This document shows, piece by piece, positions 1 through 64,000 of a stretch of 64,000 nucleotides of DNA. The translations under genes were made by a program, and so were the position numbers. The notes under the pieces were generated by a model. That model saw only the letters and a list, made by a program, of their open reading frames with translations, was not told the DNA's origin and searched no databases. Numbering within the stretch: the stretch's first letter is position 1; each line of letters starts with the position of its first letter. Location of the stretch: positions 128,001 through 192,000 of IMG/VR virus record IMGVR_UViG_3300028048_000045; one strand, 5' to 3'. The stretch comes from a virus. Its lineage: Duplodnaviria; Caudoviricetes.

Positions 1-2175
1 CTTAGCAACGTTTTTCTTATAACCACTAGTCTGTAAATCACTATCGGCATTTCTATCGATTTCATAATCAATCTTAACACCAGCAATTGATGAATAGTAT
101 CTTGCGTTATTATCATTAGTGAACATTGCTTCCATAAGCTTAATAAGAACAATCTGTAACTTATCAGCATAATTAAATGTGTTCATATTAGATTGATTAT
201 AATTGAAAATCTTAGTTTCATAATTAGCGAAACCTGAAAGACTTGTAAGCGGTCTAGCATCTGTTGTACCGAAAGCTGTACAGATCAAAGGCATTGGATA
301 TCTTAAATCTAAGCTATTCTGACCAGAAGTTTCCTGTCCATTAAGTGAACCGATGTGAATAAATTCAAGAGGAAGATTTTTCTGTTTTTCTCCAGAAGAT
401 ACAAGAGAAGCTCTTCCGTTTGAAGCGTATTCGAACAAACTGAATACACCATTAAGATTTTTAATCTGATCATGAGCATCTTCGATATTAGCTGTCCCAA
501 AATAGTTATTAGGATCGAATCTATCACCAAGACTATTAATCAGTGTATTAGTTGGAATAATATAAACTTCTGTTGTAGTGAACAATTCAGGATACATCTT
601 AGATAAGAACATATCGAGATCTGTATCACTATGTCCAATATAAGTAATATTTCCATCATCATCGTATTGCATTGGATGACAATGACCACTTGTATGAAGA
701 CGTTTAATATAATCCTTTACAGCAGTAATCTGTTGTGCTAATGTAGGAGCCTGTGCTTCACTACCATAGAAAATATAGAATTTCTGCATAATGGAATGAT
801 GTACAGCATCCCAAATTAAATTCTTTCTGTTTTTAGAATCAATAGTAGGTGTAACACGTAAAGTCTGGAACTCTTGATAATATTTATAAGTTCCATCCTT
901 CATAATATTTGTAATAGCCTGGATTATATTTTTCTGGAATTCAGATTGAGATGTAACGAAATTGTTTTTAAGTGTTGTTGATTCAGATGCAACATTAGCA
1001 TAATCGTTATCATAAATTCCATAGTTATCATCAGCTGCACCTTTAGCACCATCCATATCTTCATCATTATATGTGTATACAGCATATTGTGCTACACTAG
1101 ATGAATTAATGAATGCATCAGGATCGAGATAACAAACAATTACCCAAGTCTTAGAAATAGTTTCAGTATAATTAGCTCTTACTTCAAAAGAGAATTTCTT
1201 AATACGTCCTTCTTTAGATGAAGGTTCAAAGTTAGCAGTTCCGTAAACATACTGAAGATTAAGAACTTCAGAGTTATAGAACATTTCCTGTTCTTCATCA
1301 ACAGAAAGAGTTTCACCATCAGCGTGACGAAGAGTATCATCTCCAGTCATTTCCTTCCAACGGAAAGGATTGTATTTAATTGTACCATTAGCAATAACTT
1401 CCTCACCAGATTCATATCTAGTCTGGAAATGTTTACTATTATCTGTACATTTACCAATGAAAAGTGAAATAAATCTTCCAATTTCAGATTCAGTGTCGAG
1501 ATCACGTTTCATAGCGGCTACAGTATCAGAACTACCGTACCAAGATGAAAGTTTTTCATCAGAAGCATTTCTAATAAACGATGGATATTTAAGTGAACTA
1601 TCAACATACATATTGATAATTTCAGATTCATACTTCTTAATGAATTCACAAATAGTATAAATCTTCTGCCAGAAAATATGTTCAAGAGGATAAATATTAT
1701 TTTCGTATTTTCCGCCAGATTTAAATAATTTTACATTTTCTAATGTATAAGTTTTACCATTGAAAGTTGTATAGTTAGGATCAATATGATCAACAAAACG
1801 TGTTGGTTCAGTAACCTCATTAGACATTACCTTACCATTATCGAGAATAATAGATGATAGATATTCTTGAGATCTATCATTGCGGATATTAAGTCCTGTT
1901 CTTTCACTTTTGGCCGAAATACCATTTGATGAATCGCTGTACAAGCTATACAAATTATCAATCTGTTTAGGATTAGTAGTTCTAATCAATATATCTTTAA
2001 TACTTGTATCAAAGATAGCTGTTTGTGCGAATGTTCCATCACCAGTATTATCATATCCAAATTTATCAGAAACTACCTGATCAATAGGATAATCTTTGGA
2101 ACCTTTAACGTAAAAGAAGAATTTTGCTGTATTAGCTAATGATGTACCAGTAGCATCAATTATATTCTGAGCCAT
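1..2175 (-). CDS. Large hypothetical protein, probably virion structural; runs off the window start (>725 aa)
   Basis: Not in the ORF track because it is truncated. ATG at 2175 with AAGGAG upstream. The frame reads MAQNIIDATGTSLANTAKFFFYVKG... and stays open to base 1. Preceded by an AACA-N6-TA motif. Confidence 0.8.
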   Translation of the reverse strand, partial: MAQNIIDATGTSLANTAKFFFYVKGSKDYPIDQVVSDKFGYDNTGDGTFAQTAIFDTSIKDILIRTTNPKQIDNLYSLYSDSSNGISAKSERTGLNIRNDRSQEYLSSIILDNGKVMSNEVTEPTRFVDHIDPNYTTFNGKTYTLENVKLFKSGGKYENNIYPLEHIFWQKIYTICEFIKKYESEIINMYVDSSLKYPSFIRNASDEKLSSWYGSSDTVAAMKRDLDTESEIGRFISLFIGKCTDNSKHFQTRYESGEEVIANGTIKYNPFRWKEMTGDDTLRHADGETLSVDEEQEMFYNSEVLNLQYVYGTANFEPSSKEGRIKKFSFEVRANYTETISKTWVIVCYLDPDAFINSSSVAQYAVYTYNDEDMDGAKGAADDNYGIYDNDYANVASESTTLKNNFVTSQSEFQKNIIQAITNIMKDGTYKYYQEFQTLRVTPTIDSKNRKNLIWDAVHHSIMQKFYIFYGSEAQAPTLAQQITAVKDYIKRLHTSGHCHPMQYDDDGNITYIGHSDTDLDMFLSKMYPELFTTTEVYIIPTNTLINSLGDRFDPNNYFGTANIEDAHDQIKNLNGVFSLFEYASNGRASLVSSGEKQKNLPLEFIHIGSLNGQETSGQNSLDLRYPMPLICTAFGTTDARPLTSLSGFANYETKIFNYNQSNMNTFNYADKLQIVLIKLMEAMFTNDNNARYYSSIAGVKIDYEIDRNADSDLQTSGYKKNVAK

Positions 2176-2200
2176 AAAATTACTCCTTAATTACAATGTA

Positions 2201-2212
2201 TATAATAATGTT
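2201..2212 (-). promoter_or_regulatory. Late-type promoter AACA-N6-TA
   Basis: Minus strand AACA TTATTA TA, just upstream of the RBS. One of nine such sites. Confidence 0.65.
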
Positions 2213-2218
2213 TTCGAT

Positions 2219-2249
2219 GAAAAAAAAGAGGGAACTATTAAAGTTCCCT
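2219..2249. terminator. Intrinsic terminator; copy 1 of a 31-bp direct repeat
   Basis: GAAAAAAAAGAGGGAACTATTAAAGTTCCCT: stem AGGGAACT/AGTTCCCT with a U-tract on the minus strand. Identical to 2651-2681. Confidence 0.85.
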
Positions 2250-2273
2250 TCTAGCAACTAATCTAATAAACAA

Positions 2274-2585
2274 TTATGTATTAGTTTGTTTATTATTATT
2301 CTGTTGATCTTGTAATAAATCATCACCTTTTACAAATGAATCAGCTATAGAACTAAAAGATTCTATAAATGATTTAAGTTTAGAAGAAGCTTCGAGACAT
2401 TTGTTAGCTAAATTAAAATAATTAGTCATTTCATCATAAGCTATTGAAAATTTATAAAATTTACTATCAAAATCTCCAACCATTTTAATAAATGTTTCTT
2501 CAGAAATTTTTCCTTCAGAAAAAGATTTTAAAAGAAATTCTTGTGTTAGTTTTCTATCATTTAATACAGTTTCGAAAACATCCAT
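2274..2585 (-). CDS. Hypothetical protein (103 aa), probable early gene
   Basis: ORF with an AAGGAG RBS, its own promoter and leader hairpin, and flanking terminators. Confidence 0.75.
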   Translation of the reverse strand: MDVFETVLNDRKLTQEFLLKSFSEGKISEETFIKMVGDFDSKFYKFSIAYDEMTNYFNLANKCLEASSKLKSFIESFSSIADSFVKGDDLLQDQQNNNKQTNT

Positions 2586-2624
2586 AATTTTTCTCCTTTA
2601 AATGTTATTAGAATTTATACAAAT

Positions 2625-2650
2625 TCTATTCATTATAATGATATATAAAA
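2625..2650 (-). promoter_or_regulatory. Early-type promoter/leader motif TTTTATATATyATTATAATGAATAG
   Basis: Near-identical to 21378-21402; followed by a 5' leader hairpin. Confidence 0.6.
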
Positions 2651-2681
2651 GAAAAAAAAGAGGGAACTATTAAAGTTCCCT
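2651..2681. terminator. Intrinsic terminator of the tubulin gene; copy 2 of the 31-bp direct repeat
   Basis: Same sequence as 2219-2249. Confidence 0.85.
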
Positions 2682-2707
2682 CTTTAGTACTTAAGATAAC
2701 TTAAGGA

Positions 2708-4009
2708 TTAGAACAGATCAGCAAGCTGTTCATTAGACATAGTCTTTGCACCAAAAGCATCCTGAAGTGCAGCGGCATCTTCTTTTACAGATGAGAAACC
2801 TACTGATTCAGATTTAAGAACTTCTGCTTTCTTTTCGTTTGATTCTGTCAAACGACGAAGATTTGCACGGAGATCTTCAACTACAGCATTCAATGAAGTG
2901 AAACCAAAGAATCCAATCATAGATTCTTCAATGAGATCTTTAGAAATAGAATCTACTCCATTGATACTCATCTTATCAATTTCAAAGAATACAGACATGA
3001 TGTCGCGAGACATAATGTCATAGTTTGTACGAATCTGCTTAGCAGCTTTTTCTTCTGCACCATCTTCAGTAAACTTAAGCATTTCAACAATACGTTTACA
3101 AGACTGTCCCTGTGGAATTGTGAACTGGAATTTGTTTTCATTGCTGATTGAAAGGAATGCTGAACATCCAGGGATACGAAGTGTGTTTACTTTATCCTGA
3201 AGATCCATACATTTCAATGATGAGTTCATTTCAATTCCAAGGAATTTGAGAATAGGCATAGTAATTCTCGCATTGATGATACGATACATTTCATCAGTAT
3301 TTGTATATTTAACTGATGAAGGCAAATTGTTATCAGCGATGAAGAAGTTAGCCAATCCCTTATCAATTGCATTCTGGATATCAACGAAACATTCAATTGT
3401 ATTCTGAAGATTCTGCTGACCTGCTGATACAGAACATTTTGGAACAAGACCGATTACAACTGGACGTGGAACTGTATTGGTGAGATCATCAATTACATAT
3501 TCCTTTCCATTGTATGAGAACTTCTCAGCCTTATTAACATAGTTAGTAAGGTAAGTTGTTAACATAGGTCCAATTCCAGAACCAGTACCACCATCAGCTG
3601 AGAAACAGTTGATAATGATTGTCTGTACTTCAGGATGGAACAGAACTTCTTCATAATAAGCTACGAATGTCTGAAGAGCATCGAATTTCTGTCCCTGGAA
3701 ATCTGCAGAATATCCTTTGAAGTATGCTTTTGCACGGTTTCTGTTTTTACCAGCACCATCAGCATTAGCACCTCCGATCTTGAATTTCTGAGCATCAGGA
3801 AGGTTCAACTGATCAAGATCCTGATCACTTGTGTTAACAGCAATCAGGTATGGGTTATTTGGTAAACAACTCTTAAGAGTCATACCAATGTTAGCTCCAC
3901 CCTGACCTTCGGTAATGATTACGAATCTTACCTTCTGTCTTGCCTTAGCCTGTGAGATTACAGGTTCTTCATTTCCAGCTGCAGCTGATTTTACATTTTC
4001 TTCTGCCAT
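2708..4009 (-). CDS. phuZ: PhuZ/TubZ-like phage tubulin GTPase
   Basis: Tubulin/FtsZ motifs in order: GQGGANIG, AVNTSDQD, GAGKNR, and the signature loop SADGGTGSGIGP. A T7-loop-like MDLQDK is also present. Confidence 0.88.
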   Translation of the reverse strand: MAEENVKSAAAGNEEPVISQAKARQKVRFVIITEGQGGANIGMTLKSCLPNNPYLIAVNTSDQDLDQLNLPDAQKFKIGGANADGAGKNRNRAKAYFKGYSADFQGQKFDALQTFVAYYEEVLFHPEVQTIIINCFSADGGTGSGIGPMLTTYLTNYVNKAEKFSYNGKEYVIDDLTNTVPRPVVIGLVPKCSVSAGQQNLQNTIECFVDIQNAIDKGLANFFIADNNLPSSVKYTNTDEMYRIINARITMPILKFLGIEMNSSLKCMDLQDKVNTLRIPGCSAFLSISNENKFQFTIPQGQSCKRIVEMLKFTEDGAEEKAAKQIRTNYDIMSRDIMSVFFEIDKMSINGVDSISKDLIEESMIGFFGFTSLNAVVEDLRANLRRLTESNEKKAEVLKSESVGFSSVKEDAAALQDAFGAKTMSNEQLADLF

Positions 4010-4075
4010 ATTTATTGGCCTCCTTAATACGTATTATGTGAAAAATATATAAGTATTTTAGTTTTTAATAAACAT

Positions 4076-4102
4076 AAAAGGTGCGAATTAACGCACCTTT
4101 TT
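4076..4102. terminator. Intrinsic terminator
   Basis: AAAAGGTGCG-aattaa-CGCACCTTTT inverted repeat. Confidence 0.8.
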
Positions 4103-4103
4103 A

Positions 4104-4871
4104 TTAGAAAATTTTAAATAAGTAATGACCTAATAACCAGAATCCGACTGATGCTAAATCAATACCTGTACCAATTAATATTTTTTCAACATCTTTATTC
4201 ATTATTCCAGTAGTCGCAATTCCAGTACCAACACCAATTCCAGTACCACTAATACCGAAACCTATTATTGCATTATTAAATGAACGTTCTAATCTAACTA
4301 CTTGTTTTTCTGCAAATTCAGCTCTCTCTAAAGCTTCACCAAATAATAAATTAGTATTATGTTCATCTTCATTATTAGAAACTAAAGCAGCTTCAATCTG
4401 TTTATTTTCTTCAACTACTTCATTCAGTTTCTGTGTTATTGTATCCACATGTTGTTGCAATAACATTGATTGTTCTTTCCATTGTGTCGCAGAGTCCAAG
4501 GACTCCTTCAGTGTAGATTTTATTGTATTCGAGTACGTCAAGGTTAGCTCCCTCAATTCGCTTACTGTATTCAGCTGATTGTTGAGCATAGTCTTCACTA
4601 CATCGTTTGATTTCTGTTGCGATGGAATCAAGTTTACCGTTGGAAATGGTGAGATCTGAAATAAGTTTATCTCGTTCGCTTGTAAGCCGTTCTTTTTCAG
4701 ATTTAAGAGTGGAAATGTCAGATTTGAGGCTCCTGATGGTTTCTGAAGCTCTCCCATCTGTTGATTTTGTCGCAATCCTATATCCGATTCCGATTCCTGC
4801 GCCAAGCAAGGCACAAGTACAACAAAAAATAATAACAATACGAATAATGATTTTTTTAATAGATTCTTCAT
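4104..4871 (-). CDS. Secreted coiled-coil protein with C-terminal Gly-rich hydrophobic segments; candidate outer spanin component
   Basis: Classical signal peptide MKNLLKKSLFVLLLFFVVLVPCLA/QE, a heptad region, and C-terminal AIIGFGISGTGIGVGTGIATTG and LIGTGIDLASVGFWLLG. Confidence 0.65.
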   Translation of the reverse strand: MKNLLKKSLFVLLLFFVVLVPCLAQESESDIGLRQNQQMGELQKPSGASNLTFPLLNLKKNGLQANEINLFQISPFPTVNLIPSQQKSNDVVKTMLNNQLNTVSELRELTLTYSNTIKSTLKESLDSATQWKEQSMLLQQHVDTITQKLNEVVEENKQIEAALVSNNEDEHNTNLLFGEALERAEFAEKQVVRLERSFNNAIIGFGISGTGIGVGTGIATTGIMNKDVEKILIGTGIDLASVGFWLLGHYLFKIF

Positions 4872-4875
4872 TCAC
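4420..4875 (-). CDS. Rz/i-spanin-like protein (N-terminal TM plus coiled coil), overlapping the previous gene in another frame
   Basis: GTG start 6 nt from AAGGAG. TM segment IIIRIVIIFCCTCALLGAGIGIG, then clear heptads IRSLKSDISTLKSEKERLTSERDKL, and periplasmic Cys residues. Confidence 0.6.
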   Translation of the reverse strand: MNEESIKKIIIRIVIIFCCTCALLGAGIGIGYRIATKSTDGRASETIRSLKSDISTLKSEKERLTSERDKLISDLTISNGKLDSIATEIKRCSEDYAQQSAEYSKRIEGANLDVLEYNKIYTEGVLGLCDTMERTINVIATTCGYNNTETE

Positions 4876-4900
4876 GATTTACTCCTTTCTTTAAAGAATA

Positions 4901-4931
4901 TATTAATTTGTCATAGGTCGACATATTAATA
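4901..4931. promoter_or_regulatory. Back-to-back divergent late-type promoters GACA-N6-TA
   Basis: Minus strand GACA AATTAA TA (4912-4901) and plus strand GACA TATTAA TA (4920-4931). Confidence 0.65.
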
Positions 4932-4963
4932 TAAAATCTAAACCAAATTAAGGAGTATTTCCT

Positions 4964-5803
4964 ATGATAAATAATTTTTATATAACAAAAGATGATATTA
5001 AAGATCCAAAAGATCAATGGTTCAGTCTTTATGATCCAGAATTAACAGCTGACATTATGAACGGTAAGAATACAATTATGGATTTGTTACATGCTATTGA
5101 AGATTTTAATGGTAATAAACCAAGAAATAAACGAATAATGTATTCGGTATATGTTAACGGATTTAATTTACCAATATTTGTAGCTAAAGCTAAATTCATA
5201 GGTGAGGATTTCATCTATTTCTATGCATACAATAATAATGGTGCATTGTATGTTACACAGAATAACAATAAACCAAATTTTATTGATGGTGTCTCAACAT
5301 ATTTAGTTAAAATCAACCAAATCACTGCTGTAAACTTTGGTTCTTTCAACAAAGAGGAATGTCCGTTCTTGAATAAAGAGAAATCTAATACTATTTCAGA
5401 AGATAAAATGTTATCTTTACTGACTGATGAGATAGCATCTTTCAATGCTTCTATAAGTTCGGGTGAATACAGAACTGCTATAAATCATTTCTGTATGTTT
5501 ATGAAAAATAATAAAATCAACTCATATGATTTTAATTATAATAGTGCAGCATTCAATAAATACATTATTCTTTGCGGTTCTTATATGTCTCTTATCAAAG
5601 ATATAGTTGGTCGCCATGATGATCCAACAATAAATGTCAACGATCCTAAAGTTCCTAATAAGATGTATTTCTTTGAAAATAAAGCTGCTATGGAAGAATT
5701 TGTTAAAACCGCTGAACATTCTAGAATGAATATTACTATTAATAATACATTCTATGAAGACGATATTAGCACTTTCAAATCTATCATCAATCCAAATCAT
5801 TAA
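4964..5803 (+). CDS. Hypothetical protein (279 aa)
   Basis: Long ORF with an AAGGAG RBS and a late-type motif upstream. Confidence 0.8.
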   Translation: MINNFYITKDDIKDPKDQWFSLYDPELTADIMNGKNTIMDLLHAIEDFNGNKPRNKRIMYSVYVNGFNLPIFVAKAKFIGEDFIYFYAYNNNGALYVTQNNNKPNFIDGVSTYLVKINQITAVNFGSFNKEECPFLNKEKSNTISEDKMLSLLTDEIASFNASISSGEYRTAINHFCMFMKNNKINSYDFNYNSAAFNKYIILCGSYMSLIKDIVGRHDDPTINVNDPKVPNKMYFFENKAAMEEFVKTAEHSRMNITINNTFYEDDISTFKSIINPNH

Positions 5804-5822
5804 TCAATATTTATTAAAAAAT

Positions 5823-5850
5823 AAAAGATGGAGCAAAGAGCTCCATCTTT
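5823..5850. terminator. Bidirectional terminator between convergent genes
   Basis: AAAGATGGAGC-aaaga-GCTCCATCTTT. Confidence 0.85.
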
Positions 5851-5855
5851 AATAT

Positions 5856-8800
5856 TTATTGCCAACCAAATTCACCATTTTCATCAGAGTTTTCAAAATC
5901 TTTAGAAGCAAAATCGGTATCATGATACCATTTGTATTCTGGAGATTCTGGATCTGCTGCAGGATCGATAATAGAATTAGGACCTTCTACATCAGAATTA
6001 ACTTCATCAGAAGATAATGATTTACCACTTACTAAGAAATGTGATTTATTAGCTCGTAATGTAGCAAAATATTTTATTCGGTTATCAAATGATAATCTTA
6101 AAGATAGAATACTACCCATTCCATTACCATATACACCATTGGCTAAATTATTAAACCAATCGTTTAATGATAGTTTTGTATTGATTTCTCCACCATTTAA
6201 CAATACTTGATACCAGTTTAAATCTTCTGGTTCTGTAGGGAATAAATTATTTTCAACAGACATATCTCCAGGATAACTAGTGATAAAATCTTTAGTCATA
6301 TCATCATTAAAATCTTCACTGGTAACATCATCAAACATTTCGGTAGCAGTTTTATAATTAGTCAAATCTGTAAATAATGTGGAACTCATTAATGATGTTT
6401 GACAGCTTTCTTGAGTTTTTAAAGATGCATCAGTTACACCATTTAATAATTCATCAACAGTATAAGTGAAAGATAAATCTTCATTTTTACTAGACAATAA
6501 ATCAATAATTCCTTCATTGATTGTTGTTGATGAAGATTCCATCAGATTTTTAGCCAGTTTACTAAGTTCATAATATGATAATTGAGATATATAAGCATCT
6601 ATATCGAAAGCAGCAGTTTTTGCAAGAGAATCATAATCAAAAATTGTTTTATCACGATAAGTTCCAAAATAAACACAATTATGATGTTTATCATAAGCCA
6701 TACTTCCAATATCACCATCATGATATGCTGAAGTATCAGCATATTGATAATTTATACCATCATTGGTAGATTTAAACAATCCATATCCATTTTTAACATA
6801 TTTATTTCCAGAAGATTTATTTGCAAATAATGTAATACTTTTAGCTTTAACTATTTGATAATCAAATAATAAATCAGCTTTAGTAATATCACCAGTTGTT
6901 AAATTAGAATAGTTCATCAATTTATAAACTGATTCACCATTCTTAAATAAAATAACACCGTAATTTTTATTTTGAATATAGATATTATTATCATTTGGAT
7001 CAGATATATTTTCCCAACCGTAATCGCTTTGTTTTACAACTAATGAATCATCAGAAGGTGTTTCATCATCTATATCTTTAAAATAAGAATCAAGTATTGA
7101 AATGCTTACAGAAGAAGATGTTATGGTAATAGTGATGAAATCTAACGATTTATTTGGATAGATTACGATTACCGGTTTTTTAGAAGATGAAATATTAATA
7201 GGATTTATTACTTCTACACTAGTAATAGTATCAGCTATTTCCGAACGAATCAAATACATTATTTCTGTATCATTCTTATAAGGAATGAAATACAATTCTT
7301 TAGTAGTTGAACCGGTTCTTGTTAAGATTGTATAAATTCCATCATCGGTATCGTGTACATAATCTACATTATAAGTATCTAAAGGATATGTAGGATTGGA
7401 AATTTCTACTTCATTACTAAAACTAAACAATTCTCTTGATAACAAAACACTAGTGGATGTAATAGTTATCGGTGCTTTAGCTGCCATAACTTTAGATACA
7501 AATTTAGAATTGTCTCCAACACCTATAACTTTCATGTTATCATAAATATAACATGGGTTATTTCCACTTGCAAATGAATAAGTCTTACCCAATGTTAATG
7601 TTCTAGAACCTGTAAGTTGACCTGTTGTTATATCTACCTGTGCAAGAGCTAGCAAATGAACAATTCCGATATTAGTACTGAATAAAGCACCATACACATT
7701 CATAGGTGTAGGAACTATTGTAGTAGATTGACTTGATCCTCCACTACCAGAAGATGATTGTGAAGTATCTACTGGCCGTTGAACGTTAACAATTGTTCCT
7801 GTCACAACAGGTTTAACTCTAGTTATAGTAGAAACATTATCTGGTAAATCACAAGTATTAACATAAATACCACCAGCATCAAAATAACCTATTCCAGATT
7901 TTGAATCTTTTGGACAAACAAGTAAAGAATTATCTTCCAATTTCACAAAATAATGATCACTTCCTGTACTAGATAATCTAGAACATGTTGTAGTATTTAG
8001 TGTTGTATAATAACATCCTTTATTCTTTTTAGATGTTATGATTAATAATTTGTGTGATACGTCTATTTTAAATGAATAATCTTTAGGATTATCAGTAAAA
8101 CCAGACACACCTATTACTCTATTATTAGTCTGATCATATACATACAATGACTCTGAAATAGAGTTTTTATTAGTATCCATATCATTCAAACCAAAGTATA
8201 CAACACCATGATTATCAAATGTAATTACAAAGAATTCTCTATCTGTGATTTTTGTTCCAGAATTAGAAATAACGTCAATTTTATTTAAAGCGGTTCCTTC
8301 ATAAGTTCTTCTATAAATTCCGTTACCATCACCATTTATATTACTTTTACAAAAGAAAGATCCGATTTCTTTATCATTACTTACACCTATAGAATTCCAA
8401 TCTCCTGTACTATTTTCAGGTACATATAAAATTCTATTATTCTCCAAACTATAACCTGATACACCACGTAAATCAAATTTGTAATTAAATGTTTTAGTTA
8501 AATTATCTTTATATCTTGGAGCTGTTTTAATAAGTGGTTTAGTTTTATCATTTAAAGATTTGAGATGATCAATAGATGTAAAGAAATTTCTTTTTACAAG
8601 AGAATTTAATTGCTCTTTATCAAATTTATACAATCCTGCAATAGTTCCACTCATTTGAATATCGGCTGAACCCATAGCAAATACAAGATTGTAAAGTTTA
8701 GTAAGTTCTTCTTTATTCGTATCTTTTTCATTCTCTAAGAAATATTTATAAGAATTCTTTAAAGCATATATAGATACTAAGAATTTACCATTAGCCAATA

Positions 8801-11252
8801 ATGTTTTATGCGTAGATTTACTGAATACTTTAGAATTCAAATCATCATAATGTGTAATTCCATCAATACCAGACATCGATTTGATAAGTGTTTTGAAATA
8901 TGTATCAGGTTCATGATCTCTAGCTTTCATAGATTTATAGAAAGCTGTAAGATATTTAACTAATAAATCTCTAAGATTTAACATCGAAATTTCAGACATA
9001 AATCTAACAACATTATCAACATATAATTTTGCAGTATTTTCAGAATCCAATTGATTTAATATTTCTGCATAAGTTTCACCATTAGCACCATTTTCAGGAG
9101 TTAGATCTGTTATAGGATCAATTTCTGATATACTAGTTTTTGAAGAAGTACCAGATGTAGATGATGTGTTCGAAGCTTCTATAAGTTTTTCAATCATTGA
9201 TTCTAATTCAGGATCATCACTTATAGAATCGTCCCAAGTATATGCTTGTTTAAAATAATCACCAAACTGTGACCACATATTATTACCGGAACTAAATATT
9301 GTATCCATACCGTAATATGAATGTTCCTTAGGATTTAAAAGATAGTTTTCTACTTTCTTAAGATATACATATGCTGATGAATCAACAGCATTTTCCACAT
9401 CAAATAGTGCTTGAACAGCGTAAGATGAACCTAAAATACTTCCAACTTTAGATAACGATTGATTTAAAGTATTCATTGTTTTTATCTGACAACGTTTATA
9501 AAAATAATCGTTAACCATTCTATTTTTACCATAGATAGTAGCATTAGCTAAAAGAGCATAAATTTGTTTAATGTTTTTATTTCTTAAAACTATGTATTTA
9601 GTGTTTTTATTTAAAAAATCTATTTCATTTGCCTTATCAGCTAAACTTCCGACAAGTTCATATTTTTTAACAATATCACGATCATACATAGAAGCAATAC
9701 GTTTCTTATCTTTTTTAGCATTAATTCCTTTTCCAGATCTATTCCATAAACCTTTGGAATTATTTTCAAGTGTTTTAGATATACCATTTGTAATATTAGC
9801 TGAATATGAAACATTTTGATTATTTGCTACAGATTCCATAGCATTTGCTCTAAATGCTTTGATTTTAGCTGTAGCTCCAGCAGTACCAGATTTAACAGCA
9901 CTATTGACGGTATATCCTGCTTCAGACCAAGGACCTGTACCAGTTCCAGAAGCTATTTTAGCAGCATTTTTAGCTTCCAATGCTTCTGTAGCAGCTTTAG
10001 AAGCTTCTGATCTAGCACCTGATGCAGCAACATATTCATTATTTCTTTGAGTTGCTAATTCCTGAGTATACATATCGCTTTTAGTAGTATCATTGCCTTT
10101 ATAATCAGGCATCATTACTAAACAATCATTTTGTGTAAAAGCATATGCTCCATTATATTTATCATCTGTACTTCCATAATACTTAGGCAAAATAACAGTA
10201 TCGAAATCGGAAAAGAATTTTTGTACAGAAGAAGCATTTAAATATGTATAACTATGAACAATTAATGATTTAAAATAAACCAACATTAAACGTTCTATAC
10301 GTTTTACAAGTGTAGTATTTTCTAAATAAGCATTATATTTAGCTTCGATATCATTTTTAGTTTCAGCAGTTTCATAGTTGTAATTCTGATTCAAACCATT
10401 AGCTATACCTTCATAATCAATTATAGTTTCGGTATAATAATCCGTATTTTTATGGTTTTGAATAAAATCCCTACCGCTTTCATCATCTTTATTGATTTTA
10501 GTTTTTTCTTCACCAACTTGTATATAAAGATTAGCACAATTAGGTATTTCATCATAAGTTACTGACTTAAATCCTTTAATAGGTTTTGAATACATTTTTA
10601 ATGATGATTCTGTTACAACTAAATCAGATCTAATTTTGATTAGTTGATCGTATATTTTACGGAATATATAGTATAAATTATTAACGCATGAATGTTCGGC
10701 ACATAAAGCTAAATCTTTTTCAAGATCACTATAATCACGAACATTGTAATCTATACCATATTGCTCATCTATAAATTTCAAACTTATAGTCCAGTCTCGT
10801 TGTAAAGCTGAAGAACGAATATAATGTTTATTATATGCTAAATCTGCACCAGCTTCATATAAACCCTTTAGTGTTAAAGCAAAAGCACTATCAGGAATAT
10901 ACATCATCGAACGTATATTATTATACAAATCTTCTACAAGATTTGATACAAAGTTTATAGAAGCATTTTGAAGTTGTCTCAGGGCATCCGAACCCATATC
11001 TTTCAGTATATCTAATGCTGAAAGTGATAAGTTTTTGAAAAATCCTCCTAAATTCGAAAGAATGCCAGAGAGGTTAAATCCTTTAAAGGATTTCAATAAT
11101 TTATTTGCGTTTATGATGTCTTTTCCCATAAATGAGTCAAGACCACCAAGTGAATCTAATCCGAAGCCTTTTAATTTACTTGAAAAGCCACCTTTTCCAG
11201 ATGCTTCAACGTTATTTTTATAATTTTCAAATGAGTTTGTATTAATACCCAT
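5856..11252 (-). CDS. Very large probable virion (tail/baseplate-associated) protein; helical N-half and beta-rich, propeller-like C-half
   Basis: ORF of about 1800 aa. Start moved to the ATG at 11252 (MGINT...), which has GGAG upstream; the longer TTG start lies within the promoter motif. The C-half is rich in S/T/N/G/Y. Confidence 0.7.
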   Translation of the reverse strand: MGINTNSFENYKNNVEASGKGGFSSKLKGFGLDSLGGLDSFMGKDIINANKLLKSFKGFNLSGILSNLGGFFKNLSLSALDILKDMGSDALRQLQNASINFVSNLVEDLYNNIRSMMYIPDSAFALTLKGLYEAGADLAYNKHYIRSSALQRDWTISLKFIDEQYGIDYNVRDYSDLEKDLALCAEHSCVNNLYYIFRKIYDQLIKIRSDLVVTESSLKMYSKPIKGFKSVTYDEIPNCANLYIQVGEEKTKINKDDESGRDFIQNHKNTDYYTETIIDYEGIANGLNQNYNYETAETKNDIEAKYNAYLENTTLVKRIERLMLVYFKSLIVHSYTYLNASSVQKFFSDFDTVILPKYYGSTDDKYNGAYAFTQNDCLVMMPDYKGNDTTKSDMYTQELATQRNNEYVAASGARSEASKAATEALEAKNAAKIASGTGTGPWSEAGYTVNSAVKSGTAGATAKIKAFRANAMESVANNQNVSYSANITNGISKTLENNSKGLWNRSGKGINAKKDKKRIASMYDRDIVKKYELVGSLADKANEIDFLNKNTKYIVLRNKNIKQIYALLANATIYGKNRMVNDYFYKRCQIKTMNTLNQSLSKVGSILGSSYAVQALFDVENAVDSSAYVYLKKVENYLLNPKEHSYYGMDTIFSSGNNMWSQFGDYFKQAYTWDDSISDDPELESMIEKLIEASNTSSTSGTSSKTSISEIDPITDLTPENGANGETYAEILNQLDSENTAKLYVDNVVRFMSEISMLNLRDLLVKYLTAFYKSMKARDHEPDTYFKTLIKSMSGIDGITHYDDLNSKVFSKSTHKTLLANGKFLVSIYALKNSYKYFLENEKDTNKEELTKLYNLVFAMGSADIQMSGTIAGLYKFDKEQLNSLVKRNFFTSIDHLKSLNDKTKPLIKTAPRYKDNLTKTFNYKFDLRGVSGYSLENNRILYVPENSTGDWNSIGVSNDKEIGSFFCKSNINGDGNGIYRRTYEGTALNKIDVISNSGTKITDREFFVITFDNHGVVYFGLNDMDTNKNSISESLYVYDQTNNRVIGVSGFTDNPKDYSFKIDVSHKLLIITSKKNKGCYYTTLNTTTCSRLSSTGSDHYFVKLEDNSLLVCPKDSKSGIGYFDAGGIYVNTCDLPDNVSTITRVKPVVTGTIVNVQRPVDTSQSSSGSGGSSQSTTIVPTPMNVYGALFSTNIGIVHLLALAQVDITTGQLTGSRTLTLGKTYSFASGNNPCYIYDNMKVIGVGDNSKFVSKVMAAKAPITITSTSVLLSRELFSFSNEVEISNPTYPLDTYNVDYVHDTDDGIYTILTRTGSTTKELYFIPYKNDTEIMYLIRSEIADTITSVEVINPINISSSKKPVIVIYPNKSLDFITITITSSSVSISILDSYFKDIDDETPSDDSLVVKQSDYGWENISDPNDNNIYIQNKNYGVILFKNGESVYKLMNYSNLTTGDITKADLLFDYQIVKAKSITLFANKSSGNKYVKNGYGLFKSTNDGINYQYADTSAYHDGDIGSMAYDKHHNCVYFGTYRDKTIFDYDSLAKTAAFDIDAYISQLSYYELSKLAKNLMESSSTTINEGIIDLLSSKNEDLSFTYTVDELLNGVTDASLKTQESCQTSLMSSTLFTDLTNYKTATEMFDDVTSEDFNDDMTKDFITSYPGDMSVENNLFPTEPEDLNWYQVLLNGGEINTKLSLNDWFNNLANGVYGNGMGSILSLRLSFDNRIKYFATLRANKSHFLVSGKSLSSDEVNSDVEGPNSIIDPAADPESPEYKWYHDTDFASKDFENSDENGEFGWQ

Positions 11253-11274
11253 AATAAGCTCCATAGTGTAAATA

Positions 11275-11286
11275 TATAGGTTTGTC
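11275..11286 (-). promoter_or_regulatory. Late-type promoter GACA-N6-TA
   Basis: Minus strand GACA AACCTA TA. Confidence 0.6.
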
Positions 11287-11299
11287 AAAGCCTAAAAAA

Positions 11300-11329
11300 A
11301 GAAAAGATCCTAGCATAAAGCTAGGATCA
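11300..11329 (-). terminator. Intrinsic terminator
   Basis: GATCCTAGC-ataaa-GCTAGGATC with a U-tract on the minus strand. Confidence 0.8.
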
Positions 11330-11346
11330 ATGTGAATTTATTATAT

Positions 11347-12324
11347 TTATAAATCTGTATTATTATTCTCAGAAATTTCCTGATGTTGTGGTTGTAAAAT
11401 ATTATTAAACATATTGTTTAAAATACGTGTTCTAATAATTGTAATTATATTTGTAGCTGAATTTTTAACAGTGTCATCGATATATTTCAATTTAGCTTCA
11501 CGTTTTAATAACATTGATTTTTTAAGATTAGCTAAATTTGTAAACATCTTTTCAAGAGAATTATACATTTCTGTATTTACAGTTTTTAACGATTCTTCAA
11601 GTTCATCACGCTTAATTTCAGTCATATCAAGTTTACGAGAATCTATACATTGGAAGATACATTCTTGTAATTCCTCAATATAATCTTTAGATTTATTTTT
11701 ATCGTTTAGAAATTCAATAAATCCATTTCTTCTAGTTATTTCTTTTGAACACTTAAGCCAATCTATTTCAAAATCTCGCAATAAGTCTAAGATAAAGAAA
11801 TATTCTCTACTATTTTTTATTTTAAGTAAATCAAATCCAGTTGTGTCCATAGCAACAACTAACAATCTATCATGATATTCTGTTTTAACAGTGTTTAACG
11901 TTTTGTTAAAAATATTATGTGCTTGTTCGTCGTAAGTATCTTCTATTTTTCGAATATCTTTTGTAGCTGTTATAATTTCAGATGAGAATTTTTCTAATTC
12001 AGCAGTCATTATAACATCGAGTATTCTAATGAATATATTTATATTAACTTCATGATTATTGATTTTAACTTCATCATTTGTATTTTTCTTATTTTTAAAT
12101 GTTAAAAAACCAAGTTTAATATATTCAGTCTTTGAAAGAAGTTTTTCAAAAATCTTAGCGACTAAAGTTAGAAATAAAAAAATTATTACTACAATTAAAC
12201 ACAAGAACCCGAATGCTTTAGGAAAAGCATCTGATGCCATTGCATTCACGACAGCTTGAACTTGATTAATAGCTTCTGAACTAATAGGATTAGGTGTTGA
12301 AGTTTGCAAAAATAAAGTATTCAT
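11347..12324 (-). CDS. Single-pass membrane protein with a helical soluble domain (late gene)
   Basis: TM segment AFGFLCLIVVIIFLFLTLV; GGAG RBS; AACA ATTTAA TA at 12381-12370. Confidence 0.75.
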   Translation of the reverse strand: MNTLFLQTSTPNPISSEAINQVQAVVNAMASDAFPKAFGFLCLIVVIIFLFLTLVAKIFEKLLSKTEYIKLGFLTFKNKKNTNDEVKINNHEVNINIFIRILDVIMTAELEKFSSEIITATKDIRKIEDTYDEQAHNIFNKTLNTVKTEYHDRLLVVAMDTTGFDLLKIKNSREYFFILDLLRDFEIDWLKCSKEITRRNGFIEFLNDKNKSKDYIEELQECIFQCIDSRKLDMTEIKRDELEESLKTVNTEMYNSLEKMFTNLANLKKSMLLKREAKLKYIDDTVKNSATNIITIIRTRILNNMFNNILQPQHQEISENNNTDL

Positions 12325-12369
12325 AATACTAATAATCTCCAGTTTCAGTTATTAATCAAACTAATAATA

Positions 12370-12381
12370 TATTAAATTGTT
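12370..12381 (-). promoter_or_regulatory. Late-type promoter AACA-N6-TA
   Basis: Minus strand AACA ATTTAA TA. Confidence 0.6.
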
Positions 12382-12415
12382 AAAAAAAGAAGTAGGAGAA
12401 ATTAATCTCCTACCT
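12382..12415 (-). terminator. Intrinsic terminator
   Basis: GTAGGAGA-aattaa-TCTCCTAC followed by a U-tract on the minus strand. Confidence 0.75.
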
Positions 12416-12426
12416 CTTCTTATTCA

Positions 12427-13398
12427 TTAGATGAATGCGAAATCCATTTCAGGTTCATCATCTGAATCTTTTGGCATAATTGGAATAACATTCTGATAAA
12501 CATTAGAAAGACTAATAGTTCCAGTTTTATCAGTGTTTTCTTCAACAAGTTTAGCTTCAGTTTCAGCTGACATATTTGGAGATATGAGATCATCTGTATC
12601 ATTAACAAATGCGATATCATCTTCAGAAAGATCCTGAGAGAAATCTGTAACTTCTTTCTCAATTACAACATTCTTGAGATCTTTATAATTACGTTCTCTT
12701 TCTTTAGCATATTCATCAAAAAGTTCTTCGATTTCAGTTTCAATTGGATCGAAATAACTTTCATCGAGATCTGGACCTTCACCATCGATAAGTTCAATAG
12801 TTTTGATCATGAGAAGAAGAATTGCAACACTTTTGTTTTTACTAGATGCTGTGAAATGACATGTTTCACCATTATCACGAGTTATATCCATTCCAAATGA
12901 ATATACCAATTCACCATCATCTCCTGGAACAGAAGGATATTGTTTTACATTAACATGATTTACAATTTCTTCCTGAGTTACAGTTCGCTCATCAGAAACA
13001 ATCATATCTACAAGTTCTTTCAAATCATCATCAGAATCAGTAATACAATATCTTTCATAGATAATTGGTGTCATCATGAGAAGTAATTTCAACATCTGTT
13101 TATTTTTAATAATCGGGTTGAAATACTCATAATGATCTTTATTAGCTTTATAGTTAAAGAATTCATCCTGTGATTTAATAAGAACATTGATTTTCTGAAC
13201 ATCAACTTTATTTTCTTTATCATACTTTGTAGTGATAAAGTAAGCTGGGACTGGTTTGTTATTTTTTGTATAATCGCAACCGACCCATTTAATTCTTGAA
13301 CATCCGCTTGAACTTTCTGTTGTTAATCCGATAAAGTCAAATACTTTATTAAGATAATTATTCCAAATAAGATTATGATATTTAGTTCTGTAAGCCAT
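12427..13398 (-). CDS. Hypothetical acidic protein (323 aa)
   Basis: ORF with an AGGGGG RBS and an acidic C-terminus. Confidence 0.8.
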   Translation of the reverse strand: MAYRTKYHNLIWNNYLNKVFDFIGLTTESSSGCSRIKWVGCDYTKNNKPVPAYFITTKYDKENKVDVQKINVLIKSQDEFFNYKANKDHYEYFNPIIKNKQMLKLLLMMTPIIYERYCITDSDDDLKELVDMIVSDERTVTQEEIVNHVNVKQYPSVPGDDGELVYSFGMDITRDNGETCHFTASSKNKSVAILLLMIKTIELIDGEGPDLDESYFDPIETEIEELFDEYAKERERNYKDLKNVVIEKEVTDFSQDLSEDDIAFVNDTDDLISPNMSAETEAKLVEENTDKTGTISLSNVYQNVIPIMPKDSDDEPEMDFAFI

Positions 13399-13414
13399 TT
13401 TATCCCCCTATAAC

Positions 13415-13633
13415 TTAGCATTCAATTTCATCAGTTTCATTAGTACAACAATATGCAATAACTTTATTCAATTCAGAAATCGGCATGTCTCTAATAGGTA
13501 TGGAGAGATTCATAAATTTTGATTTTCGTTCCTCACAAAATTTAATAATCTCCTCATACACTTTTTGACGTTCATCTTTTCTTATGGTTTCTTCATAAGA
13601 CAATTCTTTTTTAAGTACTTCTTCTGGTGGCAT
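13415..13633 (-). CDS. Hypothetical protein (72 aa)
   Basis: GAGGAG RBS inside the end of the upstream gene; fills the gap in the operon. Confidence 0.7.
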   Translation of the reverse strand: MPPEEVLKKELSYEETIRKDERQKVYEEIIKFCEERKSKFMNLSIPIRDMPISELNKVIAYCCTNETDEIEC

Positions 13634-13636
13634 AGT

Positions 13637-14764
13637 TTACTCCTCTTCTTGAAATTGTTGTGCATCGAAAATTTCAGTAGATATTTCATTCTTAATTTTC
13701 GATTCATTATCAATATTTACATTATTCTTTAAAATTGGTTGATTATCAGGATTATAATCCTTAAATACCGCATCCAATTTATCTCCAAAATACAATGGTG
13801 TGAACATTAATCTTATAGGACCATGTTCACGTTCAATCTGTTTACAATGGAATTTAATCCTATCCAATGTAGTTTCAAGATCATTAACCATTTTTTCTTG
13901 AAATTGCCATTTACCAAATGGAATAAATGCTTTTCCAGTTTTAACTATATTTACACCCATGTTAGTATCATAAATATAAGTATAGCCATTTTGCATCGAT
14001 TCGAATTCCTGGAATAATAACTGATCTGATAAAGCTGTGCTATCATAAGTAGTTACACCTGATAATGGATTGTTTCTAGCAGCTCTAATCTGATACAATT
14101 TATCACGCATTTTATTTTCCATAGTATCGATATCCAAAACATTCATTACTGAAATTCTTGTATAATCATCAAGAAGTTCCTGCCCTTCAAATTGAATTGC
14201 TGTTTCCAATGATGTTATACAATATACTTCATTTTCTGAAAGGTTTTGATGTGTTGGTGTATAATACTGTGGAGGTGGAACTGATGGTGCATATTCCAAA
14301 GTTTTAGCTGCTAATAAACTTTTCATATCTGGTTTATCACGCAAATCTTTAGAATATAATGCTGAACCATTAGACATCGTTTTGTGTAATGAATAATCAT
14401 TTGTAGATGATACAGCCATGCCATTTAATAATGTAAATTTCGCACTTACAAAGTTAGATATATCAGTATCAAAGATTACATCATATGTATACATACAAGC
14501 ATACATTGTAGTTCCATTTGTACACCTCATCCATGGAACTACACCAATTTCTTCATCAGATCCTGCTATAGCCAAATTTATCTGAATAGCTTTTCCATAA
14601 ATTTGATTATGTGGAATGTTTGTATTGTTTTGATGATTCAATATGTCTTCTGGAGCAAAGAATAGATAAATGTATCGATGTGCTTCCAAGATACTGCTCT
14701 GCTCCAATTCAAACCCGACATCATTTAGAAATTGCGTTGGTTTGTTCCAAGTATTTAATTTCAT
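13637..14764 (-). CDS. Hypothetical protein (375 aa)
   Basis: ORF with a GAGGAG RBS and a TTATATATT motif upstream. Confidence 0.8.
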   Translation of the reverse strand: MKLNTWNKPTQFLNDVGFELEQSSILEAHRYIYLFFAPEDILNHQNNTNIPHNQIYGKAIQINLAIAGSDEEIGVVPWMRCTNGTTMYACMYTYDVIFDTDISNFVSAKFTLLNGMAVSSTNDYSLHKTMSNGSALYSKDLRDKPDMKSLLAAKTLEYAPSVPPPQYYTPTHQNLSENEVYCITSLETAIQFEGQELLDDYTRISVMNVLDIDTMENKMRDKLYQIRAARNNPLSGVTTYDSTALSDQLLFQEFESMQNGYTYIYDTNMGVNIVKTGKAFIPFGKWQFQEKMVNDLETTLDRIKFHCKQIEREHGPIRLMFTPLYFGDKLDAVFKDYNPDNQPILKNNVNIDNESKIKNEISTEIFDAQQFQEEE

Positions 14765-14801
14765 ATTTTACTCCTCTTTAAATTCTTAATATATAAATCA
14801 T

Positions 14802-15956
14802 TTAAAAAGTAGAATGATCTCTTTCCATAGCAGCATGATATTCACATAATGCAGGATTGTCAAATTTTAACTGATCAGAAAGACCTTTAACGTTCGAATC
14901 TGTTTTGTTAACTGCGAATGAATTGAAATTTGGATCTAAATCAACAATACAAACTTTAACATTCGCGTGGTCCATTGTAATCAATAATGCATAATCGTTT
15001 TGATCACACATATAAGCTTCATTGACTCTATCGACTTCTCCACAAAGTAACATAAAGTTTGTACGGACTTCAATAGGTGACAAATTAAGATATGATCTTA
15101 ATTTTTCAAAAGTTATATTATAACCTTGTTTTCCACTGAGAATAATTTCAGCACGTGAATATCCACTATGTTCCAAACCATATTTAAGTTCACTGCAAAC
15201 TTCAGTAATTGTATTGTTTAGTTGCTCATTATAACTAACATCTGTGATTATTTTAGATGAAAGATTTTCTATACAAATATTCAATTTGTATACTTTAGTG
15301 TGATCATCCATCAATTGATTCAATGTTGTTTTATGTAAAGAATTCACATACTGTTCAGTACTCATATTATACTGATCTTCATTCAAATCAAACAAATGCC
15401 GACCATATGATTCTTCAATTCCTCCAAGCATAATCATGTCTTTTTCATCATAGTATTCTGGTGAAGGAATCAAAATATCACGATCTCTTGAGCTTTCACG
15501 AGTAATTTCATATCCTCGTGAAGTCATATCGTATGAAAGCTGAACTGTTGTTAATCCTTTATAAGAAGGACCACTCATTATTTCATCAGGTTTATCAACA
15601 ATAACATTCCAATCAATATCTGTAAATGTTATAGGTGTATCACCATCAATTTGTTCGATATCACAATCAGCCATACCATGATGAATAAAAACATTTCTAT
15701 TTCTAGTATCGACTATACCATGAATAGAACCATAAACCTCTGATGTATTAATAACTAATACTCTTGTCTTTTTAGCATTTGGTGCAAAAGAACCTGTACC
15801 AAATGGTGCTAAACTAAATAAAATTTCAAGAATGTTTGGAATAGTTGTTGAAGTCACGGACGACAACACTATAAATCTGTTATACGATTTAAAACCACCT
15901 ACATCTTTTACTGAAGAGCCAAACCTCGGAGCACTTTCACAAAATGGTAATTTCAT
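14802..15956 (-). CDS. Hypothetical protein (384 aa)
   Basis: ORF with a GAGGAGG RBS and a TTATATATTTT motif upstream. Confidence 0.8.
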   Translation of the reverse strand: MKLPFCESAPRFGSSVKDVGGFKSYNRFIVLSSVTSTTIPNILEILFSLAPFGTGSFAPNAKKTRVLVINTSEVYGSIHGIVDTRNRNVFIHHGMADCDIEQIDGDTPITFTDIDWNVIVDKPDEIMSGPSYKGLTTVQLSYDMTSRGYEITRESSRDRDILIPSPEYYDEKDMIMLGGIEESYGRHLFDLNEDQYNMSTEQYVNSLHKTTLNQLMDDHTKVYKLNICIENLSSKIITDVSYNEQLNNTITEVCSELKYGLEHSGYSRAEIILSGKQGYNITFEKLRSYLNLSPIEVRTNFMLLCGEVDRVNEAYMCDQNDYALLITMDHANVKVCIVDLDPNFNSFAVNKTDSNVKGLSDQLKFDNPALCEYHAAMERDHSTF

Positions 15957-15999
15957 ATATAACTAAACCTCCTCTATATTTTTATGAAAATATATAAAT

Positions 16000-16029
16000 A
16001 AAAGATGGGAAGTATTATTCCCATCTTTT
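16000..16029. terminator. Intrinsic terminator
   Basis: AAAAGATGGGAA-gtatta-TTCCCATCTTTT. Confidence 0.85.
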
Positions 16030-16035
16030 AATCGT

Positions 16036-18453
16036 TTATAGATTGTAACTAACAATACCAACTGTATCAGTTGATACTTTCTTAGGAACCTTACCCATAT
16101 CAGACAGACGAACTGTAAGATTAGCTAAAGTAGTTGTGTTATTTTTACCAATAAGAAGATTTTTCATATTCTTATCAGATATATCAATTTTATTCACATT
16201 TGTAACTTTAAAACTATTATCCAATTCGAATAACTTCTTAGGTTTATTAACACGGTTAGTATCTTCAAGAAGACTCTGTTCACCTTTCATAACATATGTA
16301 GATCCATCAGATGTATCTACTACACTACAAATAAGCATTTCATCAGAATCTCTTTCAATCTGAACCATTTCAACATTCTTTACATCATCATTGAAATCAA
16401 TCATTACCCCACTTGCAGATCTTCCAAGTTCAGGTATATCTGAAATCTTAATAAGGTGATAAGCACCTTTAGAATTCATGAAGATTACATAATCACAATT
16501 TGGATTTAATTTCTGAGCGAGGGCAACTCCTCCAACCTTTACAGATTGTTTACCAAACTGATCTACTGTGGTTATACGAATCTTAGAATCATCAGACACG
16601 ATAATAATCTTTTCATCTTCAGATGATACAGGAATAACTGATTTGATAATAGGTTCATCAGAAATTGTAATCCAACTATTAGTACCAACAATTTCAGAAA
16701 CATCAATACGTTTAGCTGCTCCATCATTTGTAAACACAATGATTGAATTAAGATCTGAATTAACATTATTCAAACCTATAATTTCTTTCACAGCTTTACC
16801 ATCAACTTTAACAGAACGTAATCCATTAATCAGATTTTTACTATTAAGTAAACCGTTCAAATCGAATATTGAATACTGATTTTTTGTCCAAATTACAGCA
16901 CCATTAGACATTGGAATTGTTGATGATTTCATATCATCCATTTCATCATTGTCCTGAACCATAGTTCTTCTAGGACGTCCATAAGTTGCTTTAATTTTAT
17001 CAAGATCAGTAATAATTTCATCATCTATTACAAGAAGTTTCCCATCAAGTTCATCAAGCTTTGTCTGAAGCTCTGCTACCTGATCGATAAGTGTTTGTTT
17101 AGAAAGTTTACTAAACTTATAACTCTGCATTTCTGTAATAGCTTTAGACTGAATATCAGTAAGTCCGTGTTTATTTGTAAGATATCTGATACAATCTTCC
17201 TGACCAGAAGATGTTTTTACGAAATTAATATATTCGTCAATATGATCATAAATCTTAATCATACCTTCGATAATATGTTTTCTAGTAGCAATATTGTTAT
17301 ACTGATACTGAATTTTTCGTGTCTTTGTTGTATACAATGTTTCATACCATTTTTCAATGATTTTCTTAATAGAAACATTATGAACAAATGAACCATCGAA
17401 TTCAATCATTGAACATGGAACGGTTTTACAAAGACAATATTTTTCAAGATCTCTAGCAACTTCAAGAATGTTAGCACTCTTATCGAATTCAACATCATAC
17501 TCAATATGAAGTTCACCTTCTCTTTCTGTTTTCATTTCGATAAGTTTAATAACTTTACTAAGAACAGCATGTTTCTTTTCGTTTTGAGTTTTTAAAGCAT
17601 TCAAAACATCCAATTCTGTCATTCCATAAGGAAGATCTTTAATTACAATTGTATTTTCTTCCCTATTGATTTCAAGAGTTGCTTTCATCTTCACATTTGC
17701 TGGGAGACCTAATTTATAACAAGCTTCGATTTCTTCAGCATTTGTAATAATTCCATAATTAGGACAATCTGGATAAAAACCTTCACAGAGTTCAATCAAA
17801 TCAATAGATTTATCTCTGATATATTTCTTACATACTTCTACAACATCATTTAAGTTATGAGGCATTACAGAAGTCATATAAGAATCAGCAATTCCATATG
17901 AACCGTTTACAAGTAACATAGGAATCTTGAATGGGATATAACAAGGTTCCTGATATTTAGCATTGTAGTTTGGTTGAAAGTCTACACATTCTGGACGAAT
18001 ATCCTCACAAACATCATCAAAGAATTTACTAAGACGACATTCTGTATAACGCGCAGCAGCTGCAGGGTCACCAGTTACTTTAGACCAGTTACCAGCACCA
18101 TCTATCAATGGATAATTATTTGTAAAATCTTTTGCCAATGTAACCATTGCCTGATAAGCTGAAGCATCTCCATGAGGATGCCATTTACCAAGAATACCAC
18201 CAACAATTTCTGCTGATTTACAATATGGTTTATTATGTCTATTATCGTTGAAAATCATATCCCAAAGACTTCTACGATAAATATCAATCAAACCATCTTT
18301 TTCAAATGGTACAGCACGTGCAAAAGTTGTAATCGCATATATTTTCTTATTTTGTATAATGGTTTTATACATTTCTTGTTTATCATATTTTTCTTCAAAA
18401 TCTTCAGGAATGTTGAAACCTAAAACGTTCTTTGGAATTTTACGTTTAGCCAT
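16036..18453 (-). CDS. gyrA: Type IIA topoisomerase (DNA gyrase/Topo IV) subunit A
   Basis: KDGL, KSAEIVG, HPHGDASAY, the catalytic AAARYTE, P-LLVNG-GIA and PHNL. The C-terminal part has beta-pinwheel-like repeats (IPELGRSASGV). Gyrase versus ParC-like is not resolved. Confidence 0.9.
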   Translation of the reverse strand: MAKRKIPKNVLGFNIPEDFEEKYDKQEMYKTIIQNKKIYAITTFARAVPFEKDGLIDIYRRSLWDMIFNDNRHNKPYCKSAEIVGGILGKWHPHGDASAYQAMVTLAKDFTNNYPLIDGAGNWSKVTGDPAAAARYTECRLSKFFDDVCEDIRPECVDFQPNYNAKYQEPCYIPFKIPMLLVNGSYGIADSYMTSVMPHNLNDVVEVCKKYIRDKSIDLIELCEGFYPDCPNYGIITNAEEIEACYKLGLPANVKMKATLEINREENTIVIKDLPYGMTELDVLNALKTQNEKKHAVLSKVIKLIEMKTEREGELHIEYDVEFDKSANILEVARDLEKYCLCKTVPCSMIEFDGSFVHNVSIKKIIEKWYETLYTTKTRKIQYQYNNIATRKHIIEGMIKIYDHIDEYINFVKTSSGQEDCIRYLTNKHGLTDIQSKAITEMQSYKFSKLSKQTLIDQVAELQTKLDELDGKLLVIDDEIITDLDKIKATYGRPRRTMVQDNDEMDDMKSSTIPMSNGAVIWTKNQYSIFDLNGLLNSKNLINGLRSVKVDGKAVKEIIGLNNVNSDLNSIIVFTNDGAAKRIDVSEIVGTNSWITISDEPIIKSVIPVSSEDEKIIIVSDDSKIRITTVDQFGKQSVKVGGVALAQKLNPNCDYVIFMNSKGAYHLIKISDIPELGRSASGVMIDFNDDVKNVEMVQIERDSDEMLICSVVDTSDGSTYVMKGEQSLLEDTNRVNKPKKLFELDNSFKVTNVNKIDISDKNMKNLLIGKNNTTTLANLTVRLSDMGKVPKKVSTDTVGIVSYNL

Positions 18454-18508
18454 CTTACTTACCTACCTTTTCTCAAGTCTTAATTATTGTAAAAATATAT
18501 AATTGATT

Positions 18509-18715
18509 TTATGTTCGCATACATATTTCATTATACATTTCTTCTTTATTTTTAAAAGATAATCTATTCCCTTTACCGTCATAGACATCCGAATCACCAT
18601 TTGAAGTTGTGACTTTTAAAAAATCCGTAAAACCATTATGATTTTTAGGAGAATTTTTACAAATGTTATTAAATTCATTATATTTATTAAAAGCGTCATC
18701 TAAAGAACCAGACAT
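18509..18715 (-). CDS. Hypothetical protein (68 aa)
   Basis: Translationally coupled (TAATG) to the upstream gene; GAGG RBS. Confidence 0.6.
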   Translation of the reverse strand: MSGSLDDAFNKYNEFNNICKNSPKNHNGFTDFLKVTTSNGDSDVYDGKGNRLSFKNKEEMYNEICMRT

Positions 18716-19011
18716 TAGTTTTTAACCTCTTTTTTCACATTAAGTGTTTCCATATCTAAAGTTTCGGTAAATTCTAATTTACCAGTTTTTTCAAGAAGTT
18801 CTTTTTCATCTTCTGTTAAAGGTCTGTTAAGATCTTTACCCATACCAGATTTAGCAATAGCTTCTTTAAATTCTGTTAATTGTTTTTTAGTTTCTTTATT
18901 AACTTTAATATTTACGAAGACCATATATATTAAGCCTAAAAGTAACCATAATGTAGTGATTGTACCAATTATAGTCATTATTATGATGTATATTTTAAGA
19001 AACATATTCAT
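18715..19011 (-). CDS. Small membrane protein (98 aa)
   Basis: N-terminal hydrophobic helix; AGGAG RBS. Confidence 0.7.
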   Translation of the reverse strand: MNMFLKIYIIIMTIIGTITTLWLLLGLIYMVFVNIKVNKETKKQLTEFKEAIAKSGMGKDLNRPLTEDEKELLEKTGKLEFTETLDMETLNVKKEVKN

Positions 19012-19055
19012 AAATTTCTCCCTTTTAAAGTATATATGTATGTATTTATCAATAT

Positions 19056-19089
19056 AAAAAAAGAGAGGATTTTTTAACCCTCTCTTTTA
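19056..19089. terminator. Intrinsic terminator
   Basis: AAAAGAGAGG...CCTCTCTTTT. Confidence 0.75.
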
Positions 19090-19093
19090 CATT

Positions 19094-20371
19094 TTATGAA
19101 TCAAATTGAATAAATTTCTTCATATTTGCAGGATATGTTTTGATAGTTAAATCATGCATCTTTTTCATAGATTTATTAAGAGAAGCATTCATTGGAATAC
19201 TAGATGTTAATCCAATATTCTTAATATTCATAATGTAGAATGAATCTCCAGCACATTTATTACATACAGATTTCTTTCCTTTACAATATAAAGGTGTACG
19301 AATTTTAATTGTTTTACCAATTAACTGTTGTAATATATCAGATGTTAATCTAACTTCTTTACCATTAATCAATGCATATCTAAACAGAATACTCTGCCAG
19401 TTTCCTTTTTCAACTTCATATGTTAAATAACCGTGTGAACCACAATCTGATCCTTTAACATCTAGTGTTACAGTTTGCATCATACCATTTGTATATTTAG
19501 CAAATGTACCACCTTTAGCAGTATTAACGCCGCGAGAATATGAAGCGTACAAAGCTTTATTTGCAATAAGGTCAAAGTTTTCAGGAGTAATTCCATCATT
19601 AAAAGCATTATTATTGATACGGAATTTACCAGTTGTTAAATCCATCATAGGACCATTTTCAATAACAGAGTTTTTATAGTTATTACCAAAATTAGGTTTC
19701 TTAACTTCATAAAGACGAAATGAAGGATCTTTTCCTAATTCTTCTTTAGCTTTATTTACTAAAGGATCTTCAATAAGTTTCTTATAATTAGCAATAACGT
19801 TATTATCAATAACTTCATTTTTAAGAAATTCCGGATGTTCTTTAAGTAACTGTTCTTTTAATTTCTTAACTTCTGGATTAGGAATAATTAATGCTGCTGA
19901 TACACCAGGTGTAAAAATTTCAGTATTATATCCCATCCAACACACAGTATTTTGATAAACCGCAAACTCATCAACTGATATTTTACCTTCCATAAGAAGC
20001 ATACCTAATTTAGAATTAAGTTTACCAAAATTATCTTTACCCATTGTCACGTTCATATATTCGAACTTATTACCAAAAGCATTTGCTATAATAAATGCAT
20101 TGAAAATAAAAATTCCAATAGTTGTATCTTTAACAGCTTTAGTTTGATTTGAAAGAATGTTTGCTGGCAAATCAAAATAATCAGTTACATTATATTTTGC
20201 GGGGCTCATGGTAATATTACCATCTTCATCTTGAGTTTGTGCTCCGCGAGAAAATAATTCAGTTAAAAAAGAACGAGTAACATTTTTAGGATCTGCAAGT
20301 TTTAAAATATCGTCTTTTATTTTATCCCATTCAAGTTTTCTATATACACCATAGTTATCTACAGCATTCAT
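19094..20371 (-). CDS. Split RNA polymerase beta'-like subunit, C-terminal part (probably virion RNAP)
   Basis: Bridge-helix-like SRGVNTAKGGTFAKY, DCGS, the Zn site IRTPLYC...VCNKCAG, NIGL, and the trigger-loop-like SMKKMH. A late-type promoter upstream suggests the virion enzyme. Confidence 0.85.
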   Translation of the reverse strand: MNAVDNYGVYRKLEWDKIKDDILKLADPKNVTRSFLTELFSRGAQTQDEDGNITMSPAKYNVTDYFDLPANILSNQTKAVKDTTIGIFIFNAFIIANAFGNKFEYMNVTMGKDNFGKLNSKLGMLLMEGKISVDEFAVYQNTVCWMGYNTEIFTPGVSAALIIPNPEVKKLKEQLLKEHPEFLKNEVIDNNVIANYKKLIEDPLVNKAKEELGKDPSFRLYEVKKPNFGNNYKNSVIENGPMMDLTTGKFRINNNAFNDGITPENFDLIANKALYASYSRGVNTAKGGTFAKYTNGMMQTVTLDVKGSDCGSHGYLTYEVEKGNWQSILFRYALINGKEVRLTSDILQQLIGKTIKIRTPLYCKGKKSVCNKCAGDSFYIMNIKNIGLTSSIPMNASLNKSMKKMHDLTIKTYPANMKKFIQFDS

Positions 20372-20397
20372 AAGACAACCTCTTTATCAAATAATTA

Positions 20398-20409
20398 TAT
20401 TCAAATGTC
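20398..20409 (-). promoter_or_regulatory. Late-type promoter GACA-N6-TA
   Basis: Minus strand GACA TTTGAA TA. Confidence 0.6.
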
Positions 20410-20472
20410 GACTGTAATGAAAAATTAAATCATTGACGACTATCTAATATATTTAAGATAAGGAGTTAATAA

Positions 20473-20748
20473 ATGGAAAATCAAATTATTCCTGGTGGTT
20501 TTTACAAACATTATAAAGGAACCACTGTTCAATTAGTTTCAGAAGGTATCGATGTTTCTACAAAAGAACCGATCATTATTTATAGGTATATGAATCCAGA
20601 AACAGTAGAATACGAATATTTCTCTAGAACTAAAAAAGATTTCTTTGGTAAAGTAGATAAGGAAAAATATCCAAATGCTCCGCAAGAAACTAAATTCAAA
20701 TATCTTAAAAGCGCATCAACTATCGTTATTAATGTAACTGATTTTTAA
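20473..20748 (+). CDS. DUF1653-like protein
   Basis: GGFYKHYKG...IIYR...FSR...FF...KYP...KF pattern typical of DUF1653; AAGGAG RBS. Confidence 0.75.
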   Translation: MENQIIPGGFYKHYKGTTVQLVSEGIDVSTKEPIIIYRYMNPETVEYEYFSRTKKDFFGKVDKEKYPNAPQETKFKYLKSASTIVINVTDF

Positions 20749-20784
20749 AAAAAAAGATGGGTCATTTAGGCCCACCTTTTTTTC
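20747..20784. terminator. Bidirectional terminator between convergent genes
   Basis: Imperfect stem AAAAAAGATGGGTC/GGCCCACCTTTTTT. Confidence 0.65.
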
Positions 20785-20800
20785 AGCTGTTAATCAGGAA

Positions 20801-21322
20801 TTACTGATTTGTAGTATCAGTAGTTGTTCCTTTTTTAGCTGACTTTTTCAAACTCTCACGGAGTGTTTCCATCTCCTTCAAGAGTCTTTTGTTTTCAGCT
20901 TCGAACGCATCGCGTTCTGACTGAACCTGGTCTACATGTTCAGTGAATCCGAAGATATCCTTGAACATGTTTACAATCGATTTGCAATATTCTTTCAAGA
21001 ATTCTGCAACTGATTTGAGGGATCCGGCTTCAGCTTTGACCTGGTTAATTGACCAGGTTGCGAATTCCTTAATTTCTTCGGTAGAACCTTCGAATTCGAT
21101 GCGAGTTTCTGAGTTTCTAGAGATGGAATATTCTCCATCTACTACAAGCTTAGAAAGGAGATCGGTGATATCGTTTGGCTCTGCGGCAGTTTCGTGTTTG
21201 CCGGTATTACCATTGAAGAGTTTACTGAACCATTTTCCAGATCCAACATTACCATCAAAATGGAAATTTGATTTTCCATTTCCACTTGAATTCTTTGAAA
21301 GAACATAACTTACTTTTGCCAT
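20801..21322 (-). CDS. Hypothetical protein (173 aa), probable early gene
   Basis: AGGGGG RBS, C-terminal coiled coil, own promoter and leader hairpin. Confidence 0.8.
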   Translation of the reverse strand: MAKVSYVLSKNSSGNGKSNFHFDGNVGSGKWFSKLFNGNTGKHETAAEPNDITDLLSKLVVDGEYSISRNSETRIEFEGSTEEIKEFATWSINQVKAEAGSLKSVAEFLKEYCKSIVNMFKDIFGFTEHVDQVQSERDAFEAENKRLLKEMETLRESLKKSAKKGTTTDTTNQ

Positions 21323-21377
21323 TTGTCTTACCCCCTATGGCTATTAAAAATTTTATAGGATTTTCTTCTTTAGTATC

Positions 21378-21421
21378 CTATTCATTATAATAATATATAA
21401 AAAAAAAGATTTCATTTGCAA
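21378..21421 (-). promoter_or_regulatory. Early-type promoter TTGCAA-N18-TATATT-ATTATAATGAATAG
   Basis: Shares about 25 bp with 2625-2650, and shares the TTGyAA-N18-TATATT spacing with 62499-62528. Confidence 0.6.
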
Positions 21422-21424
21422 AAT

Positions 21425-21455
21425 AAAGATACAGAGGGTTCGACCCTCTGTATCA
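21425..21455 (-). terminator. Intrinsic terminator
   Basis: GATACAGAGGG-ttcga-CCCTCTGTATC. Confidence 0.85.
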
Positions 21456-21573
21456 ATAAATAAGTACGACTTATTCAAGGCAAAAGTAGGAGTTTAACAT
21501 GACAAAAAAGTACGTTACGCAAAGAAACGGACTTAAGAGACATATATGCAAAAGCAGCGCAAAAAGCGTTAGT

Positions 21574-22584
21574 TTATGAATAGATTCTATATTGGAAATC
21601 TATAGTTGAGTTATCGCGAGCAACCGAATAAGGATCGAATGTTAAGTGAGCAAACAACTCTGCATCATAGATTTCTGAATTCAATTTAATATTATTCAAG
21701 TTAGCTGTTGATTCTGACAAATCAGCAACTGGAGTAAGAACGTCATTACTATCTTTGTAAGCATCCAAACCGGTAATAAGACCGATTTCAGAAATACTTG
21801 CATTCTCAAGTGATTTATCAATAAAGGTAAACCATTCTTTAAATTCTTCAGCACTAATCTTCATACCCATATCGATGTAGTTAGTTTGAACTTTGTCACC
21901 TTTGAATGAGTTAACATAACCACCAACAGTTTCAGCATTTGGATCTTTAGCTGTATCGGCCCACATCGGAGTATAAGGTTTTCCATCAACCATCATTTGG
22001 ATACCGTCGGTATCATTGAAGTTGATTTTCTTGAAATAATATCCTTTCCAACCAGCAAATCTTGAATTTGATGGATAAATAATTTCCATCTTATACTGAC
22101 TTCTAATATCATTAGGAAGTGTATCATTTACCGGGATAAAGCGGAAAGGAATCATATTATAAAGTTTATTGTCTGTAGAATGAGGAGGCCATGAAGTATT
22201 ATAAACTGTACCATTAATAGCACCATCACCAGCACACCAATATTCTACTTTTCTTCTTCTGAAAAGATCAGAAGGCAATCTATCATTATGAGCTACAACT
22301 GTTGGAACTGAATCTCCAGTAGCAGGATCATATTCGCCAAGAACATTGCTATTAATAAACAAATGTTGTGACATATCCGGTTTAATAGGGAAATTGTCTT
22401 CAAGTAACTTTGTACGTCCTAAAAGAACAGTTTTGTTTTTACAAACTTTAATTTCCTGTGATCCTTCACTTTTACAGTTTTTAGCAGTAATAACAACACA
22501 TGTATCAAAACCTGTTTGATTCTGTTTAATATTTAAATCATCTGGAGTAATCAAACCATCAGATATTTTAACAAGTTTACGCAT
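21574..22584 (-). CDS. Probable virion structural (baseplate-like) protein
   Basis: Last gene of a late operon. Start moved to the ATG at 22584 (MRKLVKIS), which has AGGAG upstream and overlaps the upstream stop. Beta-rich composition. Confidence 0.65.
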   Translation of the reverse strand: MRKLVKISDGLITPDDLNIKQNQTGFDTCVVITAKNCKSEGSQEIKVCKNKTVLLGRTKLLEDNFPIKPDMSQHLFINSNVLGEYDPATGDSVPTVVAHNDRLPSDLFRRRKVEYWCAGDGAINGTVYNTSWPPHSTDNKLYNMIPFRFIPVNDTLPNDIRSQYKMEIIYPSNSRFAGWKGYYFKKINFNDTDGIQMMVDGKPYTPMWADTAKDPNAETVGGYVNSFKGDKVQTNYIDMGMKISAEEFKEWFTFIDKSLENASISEIGLITGLDAYKDSNDVLTPVADLSESTANLNNIKLNSEIYDAELFAHLTFDPYSVARDNSTIDFQYRIYS

Positions 22585-25552
22585 AATTTTTAGTTTCTCC
22601 TGTAGAAGTTTCAATCGTCAATTTACCATCCGATAAATTTATCGAATCTGTAATAGTCGATTTAATATTTATAGATAATTGATGTTTCAATTCTAATAAA
22701 TCTAATATTTTACAAGCACATTGCGTTAATATCGGATCGTATTTAAATTGATCATCTATATATTGAATTGTTGAATTTTCAATCTTCATATCATTATTTA
22801 TATTATCATAAAGAACGTTGTAAGCATTTAGATAGTATGTGTATAATAATTCAAATTCATCGCTACCTAAATCTACATTCAAAGAAGATTTAATATACTC
22901 ACGTAATCCAATTTTATCAATTGGTTTATACGTTTGCCAAACATTAATCGGGTTATAGAATAATTGAATATCCAAACCTTCATAAGATTTATCACCAAAC
23001 GTATAACGATAATCGATGGAATAAAGTTCTGAGAATACTGATAAGAATTCATTAAACAAAATAATCATATCATTGATATAATCTGAAGATGAACCGGATG
23101 TATCTGAATTTTCAGCTTCATATACTAATTTTGAAAATGAATCATTTACCCATTGTTTAAACACATCGATAATTTCATTTTGTAGTCTTGTTATTTCTAC
23201 ATTAGTAGGATTTTTTCCTAATTTGTCAAGTATATAAACTTTAAGTTTATCAGCTTCCAAACTAGTTAAATATTCAGTAAATGTAGTACAATCTCTAAAA
23301 ATGAAATAGATACTATTATTAGTTCTAGATTGATTAAGAATATAAGTCCAAGCTTGGAATTCTCTAAAATCGTAAGAATTTCTTAATTTCCAAGTAATAC
23401 GTTTTAGAAGATTAGGATATTGATTTTTATAATCATCTACCAATTCTTCAAATGTAGTATTGCTTGTAAATTCACCAAGCTGTCGTCCATTGGAATAGAA
23501 TCTGTATACAGTCATGTAATCTGAAAGATCTTCATCATCAATATCAAGATGCTTATGTCCATCAGCTGGAATTTTATCCAATGTTACAATATCTTTAAGT
23601 CTTACAGTTTCAATTCTTTCACCATCAACACCAACGAAGAAATCTTTAAAATCCTCTTCATTTTCTTTAATAAAATCTACAACTTTCCAAGTTGCAATTT
23701 CTGGAGAAATATCATATTGTGTTACGACTCTACCATCTACAATAACTTTATTTTCAAATGAAGTTTTTTCTAGAGCAAATTTTCCAAGTTGTCTAAAAAC
23801 TGCTGTAGAATTTATAACACAGTTATCCTTAATAATTACATCAGGATTTGAATAATTCTTCATCTGTTGTAACCAACATATTGCACCGAACAATGCAGCT
23901 GGTGGAACAGCTATATCAGCTTTAAAGAATGTTTTAATTTCGAAAAATTCTGGAGAGTCATTCTGATCAAAGAATTTCAACATCAAATAAAGTAAATCTC
24001 TAATTTGACGCTGTGATTCCAAAATATCTACAGTTCTTGTTAATGTAATATAACGTGTTAAGATTGAGTTGAAGTTTAATGCAAGTAATTCTTTTTTCAG
24101 AACTTCCTTTTTACTAGATTTTAACTCATTAGTGTCATCTGTAGACCAACCACCCCATAATTTGTCTTCATTAACAAAAATATCATAATCATGAATGATA
24201 TCTTCAGATGTTTTAGTATTAACATCTGTGGCAGAAACTTCTCTAAATACTAAATCTATAGAATTTTCCAATCCTCTAGATGTATCAATACTGATAGAAG
24301 CATCGTCGTCAGTTCTATATTTCTTTTCAAGATAATAACGTTTTAATTGCACATTAGGATCTTCAAGAATTTTTTCAAGAATAAGATTAAGAACGTAGTT
24401 ATTTCCTTTATTAGCGATTAAGTCGTTTAAGTTTTTAACAACTCGTTCTTTCAATTTAACATCACTGATTTTAGTTAAAGAAGAATATCCGTGTGAATTA
24501 AGAATATCGTTAAGATTCTTTTCGGTATAAATACCTAAAGAATATTTTTCAATATATGAATTCGAATAATTGATAATCGTATAATACAAAAGATTTTCAA
24601 TCATAAGAATATTATACAATGGTTGTTTACTATCGAATCCATCTATATAATCAAGTAAAACTTGTGTTTTAGCTTTATTATATGCTTTGAAAAAATAAGT
24701 CAATTCTGTATCAGATAAAACATTCTTTTTATATTTGATAATATCATAATTTCCCATCATTCTTAATTTAAATGGTGTATAAGATTCGCCAATAAATTTT
24801 AAATAATTGTAATTAGGATATTTTTCAATTACTTCATCAATGTGATCTTGAAGTATATAATACGAATATGTTAACGGATAATCTTCACTATTAATATCGT
24901 GAGCTTTAACCAGATTAATTGTATAAAGTTTATCATGAATTGCTAAAGCTGGAGCCCATGAACCTGTTGTTAAATAGAAATTAAGAGGATAAAATAATTT
25001 ATCTTCTTTATCGTAATAATAATATTGAGTATACGGATCTGGAGGTGAAGAATAATCTTCAATTAAACTATAACCCATTTCACCTTTATCAATATTTATT
25101 AAATAAACGATTTCAGCATTTGAATTTGGAACTCCCATGAATTGTCTATAATATTCATTTTTTTCTTCATATAGATAAATTCTAGATATTCGTAAAGCTG
25201 TTAAATAATCTTTATAAAGTTCTTTGTCTTTATTATCTTCCAAATCTTTAAAAGAAGATTCAGTCAACATATCTAAAACCAATTCATTATATATATATGG
25301 TTTAGATTTATCCGAAGATAAATAAACATGTACATACTCTTTATATTTCCTACGATCATCTTTATCATAATCGCTAAAATGATCAGTTTTAGTATATGCA
25401 CCATAATATGCATAGTAGTTTGCTATAGATTCCGAAGTTTCTTTTCTATTAGCTTCGTATTTGTTTTTGATAACTAAACTTCCAATAAAGTCTGCTATCT
25501 TTTCAATTTCCGCGGCTCCAGTTTCGGAGCGATAGACGTTCTCAAAACTCAT
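22577..25552 (-). CDS. Large probable virion structural protein (991 aa)
   Basis: Long ORF in a translationally coupled operon behind a GACA-N6-TA motif. Confidence 0.7.
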   Translation of the reverse strand: MSFENVYRSETGAAEIEKIADFIGSLVIKNKYEANRKETSESIANYYAYYGAYTKTDHFSDYDKDDRRKYKEYVHVYLSSDKSKPYIYNELVLDMLTESSFKDLEDNKDKELYKDYLTALRISRIYLYEEKNEYYRQFMGVPNSNAEIVYLINIDKGEMGYSLIEDYSSPPDPYTQYYYYDKEDKLFYPLNFYLTTGSWAPALAIHDKLYTINLVKAHDINSEDYPLTYSYYILQDHIDEVIEKYPNYNYLKFIGESYTPFKLRMMGNYDIIKYKKNVLSDTELTYFFKAYNKAKTQVLLDYIDGFDSKQPLYNILMIENLLYYTIINYSNSYIEKYSLGIYTEKNLNDILNSHGYSSLTKISDVKLKERVVKNLNDLIANKGNNYVLNLILEKILEDPNVQLKRYYLEKKYRTDDDASISIDTSRGLENSIDLVFREVSATDVNTKTSEDIIHDYDIFVNEDKLWGGWSTDDTNELKSSKKEVLKKELLALNFNSILTRYITLTRTVDILESQRQIRDLLYLMLKFFDQNDSPEFFEIKTFFKADIAVPPAALFGAICWLQQMKNYSNPDVIIKDNCVINSTAVFRQLGKFALEKTSFENKVIVDGRVVTQYDISPEIATWKVVDFIKENEEDFKDFFVGVDGERIETVRLKDIVTLDKIPADGHKHLDIDDEDLSDYMTVYRFYSNGRQLGEFTSNTTFEELVDDYKNQYPNLLKRITWKLRNSYDFREFQAWTYILNQSRTNNSIYFIFRDCTTFTEYLTSLEADKLKVYILDKLGKNPTNVEITRLQNEIIDVFKQWVNDSFSKLVYEAENSDTSGSSSDYINDMIILFNEFLSVFSELYSIDYRYTFGDKSYEGLDIQLFYNPINVWQTYKPIDKIGLREYIKSSLNVDLGSDEFELLYTYYLNAYNVLYDNINNDMKIENSTIQYIDDQFKYDPILTQCACKILDLLELKHQLSINIKSTITDSINLSDGKLTIETSTGETKNYA

Positions 25553-26283
25553 ATATTCGGTATCTCCGCTTTAGAAGTTACGTATTTAATATTGTATTGA
25601 GTGAATACAGGTTTAAATACATTCAATTTATTATTTTCCAAATTAGCCTGATAATGAATAAAGTAATTCTTAAGATCAGCTCTATTTTTTGGAGAAAGAT
25701 ATTGCCCATATTCTTTAATAAATCCTACTAAATCACCAAAAGTCATATCGAGTGATAAGAATGGCGCTATCTTAGGATTATCCATAGATTTATGAGCGGT
25801 CTCCGATAACATTACAGTTTGTACCAGTTTTCGTCTATGTAAATCTAATACTTCAGCTGCAATATCAAATGTGTTTATATCATTAGCGTTCTCTCGCAAA
25901 TGTTTTTCAAGTACAATAGAAACATAATCATACAATGTGAAAATTGGTCCGTGATGCATTTCTATTTTAGTTTTATCACCTTTTTCAGATTTAATATTTC
26001 CAAAAACAGAACATCGATCTAACTTACAATCTACTTTAAGATATGCTACATAAGCTTTATAAAGTTTAGATCTTCTAACTCTATTTTCAACAGATTTTAT
26101 AAATTTTTCACGAATTTTAGAATCTGATAAATCCAATGGTGATTTGTCAAATGGAAGATAATAATATTGAGCATCTTCCATACAAACTTGTACAGTTCCA
26201 TTTGATGTTTCTTTAGAAATGATATTAACCATTTTATTAGTTGTAGCTGGTAAATCTGGTGTCACATTAGTTAATTTAGCCAT
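25549..26283 (-). CDS. HNH/His-Me-finger-like protein; paralog of 34398-35147
   Basis: C...IEMHHGPIFTLYDY...LVQTVMLSETAH. Confidence 0.55.
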   Translation of the reverse strand: MAKLTNVTPDLPATTNKMVNIISKETSNGTVQVCMEDAQYYYLPFDKSPLDLSDSKIREKFIKSVENRVRRSKLYKAYVAYLKVDCKLDRCSVFGNIKSEKGDKTKIEMHHGPIFTLYDYVSIVLEKHLRENANDINTFDIAAEVLDLHRRKLVQTVMLSETAHKSMDNPKIAPFLSLDMTFGDLVGFIKEYGQYLSPKNRADLKNYFIHYQANLENNKLNVFKPVFTQYNIKYVTSKAEIPNI

Positions 26284-26303
26284 AAATCTACCTCAAAAAT
26301 TTA

Positions 26304-26315
26304 TATTTAAATGTC
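26304..26315 (-). promoter_or_regulatory. Late-type promoter GACA-N6-TA
   Basis: Minus strand GACA TTTAAA TA. Confidence 0.6.
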
Positions 26316-26325
26316 GAGCTTTAAA

Positions 26326-26356
26326 GAAAAAAAGAGAGGGATCAAATCCCTCTCTA
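26326..26356 (-). terminator. Intrinsic terminator
   Basis: AGAGAGGGAT-caa-ATCCCTCTCT with a U-tract. Confidence 0.85.
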
Positions 26357-26383
26357 AATTTAGTTCAATTAATCAAGTAACAT

Positions 26384-26617
26384 TTAAGACAGGCTATCAA
26401 CAATCGCTTTGATGACAATTACTGGCAACCATGTAAATGTGATTGTTAAAATCATATCTTGTATAGTTGCTTGTCTCCACAAAGCAGGTTGTTTTTTCCT
26501 AAAATTAGAATCATGGGTACATCTGATAAAATATATCAACCTTTCGATAAACATAAATACAGATGTGGCACAATAAACGACTAATAACGATATTAAGAAG
26601 AAATCACCATCAACCAT
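26384..26617 (-). CDS. Small two-TM membrane protein (77 aa)
   Basis: Two hydrophobic helices; AGGAGGGG RBS. Confidence 0.7.
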   Translation of the reverse strand: MVDGDFFLISLLVVYCATSVFMFIERLIYFIRCTHDSNFRKKQPALWRQATIQDMILTITFTWLPVIVIKAIVDSLS

Positions 26618-26643
26618 TTATTCCCCTCCTTTTTTAGTTTTGA

Positions 26644-27489
26644 TTAATCAAATTTTGATTTCAATGCAGCAAGATGTTTATGAGCAATATCATGAAGTGA
26701 ACAGATATCCATTTCAACAATTGACTCTCTTTCTCCTTCTTTTGAACTGTCATCAACGATGATAAGATTGAAGATGAAAGTAGCATCGAAGATATCAATA
26801 GTTCTTTCAACTTCGCCCCATTCCTTAATAAGATTAAAGAATGTTTCAATGATACCCATATACTTAGAAATCAGTTTATCATTAAGATCCTCAATTTTCT
26901 TAGTAATAGTTTCAACTGCAGCATTAGTAGCTGCACCTCCAGTGCTCTGAAGTTTCTTAGCAGCCTGATCAGCAGCATTAAGTTCTGACTGAAGTTCAAT
27001 AATTTCGCGGCTACCAATGAATCCTGTAATATTTCCAGAATCATCGAATGTAGACAATGGAGCGAAATCTTTGATAGACAATTCTTTACAAATCAAACCT
27101 TTTGTAGGACTTGTAATAGCTGCCTTGAATTTAACTTCTTCAAAATCTTTTCCAATAACGTTATTACCATACATTCTGGCAAATCTATCATAGATAGAAA
27201 CCACGAATAAAGCAATGTCGTTCATCAGATTGAAATTGTTTGAAGCAATATCATTCTTAATACTTTCGATATTGAATGAAGCAGTGTCTGAAATTGAAAG
27301 GTTGATCAGATCTTCTTTTGAATTTGTAAGATCGTAAAAATTGTCACCTACAATACGTCTGATTGTCTGAATAGGTGCTTCAAAACGATCGATAACCATT
27401 TTAGATGACGGTTCCAATCCTTTGAAATAAATTCCTGTTGCTTCTTTAACAACTGGAGATGCTTTTTTATAAAAAGCGTGATTTATCAT
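26644..27489 (-). CDS. Hypothetical protein (281 aa)
   Basis: AGGAGG RBS; TATATTATATTAC motif upstream. Confidence 0.8.
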   Translation of the reverse strand: MINHAFYKKASPVVKEATGIYFKGLEPSSKMVIDRFEAPIQTIRRIVGDNFYDLTNSKEDLINLSISDTASFNIESIKNDIASNNFNLMNDIALFVVSIYDRFARMYGNNVIGKDFEEVKFKAAITSPTKGLICKELSIKDFAPLSTFDDSGNITGFIGSREIIELQSELNAADQAAKKLQSTGGAATNAAVETITKKIEDLNDKLISKYMGIIETFFNLIKEWGEVERTIDIFDATFIFNLIIVDDSSKEGERESIVEMDICSLHDIAHKHLAALKSKFD

Positions 27490-27589
27490 ATTTTTCCTCC
27501 TATATGATAAAAATATTTTTAGTATTCTAGTAATATAATATATTAACCAAAAAAGGATAAGTTTTTAAGCTCATCCTTTTTTAATCATT

Positions 27590-30172
27590 TTATGAAGGAA
27601 TTTTCTGATGATTAACAAATGGATTATTATCTACTGTAACACCAGCTTTCTTCATAAGATCTGGTAATGATGTGTATTTAACATCATCTAAGAATTCGTA
27701 TGGATCAGGTTCATCAGTATCACCGATTTCCAAGCTAATTGCTGATAAGTACTGATTCAACATCTTTGCAGGTATATTATCAGTTACTTCATCATCAGCT
27801 AAAGGAAGATCATGAAGTCTTGTAGGATCTTCAAACATCAATGATCTAGCCATATCAGATCTTAATTGTGAATTTGTAGACTGTACAGCATAGAATCTGT
27901 TAACCTTTTCAGGATCAACAAGATTTTTAAGGTCATTATTATCCATATCGGACATCTGGTTACAAGTATCACCAAATGGTCTACCAACTTCAGATTTCTT
28001 AACAGATTTGTTAGGAAGTCCAAGTGGAGTAACAGAACCTAATGAACGTGCAGAGAAAGCAGCATCAGGCATCTGTTTAAGAACCATCATGTAAACATCA
28101 GCAATAATGATTTCGTGCTGAGATGTAAATTCACGAACCAATGTATGATCATCTTTCTTAAATACACGAGCTTTAGTAGTGTCGAAAGAATTATGTTTAT
28201 CAAGCTGATTTTCTTTGAATTCTTCTGAATTCCATTCAGATTCATATGCCTGGATATTATTGATGTAGCTTACCAAATCATCAGGTTCGAATGATTCGTC
28301 ACCGATATCTGATTCAGCAATTTCACCATCAGTCCAAACATAATCATCTACCCATTTATTGTCGTTATAAACATCTTTAGGAAGTTTAAGAACGTTTTTA
28401 TTATCGTTAATGTGTAAAATTCCAACTTCATCTGTAACATGTTTTACAGTTGTTTTAGTTTTCTTACCATCTTTAGTTTTGATAACTTTATCAACTGTTT
28501 GAAATATATAGTTATCAGCGATTTCCTTTACAGCATCAATATTTTCTGTTGAATCGTACATTGCTGCTAATTCTGGAGAAACATGATAAGTTCTACACAT
28601 CTTAACTTTAGAAGTTTTAATTTTATACTTTCTTGCAACTCTTTTAAGAATTTCCCATCCAATAGCATCGTGTGCTGGTGGATTATACATCATTATTCCT
28701 AAAGGAGATGTATAAAGATTATTAAGAAGTTCTTCTCTATCTCTATGAGGAATATTATTATAATATTTCTGCCAAAACTGACCCCATTCAGGACTCATAT
28801 CTTTGAGATATTCGAAGTACAACTTATATGAATCTTCCATAGTTTTCTGTTTCTTCATTCTACGAAGAATTTCATCAGAAATGTAACTTATAGTCTGGTC
28901 AAATAACTGATCTGGATTTGTTCGTCCAACAAGACCTGCAGAAGAACAAATAACTTCAGCACGTACACCATTCTTGTCGATAGGCATAAATTCATCAGGC
29001 CATACTTTACCGATTACGGCTTTTCCACCACATCTGTTAGTAAGTTTCATAGCAGATGTAAGACGCTGTTCTTCGGCAGTGTAAATTGTAATATGTGCAA
29101 ATTCAAAGTTACCTGTATTTGAAGAATACTTAATATTTGGAGTTATATAATTTCTTGCATTGAAAAGACACTGCTCCAAACGATCAGTAATATGATTAGA
29201 TTCATCATTTACAATTGGCTGCAACACATTTACAATTTCCTGATTATAACGCAACTGATCATTATAGATCTGCTGCAACTGCTCTCTATGTGGATCAGAA
29301 TTAAGTTCATCAACATCATTTACTTTGATATCAATATCGACTACCTGACCAAAAGCACCGAATTTATTATCAGTAATATGAAGAGTCTGTAAAGCCATAT
29401 CTGTAAAATCTGCAGATATATTTTTCTTATCCATTTTGCGAGTAGCAAATAATATACCTTTAGAGTTTACATATTCTCCTACCATAGGGAGAACTTTATA
29501 TTCCTGATTATTACCATAAATATTGAGAAGAACGTCATTTTTATTAATAACGTATTCTGTTTTGTTTACAGTATGGAATACAACACGTTTAGCAAAAGAT
29601 TCCGAAACTACAATTGAGTCTTCTTTTACTTCAGGAATTAACATAAAAGCTACTTTTGCATTGATTCCATAACGATAATTTCCAAATTCATCAAGAGAAT
29701 TAGCTTTATAAACTACATCGTCTTTTGTAATATATGAACCTGGTCCTTTAGCATCGTTATAAGAAAATGGTCTAAGAAAACCATGTTGATCTGAAAGTTT
29801 CTCATAATGTGAAACTTTGATAACATCGTAATTCTTTGTACCCTGCTCACGTACGACGAGAACATACGACATATCCTGAAATGATGAATGTCGATTAATC
29901 TTTGCAACAATTTCAAGATTTTTATCAGCCTTCATGTAAGAGTTAAGATACTTACCAAATTGTTTTTCCCAACCTGTAAAGTTTCTAGGACTCTCTGGAT
30001 TATCCAGCATCAAATGCTGTGTATAATGGACACTAAACATATGTTGTCGTGGTCCCGCTGCATGAAATGGGTGAGATAATAATCCGGTTGAAAATACTTT
30101 ATTAATATTTTCTCCAGAATATTGCTCAATAAGATACTTCATTTCCTCTTCTGTAATATTAGCACTATTCAC
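27590..30172 (-). CDS. Split RNA polymerase beta-like subunit, C-terminal part (probably non-virion RNAP)
   Basis: RpoB motifs in order: GPRQHMFS..YTQ, GINAKVAFM, EDSIVVSES, KLTNRCGGKAVI..VWPDEFMP, GRTNPDQ, YMMVLKQ, SARS. Confidence 0.9.
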   Translation of the reverse strand: MNSANITEEEMKYLIEQYSGENINKVFSTGLLSHPFHAAGPRQHMFSVHYTQHLMLDNPESPRNFTGWEKQFGKYLNSYMKADKNLEIVAKINRHSSFQDMSYVLVVREQGTKNYDVIKVSHYEKLSDQHGFLRPFSYNDAKGPGSYITKDDVVYKANSLDEFGNYRYGINAKVAFMLIPEVKEDSIVVSESFAKRVVFHTVNKTEYVINKNDVLLNIYGNNQEYKVLPMVGEYVNSKGILFATRKMDKKNISADFTDMALQTLHITDNKFGAFGQVVDIDIKVNDVDELNSDPHREQLQQIYNDQLRYNQEIVNVLQPIVNDESNHITDRLEQCLFNARNYITPNIKYSSNTGNFEFAHITIYTAEEQRLTSAMKLTNRCGGKAVIGKVWPDEFMPIDKNGVRAEVICSSAGLVGRTNPDQLFDQTISYISDEILRRMKKQKTMEDSYKLYFEYLKDMSPEWGQFWQKYYNNIPHRDREELLNNLYTSPLGIMMYNPPAHDAIGWEILKRVARKYKIKTSKVKMCRTYHVSPELAAMYDSTENIDAVKEIADNYIFQTVDKVIKTKDGKKTKTTVKHVTDEVGILHINDNKNVLKLPKDVYNDNKWVDDYVWTDGEIAESDIGDESFEPDDLVSYINNIQAYESEWNSEEFKENQLDKHNSFDTTKARVFKKDDHTLVREFTSQHEIIIADVYMMVLKQMPDAAFSARSLGSVTPLGLPNKSVKKSEVGRPFGDTCNQMSDMDNNDLKNLVDPEKVNRFYAVQSTNSQLRSDMARSLMFEDPTRLHDLPLADDEVTDNIPAKMLNQYLSAISLEIGDTDEPDPYEFLDDVKYTSLPDLMKKAGVTVDNNPFVNHQKIPS

Positions 30173-30230
30173 TTATTTATCCTCCATAAATATTTTCCTG
30201 TTAAGTATTGTATAAATATATAATTAAAAA

Positions 30231-30260
30231 GTAAACTGGATGACCGAAATCATCCAGTTA
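30231..30260 (-). terminator. Intrinsic terminator
   Basis: AACTGGATGA-ccgaaa-TCATCCAGTT. Confidence 0.8.
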
Positions 30261-30272
30261 ACAAATAATATT

Positions 30273-30596
30273 TTAATTATTTATGGATACTTCTTTGTTT
30301 TTTTCAGCTTCTTCTTTCTGCTTATTGAAGAAAATTTCAAATGGACGCCATGTAGATTCTACACCATATTTCTTTTCAGCAATCTGTGCACGAGTCAGTG
30401 GCTTCTTAACTTTAGGTAGTTCTTTTTTATCTGAATCAGATTTATTTTCAGTTTTAGCAGCAGGTTTTTTGTTAGATGTTTTAACAACACGTTTAGCAAC
30501 TGGCTTCTTATCGACAGCTTCAGCTTTCTTTACGAAATCGTTACTGTTTCCTTTAACGACTTCTTTTGGTTCAGTTTTTTCATTTACTTCGTTCAT
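30273..30596 (-). CDS. Small Lys-rich protein, possibly nucleic-acid binding
   Basis: KKPVAKR and KKPAAK repeats; GGGAG RBS. Confidence 0.7.
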   Translation of the reverse strand: MNEVNEKTEPKEVVKGNSNDFVKKAEAVDKKPVAKRVVKTSNKKPAAKTENKSDSDKKELPKVKKPLTRAQIAEKKYGVESTWRPFEIFFNKQKEEAEKNKEVSINN

Positions 30597-30654
30597 ACGA
30601 TGTTTTCTCCCATTATGATCAGAATTTTATATTAATATATAGTATACATTTTAA

Positions 30655-30834
30655 TTATTTATTAAACTGATACTTATCTGTAATCCGTGATTTTAAATTA
30701 TATGGTACAGGATTATTACATTTAGCATCAAAAGCTACTGTAAATTTCAAACGATCCAAATCTTTCCAATTCTTCCAATCATGAATAATGTAAAGATTTT
30801 TATCAAAATCTAATCCTTCAAATGTTTCATTAAA
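30655..30834 (-). pseudogene. 59-codon open frame behind a strong RBS but lacking an in-frame start codon
   Basis: AAGGAG T TAA TTT AAT GAA ACA...; the frame reads FNETFEGLDFDKNLYIIHDWKNW...QFNK*. Confidence 0.35.
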
Positions 30835-30844
30835 TTAACTCCTT

Positions 30845-30875
30845 AAAAAATAAAGGGAGTAAAATACTCCCTTTG
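30845..30875 (-). terminator. Intrinsic terminator
   Basis: AAAGGGAGTA-aaa-TACTCCCTTT. Confidence 0.8.
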
Positions 30876-30893
30876 TATAATTTGATAGTTTGA

Positions 30894-32423
30894 TTACCAA
30901 TTATCACCACAGAGATATTCAGTTTCACCAACTTTTATTTCGTTAGTTGAATAAACTGGTATTTCTACTTTATTATCAATATATGGTTCATCAAATTCAG
31001 TAAGCATCATAATTTCATCTTCACCAAGAGTATTTGTATATCTCTCAACTCTTTCGAAACCATTAGCTACCATATCATGAATTTCAAAATATTCACCATC
31101 AATGATCCAACCATGATTTTCATATCCTGGATAATCCATAGAATAATGGAGGATCAAATAGATACGTGTTTCAAAATCAAGTTCTCCAAGAGCTTTAATA
31201 TCTGGAGGTAATTGATGAAGTAATACTTTACTTATCAGATACAAACGAGTTGTAAAGCTAAGAGCCCTTGCAAGAATTGGATCTTTATGACACAAATCCA
31301 TAAGAGTTTTACGTGTAAACTTGATTTCTGGAAGAATATCAAGATACATACCCATAGGATTACCAGAAATACCCCATTGACCTTCTTCATAGAGAATTTC
31401 AAAGTCTGTAAGTTCTGGTTTGTATCCTGTAGCAGAATCAAATACCATTGGATATCTTACACCTTCTGGACCATTCTTGTTTTTAAGCCAATCCATAAAT
31501 GCAATGATACCATGAACAGCATCTCCAAAGATTTTTGTTTTTTCATTAAACAATCTTTCTTTAACTGAGAGCTGACCAACGCAGAATGACTGATAAAGTA
31601 ATTCTGTACCACCCTTAACTTTCTGATTGTATTTCATACCAGGAAGCTGTGGCTTTGGTGGGTTATAACGATCAAGAACTGGAATTTCTACAAGGTGGTT
31701 AACCATTACGAGACAGATTTTTGCTTCTTCACAAAGTTTCTTAACTTCATTAATAAACATTGTGTTATCTTTAGCAATCTGCATAGCATCCATATTAGAT
31801 GTACCTGCAATTGTATCTGTACTCTTTACATTACCTTCTTTATCAAATTCGAGATCTGTTTTAGAGCGAACTGCAGCGATAGAGTCAATAAGAGCATAAG
31901 TTGTTGGAAGTACTTTAATTGTATCACCGGTAATAGATCTTATACCAGTGTTAATTTCCAATTCTTTTCTATGTGCAATTTTATTTCTAGCCAATACAGC
32001 AAGATCATTATAGATTTCAATGATTGACCACGGTTTAGAAATAATACGACATCTTTCCTGAAGCTGCCAATCATCCCAGCCAGTTACATCTTGAATACGT
32101 TTAGTTGTAGTGTGACCTTCTACATTGTAGAAAATCATTTCCGATACTGGTCCATAAAGTTTACACCAGTTATCAATAGCTGCACCAACCAACTGCAACC
32201 ACAATGTTGTCTTTCCTGATGCCGACAAACCTAATTCTGTATATGGGAAGTTAAATAACCCACCATTAAGAATAGTTTCATCATGTAGGAAAGAACGTTC
32301 AAAGTTACATGACAGAATATCAATAGGTGTCATACCTGTCATCATACCAAATTCAGAATTGAAACTTCCTGCTTTTGCAAAAGTATCATTCACTTTGTTT
32401 ACAGTATTTAGAAGAAAACTCAT
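30894..32423 (-). CDS. uvsX: RecA/UvsX-like recombinase of the phiKZ/AR9 type
   Basis: TGMTPIDIL, Walker A ELGLSASGKTT, FYNVE, Walker B ALIDSIAA, VMVNH, VKGG and KNK, with a long C-terminal extension. Confidence 0.85.
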   Translation of the reverse strand: MSFLLNTVNKVNDTFAKAGSFNSEFGMMTGMTPIDILSCNFERSFLHDETILNGGLFNFPYTELGLSASGKTTLWLQLVGAAIDNWCKLYGPVSEMIFYNVEGHTTTKRIQDVTGWDDWQLQERCRIISKPWSIIEIYNDLAVLARNKIAHRKELEINTGIRSITGDTIKVLPTTYALIDSIAAVRSKTDLEFDKEGNVKSTDTIAGTSNMDAMQIAKDNTMFINEVKKLCEEAKICLVMVNHLVEIPVLDRYNPPKPQLPGMKYNQKVKGGTELLYQSFCVGQLSVKERLFNEKTKIFGDAVHGIIAFMDWLKNKNGPEGVRYPMVFDSATGYKPELTDFEILYEEGQWGISGNPMGMYLDILPEIKFTRKTLMDLCHKDPILARALSFTTRLYLISKVLLHQLPPDIKALGELDFETRIYLILHYSMDYPGYENHGWIIDGEYFEIHDMVANGFERVERYTNTLGEDEIMMLTEFDEPYIDNKVEIPVYSTNEIKVGETEYLCGDNW

Positions 32424-32436
32424 TCTAAATTACCTC

Positions 32437-33270
32437 CTACTCTTTCTTTTCATTTAATTTTTCTGTAGTAGTCTTAAGACCGAAGTCGCTTATTGTTTTA
32501 GGCACGACATTATTAATCCTTTCTAACTTAGTAGAAGGTTTATTTGTCGAAACTTCCACAATATCATTAGCATGATATATATTTAAAGTAAGTTTTCGAC
32601 AACAGGCTTCATCATATCGTTTTAAAGCTTTTTCATATGTATCAGCTCCTAATGGATTCTGACCAGCTCTAATCGTTTCAAGAAGCTTTTGTTCAGCATC
32701 TTCATTTTCCTCATATCTGCACCATAGATAATTACGCACATAGTTAATTATGAATGGTAAACATGATGGTTCCGGACGCTTTACTTTTTTATCTTCATTG
32801 AAGTAATCTTCTTTAGTATAACCAGAATAATACTTAAATAATAAAGATTTAATATTTTTAGAAGTTTCTGCTACGTAATTTAGATAAATCTTATTAACAA
32901 AAATACTAAAAAATGATCTATATTCTTTTCCAGTAGTTAATTCGATTTCAATAAATTGATTTGGACTTAATAAACAATTAATCAATGAACGATAATTGTT
33001 TTTGTAAAGTTCTTTTATAGACGAATCGTTACTAAAAGTAAAATCTTTTGTTGAAAAATTATGTAACTCTTTCAGAATAAAAATATCCAATGCTTCATAA
33101 ATTAAAGACATATCAGATTCTTTTTCTTCAGGAGTTACACTTATAACTGGAGAGCTGTCTTTCTTATGGAATAATTTAGTTTTTAATGAACTTATAATAT
33201 TTCCAAAAAAGAAATTGAATAAAATTGTGACACCGAACATTATTACAATATCGATTAAAGTTATAGTCAT
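32437..33270 (-). CDS. N-terminally membrane-anchored hypothetical protein
   Basis: TM segment ITLIDIVIMFGVTILFNFFFG; GGGAG RBS. Confidence 0.75.
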   Translation of the reverse strand: MTITLIDIVIMFGVTILFNFFFGNIISSLKTKLFHKKDSSPVISVTPEEKESDMSLIYEALDIFILKELHNFSTKDFTFSNDSSIKELYKNNYRSLINCLLSPNQFIEIELTTGKEYRSFFSIFVNKIYLNYVAETSKNIKSLLFKYYSGYTKEDYFNEDKKVKRPEPSCLPFIINYVRNYLWCRYEENEDAEQKLLETIRAGQNPLGADTYEKALKRYDEACCRKLTLNIYHANDIVEVSTNKPSTKLERINNVVPKTISDFGLKTTTEKLNEKKE

Positions 33271-33272
33271 GT

Positions 33273-33941
33273 TTATCTCCCTTTTTGTCCATATGGATCT
33301 TGAAAATTGATTATGTACTGCCCATCATGTATATAAATCGGTTTATCATCTACATCGACAATAATTAATTTATCTTTAATTTTATCATATGTAAAATCGT
33401 GCCACATTTCTACACTAGCTAATACAAAATAATCATTTCCATATGTAACATATTTAGCAAAAGCATACTGTTTTATTTTTTCTACATTATCATTTAAGAT
33501 ATATGAAATGAATTCATCGCTATCTTCAGTAAAATGATAACTTGCTAAATCACAATACAGATCTCCAAATGTATAACCAGCTTTAGCCATCTTATACATT
33601 TTTTCAGTTCTATGTTTTTTAAGAAATTTACAAAGATCATATTTTTGCTGAAGTGTTAATAAAAACCAGAAATGTCTATTAGCAGCACATTGAAAAGCGT
33701 TGTAACAGATCTCCTGCCAGTTTTCACCATCAGTTTCAGAATAACGTTTTTCATATTCCTTAGGAAAGATTATCTTTTTGATAATCTTTCCAGATTCATC
33801 TTTTTCATCAATGAAACCAAATGGTGAAAGTACATATTTGTTACCACAATTACCAGAATTTTTTAAATTCTGTAATGCTATTTCAGGATCTCTGTATCTA
33901 CCTTTACTAGGATTATTATATTGATCCCATTCTGTAATCAT
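33273..33941 (-). CDS. Hypothetical protein (222 aa)
   Basis: Operonic ORF with an AAGGA RBS. Confidence 0.75.
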   Translation of the reverse strand: MITEWDQYNNPSKGRYRDPEIALQNLKNSGNCGNKYVLSPFGFIDEKDESGKIIKKIIFPKEYEKRYSETDGENWQEICYNAFQCAANRHFWFLLTLQQKYDLCKFLKKHRTEKMYKMAKAGYTFGDLYCDLASYHFTEDSDEFISYILNDNVEKIKQYAFAKYVTYGNDYFVLASVEMWHDFTYDKIKDKLIIVDVDDKPIYIHDGQYIINFQDPYGQKGR

Positions 33942-33954
33942 GATTAAAGTCCTT

Positions 33955-34395
33955 TTACAATTTCATATCGTCTTTGCGAGATTTTCTAACAACCCCACCT
34001 AATTTATCAGCCCAAGCTTCCCAAGGCTGTTTATAATAAAATTCAAGATCATAATATTTTTTAAAATATCTATATCTGATTCTATCCACAATATTTCCTA
34101 CAACCGATGGTAAACCGATAAATATTAAATACAGTGGTCCAAGCATTAAACTTTGTTTCTGATGACCATGTTCATGTCTAACTGTTATATATCCATAAAT
34201 AGCATCAATATCTAAGAAAATATAATTTCCTAAAGAAACTCCACAATCGAATAAATGGTCTACTAAATAATAAAGAATACCATCTTTACTAACCATTGGT
34301 TTAATCGATTTACGATTTACAATCATTATTACATATGCGATAATGTGCTGTGGAAGTTGCCAAATTTCTGTTAAAATTCTAAGAAATACTTTCAT
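33955..34395 (-). CDS. Membrane-associated HExxH protein (putative Zn peptidase-like)
   Basis: WQLPQ, GVSLGNYIF, HEHGHQKQS..LGPLYL and WEAWADKLGG: a compact motif set known from bacterial hypothetical proteins. Confidence 0.65.
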   Translation of the reverse strand: MKVFLRILTEIWQLPQHIIAYVIMIVNRKSIKPMVSKDGILYYLVDHLFDCGVSLGNYIFLDIDAIYGYITVRHEHGHQKQSLMLGPLYLIFIGLPSVVGNIVDRIRYRYFKKYYDLEFYYKQPWEAWADKLGGVVRKSRKDDMKL

Positions 34396-34397
34396 AA

Positions 34398-35147
34398 TTA
34401 TTTATTCTCCTCTAAGTATTTAGTTATAAACTCATTGTTTATATTATTTAATCTATCACCAAGTAATAGTTGATCCAACTTTTCTTGTGTGATAAGATGT
34501 TTATTGTTTGCAATAATAGTAGTAGGTTTATATTTAAAATTCTCAGGATATTCGAGTTCGTGTCCTTTAGGATAATTCTCGAGATATTCTTTAAATTTAA
34601 TTTTCGTAGTTTCAGGAATAAATTTTTCATATTCTTTATAAAAACGATCATAATCTCCAATAATCAATTCTGGAGGTATATCTAAAACATGATCGTGAAC
34701 TTGAGCGTGAGCTGTTGGGTTTAGTGGTACTAATCCAACCATAAGTTTATAATGAATCAGTGTTGTTTCTTTTTCAACTTCATTTTCTAAAACCCAGTTA
34801 TCTTGATGTTTATCCATTTGCTTATTGATAACAGCTTCTGCATAATCATAAAGTGTAAATGGATGATGGTGAAACTCCAATTTCATTCCATTTTCAAGAC
34901 TATAACCTTTGAAAAATACACATGATTTGACATCAAGTACACGTTTAAACATATCTATAAGCCATTTGTATTCAAATGAATCTCGTATTTCTTTTTCAAA
35001 ATACTTAATCATATCAGACTTATTAGAATCTGTTATATAGAACTTAGGATCAAATGGATCTTTATTAATGACATCATCATCTACTTGAACTTGCAAATTA
35101 TTTGTAGTTTCAATAATTGTAGTTAATGACTTTTCTTCAGTTTTCAT
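34398..35147 (-). CDS. HNH/His-Me-finger-like protein; paralog of 25549-26283
   Basis: C...LEFHHHPFTLYDY...MVGLVPLNPTAHAQVH. Confidence 0.55.
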   Translation of the reverse strand: MKTEEKSLTTIIETTNNLQVQVDDDVINKDPFDPKFYITDSNKSDMIKYFEKEIRDSFEYKWLIDMFKRVLDVKSCVFFKGYSLENGMKLEFHHHPFTLYDYAEAVINKQMDKHQDNWVLENEVEKETTLIHYKLMVGLVPLNPTAHAQVHDHVLDIPPELIIGDYDRFYKEYEKFIPETTKIKFKEYLENYPKGHELEYPENFKYKPTTIIANNKHLITQEKLDQLLLGDRLNNINNEFITKYLEENK

Positions 35148-35207
35148 TTCTTAAACCTTAAATATTATACTGAGCCAATATAAATTAGCTCAGTACAAAT
35201 ATGAAAA

Positions 35208-36371
35208 TTATTTTATAGATGTGTTTTCGAAAATTGGTGTAAGATATACACTATTTTCAGTTTTAAATTTTGCAGTACAAACATCATCAGATTCTACAAT
35301 AATATTTGAAGGGTCGATAACAGAATCGTTAGCCAAAGCTTCAAAATTTTCAATTGTAAGATTGATGAATGCTTTATATAGAATTGTAGCAATATCTACG
35401 GCTTTTACATGATCAGGATTTGTTCCCTGGATTTCAATTTTTGCACTGTCGAATAAGAATGGAAGATAAACTGTTTTAGAAAGTTCTTCACCAGTTTTAG
35501 ACTGTTCATTGGTAAGCTTAATAAATTCAACAAATTTATCATATGCTTCCAGAGATCTTCCAATAAATTTACCATCAGGTGTTTTTGGAGAGAATTTAAG
35601 AGTTGCATAAATGCGGAATTCTTTGAAATTAGTAGGATCATTTCTGAGCAAACCAATATAATTAATAATCATTCCATTAGAATCGAGATCTATACTATCG
35701 TTACCAATTGGATTAAATACGATAGGACCAAGTGTAAATGGTGCAGGTTTAATAAAACCGGCATTAATTCCATTAGTTACACTTCCCGCAACTTTAAGAT
35801 CTTCAGATGTACTGAAACCAGTCATTTTTTCAAAATCGATAAATGGATATTTTTTACCTTCCAAAACCATTGTAAGATATCCATCACAATATCCAGATGT
35901 GTAAACATCGAAATAAATAATCTGAGCATCGTTAAGTTTTTCAGCATAATCAGATTTTACATGTTTGATTATAGAAATGACAGCAGTTGCAAGTTCGAAA
36001 TTTTTAGTAAGAATAGGTTCTTCTTCAATTGTATTCTTTGCTTCATTATATGCTATAACCACATCATTTGCAAAGTTTACATATTCATTAATATTTCGCA
36101 AATCGATCATAAACGATGTGATAGTTCTATCATCTACACTACCAATTTCCTGAGGAAGTCCATTACAGTATCCGTTTTTCAAAATGTTGATAAAGAAATT
36201 TTTAACTGTTTCTCTATCATTTAAAGCCACATGGGCTTCATTATTGAATACATAAAGTGAACCTTTATTATCTTTTGTAGGAATAATTCCAGTTACTTTA
36301 CAAACCGCAGCTTTTGAATTGTCATTTTTGTCATAAAAATGTTTAATTAAAAAAGAATTATAAGCGCTCAT
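35208..36371 (-). CDS. Hypothetical protein (387 aa)
   Basis: Long ORF; AAGGAG and TTATATTAT upstream. Confidence 0.8.
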   Translation of the reverse strand: MSAYNSFLIKHFYDKNDNSKAAVCKVTGIIPTKDNKGSLYVFNNEAHVALNDRETVKNFFINILKNGYCNGLPQEIGSVDDRTITSFMIDLRNINEYVNFANDVVIAYNEAKNTIEEEPILTKNFELATAVISIIKHVKSDYAEKLNDAQIIYFDVYTSGYCDGYLTMVLEGKKYPFIDFEKMTGFSTSEDLKVAGSVTNGINAGFIKPAPFTLGPIVFNPIGNDSIDLDSNGMIINYIGLLRNDPTNFKEFRIYATLKFSPKTPDGKFIGRSLEAYDKFVEFIKLTNEQSKTGEELSKTVYLPFLFDSAKIEIQGTNPDHVKAVDIATILYKAFINLTIENFEALANDSVIDPSNIIVESDDVCTAKFKTENSVYLTPIFENTSIK

Positions 36372-36476
36372 AATTATCTTTTAACTCCTTATAAATGTAA
36401 GTATATTATAATATAAATTAATTTTTAATGATTTATATACTCTTTTAGGAGAATAAAGAGATTTAAAGGTAAAATT

Positions 36477-37253
36477 ATGGAATTAACTAGACTTATAAAT
36501 AACAACGTTTCCAATACGATTATAGGGAGTAACATAACAGAATATGATCTTAGAAAAGCGCATCCGACAGTTTTAGCATTATTATATCCAAATGATCCAG
36601 CTTTTACATCATTAAGTTCACTTCCAAAAAGTGAATATACTATAAGAATTGGTAATTTAATAAAAGCAAATCCTTTATTAAGAAAGCAAATAGATGCTAA
36701 AATTCTTGAGTTATTTAACAAATTCTTAAAAGTAAATAATATTTCACAAACAAATTTCTTAGGTAGTACACCAGATAGTTTATTAATTGCTAATCAAATA
36801 GCATCAACTACTGTTTTTGATAATATTGCTACATTCAGATGTAAAGAAGGAATTAGTTATACATCATTATTCTATATATCTAAAACTGAATATATTTTAT
36901 TCGATAGAGTAACAAAACGTTTACATATAAAAGGCGTAGGTCAAGAAGAGGAAACAAATAAATACGATTTTGTTAAAATTGTATTGAAAAAGATTTGTTG
37001 TATAATCGATGATTCCATAAATGTTGACAGAATTGAAACTTTACGAAGATTAAAGCAAATAAGATTACAATATCTTACAAATACAAATATCGATATATTT
37101 AGAGATATTAAAAACAAAAATATGCTAAAATATATCGTTGATGGTAGACCTGTTTTTAGTGATGTACCATTAACTGAATCGGAAAATTGTATTTTAGACA
37201 AAAGTAGCAATTATATAAATTTTATATTACCATTAATTCAGATATGTGTATAA
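36477..37253 (+). CDS. Small protein with DNA-polymerase palm-like motifs
   Basis: ITEYDLRKAHP (motif A-like) and LGSTPDSLLI (motif C-like). Confidence 0.45.
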   Translation: MELTRLINNNVSNTIIGSNITEYDLRKAHPTVLALLYPNDPAFTSLSSLPKSEYTIRIGNLIKANPLLRKQIDAKILELFNKFLKVNNISQTNFLGSTPDSLLIANQIASTTVFDNIATFRCKEGISYTSLFYISKTEYILFDRVTKRLHIKGVGQEEETNKYDFVKIVLKKICCIIDDSINVDRIETLRRLKQIRLQYLTNTNIDIFRDIKNKNMLKYIVDGRPVFSDVPLTESENCILDKSSNYINFILPLIQICV

Positions 37254-37260
37254 ATAAAAC

Positions 37261-37286
37261 TGTAGGTGGAGATATCTCCACCTACA
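37261..37286. terminator. Bidirectional terminator between convergent genes
   Basis: Perfect palindrome TGTAGGTGGAGATATCTCCACCTACA. Confidence 0.85.
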
Positions 37287-37291
37287 ATATT

Positions 37292-39427
37292 TTATTTTTT
37301 CAAAACATAAATATCTTGATCAAATTCTTTTCTGAAATATTGTACACTGTCATCAAACCCATTTAAACTACTAGGAGCTACTTTCTGATAAGTTGTTCCA
37401 ATTTTTATAAAATAAGTCATCTTCGGATCGAATGTTTCAGAAGATGTATCAATCTGAATATAATTAGCTTTAAAGTCTTTAACTGCAGAATTATAAGGTA
37501 CATATTCATCCTTTGCAGAATTATATGTGAAATACCTATAACCGTCAATCTGACCATTAATCAACATTTGATAATTAAGCTTCATATATTTACTTGATTT
37601 TTTATTAAGTCTGACAACCTGTAATTTGTATCCGTCAGCATTCTCAAATACACCATCGATATTGTTTAAATACCAACGACGTACTGGTTTGAATACATCA
37701 GCATATACATTTTCGAAAGTATGAATATTTCCATTAACTACCAAAATATCATCTGGAGTCCAATGTTTATTACGCATACAATCTTTAGCAGGTTTATCGA
37801 ATACTATATCATTTCTATTTTCAATAACTTCAACATCGTAACTTACTGGAGTAGCAGTATCGAATTGAATAATATTGTAAATACGATCTTTAAATTGAGC
37901 GTTTACAACATTTATAGCTGATGAAACGAAATGATAATTGAATTCTTCTGCACCATAATAATTCTTTATTGCTTCCTGATATTCTTCCATCAATTCAGCA
38001 AATTCTTCATCAGTATAAGTCTTATCAGGTTTAATAAACTCTGATACTGTAGGTAATGTTTCTACACGATGACCAATAATAATTTCCAAATATTTTTTCA
38101 GTTTAGCATATAATTCAGCATACAAAATATCAAATTCAATTGATACATTTTTCAAAATAATAGAATTAGATTTTGATGGGTCAACATCCCAATCTGTTTT
38201 AGAAACTATCTGATTATTACAAATCAAAACAGTTTTATTCTTATCTATGGCATTTGAAAAATTAAGTCTAGTTGTGAGCCAAACTGATTTTGATGGCTCT
38301 GCAGGTTCGCTCTTAAGGAGATTTCCCACAGATAGAGGAGCAATGTGATGAGAAATGATAACATTTTCCCATTTATAGATTTTAATATCGAAGAAATAAG
38401 AATATCCACGAGATTCATAAGGAATATTAAAATTCCAAATAGAGATACCAGCATCATTAATTGTCTTAGATAGGTAAGCATCGGGATTTTTTCCTTCTTT
38501 CATTGAAGTTTGTTGATATGTAGCGTATTTAATTACATTCGGAATGAATATTTGATTTTCAGAAAATTCAGAACGTTTGTAATCTACGATAAGTCCATTA
38601 CAAACAATAAACATATTGTCTAAGTCTGAACATGGAGTGTTATCACTATTAACAAATGTTAGAACAAGATCATCAAACATATGATGGTTGTTGTCACTAT
38701 AGTTTCCTGTAGCGAATACATTTGTTTCATAATTACCTAAACGATATGTGAATTTTCCAAAATTATCATGTACATTATTTTTTACACATCTGTTAGATTC
38801 TTCAAATATTTTACATGGAATAGATTCAAGATTGTATTGACCGTCGCCACGTTTAATATAATGTTCGATATTATCAGAATCGTAATAAACTGTTTCAGGA
38901 ATATCGTAAATATCTTGTACTTTAAACTTATTCCATACTGGATTATCCTGATTAAATAAAAGGCTATCACATACTTTTTCATATGTAGTATTGCCTAAAA
39001 CATAATCATCAGGATCAATATTTCCGACTAATGATGTAAAGATTCCGTGGTTAGTAACACCCATCTGAGGTCTTACCATTCCCATGTTAATCCAGATACC
39101 ATGCAAATTCTTATAATATTCATGTTTCAATCCGTATTTAAACGACAGATATTTTACCATATCTAAATATGTTTCCATTGAGCTGATTACTTCTTTATCA
39201 GCACCAATAAGAATCTGTGATTCTTTTTCAGCAGGATCTACAGAATATTCAAAATTAAAAATATCTACCGTTCTAGTACGTCTCTTTCTTGATAAAAGGG
39301 TATCGAGCGACATAGCTATCGGAGCGATACCCTTATCAAATACGAATACAACTGTTTGTGGATCGAAACAAGTTTTTTCAGAAGGTGCACGGTTGATTAT
39401 TGTTTCATTATAAACAAAATCAGCCAT
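37292..39427 (-). CDS. Probable virion structural protein (711 aa)
   Basis: Third gene of a late operon; recurrent hhhNG beta-turn motifs (FIVCNG, LVVNG). Confidence 0.7.
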   Translation of the reverse strand: MADFVYNETIINRAPSEKTCFDPQTVVFVFDKGIAPIAMSLDTLLSRKRRTRTVDIFNFEYSVDPAEKESQILIGADKEVISSMETYLDMVKYLSFKYGLKHEYYKNLHGIWINMGMVRPQMGVTNHGIFTSLVGNIDPDDYVLGNTTYEKVCDSLLFNQDNPVWNKFKVQDIYDIPETVYYDSDNIEHYIKRGDGQYNLESIPCKIFEESNRCVKNNVHDNFGKFTYRLGNYETNVFATGNYSDNNHHMFDDLVLTFVNSDNTPCSDLDNMFIVCNGLIVDYKRSEFSENQIFIPNVIKYATYQQTSMKEGKNPDAYLSKTINDAGISIWNFNIPYESRGYSYFFDIKIYKWENVIISHHIAPLSVGNLLKSEPAEPSKSVWLTTRLNFSNAIDKNKTVLICNNQIVSKTDWDVDPSKSNSIILKNVSIEFDILYAELYAKLKKYLEIIIGHRVETLPTVSEFIKPDKTYTDEEFAELMEEYQEAIKNYYGAEEFNYHFVSSAINVVNAQFKDRIYNIIQFDTATPVSYDVEVIENRNDIVFDKPAKDCMRNKHWTPDDILVVNGNIHTFENVYADVFKPVRRWYLNNIDGVFENADGYKLQVVRLNKKSSKYMKLNYQMLINGQIDGYRYFTYNSAKDEYVPYNSAVKDFKANYIQIDTSSETFDPKMTYFIKIGTTYQKVAPSSLNGFDDSVQYFRKEFDQDIYVLKK

Positions 39428-39440
39428 TTAGTTTCCTCCA

Positions 39441-41393
39441 TTAAAGACTAGTCTGTTCATGATTAATTACATAAGCATCGATATCTGTTGTTGTTAAAAC
39501 ACCATTTGTATCGTTTACCCATTTTGTTAAAATGAAATCATAATCTTTAAGATCATTTACAAGGATAGAAACTGAACGTTCACCAATAGGTGCAATTCTT
39601 CCAGTATCAGTATCACCAGAATTAATTGGGAAATCTGAAATAAGTTTTGTATAAGTTGAATCTTTAACAGAATATACCTGAAGTCTATTAGGCTGCAAAT
39701 AAATTCCGTCTGCAGAAATCTTACGCTTATATCTGTCAACAAATTTAGTTTTTCCAATAAGTCCTCTAGGATTTGTAATCTGGATAGTAAGTGTATTATC
39801 CAGTCTATTAATTTTAGCAATATTACTTAAATCAACAGACGATCTATCATATGTTTCTCTAAGAGTTGTAAGTGCACCATTTTCTTCATATCCATATGAG
39901 CTATTAGATCCATAATTAGCAATAAGAGCACCATTGAATGAACTAGCATCTGCACCAAACTTAACAACAAAGCGGAATTCTTTAGAAGAACCATTTGTAT
40001 AAAGAGTAAATCCAAATGTAGTATCACTACCAACTGTGTAATCCGATTTACAAGTAAATACCATTGACTGGTCATATGTATCGAAAATATATGGACAATC
40101 TGTAAATTCAACAGATAAACCATCACTATCTACTTTCTTGAATGTATTGAAGAAAGCTCTAGTCTTATTTTCAATTTCACCATTTTTATTAAGAGTAAAT
40201 ACTTTAAGTCTGTAAATTCTGTTTTTAATAGCAGAATCTACACCAGTTCCTTGTTCCTGCCACATAACTGGAAGAATCCTATAAATAGTTTCTGTTGTAT
40301 TAGCAACAATCTGGAACTTAATTGTCTTTTCAACAAATGTTCCATAAGGTTTGTTAAATTCATCAACGTTAGCGTAATATCTAATTACAACGTCATGAGT
40401 TTCTCCCTGAGCTTTGTTCTCAGTGCTCCAGTTATCAAGACCTTCAATATCAAGATTAGGTGAATTAAGAGAAACGAGTTTATTAGTTCCATCATTAAAT
40501 ACAACTCTAACCACGAATGAAAGTGTATTCGAAACATCTTCTCCAGCCTGTACAGGATAAATACCATTAGCTGAAGATTGAGAAATATTGTTACGAAGAA
40601 CTGTAACATTGATATCTGAAATAGACTGTGAAGGAACTTCTGTATTAGTTACAGCAGAATCTACAGCCTGGAATAATCTTGTACTAAGTAAAGTTCCATT
40701 ACTATTGAAGAAATCTACCTGATAGAATTCATTATTTTTAATAACTTCAGTCTGTCTGATAGGATCAACTTCTTCTGTAGCAAAAATCTTAGCAGGAAGC
40801 ATACGAGTGTATACTGTTCCAACAGCATTATCGCGCTGTGTAACCATACCAATATTCTGACCAACAAGATTATTATCCTGAATCATACCTGCTACATAAA
40901 TAGGTTTATTGTCTTCATTAAGCTTTTGAGCTTTTACAGTATAGTAAGCATATTCTTTAGGCCAAGTCAATGATGTGTTAGGATACATCATAAGATTTGA
41001 TCTATCGATATACATTGTATAAATGCGTCCGTTATTATAAGCAGACATCAACTGATTCAATACACCCTGAGATTCGTAATAAGCTAAGCGCTCATTAACT
41101 TCTTTTTCTTTAGATGTATAAACATAACGTTCTTCACCAGTGATAGCATCTTTAACAAGTTTACAAAGATAAACATATCTGTCATCATCGTAAAACTGTT
41201 CACCATCATATGGTGTTAACAATGATTTATTCAATTCAATGCGATCAGCCTGTTCAAGATCTTTAATGTATGGATTATCTTTAAATAAACGAATATCAGC
41301 AATATTAGCTGCAAAACGTCCTTTATATCCTTCTTTAGCAAGCTGAGTATAAGCCTGTCTATTAGGACTTGTATCTGAAATTTCTTCAGCCAT
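39441..41393 (-). CDS. Probable virion structural protein (650 aa), beta-rich/Ig-like
   Basis: In the late operon; AAGGAG RBS; VRVVFNDGT Ig-like segment. Confidence 0.7.
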   Translation of the reverse strand: MAEEISDTSPNRQAYTQLAKEGYKGRFAANIADIRLFKDNPYIKDLEQADRIELNKSLLTPYDGEQFYDDDRYVYLCKLVKDAITGEERYVYTSKEKEVNERLAYYESQGVLNQLMSAYNNGRIYTMYIDRSNLMMYPNTSLTWPKEYAYYTVKAQKLNEDNKPIYVAGMIQDNNLVGQNIGMVTQRDNAVGTVYTRMLPAKIFATEEVDPIRQTEVIKNNEFYQVDFFNSNGTLLSTRLFQAVDSAVTNTEVPSQSISDINVTVLRNNISQSSANGIYPVQAGEDVSNTLSFVVRVVFNDGTNKLVSLNSPNLDIEGLDNWSTENKAQGETHDVVIRYYANVDEFNKPYGTFVEKTIKFQIVANTTETIYRILPVMWQEQGTGVDSAIKNRIYRLKVFTLNKNGEIENKTRAFFNTFKKVDSDGLSVEFTDCPYIFDTYDQSMVFTCKSDYTVGSDTTFGFTLYTNGSSKEFRFVVKFGADASSFNGALIANYGSNSSYGYEENGALTTLRETYDRSSVDLSNIAKINRLDNTLTIQITNPRGLIGKTKFVDRYKRKISADGIYLQPNRLQVYSVKDSTYTKLISDFPINSGDTDTGRIAPIGERSVSILVNDLKDYDFILTKWVNDTNGVLTTTDIDAYVINHEQTSL

Positions 41394-41427
41394 TTTATTC
41401 TCCTTACGTTATATTTAATTTCATCAT

Positions 41428-44400
41428 TTAGAGTTTAAATGTATTAGGATAAATGATATTTATCAATTCCTTAGCTTTACGTTTAGCCAAAGCTTTATAA
41501 GTATCATATTGTTCACTATCCAAATTATCATCTAATCCGTCTTTTGATGAAAGGAATTTTATCAATGCATTTTCAATAGATGCATAGTATCCATCTTCAG
41601 CATCGAAATCCATATTGTATACATACTTCAATGGATATATTTTATTAAGTATATATCTAATTCCCAAATATTTGAGAATAGAACAATCTTCAACATATTC
41701 TCTAGCTTTTATCATAAGAGCTTTTTCACAAGCATCTTCTAATATTTCTGAATTCCATCCATAACCAAAATTGACGATATCTACATCTGTTCCAGTCCAT
41801 TTGATTCCTTTTTTATCAGGATCTAATGGGAAATCTATAGGATACAAGATATTAGATAACTTGTTTTGACACATGGCTTTAACTAATTTATCTTCTCCTG
41901 TTGCGAAATCGATAATTAGATCATCTTCAGAATTATCAAAAGTATCCAATAAGATCATATAGAAGAAACTTCTTCTAAGATCGATTGTTGAGCCAGGATA
42001 AATATGTTTTACAGTTCCATCAACTACATTTACTTCTCTAATAGGATTTATAACGTCAGGCATCATACCATCATAATAACGATTAGCATCTATAACGATA
42101 TCCAATCTATCATTAATAATTACATTTTCAAATACTGAGAAGTATTTAAGAACTATAGGATCTATGTCAAGATCTTTGAAACCTTGAGTTTTTGTTTTTC
42201 CAGAATTAGCTAACCAGTTGATATACATCAATTCCAAAGTATCTGAGAAAGCATTTTCAGATTCTGTAGATTCTTCAGGATTTTCAATCTGTTTAACACT
42301 ATCTACATCTGTAACAAATCCATGATTTCCTTTATAAACTTCAAAGAAAATTTTAGCTTTTTGCCAAGCTTCATATTTTTCTTCTTCAGATTTAGAAGGT
42401 CTCTGAATTACATCTTCAAAATTATCAGTTGGTAAAATATCATAACCATGAGCAATTATATAATCGGTATATTCTTTATAATACTGATTAGAATAATTTT
42501 CTTCTTCATCACCAACAAAATCAGAATAATACGGATTCATTTTATAAACAAAATCAACATTCGGTCTATTGGCTTCATTAGGTTTAGAAGGATCGCATTT
42601 CCAAAATATTTCTTCCAAAAGTTTTTCAAAAGCTGTAGGTTGATAAAGATCTATATAGTCTTGAATTTCCGATTCCTTATATTGTAAATTAGTAGTAATC
42701 AGAATAGTTCTTATAGGTCTTGTAATATTATGTACACGAATAAGTTTATCAGACAAAATATCAATATCATAAGCTGACATTTTTTTACCATTGATAAAAA
42801 TATTCATATATTCTGTAGAAACTGGATATTTTAATTCGGATAAATAAATTAAACCATATCTATTATTAATTACAAGATCATCATAACCAACAATAAGAAT
42901 GTTTGTCTTGGTTGAGTTAAACTGAACTGTGAAAATATCGTTTGTAGTAGGCTGAGCTTTCAAAACAATAAATGATGAAGCAATAGCCTTATTTTTTTCA
43001 GGATTAATAAATGTATAATCTTTTCCATAAATCAACTCAAGTCCATTTTTACTAATAATAGGCTCAGAGTTATTGATATAAGGAATAAAATCAATTACTT
43101 CATTAACACCTGTTAATTCATCATATGAATTACCATTACTATCAAGTTTTGTAGTATGATTATAAATAATGTATTTAGAATAAATAGGTATAATCAAATC
43201 ATTATCAGACATGTAAGACTGGTCGATATTTGAATAGATTAATTCTTCAATTACATTATATTGCTTAATAAGAATAAAGAAATATCCTTCAGTTTTTTCA
43301 GCTTCGTACAGTTGAACGTTAATTGTTAATCCGGTTTCATCTCTATCAGTTATATAGAATTTTTTAACCATTCTATAACCAATATTGTCTTTTGTAGGAT
43401 AAACTAAATAATATTCATCTTGTGTAGAATCATACCATTTTTTACAAACCTGTTCAATAGCACAAACATCGTCCGTCAAGAATTCTTCACCAAATGGAAG
43501 TTGATCATAAGTAAATCGTTTAGAATAAACTTTATTACCTTCATCATCATAACCAAGTTCACTAAATTCTGACAAATTAGCTCTGTAAATAGATTTTTCA
43601 CGATAAGTTAAATCAAACTGGAATATCTCTACTGTATTTACACCAGAAACATATTTACCAGTTTCATCTTGAACTAATGGTTTAAAACATGATTTATCAA
43701 TTATGATGTAATCTATATTTGCTTCACGGACTGTTGAATATTTTGTAAAATCAATTAATTGATGATTAACATAAATTTTATAATAAACGTTTTGATTTAC
43801 ATTTTCAATTTTACTTACTGATGTTACTTTTACATCTTCAGCATTTCCATAAACTAAGAAACGCTTGCTAGGATTTTTCCATTGTTCCATAAGACGTCTT
43901 AAAAGTGTAGGACGTTCAGTAATTAATTCCTTAGCTCTAGATGTAGCAGTATTTCTTTCCAGTTTAAGTTTATCATATTTATTAATAGCTTTTTGTACAT
44001 CAAATAAATCGCCATTTTTTGACAAAACTTCTTTGAAACTAGTCTGATATTTTAGATCATCGAAAATTGAATATGTATAATGACCACGCATTCTATCAAC
44101 GCATCGTCTTACACCAAGCATATTTAGAAGATAATAATCATCTCCATAAGAAGAATATGCAACATCATCAACTTTCTTATCAATATCTTCAATAAAGAAA
44201 TCTACTTTATTTTCATCGAAATCAGTTTCTGTTATCGAATATTCAAACGAAAATCTTGATGTTTGAATTATTTTCGAATCATCAATCCTTTTACCATCAT
44301 AGAAAAAAGAAAGGGCAGATTTTGTAATAGGACCGGAAATAATATCAACTTTATAATCATCATTGATGTAAAAGTGCAATTTATTTGTATCTTCGTCAAC

Positions 44401-45393
44401 ATGTGTAATTGCAGGAACTTTATATCTATAAATTACATCATTGAGAATGTAAAATTCCAAATCACCAGAAACGAAAGATACTGGGAAATTAAGAGTCAAT
44501 AAATTACCATTTTTACTAATAGAATCGACAATGAATTCTTCACCATTAACAAAAGCTAATATTTTCTCTTTTACAATTTCCAAATTTCGATGATCGTCAT
44601 ATTTGTATTTACTGTCGGTTAAATCAATAGTTATAGAACTACCATTGATTTTACCACGATGATATAAACATTCTGATCCAGACTGTCTATAGTCGATTGT
44701 AAATACACAATCTATATTAGAATTATCGTCGTAAATATTTCCAGGAATGTATTTTTTAGGAATAAATACATCTGTATACATTTTGTTTGAATAAACAAAT
44801 ACTTCATTATCCGGTATTTTTATACCATTTACATATATAAAAAGAGAAGCAAATTCATTTACAACAAGTTTATCAACTCGCTGTAATGGAAATGAGCTAA
44901 TATCTTTTTCAAGTATTTCTTTATCGCCAAAATGCTGAATTACCGTATTTGTTTCTGGATCTACTGTAGAATTCAATGAAGTAGCTGAATAAAAATGTTT
45001 TTTAGTGATATAAGTATCAGAAATTTCATTTTTATAACAACTTTTATCATTAGTTCTAACTGTTCCACAATTAACATATTTACTATTGATTACAGCATTA
45101 GTCTTAAACTTAAAATAAGGAACCGATACAGATTGAATTTCTTTATCAGATACTTTAGTAGTATCCATAAAAAATTGAGTTAAATCTATATAAGTTCCAT
45201 CATTAAGAAGACCTTTGTTATTATCAAATAAATTTAATTGGGTTTTAAAATCGTTTCTAACATTACCACGTTTTACATACTCTTGACGTACATCAAATAC
45301 ATTATTAGCATCTGATACACGAGTCATTGCTTGCCAAGAGGGATCGTTGTTTCGGAGTATGGTATAGTTACTTTCTGTAAGAATTACACTCAT
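41428..45393 (-). CDS. Large probable virion (baseplate/tail) protein (1321 aa)
   Basis: First gene after GACA TTAATA TA; repeated IYVNG/FVNG/FYDG/IFING motifs. Confidence 0.72.
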   Translation of the reverse strand: MSVILTESNYTILRNNDPSWQAMTRVSDANNVFDVRQEYVKRGNVRNDFKTQLNLFDNNKGLLNDGTYIDLTQFFMDTTKVSDKEIQSVSVPYFKFKTNAVINSKYVNCGTVRTNDKSCYKNEISDTYITKKHFYSATSLNSTVDPETNTVIQHFGDKEILEKDISSFPLQRVDKLVVNEFASLFIYVNGIKIPDNEVFVYSNKMYTDVFIPKKYIPGNIYDDNSNIDCVFTIDYRQSGSECLYHRGKINGSSITIDLTDSKYKYDDHRNLEIVKEKILAFVNGEEFIVDSISKNGNLLTLNFPVSFVSGDLEFYILNDVIYRYKVPAITHVDEDTNKLHFYINDDYKVDIISGPITKSALSFFYDGKRIDDSKIIQTSRFSFEYSITETDFDENKVDFFIEDIDKKVDDVAYSSYGDDYYLLNMLGVRRCVDRMRGHYTYSIFDDLKYQTSFKEVLSKNGDLFDVQKAINKYDKLKLERNTATSRAKELITERPTLLRRLMEQWKNPSKRFLVYGNAEDVKVTSVSKIENVNQNVYYKIYVNHQLIDFTKYSTVREANIDYIIIDKSCFKPLVQDETGKYVSGVNTVEIFQFDLTYREKSIYRANLSEFSELGYDDEGNKVYSKRFTYDQLPFGEEFLTDDVCAIEQVCKKWYDSTQDEYYLVYPTKDNIGYRMVKKFYITDRDETGLTINVQLYEAEKTEGYFFILIKQYNVIEELIYSNIDQSYMSDNDLIIPIYSKYIIYNHTTKLDSNGNSYDELTGVNEVIDFIPYINNSEPIISKNGLELIYGKDYTFINPEKNKAIASSFIVLKAQPTTNDIFTVQFNSTKTNILIVGYDDLVINNRYGLIYLSELKYPVSTEYMNIFINGKKMSAYDIDILSDKLIRVHNITRPIRTILITTNLQYKESEIQDYIDLYQPTAFEKLLEEIFWKCDPSKPNEANRPNVDFVYKMNPYYSDFVGDEEENYSNQYYKEYTDYIIAHGYDILPTDNFEDVIQRPSKSEEEKYEAWQKAKIFFEVYKGNHGFVTDVDSVKQIENPEESTESENAFSDTLELMYINWLANSGKTKTQGFKDLDIDPIVLKYFSVFENVIINDRLDIVIDANRYYDGMMPDVINPIREVNVVDGTVKHIYPGSTIDLRRSFFYMILLDTFDNSEDDLIIDFATGEDKLVKAMCQNKLSNILYPIDFPLDPDKKGIKWTGTDVDIVNFGYGWNSEILEDACEKALMIKAREYVEDCSILKYLGIRYILNKIYPLKYVYNMDFDAEDGYYASIENALIKFLSSKDGLDDNLDSEQYDTYKALAKRKAKELINIIYPNTFKL

Positions 45394-45422
45394 AAATAAC
45401 CCCTTTTTATTAATAAAAACTA

Positions 45423-45434
45423 TATATTAATGTC
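45423..45434 (-). promoter_or_regulatory. Late-type promoter GACA-N6-TA
   Basis: Minus strand GACA TTAATA TA. Confidence 0.6.
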
Positions 45435-45447
45435 TTCGAATAAGAAT

Positions 45448-45476
45448 ATAGACAGGGTATAAAACCCTGTCTATTT
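45448..45476. terminator. Intrinsic terminator
   Basis: ATAGACAGGGT-ataaa-ACCCTGTCTAT. Confidence 0.8.
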
Positions 45477-45496
45477 ATCGTTTTTATTAAATAAAT

Positions 45497-47272
45497 TTAA
45501 GTTCTTTCAAAGAAATTGAATGTAAAGAAATCAAAATCTTCTTTACTTACAAGTATACGATTATTATACTTCTCAAATTCGTCTGCAGAATTAAAGAATT
45601 GATAATATCTAACATTATTTTCCATAGTAGCCGACCAATGCTGAATATCCTGTAAAATATTTTCGAGATATAACGAACTAATATTAATGATATTTGAGGA
45701 CAGTTTTACTATAATAGAAAATAACTGATCAACGATGTTAGTATATTTTGAAGTATCAAAACCATTTTCCTTATCATTAGCTAATATATATTCCATATCT
45801 TTAGTATTAATTTTAACATCTTTGAAATAAAGACATCTTAGTTCTTCATACAAATGGTGTAAAACATAATCTTTATACATTTCACCAGCTTTTCCATACT
45901 TTATAGCTTTATTTATACAATTAATGAAACAGTTTTCAATCATTTTATATACTTCAAATGGTTTATGCTCAGGATACCATTTATCTAAGAAAATATCCGG
46001 ATTCATATAAATCAAATTGAAGAATTCATTGCGAAGTTCTACAATTTCTTTCATATTCTTAGATATCATTTCGAAAACATTATGCATAGCATTAATATCT
46101 ACAATAAAACTATTATTAGATTTCATATAATCTCTATTCATAGATTCTATAGTCGAAATCATTGTATAAAGTTTTGTTGTAGCAGCTACGCTTGTAGATA
46201 CCGGATCTTTTGGCTGATATGTTTTAATTGTATCATCTTTGTATAAATCTTTTTCATCAGATGCTATATCTGAAAGCATGTCTGTAATCAATTTATAAGA
46301 TGATTGTTTAGTTTGTAAAGCAAAGAAATAATCGTAATTTGTCCTGAACTTAATCAAATAATCTTTGATAACTTTAGCAGTTCTAGAATTATAAATAAAA
46401 AGTTCATTTCTAATGTTTTCAATTACATCATCTGTAACATTTGTAGATACATCTAACCTAGAATATCGTCTAATTATTTCGATTAAACACATTATTAAAA
46501 TATAATTTAAAATAGCTGGTAGATCATAATTTGACAATTCAAGGTTAATATAATAATCTTTTTCAGGATCAGCTCTAGTATTAATTACATCAACCAAAAT
46601 CTGCTTATTACTATCCAATTTCTCATATTCATCTTTAGTATGTCTACCTACAATACTAAAATGATCTAAAAGCTTTAAAGGATCACCGATTAAATTTGTT
46701 CCGGTATTTGATATCGCAACTGGAACAAATTTAAAATTCTTAAGAGATTTTTCCAGCTTGTTCAAAATTTTATTAGAAATAGAATTTACATATTCATCGT
46801 CGATAAGAAAACTAGAAATCGCAGATTCGATACAAATAATAAATGGTTTTTCATTATTGTAATCCAAATCTTCTTTAGTCATTCTAGAATATTCGGCTTC
46901 AAGAATAGGAATAAAATATTTGTATTTGAATGTATTGTAGAAATTGATTTCGAAATTTTTATCAAATACAATACTCATTAATTTTGAAACAATCGGCATT
47001 AATAATTTATCAATAATCAAATCCTTAGATGTATTGAATTCATCATTATCGCGATCATAACAACTAATAGGCAGCACCACAATGTCATTTTTCTTATATT
47101 TTTTACTAAGTTTAAAATATTTACAATTATCCAATGTGCTGGCAAAATAGTCTACATCGGCTTTCTTAAGTAAAAAATGTCTATATGCCCGTTCATATAA
47201 TGATTTAGCATATGGTCTATCCTTAATGATATTTACAAAATCATAAGTGATATATCTAGTTTCTCTTTCCAT
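45497..47272 (-). CDS. Hypothetical protein (591 aa)
   Basis: Long, very AT-rich ORF; AAGGAG in the end of the upstream gene. Confidence 0.75.
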   Translation of the reverse strand: MERETRYITYDFVNIIKDRPYAKSLYERAYRHFLLKKADVDYFASTLDNCKYFKLSKKYKKNDIVVLPISCYDRDNDEFNTSKDLIIDKLLMPIVSKLMSIVFDKNFEINFYNTFKYKYFIPILEAEYSRMTKEDLDYNNEKPFIICIESAISSFLIDDEYVNSISNKILNKLEKSLKNFKFVPVAISNTGTNLIGDPLKLLDHFSIVGRHTKDEYEKLDSNKQILVDVINTRADPEKDYYINLELSNYDLPAILNYILIMCLIEIIRRYSRLDVSTNVTDDVIENIRNELFIYNSRTAKVIKDYLIKFRTNYDYFFALQTKQSSYKLITDMLSDIASDEKDLYKDDTIKTYQPKDPVSTSVAATTKLYTMISTIESMNRDYMKSNNSFIVDINAMHNVFEMISKNMKEIVELRNEFFNLIYMNPDIFLDKWYPEHKPFEVYKMIENCFINCINKAIKYGKAGEMYKDYVLHHLYEELRCLYFKDVKINTKDMEYILANDKENGFDTSKYTNIVDQLFSIIVKLSSNIINISSLYLENILQDIQHWSATMENNVRYYQFFNSADEFEKYNNRILVSKEDFDFFTFNFFERT

Positions 47273-47275
47273 TTT

Positions 47276-48625
47276 TTAAAACTCCTTAATTACTCTAAAT
47301 TCGATATAATTGTTTGGATTAATTATTAAATCTTCATCAATAACTTCATTCCACCTATCAATAAAATTATACTTTTGTACATTAGACAAAGATGTTTCAT
47401 TTCTAGTACAAAAATATTCACTTATTGTTTTAAGTCTCTTATACATTTCAGTAGTGTATACTGGCTGTGGTTGATTTTTATCAAAACAAGCTACATATAA
47501 GTTTTTAAGATCACCCATAATATTCATAGCTACGTTATTATGTGTACGCATATGCTCAACGATAGATTTAACATATTGTGTGAAATCTTTAATGTTATCG
47601 CTATTATTCATAATAGCTTTTTTATTACGTTTAACGCTTAATATAGAATCGCAGAATGTAATAACGTTTCTAAGATACTTAACATTTTGTTTGATATTGA
47701 TAAGATTCTGTGTATAATAAAGATTTGAATCAGAAATAATTGATTTAATTTCAGGATATTTTTCTTTATTCTTATCCAAGAACCATCCGAACGATTGTTT
47801 TATTTGTGTAACAAATGCATATCTAATCGAACGTTTGATAATAGTGTATACTAAAGTTGATGCCATAACACCATTTTCTTTCAAATCAATTTCTTCAAAA
47901 ACATCATGATTAATATAATATTTCAAAGCATTATAACCAATATCATCTACTAAAATAGATGATGGTACTTTATCAAATTTAAATTCATTATCAAAAGAAA
48001 ACGTTTTACGAAGTTTTTCAGAAACATAATTTGGTCTGAAAAATAAATCATAAACAGAAATATCACATTTCTCATAATCATTCATTTCGTAAATATTATA
48101 ACGATTGAAAGATATAAATCTTTTTGTACAAAGATGTAAAACATTCAATGTTATTTCGTTTATAGCATCATCGAATTCGCTATAATGATTTATAAAATCT
48201 GTAAAAGCAGTTTCAAATGGAAAAATTGTAGATTTTAATGAAATAGATTCCACAGTATAATTTCGAACTGTCGAAGCCATTTTTGAAAAATAGATTTTAG
48301 CATAAGTTTTATAAAACTTTTCTAAAAATCTGCTATCTATAAAAAATCTGGATACTTCACCGTGTACTATGAAAGTTAAGAATTGAGAAAAAAGTTTATC
48401 AGGAACATTATTGAATAAACAATTAGATGGAAACTTAAAACTTTTTTCATCATGATTATAAAAAACAGTTCCAATGCATGTTTTTCCAAAATATTCAAAA
48501 ATATTAGAATATTTTTTATTACAAGAAAATTTATATGTTCTAGTTGAAAGTATTTTATTTAATGAGGCTTCATTTTTAATTTCCGAATAATTTATAAAGC
48601 CATATGACGGATTTATACAGGCCAT
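47276..48625 (-). CDS. Hypothetical protein (449 aa); possible distant paralog of the downstream gene
   Basis: AGGAGG RBS; shares an ILVD.I...YYIN pattern with 45497-47272. Confidence 0.75.
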   Translation of the reverse strand: MACINPSYGFINYSEIKNEASLNKILSTRTYKFSCNKKYSNIFEYFGKTCIGTVFYNHDEKSFKFPSNCLFNNVPDKLFSQFLTFIVHGEVSRFFIDSRFLEKFYKTYAKIYFSKMASTVRNYTVESISLKSTIFPFETAFTDFINHYSEFDDAINEITLNVLHLCTKRFISFNRYNIYEMNDYEKCDISVYDLFFRPNYVSEKLRKTFSFDNEFKFDKVPSSILVDDIGYNALKYYINHDVFEEIDLKENGVMASTLVYTIIKRSIRYAFVTQIKQSFGWFLDKNKEKYPEIKSIISDSNLYYTQNLINIKQNVKYLRNVITFCDSILSVKRNKKAIMNNSDNIKDFTQYVKSIVEHMRTHNNVAMNIMGDLKNLYVACFDKNQPQPVYTTEMYKRLKTISEYFCTRNETSLSNVQKYNFIDRWNEVIDEDLIINPNNYIEFRVIKEF

Positions 48626-48643
48626 ATTTTACAATCCTCCTAT

Positions 48644-48678
48644 AAAAAAAGAATGGTATCGAAATGATACCATTCTTT
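48644..48678. terminator. Intrinsic terminator
   Basis: AAAGAATGGTATC-gaaat-GATACCATTCTTT. Confidence 0.85.
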
Positions 48679-48696
48679 ATATTTCAGAATTTAATT

Positions 48697-49374
48697 CTAT
48701 CGAATCATATCACTAAGATTAAATTCAGCAAATACTGAGTTTTTACCAAAGTATTTGTTAAATGCTGAAATAATATCAGCTTTGAATGAATTTAATCGTT
48801 TAATAATAAGTTTACCATATTCTGGAGAATAAGGATCAACCTTTTTAGTATTGAGTTCAGCTTCAATTCTTTCAATTTCTGACCAACTTGAATCGTAAGA
48901 AGAAACTGTATCTTCTTTAAGAATCGATTTAACAGTTGCTTTATTGAAACGTTCATCGTTTGAATCTGCAACCTTGTAGCTTGCACGAATAAATTCAATC
49001 TGATTGTTGATTGTTCTGAGTGCGTCATTTACACTAGAAATTGCTTTTGAGAATGGGTCGGGAACATTATGTGAATATTCAGGATTCATTGTTTTAAGAT
49101 GTTCCTTAGCGATTTCTTCAGCAATTTCTTTGATCGAAGCATTTGGCTTGAATTTGTTTTTATAAGCATTGAAAAGCTTATAAATATCAGATGATGAATT
49201 CATCAAACTAGATCTTGTTATTACAGACAATTCTTTGAGTTCATCACCTTTCATAGCAGCACCAGGAATACGTCTGATAACTGTAAAAGGAATAATGTTG
49301 TGGTACGCATGATAATTATATTCATCCAAACACTGTTTAACGAAGATTTTATCTTCCATTGTCATTTCACTCAT
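48697..49374 (-). CDS. Hypothetical protein (225 aa)
   Basis: GGAGG RBS; co-oriented directly after the beta'-N gene. Confidence 0.75.
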   Translation of the reverse strand: MSEMTMEDKIFVKQCLDEYNYHAYHNIIPFTVIRRIPGAAMKGDELKELSVITRSSLMNSSSDIYKLFNAYKNKFKPNASIKEIAEEIAKEHLKTMNPEYSHNVPDPFSKAISSVNDALRTINNQIEFIRASYKVADSNDERFNKATVKSILKEDTVSSYDSSWSEIERIEAELNTKKVDPYSPEYGKLIIKRLNSFKADIISAFNKYFGKNSVFAEFNLSDMIR

Positions 49375-49392
49375 TTTCGAGTTCCTCCATTT

Positions 49393-50892
49393 TTACGCTT
49401 CTTTTTTAAGTTCAGGATTTCTAAAGTTATGACTTTCCTGTGGAACAAATCCGAACAAGAACATACAAAGATCTTTAGGTAAACCGAAAGCATCATTGTA
49501 AACTTTATATCCAGAAACTTTATCTACTATAAGATGTCTAGGTGAGAATGCTTTTCTAAATGCTTCACACACACCAAGTTCTTTAATACTGTAAAGTGAT
49601 AATGTGTCACCATCGAAGTCACCATTCCATGCAATAAGCGATGTTAACGGAACTTTCATATGATTTTCCCTTGCATTAGGAATAACATCAACAACTCTAA
49701 GCATCTGTAAAGAACCAAGATCCATTGTAGGCGGTCTGTTTACAAGACACCACAATCCATCTTTATTATTGGCTATTAACCATTTCATGGTTTCATACAG
49801 AACCGGATTTAATTCATGAGAATATCTCTCAATATCCATCCATTCTGTAATTTCATAAATAGTTCTATCTACAAATGCATTAGTTGTAACTCCACGTTTC
49901 AAACAGTTAATGATTTCATATTTATACAATTCCAAGAATGCTTTATATGAAATAACAATCTGGTCAATACCATAAGTTTCACCAGTATTTGCAGCGATAA
50001 CCAAACGTGATGACCACGACATCTTAGTACCTTGAATGTTGCGTCTAAGTAACTTTTTCTTCCCATCAAGTTTCTGAATAATCATATCATAAAGACTATA
50101 AAGAGACTGCTGAATAGTATAAAGATACTTATTAATATTCATATACTGATTTGTAATCTCAGATTTAGCAATTAATGAGGCATTATTAATAATAACCGAA
50201 TAGGTTGAATTTATTTTATCATACCTCATTGTTTTTTCAGCAGAATTGATAAATGCTGGTCTCAATTCCTGAGACAATACATTTATCTTAGATGTCCAGA
50301 TTCTGTTTTTAAAATGAATTAAAAATTCAGCTTCTCTAGGTTTTCTTTTAATTTTACCATAATAAGCAATAATTTCTTCATATCTTTTATAGAATTCTGT
50401 CATACCGATTTTTGAGAAAGGATGTTTCTTATCGAATTCAGATGTACCAATCAACAGATTTCCCTGAAGGTCAATGTTATCATTAAATGAAATTATATCA
50501 TCTAATGTCGAAGGACCTATGAGATCTTTAATCTTGGCATAAGCCGATGGCTGAATTACCTTATGTGTTCCGATATTAATCCATCCGTTTTTATCAAACA
50601 GAACATCATAGTTATTTTTTACTATCTGATGACAGATCGGACATTCTTTTCCTTCCCAAATTCTTCCAACATAATGGCCACAGTTAGGTGCACAAGAATA
50701 TTCACTAAGGTCAACATTATCATCAACAAGTTTTCCCATTTTATTTGAATAGAGTCCACCTTCCTGAGGAACAATCTTTTTCTTTACAAATTTAATACCA
50801 TCTTTATTGGATAGAGTTACAGCTTCCCCTTTCAATACCTGGTCAAAATGAATAGCTTCTTGGTTTTGATATCTTAGATATTTTGTTCCCAT
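49393..50892 (-). CDS. Split RNA polymerase beta'-like subunit, N-terminal part with the catalytic loop (probably non-virion RNAP)
   Basis: GGLYS, Zn ribbon CAPNCG...ECPIC, GWINI, ELRP, SSRLVI, VNRPPT, and the catalytic NGDFDGD. Confidence 0.92.
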   Translation of the reverse strand: MGTKYLRYQNQEAIHFDQVLKGEAVTLSNKDGIKFVKKKIVPQEGGLYSNKMGKLVDDNVDLSEYSCAPNCGHYVGRIWEGKECPICHQIVKNNYDVLFDKNGWINIGTHKVIQPSAYAKIKDLIGPSTLDDIISFNDNIDLQGNLLIGTSEFDKKHPFSKIGMTEFYKRYEEIIAYYGKIKRKPREAEFLIHFKNRIWTSKINVLSQELRPAFINSAEKTMRYDKINSTYSVIINNASLIAKSEITNQYMNINKYLYTIQQSLYSLYDMIIQKLDGKKKLLRRNIQGTKMSWSSRLVIAANTGETYGIDQIVISYKAFLELYKYEIINCLKRGVTTNAFVDRTIYEITEWMDIERYSHELNPVLYETMKWLIANNKDGLWCLVNRPPTMDLGSLQMLRVVDVIPNARENHMKVPLTSLIAWNGDFDGDTLSLYSIKELGVCEAFRKAFSPRHLIVDKVSGYKVYNDAFGLPKDLCMFLFGFVPQESHNFRNPELKKEA

Positions 50893-50968
50893 TTCATTTC
50901 TCCTATTACTAAAAATAAAAGAACTAGATATATTTCAATCTAGTCCTCAAATTTAATTTGGTATTGAA

Positions 50969-51895
50969 TTAGAAGCTCATGTTCTGCCAACCATTGTTAT
51001 AATTGTAGTTGCCACCATTGTACATTCCGCCACCAATATTACCGCGTGGAGAACCAAGCAATTGAGAAGCAAGGTTAAGAGCAGTATCAAGTTCAGAAGA
51101 CATCTTGTTAGCAGTGTTACCATAAGATGTAGCACGAACTGCTGGAGTAAGTGTTCTGTTTGCATTATTTGCTACGTTAATTGCAGCGTTTGCAATCTGA
51201 TATACTCCCTGAATTTTTGTATTGTTTGACTTAGATACAACGGATCTAACAATAGAACCGATAAATGGAATAGGAAGAATACTTCCAATTCTGGAAGCGA
51301 TTGATTTAGAATCATCCGCCAATTTATCAGCAACAAATGGTGCAACAAGTGTTGTAAGACCGATGGCTGCACGTGTCTTTGTGAAACTATCAATAGGCAT
51401 AACCTGCATTCCATTAGCTTTAGCTGTAGCCTGATCCATAGTTTTCTTAATAAGAGCATGCGCTGGTGTATAAAGATTTACCAAGTTAACAATGTTTCTG
51501 ATATCGTTAAATGTCATAACACCATTCAATTTTTCATCAATCTTGGCCTGACATTTTCCACCGAAAGCAATAGTATCAACTGCCTGGAAAACTGGTAACG
51601 CAGAAGCAATACCCAAACAAAGCAAATCATTTTTATTAACATGATATGGTGTAGGATCCTTACGATGCTTAAATACATCAGCAATTACTGGGATAGCATT
51701 TGCACCTGTTGTTACAATTGCAGATGTTAATGCTGCTTTCTTTTTACGATTCATGATAATTTTAGCATCAGAATCCCCAGTATTTACAGATTCCTGCTGT
51801 GCTTCAGCACCTTCATACACTGTTTCAGCATTGAAGTCACCATATTTAATTTCTTCTGAATCACCTTTGTTTTCATATGCATTGATCTTTTCCAT
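50969..51895 (-). CDS. Ala/Gly-rich protein with amphipathic or hydrophobic helices and a GN-rich tail
   Basis: GGGAGG RBS; segments such as AAIGLTTLVAPFV and IGSILPIPFIGSIV. Confidence 0.75.
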   Translation of the reverse strand: MEKINAYENKGDSEEIKYGDFNAETVYEGAEAQQESVNTGDSDAKIIMNRKKKAALTSAIVTTGANAIPVIADVFKHRKDPTPYHVNKNDLLCLGIASALPVFQAVDTIAFGGKCQAKIDEKLNGVMTFNDIRNIVNLVNLYTPAHALIKKTMDQATAKANGMQVMPIDSFTKTRAAIGLTTLVAPFVADKLADDSKSIASRIGSILPIPFIGSIVRSVVSKSNNTKIQGVYQIANAAINVANNANRTLTPAVRATSYGNTANKMSSELDTALNLASQLLGSPRGNIGGGMYNGGNYNYNNGWQNMSF

Positions 51896-51912
51896 CTTCT
51901 AATTCCTCCCTT

Positions 51913-53049
51913 TTAGGCGGTAGCCTTTTCATTTTTAACGGTTTCTTTTTTTGTTGGAAGCTCTTTTACTTCAAGCTTTGGCAAAGCTGCTGGTTTTACA
52001 ACCTCAGTATTTCCAGCAACTTTCTTACTTTTAATCATGTTTGAAATTGAAGTTACTGCTACACCACCGATATTTCCATAAACAGAAGTATCAAGCTGTC
52101 CATTAATAGATTTTCTTGTAGCATACTTAGCAATAATTTCATAAGCTTCACAAGGCTGACCTTCAGTGATAGAATATGAACATCCATCGATAGACTTAAG
52201 ATCTTTAATATCTTTAAAGTTTCTTACACTCTGAAGAACAGTTTTGCTTACAGCAGACAATGCACCAAATGATGTCAATGCTTTTACAACACCATTATTC
52301 TTGGCTTTTTCTGGAAGGAATTTGTTAAGAGCATTAGATGCTGCGAATGGAACAACGAATCCAATACCAACATGTTCAGCAGCATACTTAAACTTTTCTT
52401 TATTAATTGCTTTATTAATAAGATCAGCTTCTGCTGATGAAATATTGTTTGGATCAAACAAACCTTCTACAGTATCTTTGTTTCCTGAGAACCAATAAGC
52501 TGATGCGAAATCAACCAATGATCCGACAACACCAACACCAAGAACATTCTTAGTATTGAAATTTTCTGTTTTATGAAGATATGAATCAGAAAGATACTGA
52601 AGTGCAGCACCTGTTGAAATGTTAGCAAGTGCACATCCTGCATTTGTAATATTTTCAGCACGAGATTTTGTTTTATCAAAACCTGTAAGTTTCATAACAA
52701 CCTTTGCTGCTTTTGATCTGTCTTCCATCATAATGGTTGACTTAAACTGTGCGAATGTTTTATTAAGTGCTTCATTACGAGATGCATTTGTAACTGGATG
52801 TGGTTTAACACCATTAACTCCAACTTTTGTAGAATTAGAATGTACAATTCTATTCATATATTCTGAAGCGTCAAAATTGTCATTTCTAACTGGACCTGTA
52901 GGGTTGTTAGATTTAACACTTCCTTCAACATTTGCCTGGCTGACGATTTTATTCAAAGCGTCAGCCTCGACATTAGCTGTAAATTCTTCGCCAAGTACAG
53001 CACGAATTCTTCTACTTGGATCTATTGAATTACCATCATTAATAGCCAT
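51913..53049 (-). CDS. Ala/Gly-rich protein with amphipathic or hydrophobic helices
   Basis: AAGGAGG RBS; segments VLGVGVVGSLVDFA, HVGIGFVVPFAA and GNIGGVAV. Confidence 0.75.
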   Translation of the reverse strand: MAINDGNSIDPSRRIRAVLGEEFTANVEADALNKIVSQANVEGSVKSNNPTGPVRNDNFDASEYMNRIVHSNSTKVGVNGVKPHPVTNASRNEALNKTFAQFKSTIMMEDRSKAAKVVMKLTGFDKTKSRAENITNAGCALANISTGAALQYLSDSYLHKTENFNTKNVLGVGVVGSLVDFASAYWFSGNKDTVEGLFDPNNISSAEADLINKAINKEKFKYAAEHVGIGFVVPFAASNALNKFLPEKAKNNGVVKALTSFGALSAVSKTVLQSVRNFKDIKDLKSIDGCSYSITEGQPCEAYEIIAKYATRKSINGQLDTSVYGNIGGVAVTSISNMIKSKKVAGNTEVVKPAALPKLEVKELPTKKETVKNEKATA

Positions 53050-53084
53050 TTTCGAGGCCTCCTTACAATTAAATTATATAAACG

Positions 53085-55862
53085 TTAATTATTTTGTCCT
53101 AAGAAATCCAACATGATGTTAGTCGCATTAATAAGGAATTTCTGGAATGTACCAAGTTCTGACTGATCAAGAGACTTGTAGTATTCCATTTCTTTCTGCT
53201 TATTAAGGAGATTAATTGTATCATCAGAGTTTCTGTCAGAAAGAGCAGTAATAGAAATTTTCTGAATATTTCTAATAACGTTTCCATTTTCGATATTCAT
53301 CAAACAATCAGGCATAATGTCGAATGTCATGTACTTAGGAGAAATGAATACTTCAAAACCGCGAGACTTAATAAATTCATTTCTTCCCTGCTGAGTTGTC
53401 AAATCATATCTAGACCAGAGATCTCTCTGTTCACGATAACGACTCTGAATTCCCTGAGGTGAGAAATATCTTATATCAAGACGACCTTTTTCTGATGGAA
53501 GAACTCCATCCAATTTTCTTCTTGATGGTGGAAGTATGAATGTCTGCATACATTCGAGTGGCTGACATTTCTTAATCATAGAAAGTTCGAAACCATCGTG
53601 ATTATCAAGCATTCTTACTACTGCAGGTGTCAACAGATTATCTCTATCAAATTCGAATGAGATAGAGTATGGTGTTCCTGGACCATAATTCAATCTATGC
53701 TCTTTAATGATACAAGCACAGATAACCTGAATACCATCATTAACAATTACAGAATTACATTCTGTATACTGTGTGATAATATATTCAACGAATCTCTGAT
53801 TTGCAGGAATTGTTGGATTGCGCAATCTTAAATCGTTTCTGATATATCTTGCAGACAAGATGAACTGTGGGTCATAATTATCTACTGAAATATCAGGCAT
53901 TCTGTTAAGATCTTTATAAATCTGATTTCTGTGAACAGATTTAATATCCTTTTCAGTTTTCTTATCAAGAACTACAACACCAACAAAGTTTGTTGCTGGT
54001 TTTGGAGAATAATAAGTAGAACTTCCAGGACGTTTAGAATCAGGATCGCCTTTTTCAAACATATCAAGATACATCTGTTCAGTTGTGTAACTGATAACAT
54101 AGTTATTAGCAATGTTAATCTTATATCTTGGTTTAATGTAATCAAATGCAATCAATTTCTTCAAAGCGAAAACCGTAGCAATAGCACATTCACGACAAAT
54201 ATCACTATAAATGATACGTGTCTTAATACCATGCTTAGGAACTTTGAACTGGAATGGAAGTTTTCTATTGAACAACAATGGATGATTGTTGTACTGAGAA
54301 GAATCTTCAGTATCAATACAAATTACACGAACGCCAGTACTAAAGTCGATGATTGGATAATATCCGCAAGATTCTTTAATAGAAACTTTACATCTTACCT
54401 GTGACATATCGGCAATTCTTGTAGATTCCATTACCTGTGTAAGAATTCCATAAAATTCAGTTTTCTTGAATTCTGAGAATAAATCTTTCTGTTCATCAAA
54501 GATAGAAGTATTTTCTTCAGCGATATTATCATCAATATCCCAAACACATCTATCAATTCCATACTTAGACTGTTCTGCAGCTTCTTTACGACGCTTTTCT
54601 TTAATAGCTGTAATGTTTTCATCTTCAATATTGTTAGGATCATCTCCAACATTTGAAGTTTCAACAACTGGCTGAATTTCACCATTAAACTTTTTCTGTT
54701 CGATGAGTTCAGCAAATTCACCAGCTACAAGAATCCAAAGTGCAGCTTTAGCAGCAGGATTTTTAAAATCCACATACTTGTAGTATTTACCATATTCAAA
54801 ACAATACTGTTCCTGAATAAGTTTTCTGTCTTCTTTAGATGAATAACCTTCAAGATAATTGATAAGAGCATTTTCTGTAAACGCACTCTGAATTTCAGCA
54901 ACACGTTTCTTAAATGCTTTCTTCATGAAATCTGCAAGACTACCATCTGATTCAGTTTCAAAATATTCTTTTTCTTCTGGTGACAGATTAGGTTCTTCCT
55001 GTTCAGTTTCATGCTTATCCATTTCTTCAACAGCTTTTTCAAGTTTTTCAGTTTCAAATTTTTCTTCTTTTGATTCTTCTTTAACTTCTTCTGTCGATTC
55101 TTCATGAATTTCTTCAGTAGTAGGAGTCACATCAATTGATTCCTCTTCAATCTTAACAGGTTCTGTAGTAGGAGCATCAATTTCAGATTCAGTATCTTCT
55201 TCAAATCCAACATCTTTAATTTCAACTTCTTCAGTTGTTTCTTCAGCGGATTCAGAAGTTTCTTCAGGAATAGATTCGCCTTCAACAGCTTTCATTCCAT
55301 TATCAACTAAATCTTCCAGAATCTTTTCTTCAGATTCAGAATCTTCTTCAGTAGTTGTTGTTTCTTCTTCATCAGTTTCTGCAGCTTCTTCAACATCAGC
55401 AAGCTGACCAATTATAACTGCATCACCTTCATAAAATTCCTTTTCTTCAGATTCAGAAGGTTTATCTTCTACCTTTTCATCTGCAATTTCAGGATTGTCA
55501 TCAATTCCAGGTCTTTCTAATGAATCTGTTTGATCATCTTCATCAACAATTGTTGTTTCATCAAAATCAAACAATTCATCAGAATTATCTTCTTCATTTT
55601 CAACCTTTACAGGTTTGTCATCAGAATCAAATGTGTAATCCGAATAATCTTCAGTAGATTCAGCATCATTTACTGTACCAACTTCTACCTCATTTTCTTC
55701 AAACGGTTCATCTGAAGACCCGAACAAATCATCAACATCGATTGTTCCAGGTTTAAATTTGTCGAAATCATCATCGTCATCAAACGATTTTGCCATTTCT
55801 TCTACCTCCTCATTTGGCGTTTTTACAATTTCCTCTTCTATTTGTTGATCATTCTCAATCAT
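53085..55862 (-). CDS. 925-aa protein: about 300-aa D/E-rich disordered N-terminus plus globular C-terminal domains
   Basis: Low-complexity acidic N-terminus; translationally coupled (ATGA-type overlap) to the upstream gene. Confidence 0.8.
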   Translation of the reverse strand: MIENDQQIEEEIVKTPNEEVEEMAKSFDDDDDFDKFKPGTIDVDDLFGSSDEPFEENEVEVGTVNDAESTEDYSDYTFDSDDKPVKVENEEDNSDELFDFDETTIVDEDDQTDSLERPGIDDNPEIADEKVEDKPSESEEKEFYEGDAVIIGQLADVEEAAETDEEETTTTEEDSESEEKILEDLVDNGMKAVEGESIPEETSESAEETTEEVEIKDVGFEEDTESEIDAPTTEPVKIEEESIDVTPTTEEIHEESTEEVKEESKEEKFETEKLEKAVEEMDKHETEQEEPNLSPEEKEYFETESDGSLADFMKKAFKKRVAEIQSAFTENALINYLEGYSSKEDRKLIQEQYCFEYGKYYKYVDFKNPAAKAALWILVAGEFAELIEQKKFNGEIQPVVETSNVGDDPNNIEDENITAIKEKRRKEAAEQSKYGIDRCVWDIDDNIAEENTSIFDEQKDLFSEFKKTEFYGILTQVMESTRIADMSQVRCKVSIKESCGYYPIIDFSTGVRVICIDTEDSSQYNNHPLLFNRKLPFQFKVPKHGIKTRIIYSDICRECAIATVFALKKLIAFDYIKPRYKINIANNYVISYTTEQMYLDMFEKGDPDSKRPGSSTYYSPKPATNFVGVVVLDKKTEKDIKSVHRNQIYKDLNRMPDISVDNYDPQFILSARYIRNDLRLRNPTIPANQRFVEYIITQYTECNSVIVNDGIQVICACIIKEHRLNYGPGTPYSISFEFDRDNLLTPAVVRMLDNHDGFELSMIKKCQPLECMQTFILPPSRRKLDGVLPSEKGRLDIRYFSPQGIQSRYREQRDLWSRYDLTTQQGRNEFIKSRGFEVFISPKYMTFDIMPDCLMNIENGNVIRNIQKISITALSDRNSDDTINLLNKQKEMEYYKSLDQSELGTFQKFLINATNIMLDFLGQNN

Positions 55863-56281
55863 TTTGTGTGAGAGTCAGAAGAATCTGACTCATTATTAAC
55901 CACCTCCGATTTACCAAACATTTTTTCAAATTCTGGATCATTTGTAATATCATTAGAACCCATATTAACAGGTTCTGTAGTAGCAGGTTGTGTTTTTTGT
56001 TGTGTCGGTTGTGGTGTAATAGGTTTAGGTGAACCGGAAAACCAATTGTCTTCATTTCCACCCTTCTTCCAAGGATCTTTTTGTTCCTGACCAGCATGTC
56101 CAAACATTTTCATAAATGCCGGATCATTTGTAATATCATCTGGTGCAGTTTTTCTATTTTCTTTTTGTTTTGCAATAATATCTAATGGAACCCCATTAGA
56201 ATCCACTCTGACACCTGTAGTTTTAGGTCTTTTTGCTCCCTTCATAGGATCTGACGCAATAAATTGTACATTGTTGTCCAT
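55859..56281 (-). CDS. Disordered protein with two copies of DITNDPxFxKMFG
   Basis: GGAGG RBS; the internal repeat is visible in both protein and DNA. Confidence 0.75.
   Translation of the reverse strand: MDNNVQFIASDPMKGAKRPKTTGVRVDSNGVPLDIIAKQKENRKTAPDDITNDPAFMKMFGHAGQEQKDPWKKGGNEDNWFSGSPKPITPQPTQQKTQPATTEPVNMGSNDITNDPEFEKMFGKSEVVNNESDSSDSHTK
55914..56139. repeat. Two approximately 40-bp intragenic direct repeats (55914-55953 and 56100-56139)
   Basis: CCAAACATTTT...GGATCATTTGTAATATCAT in both copies. Confidence 0.8.
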
Positions 56282-56401
56282 AATAGGATTCCTCCACTTA
56301 AATTTTTATAAAAGTATATAAATTAAAATTACTTTAATATCCCTATACTGCAAATTTAATATATTTTAATATATTACATAATTTAACAAATTAAAGCAAA
56401 A

Positions 56402-56413
56402 AACATCATTATA
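56402..56413 (+). promoter_or_regulatory. Late-type promoter AACA-N6-TA
   Basis: Plus strand AACA TCATTA TA. Confidence 0.6.
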
Positions 56414-56436
56414 TATACTAAAATAGGAGAAATTTT

Positions 56437-58041
56437 ATGGATTTTTTTAATTTTTTCCCTAGTTTGGAAAAATCAAATGAAGCATATTTTGGTTTAGATT
56501 CTCCATTATCTCAAGATCTTATTAATTATGCTAGTAAGTTAAAAGAACTAATACAAAATGTAGACGATACCAAATTCAAAAATAGAGAATTTATGAAAAA
56601 AGTAAATTCAATACTTATTGATTTTGGTGAAGCTGTTAAATTAGATGTTAACGCAGAAAGTGTAAAATTCTTATTAATTCCAGATGATACATTAAACGCT
56701 GCAGCTTATCCAATATTTATAAGAGCAAATACAACTGTAAAAGATAAAAATGGTAATATAAATATTGACTTGGATAAAATTATAGATATCGAAGATATCA
56801 TTGTTACATCTGAAGGTTATAAATACCGAAATAGTAAAAATAAACTTTTATGTGTAAAACTTAATAAAGGTTTAATTCAGAAATGTGAACCTGAAATCAT
56901 TGCTGGTGTAATAGCTCATGAATTAGGTCATTGTTTCCAAGATGGTATTTTTGGAGTTTATAAAGATGTTGCAGATATAACATTTTCACAAATGATGACA
57001 GCTAGTGCTCATGCTGTAGAAATGTTTAGAAACAGTATGCCTAAATTCATTCAAGGATTAACTAAGATTGTGGGTTTTAGATTTTTGTTTATAATTTTCA
57101 CTTATTTATGTTTTCCACAATATTTATTCACATCTGGTTTACTTTCCGGATTAGGTGCAAAATTAGCAAAGTTATCTAATAACTTAGCACATAAAAATAC
57201 AACACTACGAATGAAAGATCAGCTTGAGAAAATTGACGATGGTGATGATAAAACTAGATCTAGTTTACAAAATAGCCAAGCAACACAAATATTAACATAC
57301 ATCAATAAAGATAATGATCGTAATAAATTTATTAAAGATCTAGAAAAAAATAATAAAGATGAGTGGAAAATATATTTGGAGAATTGTAAAAACTTAGAAC
57401 CAGTTGGTGGTAAGTTTAAAGAATTCTGGGAAAGAATGGTTCGTAAATTTGACAATATGGATACTAGATTAGTTAGATTACTAACATTATCTAGATTCAC
57501 AAATAAAACTTATTTCAAAGTAACATTCTTCAAGCGATGGGAATTTTTCGCAGATATCTTCGCTACATCATACGGATTTGGACCAGAAACATACAGTTTC
57601 TTATCATCAATAGTTGATGATTATTTGGAAAAAAATAATGGTATGAGTATGTACGATAAATATCATATTTATAAGACATATTTGGAAACTTGTGAATATG
57701 ATGTGCATGGTACAAATAAACAAAGATTACAAAATATGTACACTGATCTTGTACACGAAATTCAAACTAATACACATTTAACTACTGATCAGAAAAAACA
57801 AATTCAATTGCAAATTGATCAATTAACTGCTATAAGTGAACAGGTTTATCAAAATCGTAAATCTAATAGTAAGTCTCTATTTACAAAAGCTTATAACAAA
57901 TTGATTGATGATCGTATTAATGGTATTAGTCATGATACTGAAGAAAAAATATTAAAACCTATTGATGATTTGTGTAAAGAAGTTTTTGTTGGAAAATACA
58001 AAAAAGAAATCCAAAACAGTATTGAGCATTTGATCGTATAA
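56437..58041 (+). CDS. Zincin (M48-like) metalloprotease, probably virion-packaged
   Basis: LNAAA, IAGVIAHELGH, third-ligand motif EFFAD.FA..YG, a downstream DVHG...RL segment, and an internal hydrophobic segment. Confidence 0.8.
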   Translation: MDFFNFFPSLEKSNEAYFGLDSPLSQDLINYASKLKELIQNVDDTKFKNREFMKKVNSILIDFGEAVKLDVNAESVKFLLIPDDTLNAAAYPIFIRANTTVKDKNGNINIDLDKIIDIEDIIVTSEGYKYRNSKNKLLCVKLNKGLIQKCEPEIIAGVIAHELGHCFQDGIFGVYKDVADITFSQMMTASAHAVEMFRNSMPKFIQGLTKIVGFRFLFIIFTYLCFPQYLFTSGLLSGLGAKLAKLSNNLAHKNTTLRMKDQLEKIDDGDDKTRSSLQNSQATQILTYINKDNDRNKFIKDLEKNNKDEWKIYLENCKNLEPVGGKFKEFWERMVRKFDNMDTRLVRLLTLSRFTNKTYFKVTFFKRWEFFADIFATSYGFGPETYSFLSSIVDDYLEKNNGMSMYDKYHIYKTYLETCEYDVHGTNKQRLQNMYTDLVHEIQTNTHLTTDQKKQIQLQIDQLTAISEQVYQNRKSNSKSLFTKAYNKLIDDRINGISHDTEEKILKPIDDLCKEVFVGKYKKEIQNSIEHLIV

Positions 58042-58059
58042 AAAAAATCAAAGCAGAAT

Positions 58060-58200
58060 TATAAGAAACGCATTCGGATTTTATGCATTTACCTAGTATT
58101 CGAGCACTTACGTGACCGGTTTACATGTCCTGTTGCCCCTTTCGGGGACTTGCGTCAAGACTCTCTCCTACTAGGCTGTAAACCTATGATTCTTCTTAGA
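58060..58200 (-). ncRNA. Unclassified structured ncRNA (pseudoknot, three GNRA tetraloops)
   Basis: GC-enriched, ORF-free island. Minus-strand helices: GGUUUACA/UGUAAACC, CCUAGUA/UACUAGG, GAC-GCAA-GUC, CCC-GAAA-GGG, CAC-GUAA-GUG. Own TTATATATTTT motif at 58218-58208. Confidence 0.7.
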
Positions 58201-58234
58201 CATAAATAAAATATATAAATGAAAAAATAATATA

Positions 58235-58272
58235 AATACACACTGGAGGACTTGTTCCTCCAGTGTATTATT
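58235..58272. terminator. Intrinsic terminator of the beta-N gene
   Basis: ACACTGGAGGA-cttgt-TCCTCCAGTGT. Confidence 0.8.
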
Positions 58273-58297
58273 TAATATACAACCCAAACCATTTTTT

Positions 58298-59836
58298 TTA
58301 TTTCTTAATAAGAACAGGATCGATTTCAAATGTCATCTTATCCATATCGAATGTTTGATTACACGGACAGATAAAATGACTCAAACCAGGAGCACCAGCA
58401 GACTGACCTTCAATAAAGTTAATCGCACCAATGTAGTCAATTGGGAATTGACGAAGTGTTGTAGAAACTCGTTTTGATTTAGCTGAAGGAGATCCAGGAC
58501 CAGTTTTAGTTACCATCAATAATGTATTTGTTAAAGCATCATCATTACATTCGCTACTGAATTTAGCAATAGTCAAACCAGTTACCTGATGTGAAATCTT
58601 ACCAATAATAGCATTAAGAATCAACGAAGATTTAATTTTAAATACATCCAACAGTCCATCCATAGTTTTAAGTTTGTCAGGAGTGTTCATAAAACGATAA
58701 ATCTTTTCTGTAAACATTACTGTAAATGGAGAAATCAAATATTCACCAAGACGTAAACGTTTATTCTGAAGACCATCGTCTTTAGATGTAAGAGATGCAT
58801 AATTACAGAAGATCCATCTCGCCACAGCATAGATATTTGATCTATCTGTACCAGGAACCAACTGACTTATAATCTCACGAGTGTGATAATCAAGAGAATT
58901 ATTAAATGTTTTAAGAAGAGCAATTCCTTTTTCCATTGACTTCTGAATAGAAATACTTTCTCCTAAAAGCATTGTCCATCGTGTAACATTTCGGATATAA
59001 TCCATATCCATTGAACGTTTTTGAGAAGCAAGGATTGTTGCTACAAATGTACGGAATACATTGTTTTCATCAAATGCTTGCTTGTCAACACCCATATAAA
59101 CCTGACCAAATTTGAATATGTATTGATTTGTTGGGAAAGCTGATAAATCTGGAGTTTTTTCATTTTCGCTTAATGAATATAACTTAATCCATTTATCTAC
59201 TCCGAAATATTCCAAAGTTCTATAGAAACCGAAATATGCGAAGAAATAAATAAGAACAGGAATACATTTACGGGTAACATAAATCATAATTTTAGAAGTG
59301 TTATACTTCTTTCCAAAAATATCAGTAATGATAGTTTTTTGACGTTCGAATTTTATAGCACGAGTCATTGTTTTTAATACTAATACATTTTTCTTAGTAA
59401 ATGTAATAGCATCAATAATCTGAAGTGGACAAGAATACTTGTTTCCTCTTATGTAGAAGTGAGAATTATCAATCAATAATGGAATCCACATTGAGAACGA
59501 TTGATGAAGTGTTGTACCTCCAAATGAACATTCAAAATCAAATATAGCTTCCTTAGCAAATGTATCATTAATATTGATTCTAATTTCATTTTTGTTAGCA
59601 GTCTTCAATGAACCTTCATCATCTTTATCACGTTCCAACATTTTACCACGAGAATCCTGATAATGATATCCTAAATATTTAACATATTCAGGAATCAATT
59701 GACAAACTGCTTTACAAGCATCATCAATATATTTAGTCATCTCGTCTTTTTTACGGATCTCCACAATTAATTTATCATTAAACATTCCATCATTCTTAGA
59801 TGAAAAACCAGAAACAAGTTCTAACGCTGAAGCCAT
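58298..59836 (-). CDS. Split RNA polymerase beta-like subunit, N-terminal part (probably non-virion RNAP)
   Basis: WIPLL...FYIRGNKYS..LQI (RpoB F.ING....SQ-like), NKRLRLGEYL, GPGS, and LRQFPIDYIGAI...AGAPGL (RDVH.THYGR.C...GPNIGL-like). Confidence 0.85.
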   Translation of the reverse strand: MASALELVSGFSSKNDGMFNDKLIVEIRKKDEMTKYIDDACKAVCQLIPEYVKYLGYHYQDSRGKMLERDKDDEGSLKTANKNEIRININDTFAKEAIFDFECSFGGTTLHQSFSMWIPLLIDNSHFYIRGNKYSCPLQIIDAITFTKKNVLVLKTMTRAIKFERQKTIITDIFGKKYNTSKIMIYVTRKCIPVLIYFFAYFGFYRTLEYFGVDKWIKLYSLSENEKTPDLSAFPTNQYIFKFGQVYMGVDKQAFDENNVFRTFVATILASQKRSMDMDYIRNVTRWTMLLGESISIQKSMEKGIALLKTFNNSLDYHTREIISQLVPGTDRSNIYAVARWIFCNYASLTSKDDGLQNKRLRLGEYLISPFTVMFTEKIYRFMNTPDKLKTMDGLLDVFKIKSSLILNAIIGKISHQVTGLTIAKFSSECNDDALTNTLLMVTKTGPGSPSAKSKRVSTTLRQFPIDYIGAINFIEGQSAGAPGLSHFICPCNQTFDMDKMTFEIDPVLIKK

Positions 59837-59864
59837 TTTTACTTTTAACCTCCCTTATGGATTA

Positions 59865-59890
59865 ATGGTGGGTTTTTAATGAACCCACCA
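59865..59890 (-). terminator. Hairpin between ligase and beta-N genes
   Basis: TGGTGGGTT...AACCCACCA; weak U-tract. Confidence 0.55.
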
Positions 59891-59897
59891 GAAACAT

Positions 59898-61865
59898 TTA
59901 TTTTGTAAATTTTGCTATAAATTCTTCAGGACTTAATACTGGAATTTTATATTTCTTAGCTTTCAACACTTTAGATGTACCAGTTTCAACTGAAACTAAA
60001 TAATCCAAAGATGATGTTACTGAAGAAACAAATGTTAAGTTCGAATCTAATTCGGAAACCTTATTAATAAATTCCTGTTTATTTTTAAATCCTGGAACTT
60101 CTCCAGAAATACAATAAGTTATTTCTGTACCAGTATTTTCTTTAACCTCTTTGAAATATGGCTTGAGAAGTTCATAACACTGTATCAAATCTTCAATATG
60201 TCGTTTATCTTTAAACCAAGCGACAAGTCTTGAATCGAAAACATCTTCTATAACTATTTTCTTATCAAGTTCTTCTTTATATTTCAAGAATTTTTCAACG
60301 GTTGTTAATCCGGCTTTTATCAACATTCCTTCACCAATATAAGGAATGTTAAAATTCGCTAACAGTTTTAATTCTGTCATATTCTTGAAAATATAATCAG
60401 CTGAATCAATAAAATTTACAGTTCGTTTACCACCATTAAAATGCATCATTCCAAATTCAAGTTTATAATCTATAAGATTCATCATCTTTAAGAAACTGAA
60501 GAATGTATAAGGCCATTCTTTGTAACGAATGTAATCTACTATTCCGTTTATTATAGATGGTCCTATATTCTTAACATTCAATCCTGTTAAGAAATCTTCC
60601 AATTTAGATGCATAGATATCTTTACATCCATATTCATTAGGACACATAATATCTTGGTAAACTTTTACAACTGGAGTTCCGCAACACGGACATTTATCGA
60701 TATCAATAAATTTAATTTCTTTTCCTTCTTCATTATATGATTCGACTATTTTTGGAATAACATCATTTGAACGTTTCATTAGAACAGTTGATCCTATTCC
60801 TATTTTCATTCGCTTCATATTCTGATAATTATCCAATGTTGCTCTTTGTACCAATACACCATTAATATAAATAGGTTTAATTTGTGCAACAAATGAAATT
60901 TTCATTCTATTTACAGATGAATGGATATTAATAACTTCTGATGAACCAAATTCTGCTGGTGGTTTAAGAGCCATATTATATCTATTACAAGTTGTAATAG
61001 AATATCTAGAATTTATCATATCATAATTATCTTGACCACCATCAATAGTCAAAATAATTCCATCAGTTTCATATTCCCATTTTTCTCTAAGATTCTGAAC
61101 ATAGTCTTGATAAACTTGCGGAATATTAACTGTTTTCTTCGGAAGAATCATAATAGGTTCAAAATGATTTAAATCTTGAGAAACTTTAATAATTGACAAT
61201 AATTTATCTAACCTATTCTTGAAATTGGGTCTATAAGTATTATCATAATAATGAACGTCATACGTTACAAAGTTAACATATTTTAATTCATCCGATTCTT
61301 CTTTTCGTTTTAAAATACCAGAACAACTATTTCTTAATGGTCCACTGAATTCTCTAGCATATCGTTTAGGAATTATAAATTCTCCACGAAGTTCTGAATT
61401 TGGAATATATTTAGGAATAACTCCTTTAATTTTTATTCCAAATGGTATAAGAGCACCAATAGTTCCATCACCACGTGTTGAAGCTAATTTATAATTTCCA
61501 TCTTGATCATAAACGATTTTTCCAGAAATACCATCAAACTTAGGTTCATACCATAATGAAGGTATACCATCTTCGAAATAAAGATTTGGAAATTTCTGTT
61601 GTATATCGAAAAACCAATCTACTACAGCTTCAGCAGTCTGTTCTTTTTGCATTGATAACATTGGATATTCATGTTCGACAGGAATATCTCTAGTCTGTGT
61701 CTTCGCTCCAACTTGATAAAAATACTGGTTATTCGGATCCAATTCTTTTAATCTTCTTTCTTTAAAATCGAATTCCTCATCAGTCACACCTGTATCTTCA
61801 CCATTATAATATTTCATTCTATAACTATTTAGTTCATCTACGAGTTTATTAACTTCATTAACCAT
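59898..61865 (-). CDS. ligA: NAD+-dependent DNA ligase
   Basis: YY...TDEEFD, H.YPMLS, adenylation motif EPKFDG, STRGDG, ELRGE, TDG, DVIPKI, Zn finger CPCC...C...C, and a C-terminal BRCT domain. Confidence 0.95.
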   Translation of the reverse strand: MVNEVNKLVDELNSYRMKYYNGEDTGVTDEEFDFKERRLKELDPNNQYFYQVGAKTQTRDIPVEHEYPMLSMQKEQTAEAVVDWFFDIQQKFPNLYFEDGIPSLWYEPKFDGISGKIVYDQDGNYKLASTRGDGTIGALIPFGIKIKGVIPKYIPNSELRGEFIIPKRYAREFSGPLRNSCSGILKRKEESDELKYVNFVTYDVHYYDNTYRPNFKNRLDKLLSIIKVSQDLNHFEPIMILPKKTVNIPQVYQDYVQNLREKWEYETDGIILTIDGGQDNYDMINSRYSITTCNRYNMALKPPAEFGSSEVINIHSSVNRMKISFVAQIKPIYINGVLVQRATLDNYQNMKRMKIGIGSTVLMKRSNDVIPKIVESYNEEGKEIKFIDIDKCPCCGTPVVKVYQDIMCPNEYGCKDIYASKLEDFLTGLNVKNIGPSIINGIVDYIRYKEWPYTFFSFLKMMNLIDYKLEFGMMHFNGGKRTVNFIDSADYIFKNMTELKLLANFNIPYIGEGMLIKAGLTTVEKFLKYKEELDKKIVIEDVFDSRLVAWFKDKRHIEDLIQCYELLKPYFKEVKENTGTEITYCISGEVPGFKNKQEFINKVSELDSNLTFVSSVTSSLDYLVSVETGTSKVLKAKKYKIPVLSPEEFIAKFTK

Positions 61866-61959
61866 ACGCAGATTCTCCTATTTGTTAAAAGAAAAATATA
61901 TAATTAAAGATATTTTACAAGAAAATAAATATATTTGTTTGTAGCTCTGTAAATAAAAA

Positions 61960-62018
61960 AATAAAAAAAAGAAACCAGAGTAATCTGGTACAGAAAACCC
62001 TTTCGAGTTTTCTGTTTT
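61960..62018 (-). terminator. Tandem hairpins and U-tract
   Basis: ACAGAAAAC...GTTTTCTGT and ACCAGA-gtaa-TCTGGT, followed by a U-tract on the minus strand. Confidence 0.65.
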
Positions 62019-62029
62019 AAGAATAGATA

Positions 62030-62428
62030 TTAGATTTCGATATAGACAACCCAATCTACTGAATCCTCTTCAATAGGACGATAGATATTATCGGTTACAT
62101 CTACAAAAGATTCGATTTTACAATGGTGAACATCACCATCTTCATCTACCATGTCTACCCATTTGGTAAACACTAATCCATTAAAATCTTTATCTACTCT
62201 TATCGAAATTTCAGGAGATATTCCATCTTCTTCAACTTCATCGAGATCGTTACGGTCAATGATTACCTTATGACCCCAATCTCTAAGCCATGAACAATCT
62301 ACACATACAAGTGTAGTCTTGTTCTTGTTTGGGAGAAGCTCATCGATTTTACAACCGATGAAGAAATCTCCTTCCATGTAATTTTCAGCTGCTTTAGCAG
62401 CTGCTTCAAGAATCTGTTCTTTTTTCAT
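62030..62428 (-). CDS. Hypothetical acidic protein (132 aa), probable early gene
   Basis: Start moved to the ATG at 62428 (MKKEQIL), which has AAGGGA upstream. The upstream ATG sits in the leader hairpin. Confidence 0.7.
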   Translation of the reverse strand: MKKEQILEAAAKAAENYMEGDFFIGCKIDELLPNKNKTTLVCVDCSWLRDWGHKVIIDRNDLDEVEEDGISPEISIRVDKDFNGLVFTKWVDMVDEDGDVHHCKIESFVDVTDNIYRPIEEDSVDWVVYIEI

Positions 62429-62527
62429 TTGTATTTTTCCCTTGACTATAATTATTTTATTTTGTAAGAGTTTTATAGTCATCCACCCTCATTAATATAA
62501 TATACAAAAAAGAATAATAGATTTACA

Positions 62528-62555
62528 AAAAAATAGGGATATTTAATCCCTATTC
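62528..62555 (-). terminator. Intrinsic terminator
   Basis: AATAGGGAT-attta-ATCCCTATT. Confidence 0.75.
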
Positions 62556-62558
62556 TAT

Positions 62559-62723
62559 TTATTTACTGTTTTTAACTAATTCATGAACATGTCTCTTAAA
62601 ATATTCATATTTTTCGAAACCGTAATAATTTTTATAAAACATTTTCAATACTCCTTTAAGACATTCCGTAGATTTACCATTTCCTCTAGATAAAACTATT
62701 TTCGTTGTAGGTTTATATTCCAT
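62559..62723 (-). CDS. Small ORF (54 aa) with a P-loop-like SRGNGKST
   Basis: Below the ORF-track cutoff. AAGGAG RBS; reads MEYKPTTKIVLSRGNGKSTECLKG...VKNSK*. Confidence 0.5.
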   Translation of the reverse strand: MEYKPTTKIVLSRGNGKSTECLKGVLKMFYKNYYGFEKYEYFKRHVHELVKNSK

Positions 62724-62738
62724 TTAATTCTCCTTAAT

Positions 62739-62776
62739 AAAAAAGGAGGGAACGCACTTAACAACGTTCCCTCCTA
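62739..62776 (-). terminator. Intrinsic terminator
   Basis: AGGAGGGAACG...CGTTCCCTCCT with a U-tract. Confidence 0.8.
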
Positions 62777-62826
62777 ATGGCTTAAAGTATGTTATACAGA
62801 ATTCGTCAACGACGCTCTGGAATAAC

Positions 62827-63999
62827 CTAAATCAACATTTGTTTATAAACCTTAATTACATCTCTTACAATAGCAGATTCGTCAACAGGAATTTTTTCTC
62901 CATTGTGTTTTCCACCAAAATCATTATAAATGTAATCATTATGAATAAGGCTTACAATCATATCTTTGATAGGATTTCTTTCATCAGATGTACTTGTTTT
63001 AATTTCAAATACACTTCTGATATTTCGATATTTGATTTCGATCAATTGATTATAATCATAATCATTCTTAAGTTGTTTTAATACACTTACGGATGGAGCT
63101 CTAGTAAATGAATAACTTGCACGTGTTGCTGTTACGAAATGTGGAAGATATTCAATACCAAGATCTTTCATCTTATGAATTAATACGATTACCAATTTAA
63201 CAAACTGATCAAATGTACAAGATCTTACATTATCTACGCCAGAGAAGAATCTAGCAAATACAGTAGATACAATGTTTACTGTGAAATAATGTAACTGATA
63301 ATTCTTTTTATAGAATTCAAATTCTTCCTGAGAAATGTAAACATTATTTCTTCTACAGATACATTCAATAGCATCATCATTAGCATATCTGTTAAGAATA
63401 ACGATAGATTCATCAGTGTTGCGATAGAACATATCGAAAATATCATTTTCCGACAATTTATCTTCATCATCAGATGAATTATCACTATCATTAATTCTGT
63501 AACAATCGTAAGGATTGTTTGCACGAATCTGGAATTCCATAATACTCATACGAGCTACGACTGCAATAAGTTTAATAACAGATTTCTTAAGATCAGCTTT
63601 AGGAATGATCGTTGTTACAATTTTGATAACCAATTCGTCAACAATTGATTCACGAGTTTTATTAAACATAGGGAAACTATCCCAAATACGTTTATTAGAA
63701 GATTCTGTTCGAGAAACAATTCTATCACAATACTGATAGAGTTTATTCATCAAATTAGAACAATTTGTGCCAACAACAATGATCTTAAAGATAGCATCAA
63801 AAATAGTGTACATGAAATTGAATACATCAATATTGAGATCAGAGTTGATAAAGATATAATGTGTACATAATGGGATTGTAAATTTAGTCATGTAAGATGC
63901 TGTATAGATAAGTTTCAAATGTTCATTTGTAAATGTTGTAGCTTCAGCATAATTAGCAGATTCTTTTTCATCTACAGAAACTTCATAATGTTCTTCAAC
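62827..63999 (-). CDS. Probable promoter-specificity (sigma-like) subunit of the non-virion RNAP, AR9 gp226/phiKZ gp68-like; 5' end lies beyond the window
   Basis: The frame stays open to the window edge (VEEHYEVSVD...TTFTNEHLKLIYTASYMTKFTIPLCTHY). All-helical protein. The FT.EH.K.I...S...K..IPL..HY pattern is recalled from this family, not searched. Confidence 0.55.
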   Translation of the reverse strand, partial: VEEHYEVSVDEKESANYAEATTFTNEHLKLIYTASYMTKFTIPLCTHYIFINSDLNIDVFNFMYTIFDAIFKIIVVGTNCSNLMNKLYQYCDRIVSRTESSNKRIWDSFPMFNKTRESIVDELVIKIVTTIIPKADLKKSVIKLIAVVARMSIMEFQIRANNPYDCYRINDSDNSSDDEDKLSENDIFDMFYRNTDESIVILNRYANDDAIECICRRNNVYISQEEFEFYKKNYQLHYFTVNIVSTVFARFFSGVDNVRSCTFDQFVKLVIVLIHKMKDLGIEYLPHFVTATRASYSFTRAPSVSVLKQLKNDYDYNQLIEIKYRNIRSVFEIKTSTSDERNPIKDMIVSLIHNDYIYNDFGGKHNGEKIPVDESAIVRDVIKVYKQMLI

Positions 64000-64000
64000 A

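Follow-up and report, generated by a model that had tools for sequence, protein, structure and literature searches.

Introduction

In phage lambda, two lysis-related membrane products, S105 and S107, are made from closely spaced starts behind one ribosome-binding region. Two-component spanins, as defined by Kongari et al. (2018; PMC6139136), include lambda Rz/Rz1, P2 LysB/LysC and T4 PseT.3/PseT.2. In Rz/Rz1, the stretch that encodes a functional part in one gene overlaps the stretch that encodes a flexible linker in the other, and the constraint on the two genes is complementary (PMC6139136). The unimolecular spanin gp11 of phage T1 needs an outer-membrane lipoprotein signal, and a spanin was not identifiable in about 13% of the phages of Gram-negative hosts (PMC6139136). 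In this study, a pair of overlapping genes, ORF-A and ORF-B, was analysed in a 64-kb stretch of DNA (hereafter the window) from a 276-kb jumbo phage. Like the two genes of a two-component spanin, the pair appears to encode two envelope proteins in different frames of shared DNA; the order of the genes, the start signals and the partner protein A set it apart from the systems named above.

Results

Organization of the locus

The features of the locus are listed below, with positions counted from the first letter of the window.

4920-4933, plus strand: mirror copy GACATATTAATATA of the promoter-like motif, facing a divergent 279-aa gene
4899..4912, minus strand: promoter-like motif GACAAATTAATATA, 5' of the A/B pair
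4882-4887, minus strand: shared Shine-Dalgarno sequence AAGGAG, 6 nt from the GTG of ORF-B and 10 nt from the ATG of ORF-A
4420..4875, minus strand: ORF-B, 151 aa, GTG start
4104..4871, minus strand: ORF-A, 255 aa, ATG start
4800..4871, minus strand: signal-peptide-like N-terminus of A, aa 1-24 (...VLVPCLA, then QE)
4617..4799, minus strand: disordered linker of A, aa 25-85, overlapping B where it is most constrained, in its first predicted periplasmic helix
4272..4616, minus strand: long predicted helix of A, aa 86-200 (~115 residues), holding the conserved SNNEDEHN motif
4107..4271, minus strand: C-terminal Gly-rich predicted helical hairpin of A, aa 201-255, ending in the motif WLLGHYxFK
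4076..4101, minus strand: intrinsic-terminator-like hairpin with a T-run directly 3' of the ORF-A stop (10-bp stem, 5 GC pairs)

On the minus strand, the spacer TAAATC separates AAGGAG from the GTG (4875-4873), and a single A then precedes the ATG (4871-4869). The initial annotation had described a GTG and an ATG in different frames behind one Shine-Dalgarno sequence, with the 151-aa ORF almost wholly inside the 255-aa ORF. Both statements agree with the coordinates, in which ORF-B is nested within ORF-A apart from the first 4 nt of ORF-B, and the double start is further borne out by the comparative evidence given below. Among same-strand overlapping ORF pairs of at least 100 aa, the A/B pair is the only one in the window.

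The ~30 nt around the promoter-like motif are near-identical in homologous loci. The late-type promoter that had been proposed for the pair finds no confirmation here: the motif exists and is kept, but RACA-N6-TATA shows no enrichment across the window (17 observed vs 13.2 expected), and the idea of a late-promoter motif was dropped on that count. One terminator-like hairpin was found where 0.5 was expected, and its position right after the ORF-A stop suggests that the A/B pair is its own transcription unit. The pair is flanked by the 279-aa gene of unknown function on one side and a tubulin-like gene on the other, and this copy lies outside any lysis cassette. No Amidase_2 gene was found in the phage's own genome with the Amidase_2 profile and a Treponema amidase as queries.

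Comparative evidence for dual coding

The jumbo-phage clade comprised 17 loci, 14 of which were aligned, with 70-92% nucleotide identity among those aligned. Both ORFs were open over their full length and the double start GTGnATG was intact in all 17, with no stop codon in either frame, which answers in the affirmative the check proposed earlier, that both frames should stay open in homologs; (A)AGGAG followed by GTGnATG was found in every related locus. Given the B protein and the codon usage of the phage, 5-8 stops would be expected in the A frame across B codons 1-105, and none was observed (P = 2e-4 to 7e-4 for the three sequences with a valid calculation; the remaining rows were set aside because the codon in front of the ATG of A had been miscounted as a stop). 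Conversely, 4-7 stops would be expected in the B frame across A105-151 given the A protein, and again none was observed (P about 0.003 or less). Past codon 151, directly after the B stop, the B frame shows 17-23 stops per 104 codons, and the third reading frame at the locus is full of stops. Moreover, NTA codons, which are common elsewhere in the phage, are almost missing from B codons 1-105 (TTA 2/127 Leu, ATA 3/201 Ile, GTA 0/30 Val).

The selective constraint was found to alternate between the two frames. Over the signal peptide (A codons 2-24), pN/pS was 0.59 in frame A vs 0.97 in frame B; over A codons 26-95, it was 0.47 in frame B and 0.97 in frame A, and the variability of this linker region peaks at A codon position 2, which is B position 3. 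Over A codons 96-255, pN/pS was 0.27-0.50 in frame A, and in frame B it was about 1 over A codons 111-255; around the crossover itself (A codons 96-110), conservation is unusually high at each of the three codon positions. Judged by these patterns, the constraint is complementary, with the B helix written over an unconstrained A linker and the A helix over a weakly constrained B tail. The linker had earlier been described as an overprinted Q/N/L/P-rich region. It is better regarded as a disordered linker that A had ancestrally and that is free of constraint, with the coiled coil of B encoded over it; distant homologues carry an equivalent low-complexity linker. In the A linker (~60 residues) and in the tail of B (aa 111-151), constraint at the amino-acid level is absent, and the open frame is the sole argument for the translation of each. 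Both frames are thus open beyond what chance would give and selection is detectable in each; the comparative evidence is strong that A and B are two genuine overlapping protein-coding genes, co-initiated behind one Shine-Dalgarno sequence.

Predicted properties of the two proteins

ORF-B starts with a short, basic N-terminus followed by a TM helix with a hydrophobic core at aa 9-31 (nt 4783-4851); its best 19-mer has a KD value of 2.46 and its summed insertion energy is negative by hydropathy. The AF2 model (mean pLDDT 83) contains helices at aa 3-36, 41-108 and 114-142, the last two of which (nt 4450-4755) form a helical hairpin of ~110 residues after the TM helix. By this model, ORF-B is a bitopic membrane protein that is i-spanin-like in predicted architecture, and its predicted structure fits the i-spanin pattern, in which an N-terminal TMD is followed by a domain in the periplasm that is largely helical or coiled coil. 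B also has conserved Cys residues at about positions 94, 129 and 143.

The DNA of the A signal peptide also encodes the TM helix of ORF-B in the other frame. The earlier reading of a TM anchor in one frame and a signal peptide in the other is in accord with the sequence features and with the hydropathy of B: the n-region of A is K-rich, the h-region consists of L/F/V, and the site C-L-A/QE is SPase-I-like. Cys22 and Gln25 of A are invariant across 22 sequences, and Cys22 is kept by a TTG Leu codon of frame B in 14/14 sequences, TTG making up 15/127 of the pooled Leu codons in B 1-105. With the lipobox taken as [LVI][ASTVI][GAS]C and close variants, no canonical lipobox was found in A; the jumbo-phage sequences carry LVPC, VYC or LVC instead. 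Furthermore, the Cys is missing from the signal peptide of most distant homologues of A, and none was found in the h- or c-region of distant homologues P0074, P0075 and P0085 or of the L021 copy. It had been correctly noted from the sequence of the locus that A has no valid lipobox.

In the AF2 model of A, pLDDT is below 50 for aa 25-83, and a helix is predicted across aa 86-225 with pLDDT 88-97. Over its first ~65 codons, the long A helix shares DNA with the C-terminal tail of B, which is weakly constrained, and the SNNEDEHN motif in this helix is common to A and its distant homologues. The C-terminal hairpin has invariant Gly and Trp residues throughout the wide family and is weakly hydrophobic (KD 1.4-1.5), with positive summed apparent insertion energies, in contrast to the negative value for the TM helix of B. 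This weak hydrophobicity may be compatible with the outer-membrane anchoring of A by its C-terminal helices that had been proposed; A could also be a plain inner-membrane protein, given its Sec signal and the two hydrophobic helices near its C-terminus. A complex prediction for A 84-203 with B 38-151 gave a score of 0.24 (mark 0.32), which speaks neither for nor against binding of the two proteins.

Relatives of the pair and their gene neighbourhoods

A two-frame double start behind one Shine-Dalgarno sequence (ATGaATG or ATGTG) was found in five Treponemataceae prophage loci and in contig L032, each with an A-like ORF and a B-like ORF (TM plus helices) in an unchanged relative frame. Protein identity to the Treponemataceae prophage pairs is ~22-27%; the match of B to a Treponema B-like protein covers 141 aa at 27% identity (E 5e-5), and that of A to an A-like protein has an E value of 4e-8. 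Reduced synonymous variation, the other check proposed at the outset, was seen in the two prophage pairs closest to each other, where variability at A codon position 3 reached 0.08-0.24 inside and 0.48-0.80 outside the overlap. More distant A homologues of 224-263 aa are single-frame proteins in which a signal peptide is followed by a low-complexity linker, then a coiled coil and a hairpin like that of A. On this comparison, full-length A is the ancestral form, and the two-frame arrangement is ancient, being retained in the Treponemataceae prophages at such low identity. The host of the jumbo phage is probably Treponema (gut), a diderm, an assignment based on the prophage homologues only.

BLAST with the locus and with A gave no match among 50,697 phage records, one relative was present in IMG/VR and three in JGI metagenomes, and scanning viral sequences with the distant sub-family brought up none. 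No further credible match came from 400 additional Spirochaetota genomes that had been sampled evenly. Searches of Pfam, PHROGs and NCBIfam with A, B and their Treponema counterparts returned sub-threshold coiled-coil noise only, and the A hairpin alone matched no glycine-zipper family in Pfam at E up to 10. The hairpin of one distant homologue gave a sub-threshold match to Phage_holin_10 (E 0.006; 17 bits vs a cut-off of 27). Foldseek with both AF2 models against BFVD found no match at E<=0.001, an expected outcome for long helices. No sequence or fold similarity of A or B to a spanin, holin or other family was found in these searches.

In three of the five prophages, a peptidoglycan hydrolase lies directly 5' of the A/B-like pair. 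In the Treponema sp. UBA937 prophage, the pair comes directly after Amidase_2 (E 4.7e-18) and adjoins the integrase; Amidase_2 is the lysis neighbour in L019/L020, the pair of L029 follows a Peptidase_C39_2 / PHROG-endolysin protein, and that of L028 follows a CHAP-like protein, which is a lead only. The junctions between hydrolase and pair are start/stop overlaps or short gaps, small TM proteins (one or two per cassette) lie upstream of the hydrolase, and the hydrolase-plus-pair genes stand near the prophage end. In L020 and L021, no other gene stands between the pair and the integrase; upstream of it in L021 come genes for a reverse transcriptase and for a small secreted protein, and L032 has no lysis genes nearby. 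A lysis cassette around the pair is therefore seen in L019/L020 and L029 and probably in L028, and is absent in the window, L021 and L032. The lysis role put forward in the initial annotation gains from the prophage pairs that follow Amidase_2, C39-like and CHAP-like genes, but the window offers no lysis neighbours for it. As the layout is kept in distant relatives, often after a cell-wall-cutting enzyme, the pair is a candidate for a new cell-bursting module.

Discussion

The A/B locus represents a clean and deeply conserved case in which two unrelated proteins appear to be encoded in two frames behind one bacterial-type ribosome-binding site, and it illustrates how a disordered linker can give coding room to a second gene. 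Such a locus should be a useful test case for the evolution of overlapping genes and for start-site selection. Taken as a whole, a spanin-like last step of lysis, carried out by a co-expressed envelope pair, is the best-supported function, and we consider it on balance the probable one. The extracytoplasmic helical domains of A and B would then lie in the periplasm of the diderm spirochaete host, and the pair would act after holin and endolysin, as the final lysis step, by coupling or disrupting the inner and outer membranes in the manner of a spanin analogue. In this scheme B would serve as the i-spanin, and A, its hairpin inserting into a membrane from the periplasmic side, would stand in for the lipoprotein o-spanin. 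Co-initiation at one ribosome-binding site would keep the two products co-expressed, and it might, as proposed in the initial annotation, set their stoichiometry.

Two alternatives concern the coding itself. A +1 frameshift, either programmed or mimicked by an indel left uncorrected, was considered first because the constraint switches frame near codon 100: translation from the GTG would shift from B to A at about codon 100-110 and produce a fusion of TM helix, coiled coil and hairpin. Such a shift would fit the change of the constrained frame, from B to A, at about A codons 96-110, where all three codon positions also show unusual conservation. However, it leaves unexplained that the A frame is open from a conserved ATG in 17/17 loci, that the signal peptide is constrained and its Cys22 kept via a synonymous B codon, and that the B frame is open exactly to codon 151. 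Moreover, in the distant homologues a single frame encodes the full-length A protein, signal peptide and linker included. Neither a slippery nor a stop-adjacent shift motif was found at the crossover, and 17 independent assemblies exclude a sequencing error; the fusion was judged very unlikely and rejected. It is also conceivable that one frame only is functional, with the other ORF a by-product of composition, and gene callers do choose one ORF, calling either the ~255-aa A (21 homologous clusters) or the 151-153-aa B with a truncated 114-aa A' (47 clusters); stretches of each ORF also have pN/pS of ~1. Nevertheless, each frame has a segment under purifying selection where the other looks neutral, codon use strongly avoids stops, both ORFs are conserved at the low identity noted above, and the third frame is stop-rich, unlike those of A and B, which makes this reading extremely improbable. 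The annotation of B plus a 114-aa A' from GTG (V142) was likewise rejected, since the A-type codon pattern continues upstream as far as ~codon 96 and every locus has an open frame back to the ATG. As a result of this inconsistent annotation, one of the two products is always missing from the databases.

The other two alternatives accept both genes and assign them other functions. A holin/antiholin or other lysis-timing pair, in which the A hairpin would form the membrane lesion and B, with its single TM helix and periplasmic domain, would be a regulator like that of the T4 T/RI system, would make the double start a two-frame counterpart of lambda S105/S107. The cassette context in the prophages suits this reading, as do the small residues of the A hairpin, which recall holin or SAR-type helices, the sub-threshold Phage_holin_10 match of one distant homologue, and dual starts as a known holin theme. 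On the other hand, one or two small TM holin candidates already stand upstream of the hydrolase in each prophage cassette, the pair is positioned after the endolysin rather than before it, a cleavable signal peptide with ~175 extracytoplasmic residues is unlike known holin layouts, and the hydrophobicity of the A hairpin is marginal for a stable TM. The combination expected of a holin (small size, at least one stable TMD, no cleavable signal, a family match and a dual start in one frame) is not what A and B show, and we regard a lysis-timing pair as quite unlikely. A non-lysis envelope function, such as superinfection exclusion, a lysogenic-conversion (moron) surface function encoded at the end of the prophage, or membrane anchoring or remodelling during infection by the jumbo phage, appears unlikely as well. 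The place of the pair as the last gene before the integrase in L020 and L021 is a typical moron position, lysis neighbours are missing in the window and L032, and the jumbo-phage pair adjoins the tubulin-like gene. Against this, a strictly lytic-looking jumbo phage retains the pair under strong purifying selection, the pair has its own promoter-like motif, common to other genes of the window, and three of the five prophage copies directly follow a peptidoglycan hydrolase with overlaps or short gaps.

For the spanin-like last step, the likely Treponema host is of particular relevance, because lysis of a diderm requires an outer-membrane step. A full-text literature search turned up no account of outer-membrane disruption by spirochaete phages, and a lipoprotein-free module positioned after the endolysin provides a concrete, testable candidate for this missing step. 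The pair also ties the jumbo phage to Treponemataceae hosts. A more specific proposal, which we hold tentatively and regard as possible rather than probable, is that A and B constitute a lipoprotein-independent class of two-component spanins of Treponema phages, with a secreted, long-helix, glycine-zipper-anchored partner and an obligate two-frame co-translation from one ribosome-binding site that predates the split between jumbo and temperate phages. If so, a hairpin anchor would take the place of the lipid in the periplasm-spanning partner, and the coding arrangement would be older than the divergence of the jumbo and the small temperate phages of this host.

Comparison with known systems

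Among described systems, the two-component spanins come closest to the A/B pair. The likeness of B to an i-spanin lies in its layout and size (N-terminal TMD, two predicted periplasmic helices, 151 aa), complementary constraint of the Rz/Rz1 kind is also found in A/B, the pair follows the endolysin in prophage relatives, and the probable host is a diderm. The nesting, in contrast, is reversed, as had been pointed out earlier with respect to lambda Rz/Rz1: the i-spanin-like gene lies inside the 5' part of its larger partner, and one ribosome-binding site serves both, whereas an o-spanin gene is embedded, 3'-overlapping or downstream and has its own start signals. Unlike an o-spanin, the partner A is a helical protein of 255 aa with a C-terminal hairpin and without a canonical lipoprotein signal, and neither A nor B has sequence similarity to the described spanin families. 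Because A has no canonical lipobox, the pair falls outside the definitions of both the Rz/Rz1-type and the unimolecular spanins.

Like T1 gp11, A begins with a signal for secretion and has hydrophobic helices at its C-terminus, so that a single chain could in principle span the periplasm, and the invariance of the signal-peptide Cys22 in the jumbo-phage clade belongs on the side of likeness. A unimolecular spanin combines an outer-membrane lipoprotein signal with a C-terminal TMD, a combination not found in A, in which the motif is LVPC, VYC or LVC and the Cys is missing in distant homologues. In addition, the periplasmic domain is predicted to be beta-rich in gp11 and one long helix in A, and A is always paired with B. 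Lambda S105/S107 resembles A/B in its closely spaced starts, but the S products share one frame and are distinguished by two residues, whereas A and B are unrelated proteins in different frames. Finally, we take the A hairpin to resemble the glycine-zipper 2-TM hairpins of the SlyB/Pcp type and the weakly hydrophobic helices of the SAR type: it is Gly/Ser/Thr-rich and marginally hydrophobic, and by its hydropathy it might enter or leave the membrane from the periplasm. It differs from the SlyB/Pcp type in that A carries no lipid anchor and matches none of the glycine-zipper families of Pfam.

Results

A pair of overlapping genes read from one Shine-Dalgarno site

The initial annotation had proposed two envelope genes in different frames behind a single ribosome-binding site, and its coordinates and features for this pair proved correct. 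The parent virus record comprises 276,071 bp and is ~99% complete by CheckV, and the window (bases 128001-192000) has a G+C content of ~28-30%. On the minus strand, AAGGAG (4882-4887) is followed by TAAATC, GTG (4875-4873), A and ATG (4871-4869). These starts open ORF-B and ORF-A (B and A), respectively; nowhere else in the 64-kb window do two same-strand ORFs of 100 aa or more overlap.

Features at the locus
2708-4009, minus: 433-aa gene directly downstream of the pair, with weak, sub-threshold matches to tubulin/FtsZ (Pfam, E 4.6e-5) and PhuZ (PHROG, E 3.6e-4)
4076-4101, minus: terminator-like hairpin immediately 3' of the A stop
4104..4871, minus: ORF-A, 255 aa, opened by ATG
4420..4875, minus: ORF-B, 151 aa, opened by GTG
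4899-4912, minus, and 4920-4933, plus: GACA-N6-TATA copies, one per strand and back to back, in the gap separating the pair from the divergent gene
4964-5803, plus: divergent 279-aa ORF, no Pfam or PHROG match, syntenic in relatives (278 aa)
5856-11288, minus: 1810-aa ORF, no Pfam match, syntenic in relatives (1801-1816 aa)

The ~30-nt block holding both GACA-N6-TATA copies is near-identical across homologous loci; the window as a whole shows no enrichment of RACA-N6-TATA (17 found, 13.2 expected). The synteny of the 433-aa tubulin-like gene with the pair was seen in all longer related contigs.

Using A as the query retrieved 21 clusters of ~255 aa (59-92% identity), and using B retrieved 47 clusters of 151-153 aa, so gene callers choose one ORF or the other. 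The public gene calls were inconsistent, giving either the 255-aa A or the 151-aa B together with a 114-aa truncated A' from an internal GTG, and both full products occurred together in none of the records (clusters P0003-P0022 versus P0024-P0070; loci L016-L018). DNA was retrieved for 17 related loci in metagenomes, of pig gut among others. The GTGnATG double start was kept throughout; as the proposal of two genes had called for, both frames were open in all 17 (A for 255-258 codons, B for 151-154), and the third frame was full of stops. Another cluster, P0023 (229 aa, from a 1227-bp ENA contig), matches A over ~160 residues, beyond which the sequence turns C-5 cytosine methyltransferase-like (PF00145), probably because the assembly is chimeric or a recombination junction lies there.

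Stop avoidance and complementary constraint

Stop avoidance was evaluated with expectations from the phage's own codon usage. With the B protein fixed, 5-8 A-frame stops were expected in B codons 1-105, and the probability of none was 2e-4 to 7e-4 in the three sequences with a valid calculation; in the others, the TGA codon preceding A's ATG was miscounted as a stop, and their P0 = 0 is an artefact. With the A protein fixed, 4-7 B-frame stops were expected in A105-151 (probability of none ~0.003 or less), and past B's stop the B frame holds 17-23 stops in 104 codons. Moreover, the NTA codons that create A-frame stops were almost absent from B 1-105 (TTA 2/127 Leu, ATA 3/201 Ile, GTA 0/30 Val), whereas elsewhere in the phage their share of the codons for those amino acids is 19-41%.

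Variability by codon position, and pN/pS for sequence pairs, were calculated from 13 non-identical sequences of 70-92% nucleotide identity.

Pairwise pN/pS along ORF-A
A codons 2-24: frame A 0.59, frame B 0.97; A signal peptide constrained
A codons 26-95: frame A 0.97, frame B 0.47; B constrained, A neutral-looking
A codons 96-110: frame A 0.41, frame B 1.02; unusually strong conservation at all three codon positions
A codons 111-255: frame A 0.27-0.50, frame B about 1; A constrained

The locus comprises two overlapping genes under selection, with complementary constraint, one Shine-Dalgarno site and a double start. From the frame pattern it follows that A aa 25-95 are an unconstrained linker needing an open frame only, and that B aa 111-151 are a weakly constrained tail. 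Furthermore, the codon of A's invariant Cys22 spans B's Leu23. This Leu is TTG in 14/14 sequences, against a share of just 15/127 for TTG among the Leu codons pooled from B 1-105, which points to selection on A operating through a synonymous position in B.

Distant relatives in Treponemataceae prophages

A profile search against 1.84 billion representative proteins gave only 16 matches, including proteins of 224-263 aa at ~22-26% identity with the layout of A: after a signal peptide come a low-complexity linker rich in S/N/Q/T, a coiled coil bearing an (S)NxED motif and a Gly-rich hairpin that closes with GHYxFxWW. One relative comes from a genome bin of Treponema sp. UBA937, where the 255-aa A-like ORF (3719..4486) is overlapped by a 166-aa ORF (3715..4215) and the double start reads GAGGAAGTATC-ATG-A-ATG. 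The 166-aa product has a TM helix followed by helices and shares 27% identity with B over 141 aa (E 5e-5). Among 218 Treponemataceae genomes, five credible loci were found, all with a B-type ORF at the same relative frame; the double start is ATGaATG in four and ATGTG, with the A start first, in one. ATGTG recurs in a sixth and more distant contig (L032), where the B-type frame is open for ~155 codons and the other frame has 25 stops. This 32-kb phage-like contig (Logan SRR22936630) carries the pair with Thy1, type IB topoisomerase-like and flagellin (Flagellin_N/C) genes, a combination unusual for a phage.

Reduced synonymous variation, another expectation for a dual-coding region, was borne out in the two closest prophage pairs, in which the third-codon-position variability of A reached 0.08-0.24 inside the overlap versus 0.48-0.80 outside. 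No further credible match came from 400 more Spirochaetota genomes, sampled evenly. As judged from these comparisons, the two-frame arrangement is deeply conserved, down to ~22% identity, and among the genomes searched the family is confined to Treponemataceae (pro)phages.

The switch of constraint between frames at first looked like the mark of a +1 frameshift fusion joining the N-terminal part of B to the C-terminal part of A. Such a fusion leaves the conserved ATG, the open frames and the signal-peptide constraint unexplained, and no shift motif was visible in the crossover region. Because the distant homologues show the whole architecture of A, full-length A is, on this sequence evidence, the ancestral single-frame form, with no fusion.

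Predicted proteins

The AF2 model of ORF-A (22 sequences) has an N-terminal helix (aa 2-25), a disordered stretch (aa 25-83, pLDDT <50), a single continuous helix over aa 86-225 (pLDDT 88-97 up to ~residue 190), a turn, and a helix at aa 228-254. That of ORF-B (25 sequences, mean pLDDT 83) has helices at aa 3-36, 41-108 and 114-142. Strong hydrophobicity (KD 2.2-2.7) marks both the TM helix of B and the signal-peptide core of A; summed apparent insertion energies are negative for the TM helix and -3.5 to +2.3 for signal-peptide cores. The two C-terminal helices of A are marginal (KD 1.1-1.9, positive summed energies) and Gly/Thr/Ser-rich, with a nearly invariant Asp in one; they could form a stable inner-membrane hairpin or, equally, a segment entering a membrane from the periplasm. 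As read from the sequences, the A c-region obeys the -3/-1 rule for signal peptidase I, with sites C-L-A/QE, C-L-G/QD and C-Y-S/QD in the jumbo clade (the window's phage and close relatives) and S-L-S-A/LQ and V-V-S-A/QA in distant homologues. We infer the topology of both proteins and the cleavage of A's signal peptide.

Discussion

The pair had no family match in Pfam, PHROGs or NCBIfam and no fold match in BFVD, and the functional evidence is therefore its gene context.

Gene order in the Treponemataceae prophages
UBA937 (L019/L020): 211-aa one-TM protein, Amidase_2 (E 4.7e-18; its stop overlaps the starts of the pair), B/A pair, integrase on the opposite strand, and beyond it host genes (TatD, CheA-like, CheX)
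L029: 125-aa TM protein, 210-aa Peptidase_C39_2 (E 2e-9; PHROG endolysin E 7.8e-5), pair
L028: 112-aa TM protein, 162-aa CHAP-/Tae4-like candidate, pair
L030: 75-aa two-TM protein immediately 5' of the pair
L031: reverse transcriptase and 99-aa secreted protein, pair, integrase

The pair adjoins peptidoglycan hydrolases in several of these prophages. The 162-aa protein of L028 is no more than a lead: its language-model neighbours are CHAP- and Tae4-like, and its structural neighbours carry fused LysM, SH3 or GH19 modules. L031 (Treponemataceae genome G036) has, at 6884-9779 and directly upstream of the pair, a reverse transcriptase (RVT_1, E 1.7e-22) with small accessory ORFs, possibly a diversity-generating retroelement.

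Treponema is diderm, and its phages therefore need an outer-membrane step. The prophage order of holin candidate, endolysin and pair corresponds to the holin, endolysin, spanin order of classical lysis cassettes (PMC6139136). In the jumbo phage of the window, the pair is solitary, flanked by the divergent 279-aa gene and the tubulin/PhuZ-like gene; since lysis genes may be scattered in jumbo phages, this position neither supports nor excludes a lysis role. A and B would interact, both would act in lysis and A's hairpin would be seated in one of the host membranes; the A:B ratio may be fixed by co-initiation.

Within the full texts searched, no paper linked spanins with spirochaete phages or described Treponema jumbo phages carrying a module of this kind, which does not prove its absence. 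An index search with the Treponema A-like protein likewise gave no similar protein elsewhere. B resembles an i-spanin in size and layout, but A falls outside the definitions of both o-spanin and u-spanin, each of which requires an outer-membrane lipoprotein signal (PMC6139136). We therefore regard the pair, from its position and architecture, as an analogue of spanins that stands outside the spanin families.

Overlapping lysis genes are well known, and the pair is thus a variation on a known theme, made distinctive by having no lipoprotein partner, by its conservation to ~22% identity, by its reversed nesting and by a two-frame double start at a single ribosome-binding site.

What the first reader, a model, noticed from the sequence alone, without database searches (positions are those of the whole stretch)
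58060..58220. Stand-alone pseudoknotted ncRNA with three GNRA tetraloops and its own promoter
Seen: a GC-enriched, ORF-free island of about 140 nt lies between the convergent protease and beta-N genes, outside the beta-N terminator (58235-58272). On the minus strand it has three GNRA-capped hairpins: GAC-GCAA-GUC, CCC-GAAA-GGG and CAC-GUAA-GUG. A GUCUU/AGGAC helix closes the first two. An 8-bp helix GGUUUACA/UGUAAACC crosses a 7-bp helix CCUAGUA/UACUAGG, so these form a pseudoknot or mutually exclusive folds. There is also a possible terminal helix UAAGAA/UUCUUA. A TTATATATTTT motif, as seen before the tubulin, topoisomerase and ligase genes, sits immediately upstream with no RBS or ORF after it, and a U-run follows at about 58050-58040. 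All three loops are GNRA on the same strand, which fixes the orientation. Inference: an independently transcribed, tertiary-structured phage RNA (ribozyme, protein decoy or RNAP regulator). The 3' half (P1'-GG-hairpin-CUCGAA-P2') echoes HDV-ribozyme topology, but P3/L3 is replaced by a branched domain. I cannot assign it to any family I know.
Basis: partly seen in the sequence, partly recalled or inferred. Interest (0 to 1): 0.82.

Follow-up and report, generated by a model that had tools for sequence, protein, structure and literature searches.

The report
New pseudoknotted small RNA, gut jumbo phages
Between two converging genes this gut jumbo phage carries a free-standing gene for a ~160-nt RNA whose intricate pseudoknotted fold is kept by compensating mutations in related phages; it matches no known RNA family, is not an HDV-type ribozyme, and its job is still unknown.

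Summary
On the minus strand, about 58201-58040, lies a non-coding, GC-enriched (46% against 30%) RNA gene. I found it in 12 distinct sequences from related uncultured gut phages.

- **Position:** it is always convergent with an M48-like protease gene.
- **Flanks:** it always follows a conserved AT-rich promoter motif, TTTATATATT(T/G)T-N6-G, shaped like the AR9 early promoter. A U-run follows it.
- **Covariation:** 95.6% of pair cells are paired, 11 pairs show double changes, and 0 of 500 shuffles reach this. Slid controls give 28-42%.
- **Pseudoknot helix:** CCUAGUA/UACUAGG covaries at 6 of 7 pairs.
- **Strand:** 30 G-U cells against 2 A-C cells fix the minus strand.

- 'CUC' of the supposed HDV J4/2 pairs with 'GAG' of the purine linker, with a compensatory change in one homolog. 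A tandem G-A loop joins this helix to the pseudoknot helix.
- A conserved 3' hairpin has a UCCRA loop.
- The 5' leader probably pairs with the 3' tail.

The HDV resemblance is therefore only topological. Its active-site features are absent. No Rfam family matches, and the small ORF inside is not conserved. The RNA is single-copy, restricted to one phage clade and absent from bacterial genomes. Function is unknown; my best guess is an early, trans-acting, protein-binding RNA. A new RNA family.

The parts
58238..58268 (-). Bidirectional intrinsic terminator ending the upstream nvRNAP beta-N operon. It also scores as a terminator on the + strand. It lies outside the RNA gene.
   Evidence: 13-bp stem, terminator-like on both strands. 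An equivalent hairpin plus U-run precedes the promoter in nearly all homologs; in L044 a tRNA-like gene ending in a U-run takes that place.
58208..58219 (-). Promoter-like motif TTTATATATTTT, of the AR9/phiKZ early (virion RNAP) type, followed by 6 nt and then G
   Evidence: Conserved in 12 of 12 homologs. The same motif sits 20-80 nt upstream of SD+ATG at many genes in this genome. The exact 11-mer occurs 5 times against 0.99 expected. The AR9 early consensus is AAATATATATTAT-N6-G(+1) (PMC5312081).
58201..58201 (-). Predicted transcription start (G)
   Evidence: The G is invariant in all 12 homologs, 6 nt after the motif. In the same genome the same rule places +1 on the first base of a tRNA-like RNA. 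This is an inference; no RNA ends were mapped.
58185..58197 (-). P0 5' strand (leader AAGAAGAAUCAUA), pairing with 58063-58051
   Evidence: Leader-tail pairing is possible in all homologs and clear in L044 (AUAACCG/CGGUUAU) and L040 (AAUUAUA/UAUAAUU). The sequence is AU-rich and the z-scores are weak.
58177..58184 (-). P1 5' strand GGUUUACA (UUUACA invariant)
   Evidence: 84% of cells paired; one pair changes G-C to U-A in 4 sequences; divergent homologs show mismatches and slips.
58169..58175 (-). P2a 5' strand CCUAGUA (pseudoknot helix)
   Evidence: 6 of 7 pairs show changes on both sides and 98.8% of cells are paired. RNAalifold predicts it independently.
58163..58168 (-). GGA (tandem G-A loop, 5' side) followed by P2b 5' strand GAG
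   Evidence: GAG/CUC is paired in 36 of 36 cells. L044 has AAG/CUU. GGA faces GAA, so sheared G-A pairs are possible (inference).
58127..58161 (-). P3 domain: P3 GUCUU/AGGAC enclosing GAC-GCAA-GUC, CCC-GAAA-GGG and the junction GCAAC. This is the most conserved part of the RNA.
   Evidence: P3 is 100% paired with only G-U-compatible changes. P3b is invariant, with a GNAA loop in 12 of 12. P3a is unsupported by covariation and has an alternative pairing.
58118..58125 (-). P1 3' strand UGUAAACC
58115..58117 (-). Invariant unpaired GGU
   Evidence: invariant in 12 of 12
58105..58114 (-). P4 hairpin CAC-GUAA-GUG (3-4 bp, GNRA loop in 10 of 12)
   Evidence: 100% paired, with A-U changed to G-U in two sequences. 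Five homologs add a fourth pair.
58092..58104 (-). P2b 3' strand CUC, then GAA (G-A loop, 3' side), then P2a 3' strand UACUAGG
58066..58090 (-). P5 hairpin AAAUGCAU-AAAAUCCGA-AUGCGUUU with a conserved loop (UCCRA in 10 of 12)
   Evidence: 3 pairs show changes on both sides and 95.6% of cells are paired. Six sequences have U-G, which pairs only on the minus strand.
58040..58063 (-). P0 3' strand UAUAAUUCUGCUU, then UGA, then U8. This is the probable 3' end. The U-run overlaps the TAA stop of the convergent protease gene (58039-58041).
   Evidence: a U-run is present in all homologs next to the protease stop. In L044 the U-run follows P0 directly.
56437..58041 (+). Convergent neighbour: a 534-aa M48-like metalloprotease (HExxH) with a helical C-terminal domain. 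It is the one neighbour constant across all loci. It is not shown to be a partner of the RNA.
   Evidence: synteny; PF01435, 22.9 bits; model pLDDT 81; no significant fold match

Best explanation
This is a free-standing gene for a small non-coding RNA of about 160 nt, a new family, in an uncultured AR9-like jumbo phage of animal guts.

**Transcription (inferred).** It starts at G58201, from an AT-rich promoter of the type that jumbo-phage virion RNA polymerases use for early genes. It ends at the U-run 58047-58040.

**Fold (shown by comparison).** The RNA forms a closed, compact structure.
- A terminal helix P0 joins the 5' leader to the 3' tail.
- A P1-P3 arm carries a near-invariant GC-rich domain with GNRA-type loops.
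- There is a short GNRA hairpin, P4.
- A hairpin P5 has a conserved UCCRA loop.
- A long pseudoknot helix locks the whole. It runs P2a, then a tandem G-A loop, then P2b. It pairs the internal loop of the P1-P3 arm with the strand between P4 and P5.

**Function (inferred, about one chance in three).** The RNA acts in trans early in infection through its three-dimensional shape. It would bind a phage or host protein as a cofactor or decoy. This is how the other discrete, end-paired structured RNAs act (6S, Y, SRP and the tRNA-like RNAs that these same phages encode from the same promoter type). The invariant single strands GGU, GCAAC and the P5 loop would be the contact or tertiary-docking sites.

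**What it is not.** It is not a cis-regulatory element of a downstream gene, because none follows it. It is not an HDV-type ribozyme.
For: **Recurrence**
- Model R1 finds the RNA downstream of the protease gene in every close relative fetched. A scan of metagenome contigs for the conserved P3-domain sequence, confirmed with R1, added three more.
- That gives 12 distinct sequences in about 7 lineages. Protease identity runs from 55 to 92% across the loci fetched through the protease gene.

**Structure**
- 95.6% of cells paired, 11 pairs with double changes, 0 of 500 shuffles as high; slid controls give 28-42% paired.
- P2a covaries at 6 of 7 pairs. P5 covaries at 3 pairs. P2b is paired in 36 of 36 cells, with one compensatory change.
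- RNAalifold recovers P2a, P2b, P3, P4 and P5 on its own.

**Strand and coding**
- 30 G-U cells against 2 A-C cells favour the minus strand.
- The 16-codon ORF loses its start, frame or length in 5 of the 6 divergent homologs, and a stop cuts it to 2 codons in L044.

**Selection**
- The RNA core is 80-85% identical where the adjacent protease DNA is 71-78% identical.

**Own transcription unit**
- Terminator hairpin, then motif-N6-G, then the RNA, then a U-run is the arrangement in nearly all homologs. It holds even where extra ORFs intervene. In L044 a tRNA-like gene that itself ends in a U-run takes the place of the hairpin.
- The motif matches the architecture of AR9 early promoters. Here it precedes many genes.
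- The same design drives tRNA-like RNAs in this genome and in L044: promoter, +1 G, closing helix, U-run.

**Not a known family**
- Rfam gives no hit. Searching the held paper library for the core sequence found nothing.
Against: - There are no expression data.
- No partner protein is identified. The neighbouring protease shows no RNA-binding fold.
- P1 is imperfect in divergent homologs and P0 is statistically weak. It is not proven that P1 and P2 form at the same time.
- A fold this intricate, with invariant junction nucleotides, is also typical of ribozymes and ligand sensors. The protein-binding reading is a default, not a demonstrated mechanism.
- The family is narrow. It is absent from 30 related IMG/VR records, including a 94% complete relative.
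Confidence: 0.5

Rival explanations
1. It is an HDV-like self-cleaving ribozyme with an enlarged P3 domain. It would cut 5' of G58184.
For: The helix order P1-P2-[P3]-P1'-GG-[P4]-C..GAA-P2' copies the HDV topology. G at +1 of P1, the GG after P1' and a C after P4 are conserved. HDV-like ribozymes do occur in gut phages (PMC10879173).
Against: - The J4/2 counterpart is base-paired. CUC pairs with GAG in 36 of 36 cells, and L044 shows G-C changed to A-U.
- The 'CGAA' C is a U in L044, and the last A is U in 6 of 12.
- There is no L3 loop and no CC to form P1.1. Seven nucleotides separate P2 from P3. The stacking would be P1-P3 and P2-P4 rather than P1-P1.1-P4 and P2-P3 (PMC13635239).
- The leader 5' of the would-be cut site takes part in a conserved closing helix.
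- No HDV family scores at E<=10 in Rfam.
Confidence: 0.05
2. It is a new class of catalytic RNA or of ligand-sensing RNA. For example, an aptamer whose closing helix P0 plus the U-run forms a conditional terminator. Read-through would then make antisense RNA against the M48 protease gene.
For: - It has a compact pseudoknotted fold, invariant junction nucleotides (GGU, GCAAC), a tandem G-A loop and GNRA loops.
- The only stem available before the U-run is the long-range P0. In L044 the U-run follows P0 directly.
- Read-through would run antisense into the protease gene.
Against: - No sense gene lies downstream.
- No similarity to any riboswitch or ribozyme family.
- The tRNA-like RNAs of the same phages use the same design of closing helix plus U-run, which suggests plain termination.
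- No ligand or reaction can be named.
Confidence: 0.17
3. It is a cis-antisense regulator. The RNA exists to pair with the 3' UTR of the convergent protease mRNA, which probably reads through the whole locus to the bidirectional terminator. The pairing would change that mRNA's stability or termination.
For: - Convergence with the protease gene is constant in all 12 loci.
- The U-run overlaps the protease stop codon.
- The only terminator-like site the scan finds on the + strand lies beyond the RNA gene.
- The RNA occurs only in the clade that has this protease type.
Against: - Antisense pairing needs no pseudoknot. Compensatory changes and 30 strand-specific G-U pairs show selection on the RNA's own fold.
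- A tightly folded RNA pairs poorly as an antisense.
- The constant adjacency may be plain synteny.
Confidence: 0.12
4. It is not a functional RNA. The conserved intergenic DNA would be, for example, a protein-binding site or terminator debris, and the helices chance.
For: - Half of the sequences are near-identical.
- P3, P3a, P3b and P4 show no double changes.
- The MFE z-score of the single sequence is only -1.85.
Against: - At least 7 independent double substitutions keep P2a, P2b and P5 paired across four lineages. Slid controls collapse to 28-42% paired.
- G-U asymmetry is 30 to 2.
- Indels respect the helices.
Confidence: 0.03

Closest known systems
HDV-like self-cleaving ribozymes (HDV, CPEB3, drz, and the theta ribozymes of gut phages)
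   Same: - The order of strands is the same: P1, P2, hairpin domain, P1', GG, hairpin, C-rich/GAA strand, P2'. That is an H-type pseudoknot with hairpins in two loops.
- P1 starts with G.
- The size class is similar.
- Both occur in gut phages (PMC10879173).
   Different: - No P1.1 and no L3.
- The J4/2 counterpart is paired (P2b), so no free catalytic C is presented.
- P3 closes a 25-nt domain and stacks on P1, not on P2.
- It has its own promoter, closing helix and U-run, where HDV-like ribozymes sit inside a longer transcript.
- No Rfam HDV model matches.
Small stable RNAs of phages with unknown function, such as T4 RNAs C and D (from my own knowledge), and the tRNA-like RNAs of this phage group
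   Same: They are discrete, promoter-driven, end-paired structured RNAs of 80-160 nt encoded by large virulent phages. In homolog L044 one lies next to a tRNA-like gene that uses the same promoter type.
   Different: There is no sequence or structure match to tRNA (Rfam tRNA does not hit it). The pseudoknot and the GC-rich branched domain have no counterpart in those RNAs.
Bacterial protein-binding structured sRNAs with paired termini (6S RNA, Y RNA/YrlA, SRP RNA), from my own knowledge
   Same: They are stand-alone genes with paired 5' and 3' ends, a conserved three-dimensional fold and action in trans. This is the model for my preferred mechanism.
   Different: No Rfam match to any of them. 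The architecture differs: a four-arm junction plus pseudoknot rather than a rod or Alu/S domain. No partner is known.
Orphan complex-fold RNA motifs linked to phages (ROOL, GOLLD, and the HEARO/omega RNA before IscB was understood), from my own knowledge
   Same: They were found by comparative analysis. They have an intricate conserved structure and unknown biochemistry, and they are phage-associated and often near tRNAs.
   Different: This RNA is far smaller, about 160 nt against 400-800 nt. It is confined to one clade of jumbo phages. It shares no sequence or model similarity with them.

Membership tests
HDV-like ribozymes | Crossing helices P1 and P2 with hairpin domains, in the order P1-P2-P3-P1'-P4-P2' | tested here: met
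   P2 covaries at 6 of 7 pairs. P1 is 84% paired with one covarying pair. Any H-type pseudoknot with inserted hairpins shares this topology.
HDV-like ribozymes | A two-base-pair P1.1 between loop L3 of a short P3 and the nucleotides just 3' of P1' (PMC13635239) | tested here: not met
   P3 (5 bp) closes a 25-nt domain with no free L3. No CC is available there. GG after P1' is invariant but has no partner within the P3 domain.
HDV-like ribozymes | A single-stranded J4/2 whose first position is the catalytic cytosine; C-to-U inactivates (PMC10879173, PMC13635239) | tested here: not met
   C-U-C after P4 pairs with G-A-G of the linker: 36 of 36 cells are Watson-Crick, L044 shows G-C changed to A-U, and RNAalifold predicts the helix independently. 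The 'CGAA' C is U in L044.
HDV-like ribozymes | Coaxial stacks P1-P1.1-P4 and P2-P3, with P2 running directly into P3 | tested here: not met
   Seven nucleotides (GGA-GAG-A) separate P2a from P3. P4 abuts P2b with no linker, and P3 abuts P1 with a 1-nt linker. That implies stacks P2-P4 and P1-P3 (from the sequence).
HDV-like ribozymes | A G-U wobble closing P1 at the cleavage site | tested here: inconclusive
   G at +1 is invariant. Its pair is G-C in 10 sequences and G-U in 2.
HDV-like ribozymes | Site-specific self-cleavage | not testable with these tools
   Needs in vitro transcription.
Any Rfam 15 family (4227 models, including HDV, twister, hammerhead, pistol, hatchet, tRNA, tmRNA, RNase P, 6S and riboswitches) | Covariance-model score at or near the gathering threshold | tested here: not met
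   No hit in the window at gathering thresholds. With E<=10 on 57950-58350, only weak hits lie on the upstream terminator and none on the RNA.
AR9/phiKZ-type early (virion RNAP) promoters | An extended AT-rich consensus (AR9: AAATATATATTAT) followed by the start site after 6 nt, a G (PMC5312081) | tested here: met
   TTTATATATT(T/G)T-N6-G is present in 12 of 12 homologs with the G invariant. The motif precedes many genes here. Recognition by a virion RNAP and early timing were not tested.
Small protein-coding gene | A conserved open frame with a start codon | tested here: not met
   The UUG-started 16-codon frame behind the SD-like GGAGAG becomes CUG in two homologs, has an early stop in L044, and is frameshifted in L041 and L046, with the C-terminus also changed in L045.

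The most novel reading that the evidence does not exclude
The RNA is a new class of natural ribozyme or of ligand-sensing RNA, encoded as a free-standing early gene by a jumbo phage. Its pseudoknot-locked core would form an active or binding site from GGU, GCAAC, the tandem G-A loop and the UCCRA loop. The closing helix plus U-run might make termination, and so antisense transcription into the protease gene, conditional.
Probability: 0.15. Interest if true: 0.9.

Novelty: categorically new. Interest (0 to 1): 0.62.

Why it matters
Very few structured RNAs with their own genes are known in phages beyond tRNAs. None is known in the multisubunit-RNAP jumbo phages.

Here the fold is backed by covariation, including a pseudoknot. 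It sits behind what looks like an early, virion-polymerase promoter. The same phages also encode odd tRNA-like RNAs built on the same plan.

This suggests that these phages deploy a small set of shaped RNAs at the very start of infection. Possible uses are host takeover, counter-defence or control of their own polymerases.

The RNA is short, has clear helices to mutate and has a defined set of invariant single strands. Its biochemistry (binding, sensing or catalysis) is therefore directly testable.

The 'new' applies to the RNA family and fold. Whether the function is new is unknown.

Tried and rejected
- **Rfam.** The whole window at gathering thresholds and the locus at E<=10 gave nothing on the RNA.
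- **GenBank phages.** Nucleotide searches (near and distant) found no relative. By protein, the nearest cultured phages are AR9/PBS1 at 27% identity.
- **HDV-like ribozyme.** Rejected on P2b pairing and the lack of L3/P1.1.
- **Plus-strand RNA or protease 3' UTR structure.** Rejected on 30 G-U cells against 2 A-C cells.
- **Micro-ORF behind the SD-like GGAGAG.** Not conserved.
- **Wider family.**
  - Models R1 and R2 found nothing in 30 related IMG/VR records. The one weak hit, in G002, shares only a CCCCGAAAGGGG hairpin and AT-rich flanks.
  - There is no second copy in the phage's own genome.
  - The seven bacterial-genome matches to the core 20-mer are isolated hairpins, not the RNA.
  - The protease homolog of the 94% complete relative G004 is followed by an ordinary gene and terminator.
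- **Terminal helix.** Duplex energies against shuffles are mostly not significant because leader and tail are A-rich and U-rich. I kept the helix as probable only.
- **Neighbouring protease as an RNA-binding partner.** The AlphaFold model (pLDDT 81) has no significant PDB fold match, only weak BepA-like rows.
- **Short contigs.** Two more contigs (L062, L063) ended before the RNA.
- **Literature.** Searching the held library and one supplement set for the core sequence found nothing.

Full report
**1. What is in the sequence**

The gap lies between the stop of a 512-aa gene (58298-59836, minus) and the stop of a convergent 534-aa gene (56437-58041, plus).

- The 512-aa protein is homologous to the beta subunit chain of the AR9 non-virion RNA polymerase (PDB 7s00_c, E 1.5e-43).
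- The 534-aa protein has an M48-type HExxH domain (PF01435).
- A strong bidirectional terminator sits at 58238-58268.
- Then come TTTATATATTTT (58219-58208), a GC-enriched stretch (46% against 30% for the window) and a U8 run (58047-58040). The U-run overlaps the protease stop codon.

Folding the single sequence is unimpressive (z = -1.85). The sequence alone would not have settled anything.

**2. Relatives**

The window belongs to a 276-kb, 99% complete IMG/VR virus record. GenBank phages hold nothing similar at the DNA level. By protein the nearest cultured phages are Bacillus AR9/PBS1 at 27% identity.

Protein searches in the large metagenome collection gave graded relatives of both flanking genes. 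I fetched their contigs and ran a metagenome pattern scan. Together these gave 12 distinct copies of the element in about seven lineages. Sources include pig-gut samples.

The arrangement in every copy is promoter motif, RNA and U-run, convergent with the protease gene. A terminator hairpin precedes the motif in nearly all of them; L044 is the exception described in the next list.

What lies upstream varies:
- beta-N directly;
- one or two extra small ORFs;
- in L044, a further promoter plus a tRNA-like gene.

In L044 the U-run that ends the tRNA-like gene, not a terminator hairpin, lies just before the RNA's promoter.

The module is therefore self-contained. Its only constant neighbour is the protease gene.

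**3. Structure**

On a MAFFT alignment of the 12 sequences (A6) I counted the pairs of a structure written from the window sequence.

Overall, 95.6% of cells pair and 11 pairs have changes on both sides. None of 500 column shuffles reaches this. Sliding the partners by 1-3 columns drops pairing to 28-42%.

| Helix | Window coordinates | Support |
|---|---|---|
| P2a, pseudoknot helix CCUAGUA/UACUAGG | 58175-69 / 58098-92 | 6 of 7 pairs covary, from at least four independent lineages |
| P5 hairpin | 58090-58066 | 3 pairs covary |
| P1, GGUUUACA/UGUAAACC | 58184-58177 / 58125-58118 | 84% paired; one G-C to U-A exchange in four sequences; U-U mismatches or one-base slips in divergent members; the 5' strand UUUACA is invariant |
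| P3, P3b, P4 | see parts | never break, but vary only by G-U-compatible single changes |
| P3a, GAC-GCAA-GUC | 58156-58147 | no support; RNAalifold prefers another pairing |

- **P2b.** The purine linker and the supposed single strand 'CUCGAA' pair with each other. GAG (58165-63) pairs with CUC (58104-02) in 36 of 36 cells, and L044 changes G-C to A-U. RNAalifold finds this helix unprompted. Between P2a and P2b, GGA faces GAA, a likely tandem sheared G-A loop (inference).
- **P0.** The 5' leader can pair with the tail after P5. This is clear in L044 (AUAACCG/CGGUUAU, followed directly by the U-run) and in L040. Elsewhere the register is ambiguous and it is not significant against shuffles, because the strands are A-rich and U-rich.

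Without the pseudoknot, the fold is a four-arm junction (P0; P1-P3; P4; P5). P2 ties the internal loop of the first arm to the strand between P4 and P5.

**4. Strand and coding**

Across all pairs there are 30 G-U cells and only 2 A-C cells, so the fold is selected on the minus strand.

An SD-like GGAGAG followed by UUG opens a 16-codon frame in the window. The start is CUG in two homologs. L044 has a stop after two codons. One-base indels in P1' shift the frame in others. It is not a gene.

The RNA core is better conserved (80-85%) than the neighbouring protease DNA (71-78%) in most comparisons.

**5. Transcription signals**

The motif TATATATT(T/G)T occurs 18 times in the phage genome, mostly 20-80 nt upstream of an SD and start codon. 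The exact 11-mer occurs five times in the window against about one expected. With a mismatch allowed there is no enrichment.

Its form matches the experimentally defined AR9 early promoter, AAATATATATTAT-N6-G(+1), which the virion RNA polymerase reads (PMC5312081). In all 12 homologs a G lies six bases after the motif. It is one of the few invariant positions upstream of P1. That puts the start at G58201.

The same rule, applied to another motif copy in this genome (G000 248127), puts +1 exactly on the first base of a tRNA-like RNA. The acceptor 3' strand of that RNA runs into a U-run.

So promoter, +1 G, closing helix and U-run is a recurring design here. The predicted product is about 160 nt. 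All of this is inference.

**6. What it is not**

- Rfam 15 gives no hit at gathering thresholds in the window. At E<=10 on the locus it gives none on the RNA.
- The HDV comparison fails on the defining points.
  - HDV ribozymes have a two-pair P1.1 between L3 and the bases after P1'.
  - They have a free J4/2 that starts with the catalytic C.
  - They stack as P1-P1.1-P4 and P2-P3 (PMC13635239; PMC10879173).
  - Here the J4/2 counterpart is a helix strand, there is no L3, and the linkers imply P1-P3 and P2-P4 stacking.
  - The shared strand order is simply that of an H-type pseudoknot with hairpins in two loops.

**7. Distribution**

- Models R1 and R2 find one copy in the phage's own genome.
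- They find none in 30 related IMG/VR records, eight of them at least 90% complete. The single weak hit is a look-alike hairpin.
- In the 94% complete relative G004, the protease homolog (37% identity) is followed by an ordinary gene and terminator.
- Bacterial genomes hold only chance hairpin matches.

The RNA is thus a clade-specific gene of one group of gut jumbo phages.

**8. Mechanism**

Shown:
- a conserved, strand-specific, pseudoknotted fold;
- conserved flanking signals;
- no coding potential;
- single copy.

Inferred:
- early transcription as a discrete RNA of about 160 nt with paired ends.

Most likely, at about one in three, it acts in trans through its shape on a protein. That is how discrete end-paired RNAs generally act, and these phages make tRNA-like RNAs in the same way. 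I found no partner. The protease model has no significant fold match.

The intricate core, with invariant GGU, GCAAC and a UCCRA loop, keeps two other readings open:
- a new ribozyme or ligand sensor (0.17);
- an antisense effect on the protease mRNA, which probably reads through the locus to the shared terminator; this may come in addition (0.12).

Whether P1 and P2 coexist or alternate is not settled.

**9. Verdict**

This is a real, new structured RNA family of narrow distribution. The fold is well supported and the function unknown.

The scan had noted this same stretch once more in an overlapping window (e1-5656890). It has not been noted on other DNA.

Noticed in passing
Own genome G000:C1:248127-248226 (+), outside the window; held as L064:144-226: The same early-type promoter motif, then 6 nt, then G as the first base of a tRNA-like RNA (Rfam tRNA, 46.5 bits). 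Its anticodon arm is replaced by a 19-nt insertion holding a GGCCC-GAAA-GGGCC hairpin. The acceptor 3' strand runs straight into a U-run with no CCA. It cannot decode; it may be a tRNA mimic or decoy.
   Followed up: partly
L044:3065-3131 (minus), promoter near 3195-3185: In the most divergent homolog, a second promoter plus a tRNA-like gene sits between the beta-N terminator and the pseudoknot RNA. The gene scores 51.7 bits against Rfam tRNA. It has normal acceptor, D and T arms but only a 3-bp anticodon stem with a 6-nt loop. ARAGORN does not call it. A CCCCGAAAGGGGG hairpin precedes it.
   Followed up: partly
L002:822-1187, L039:5404-5769, L040:5853-6215, L042:5837-6596: Near relatives carry one or two extra small ORFs (117-138 aa, no Pfam family) between beta-N and the terminator upstream of the RNA gene. 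The window phage and L041 lack them. This junction is a hot spot for gene gain and loss.
   Followed up: partly
window 58238-58268: The terminator after beta-N scores as a terminator on both strands. The convergent protease mRNA therefore probably reads antisense through the whole sRNA gene before stopping, which would yield about 200 nt of complementary RNA.
   Followed up: no
window 56437-58041 (+): The 534-aa protein is an M48-like HExxH metalloprotease domain plus a long all-helical C-terminal region. The model has pLDDT 81. It has no significant PDB fold match, only weak rows to E. coli BepA. It diverges much faster between clades (37% identity) than beta-N does (69%).
   Followed up: partly
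G000:C1:226736 (+) and 228441 (+), outside the window: Two further copies of the promoter motif are followed by 60-110 nt structured leaders (hairpins) before the next SD and start codon. They may be leader RNAs or further small RNAs.
   Followed up: no
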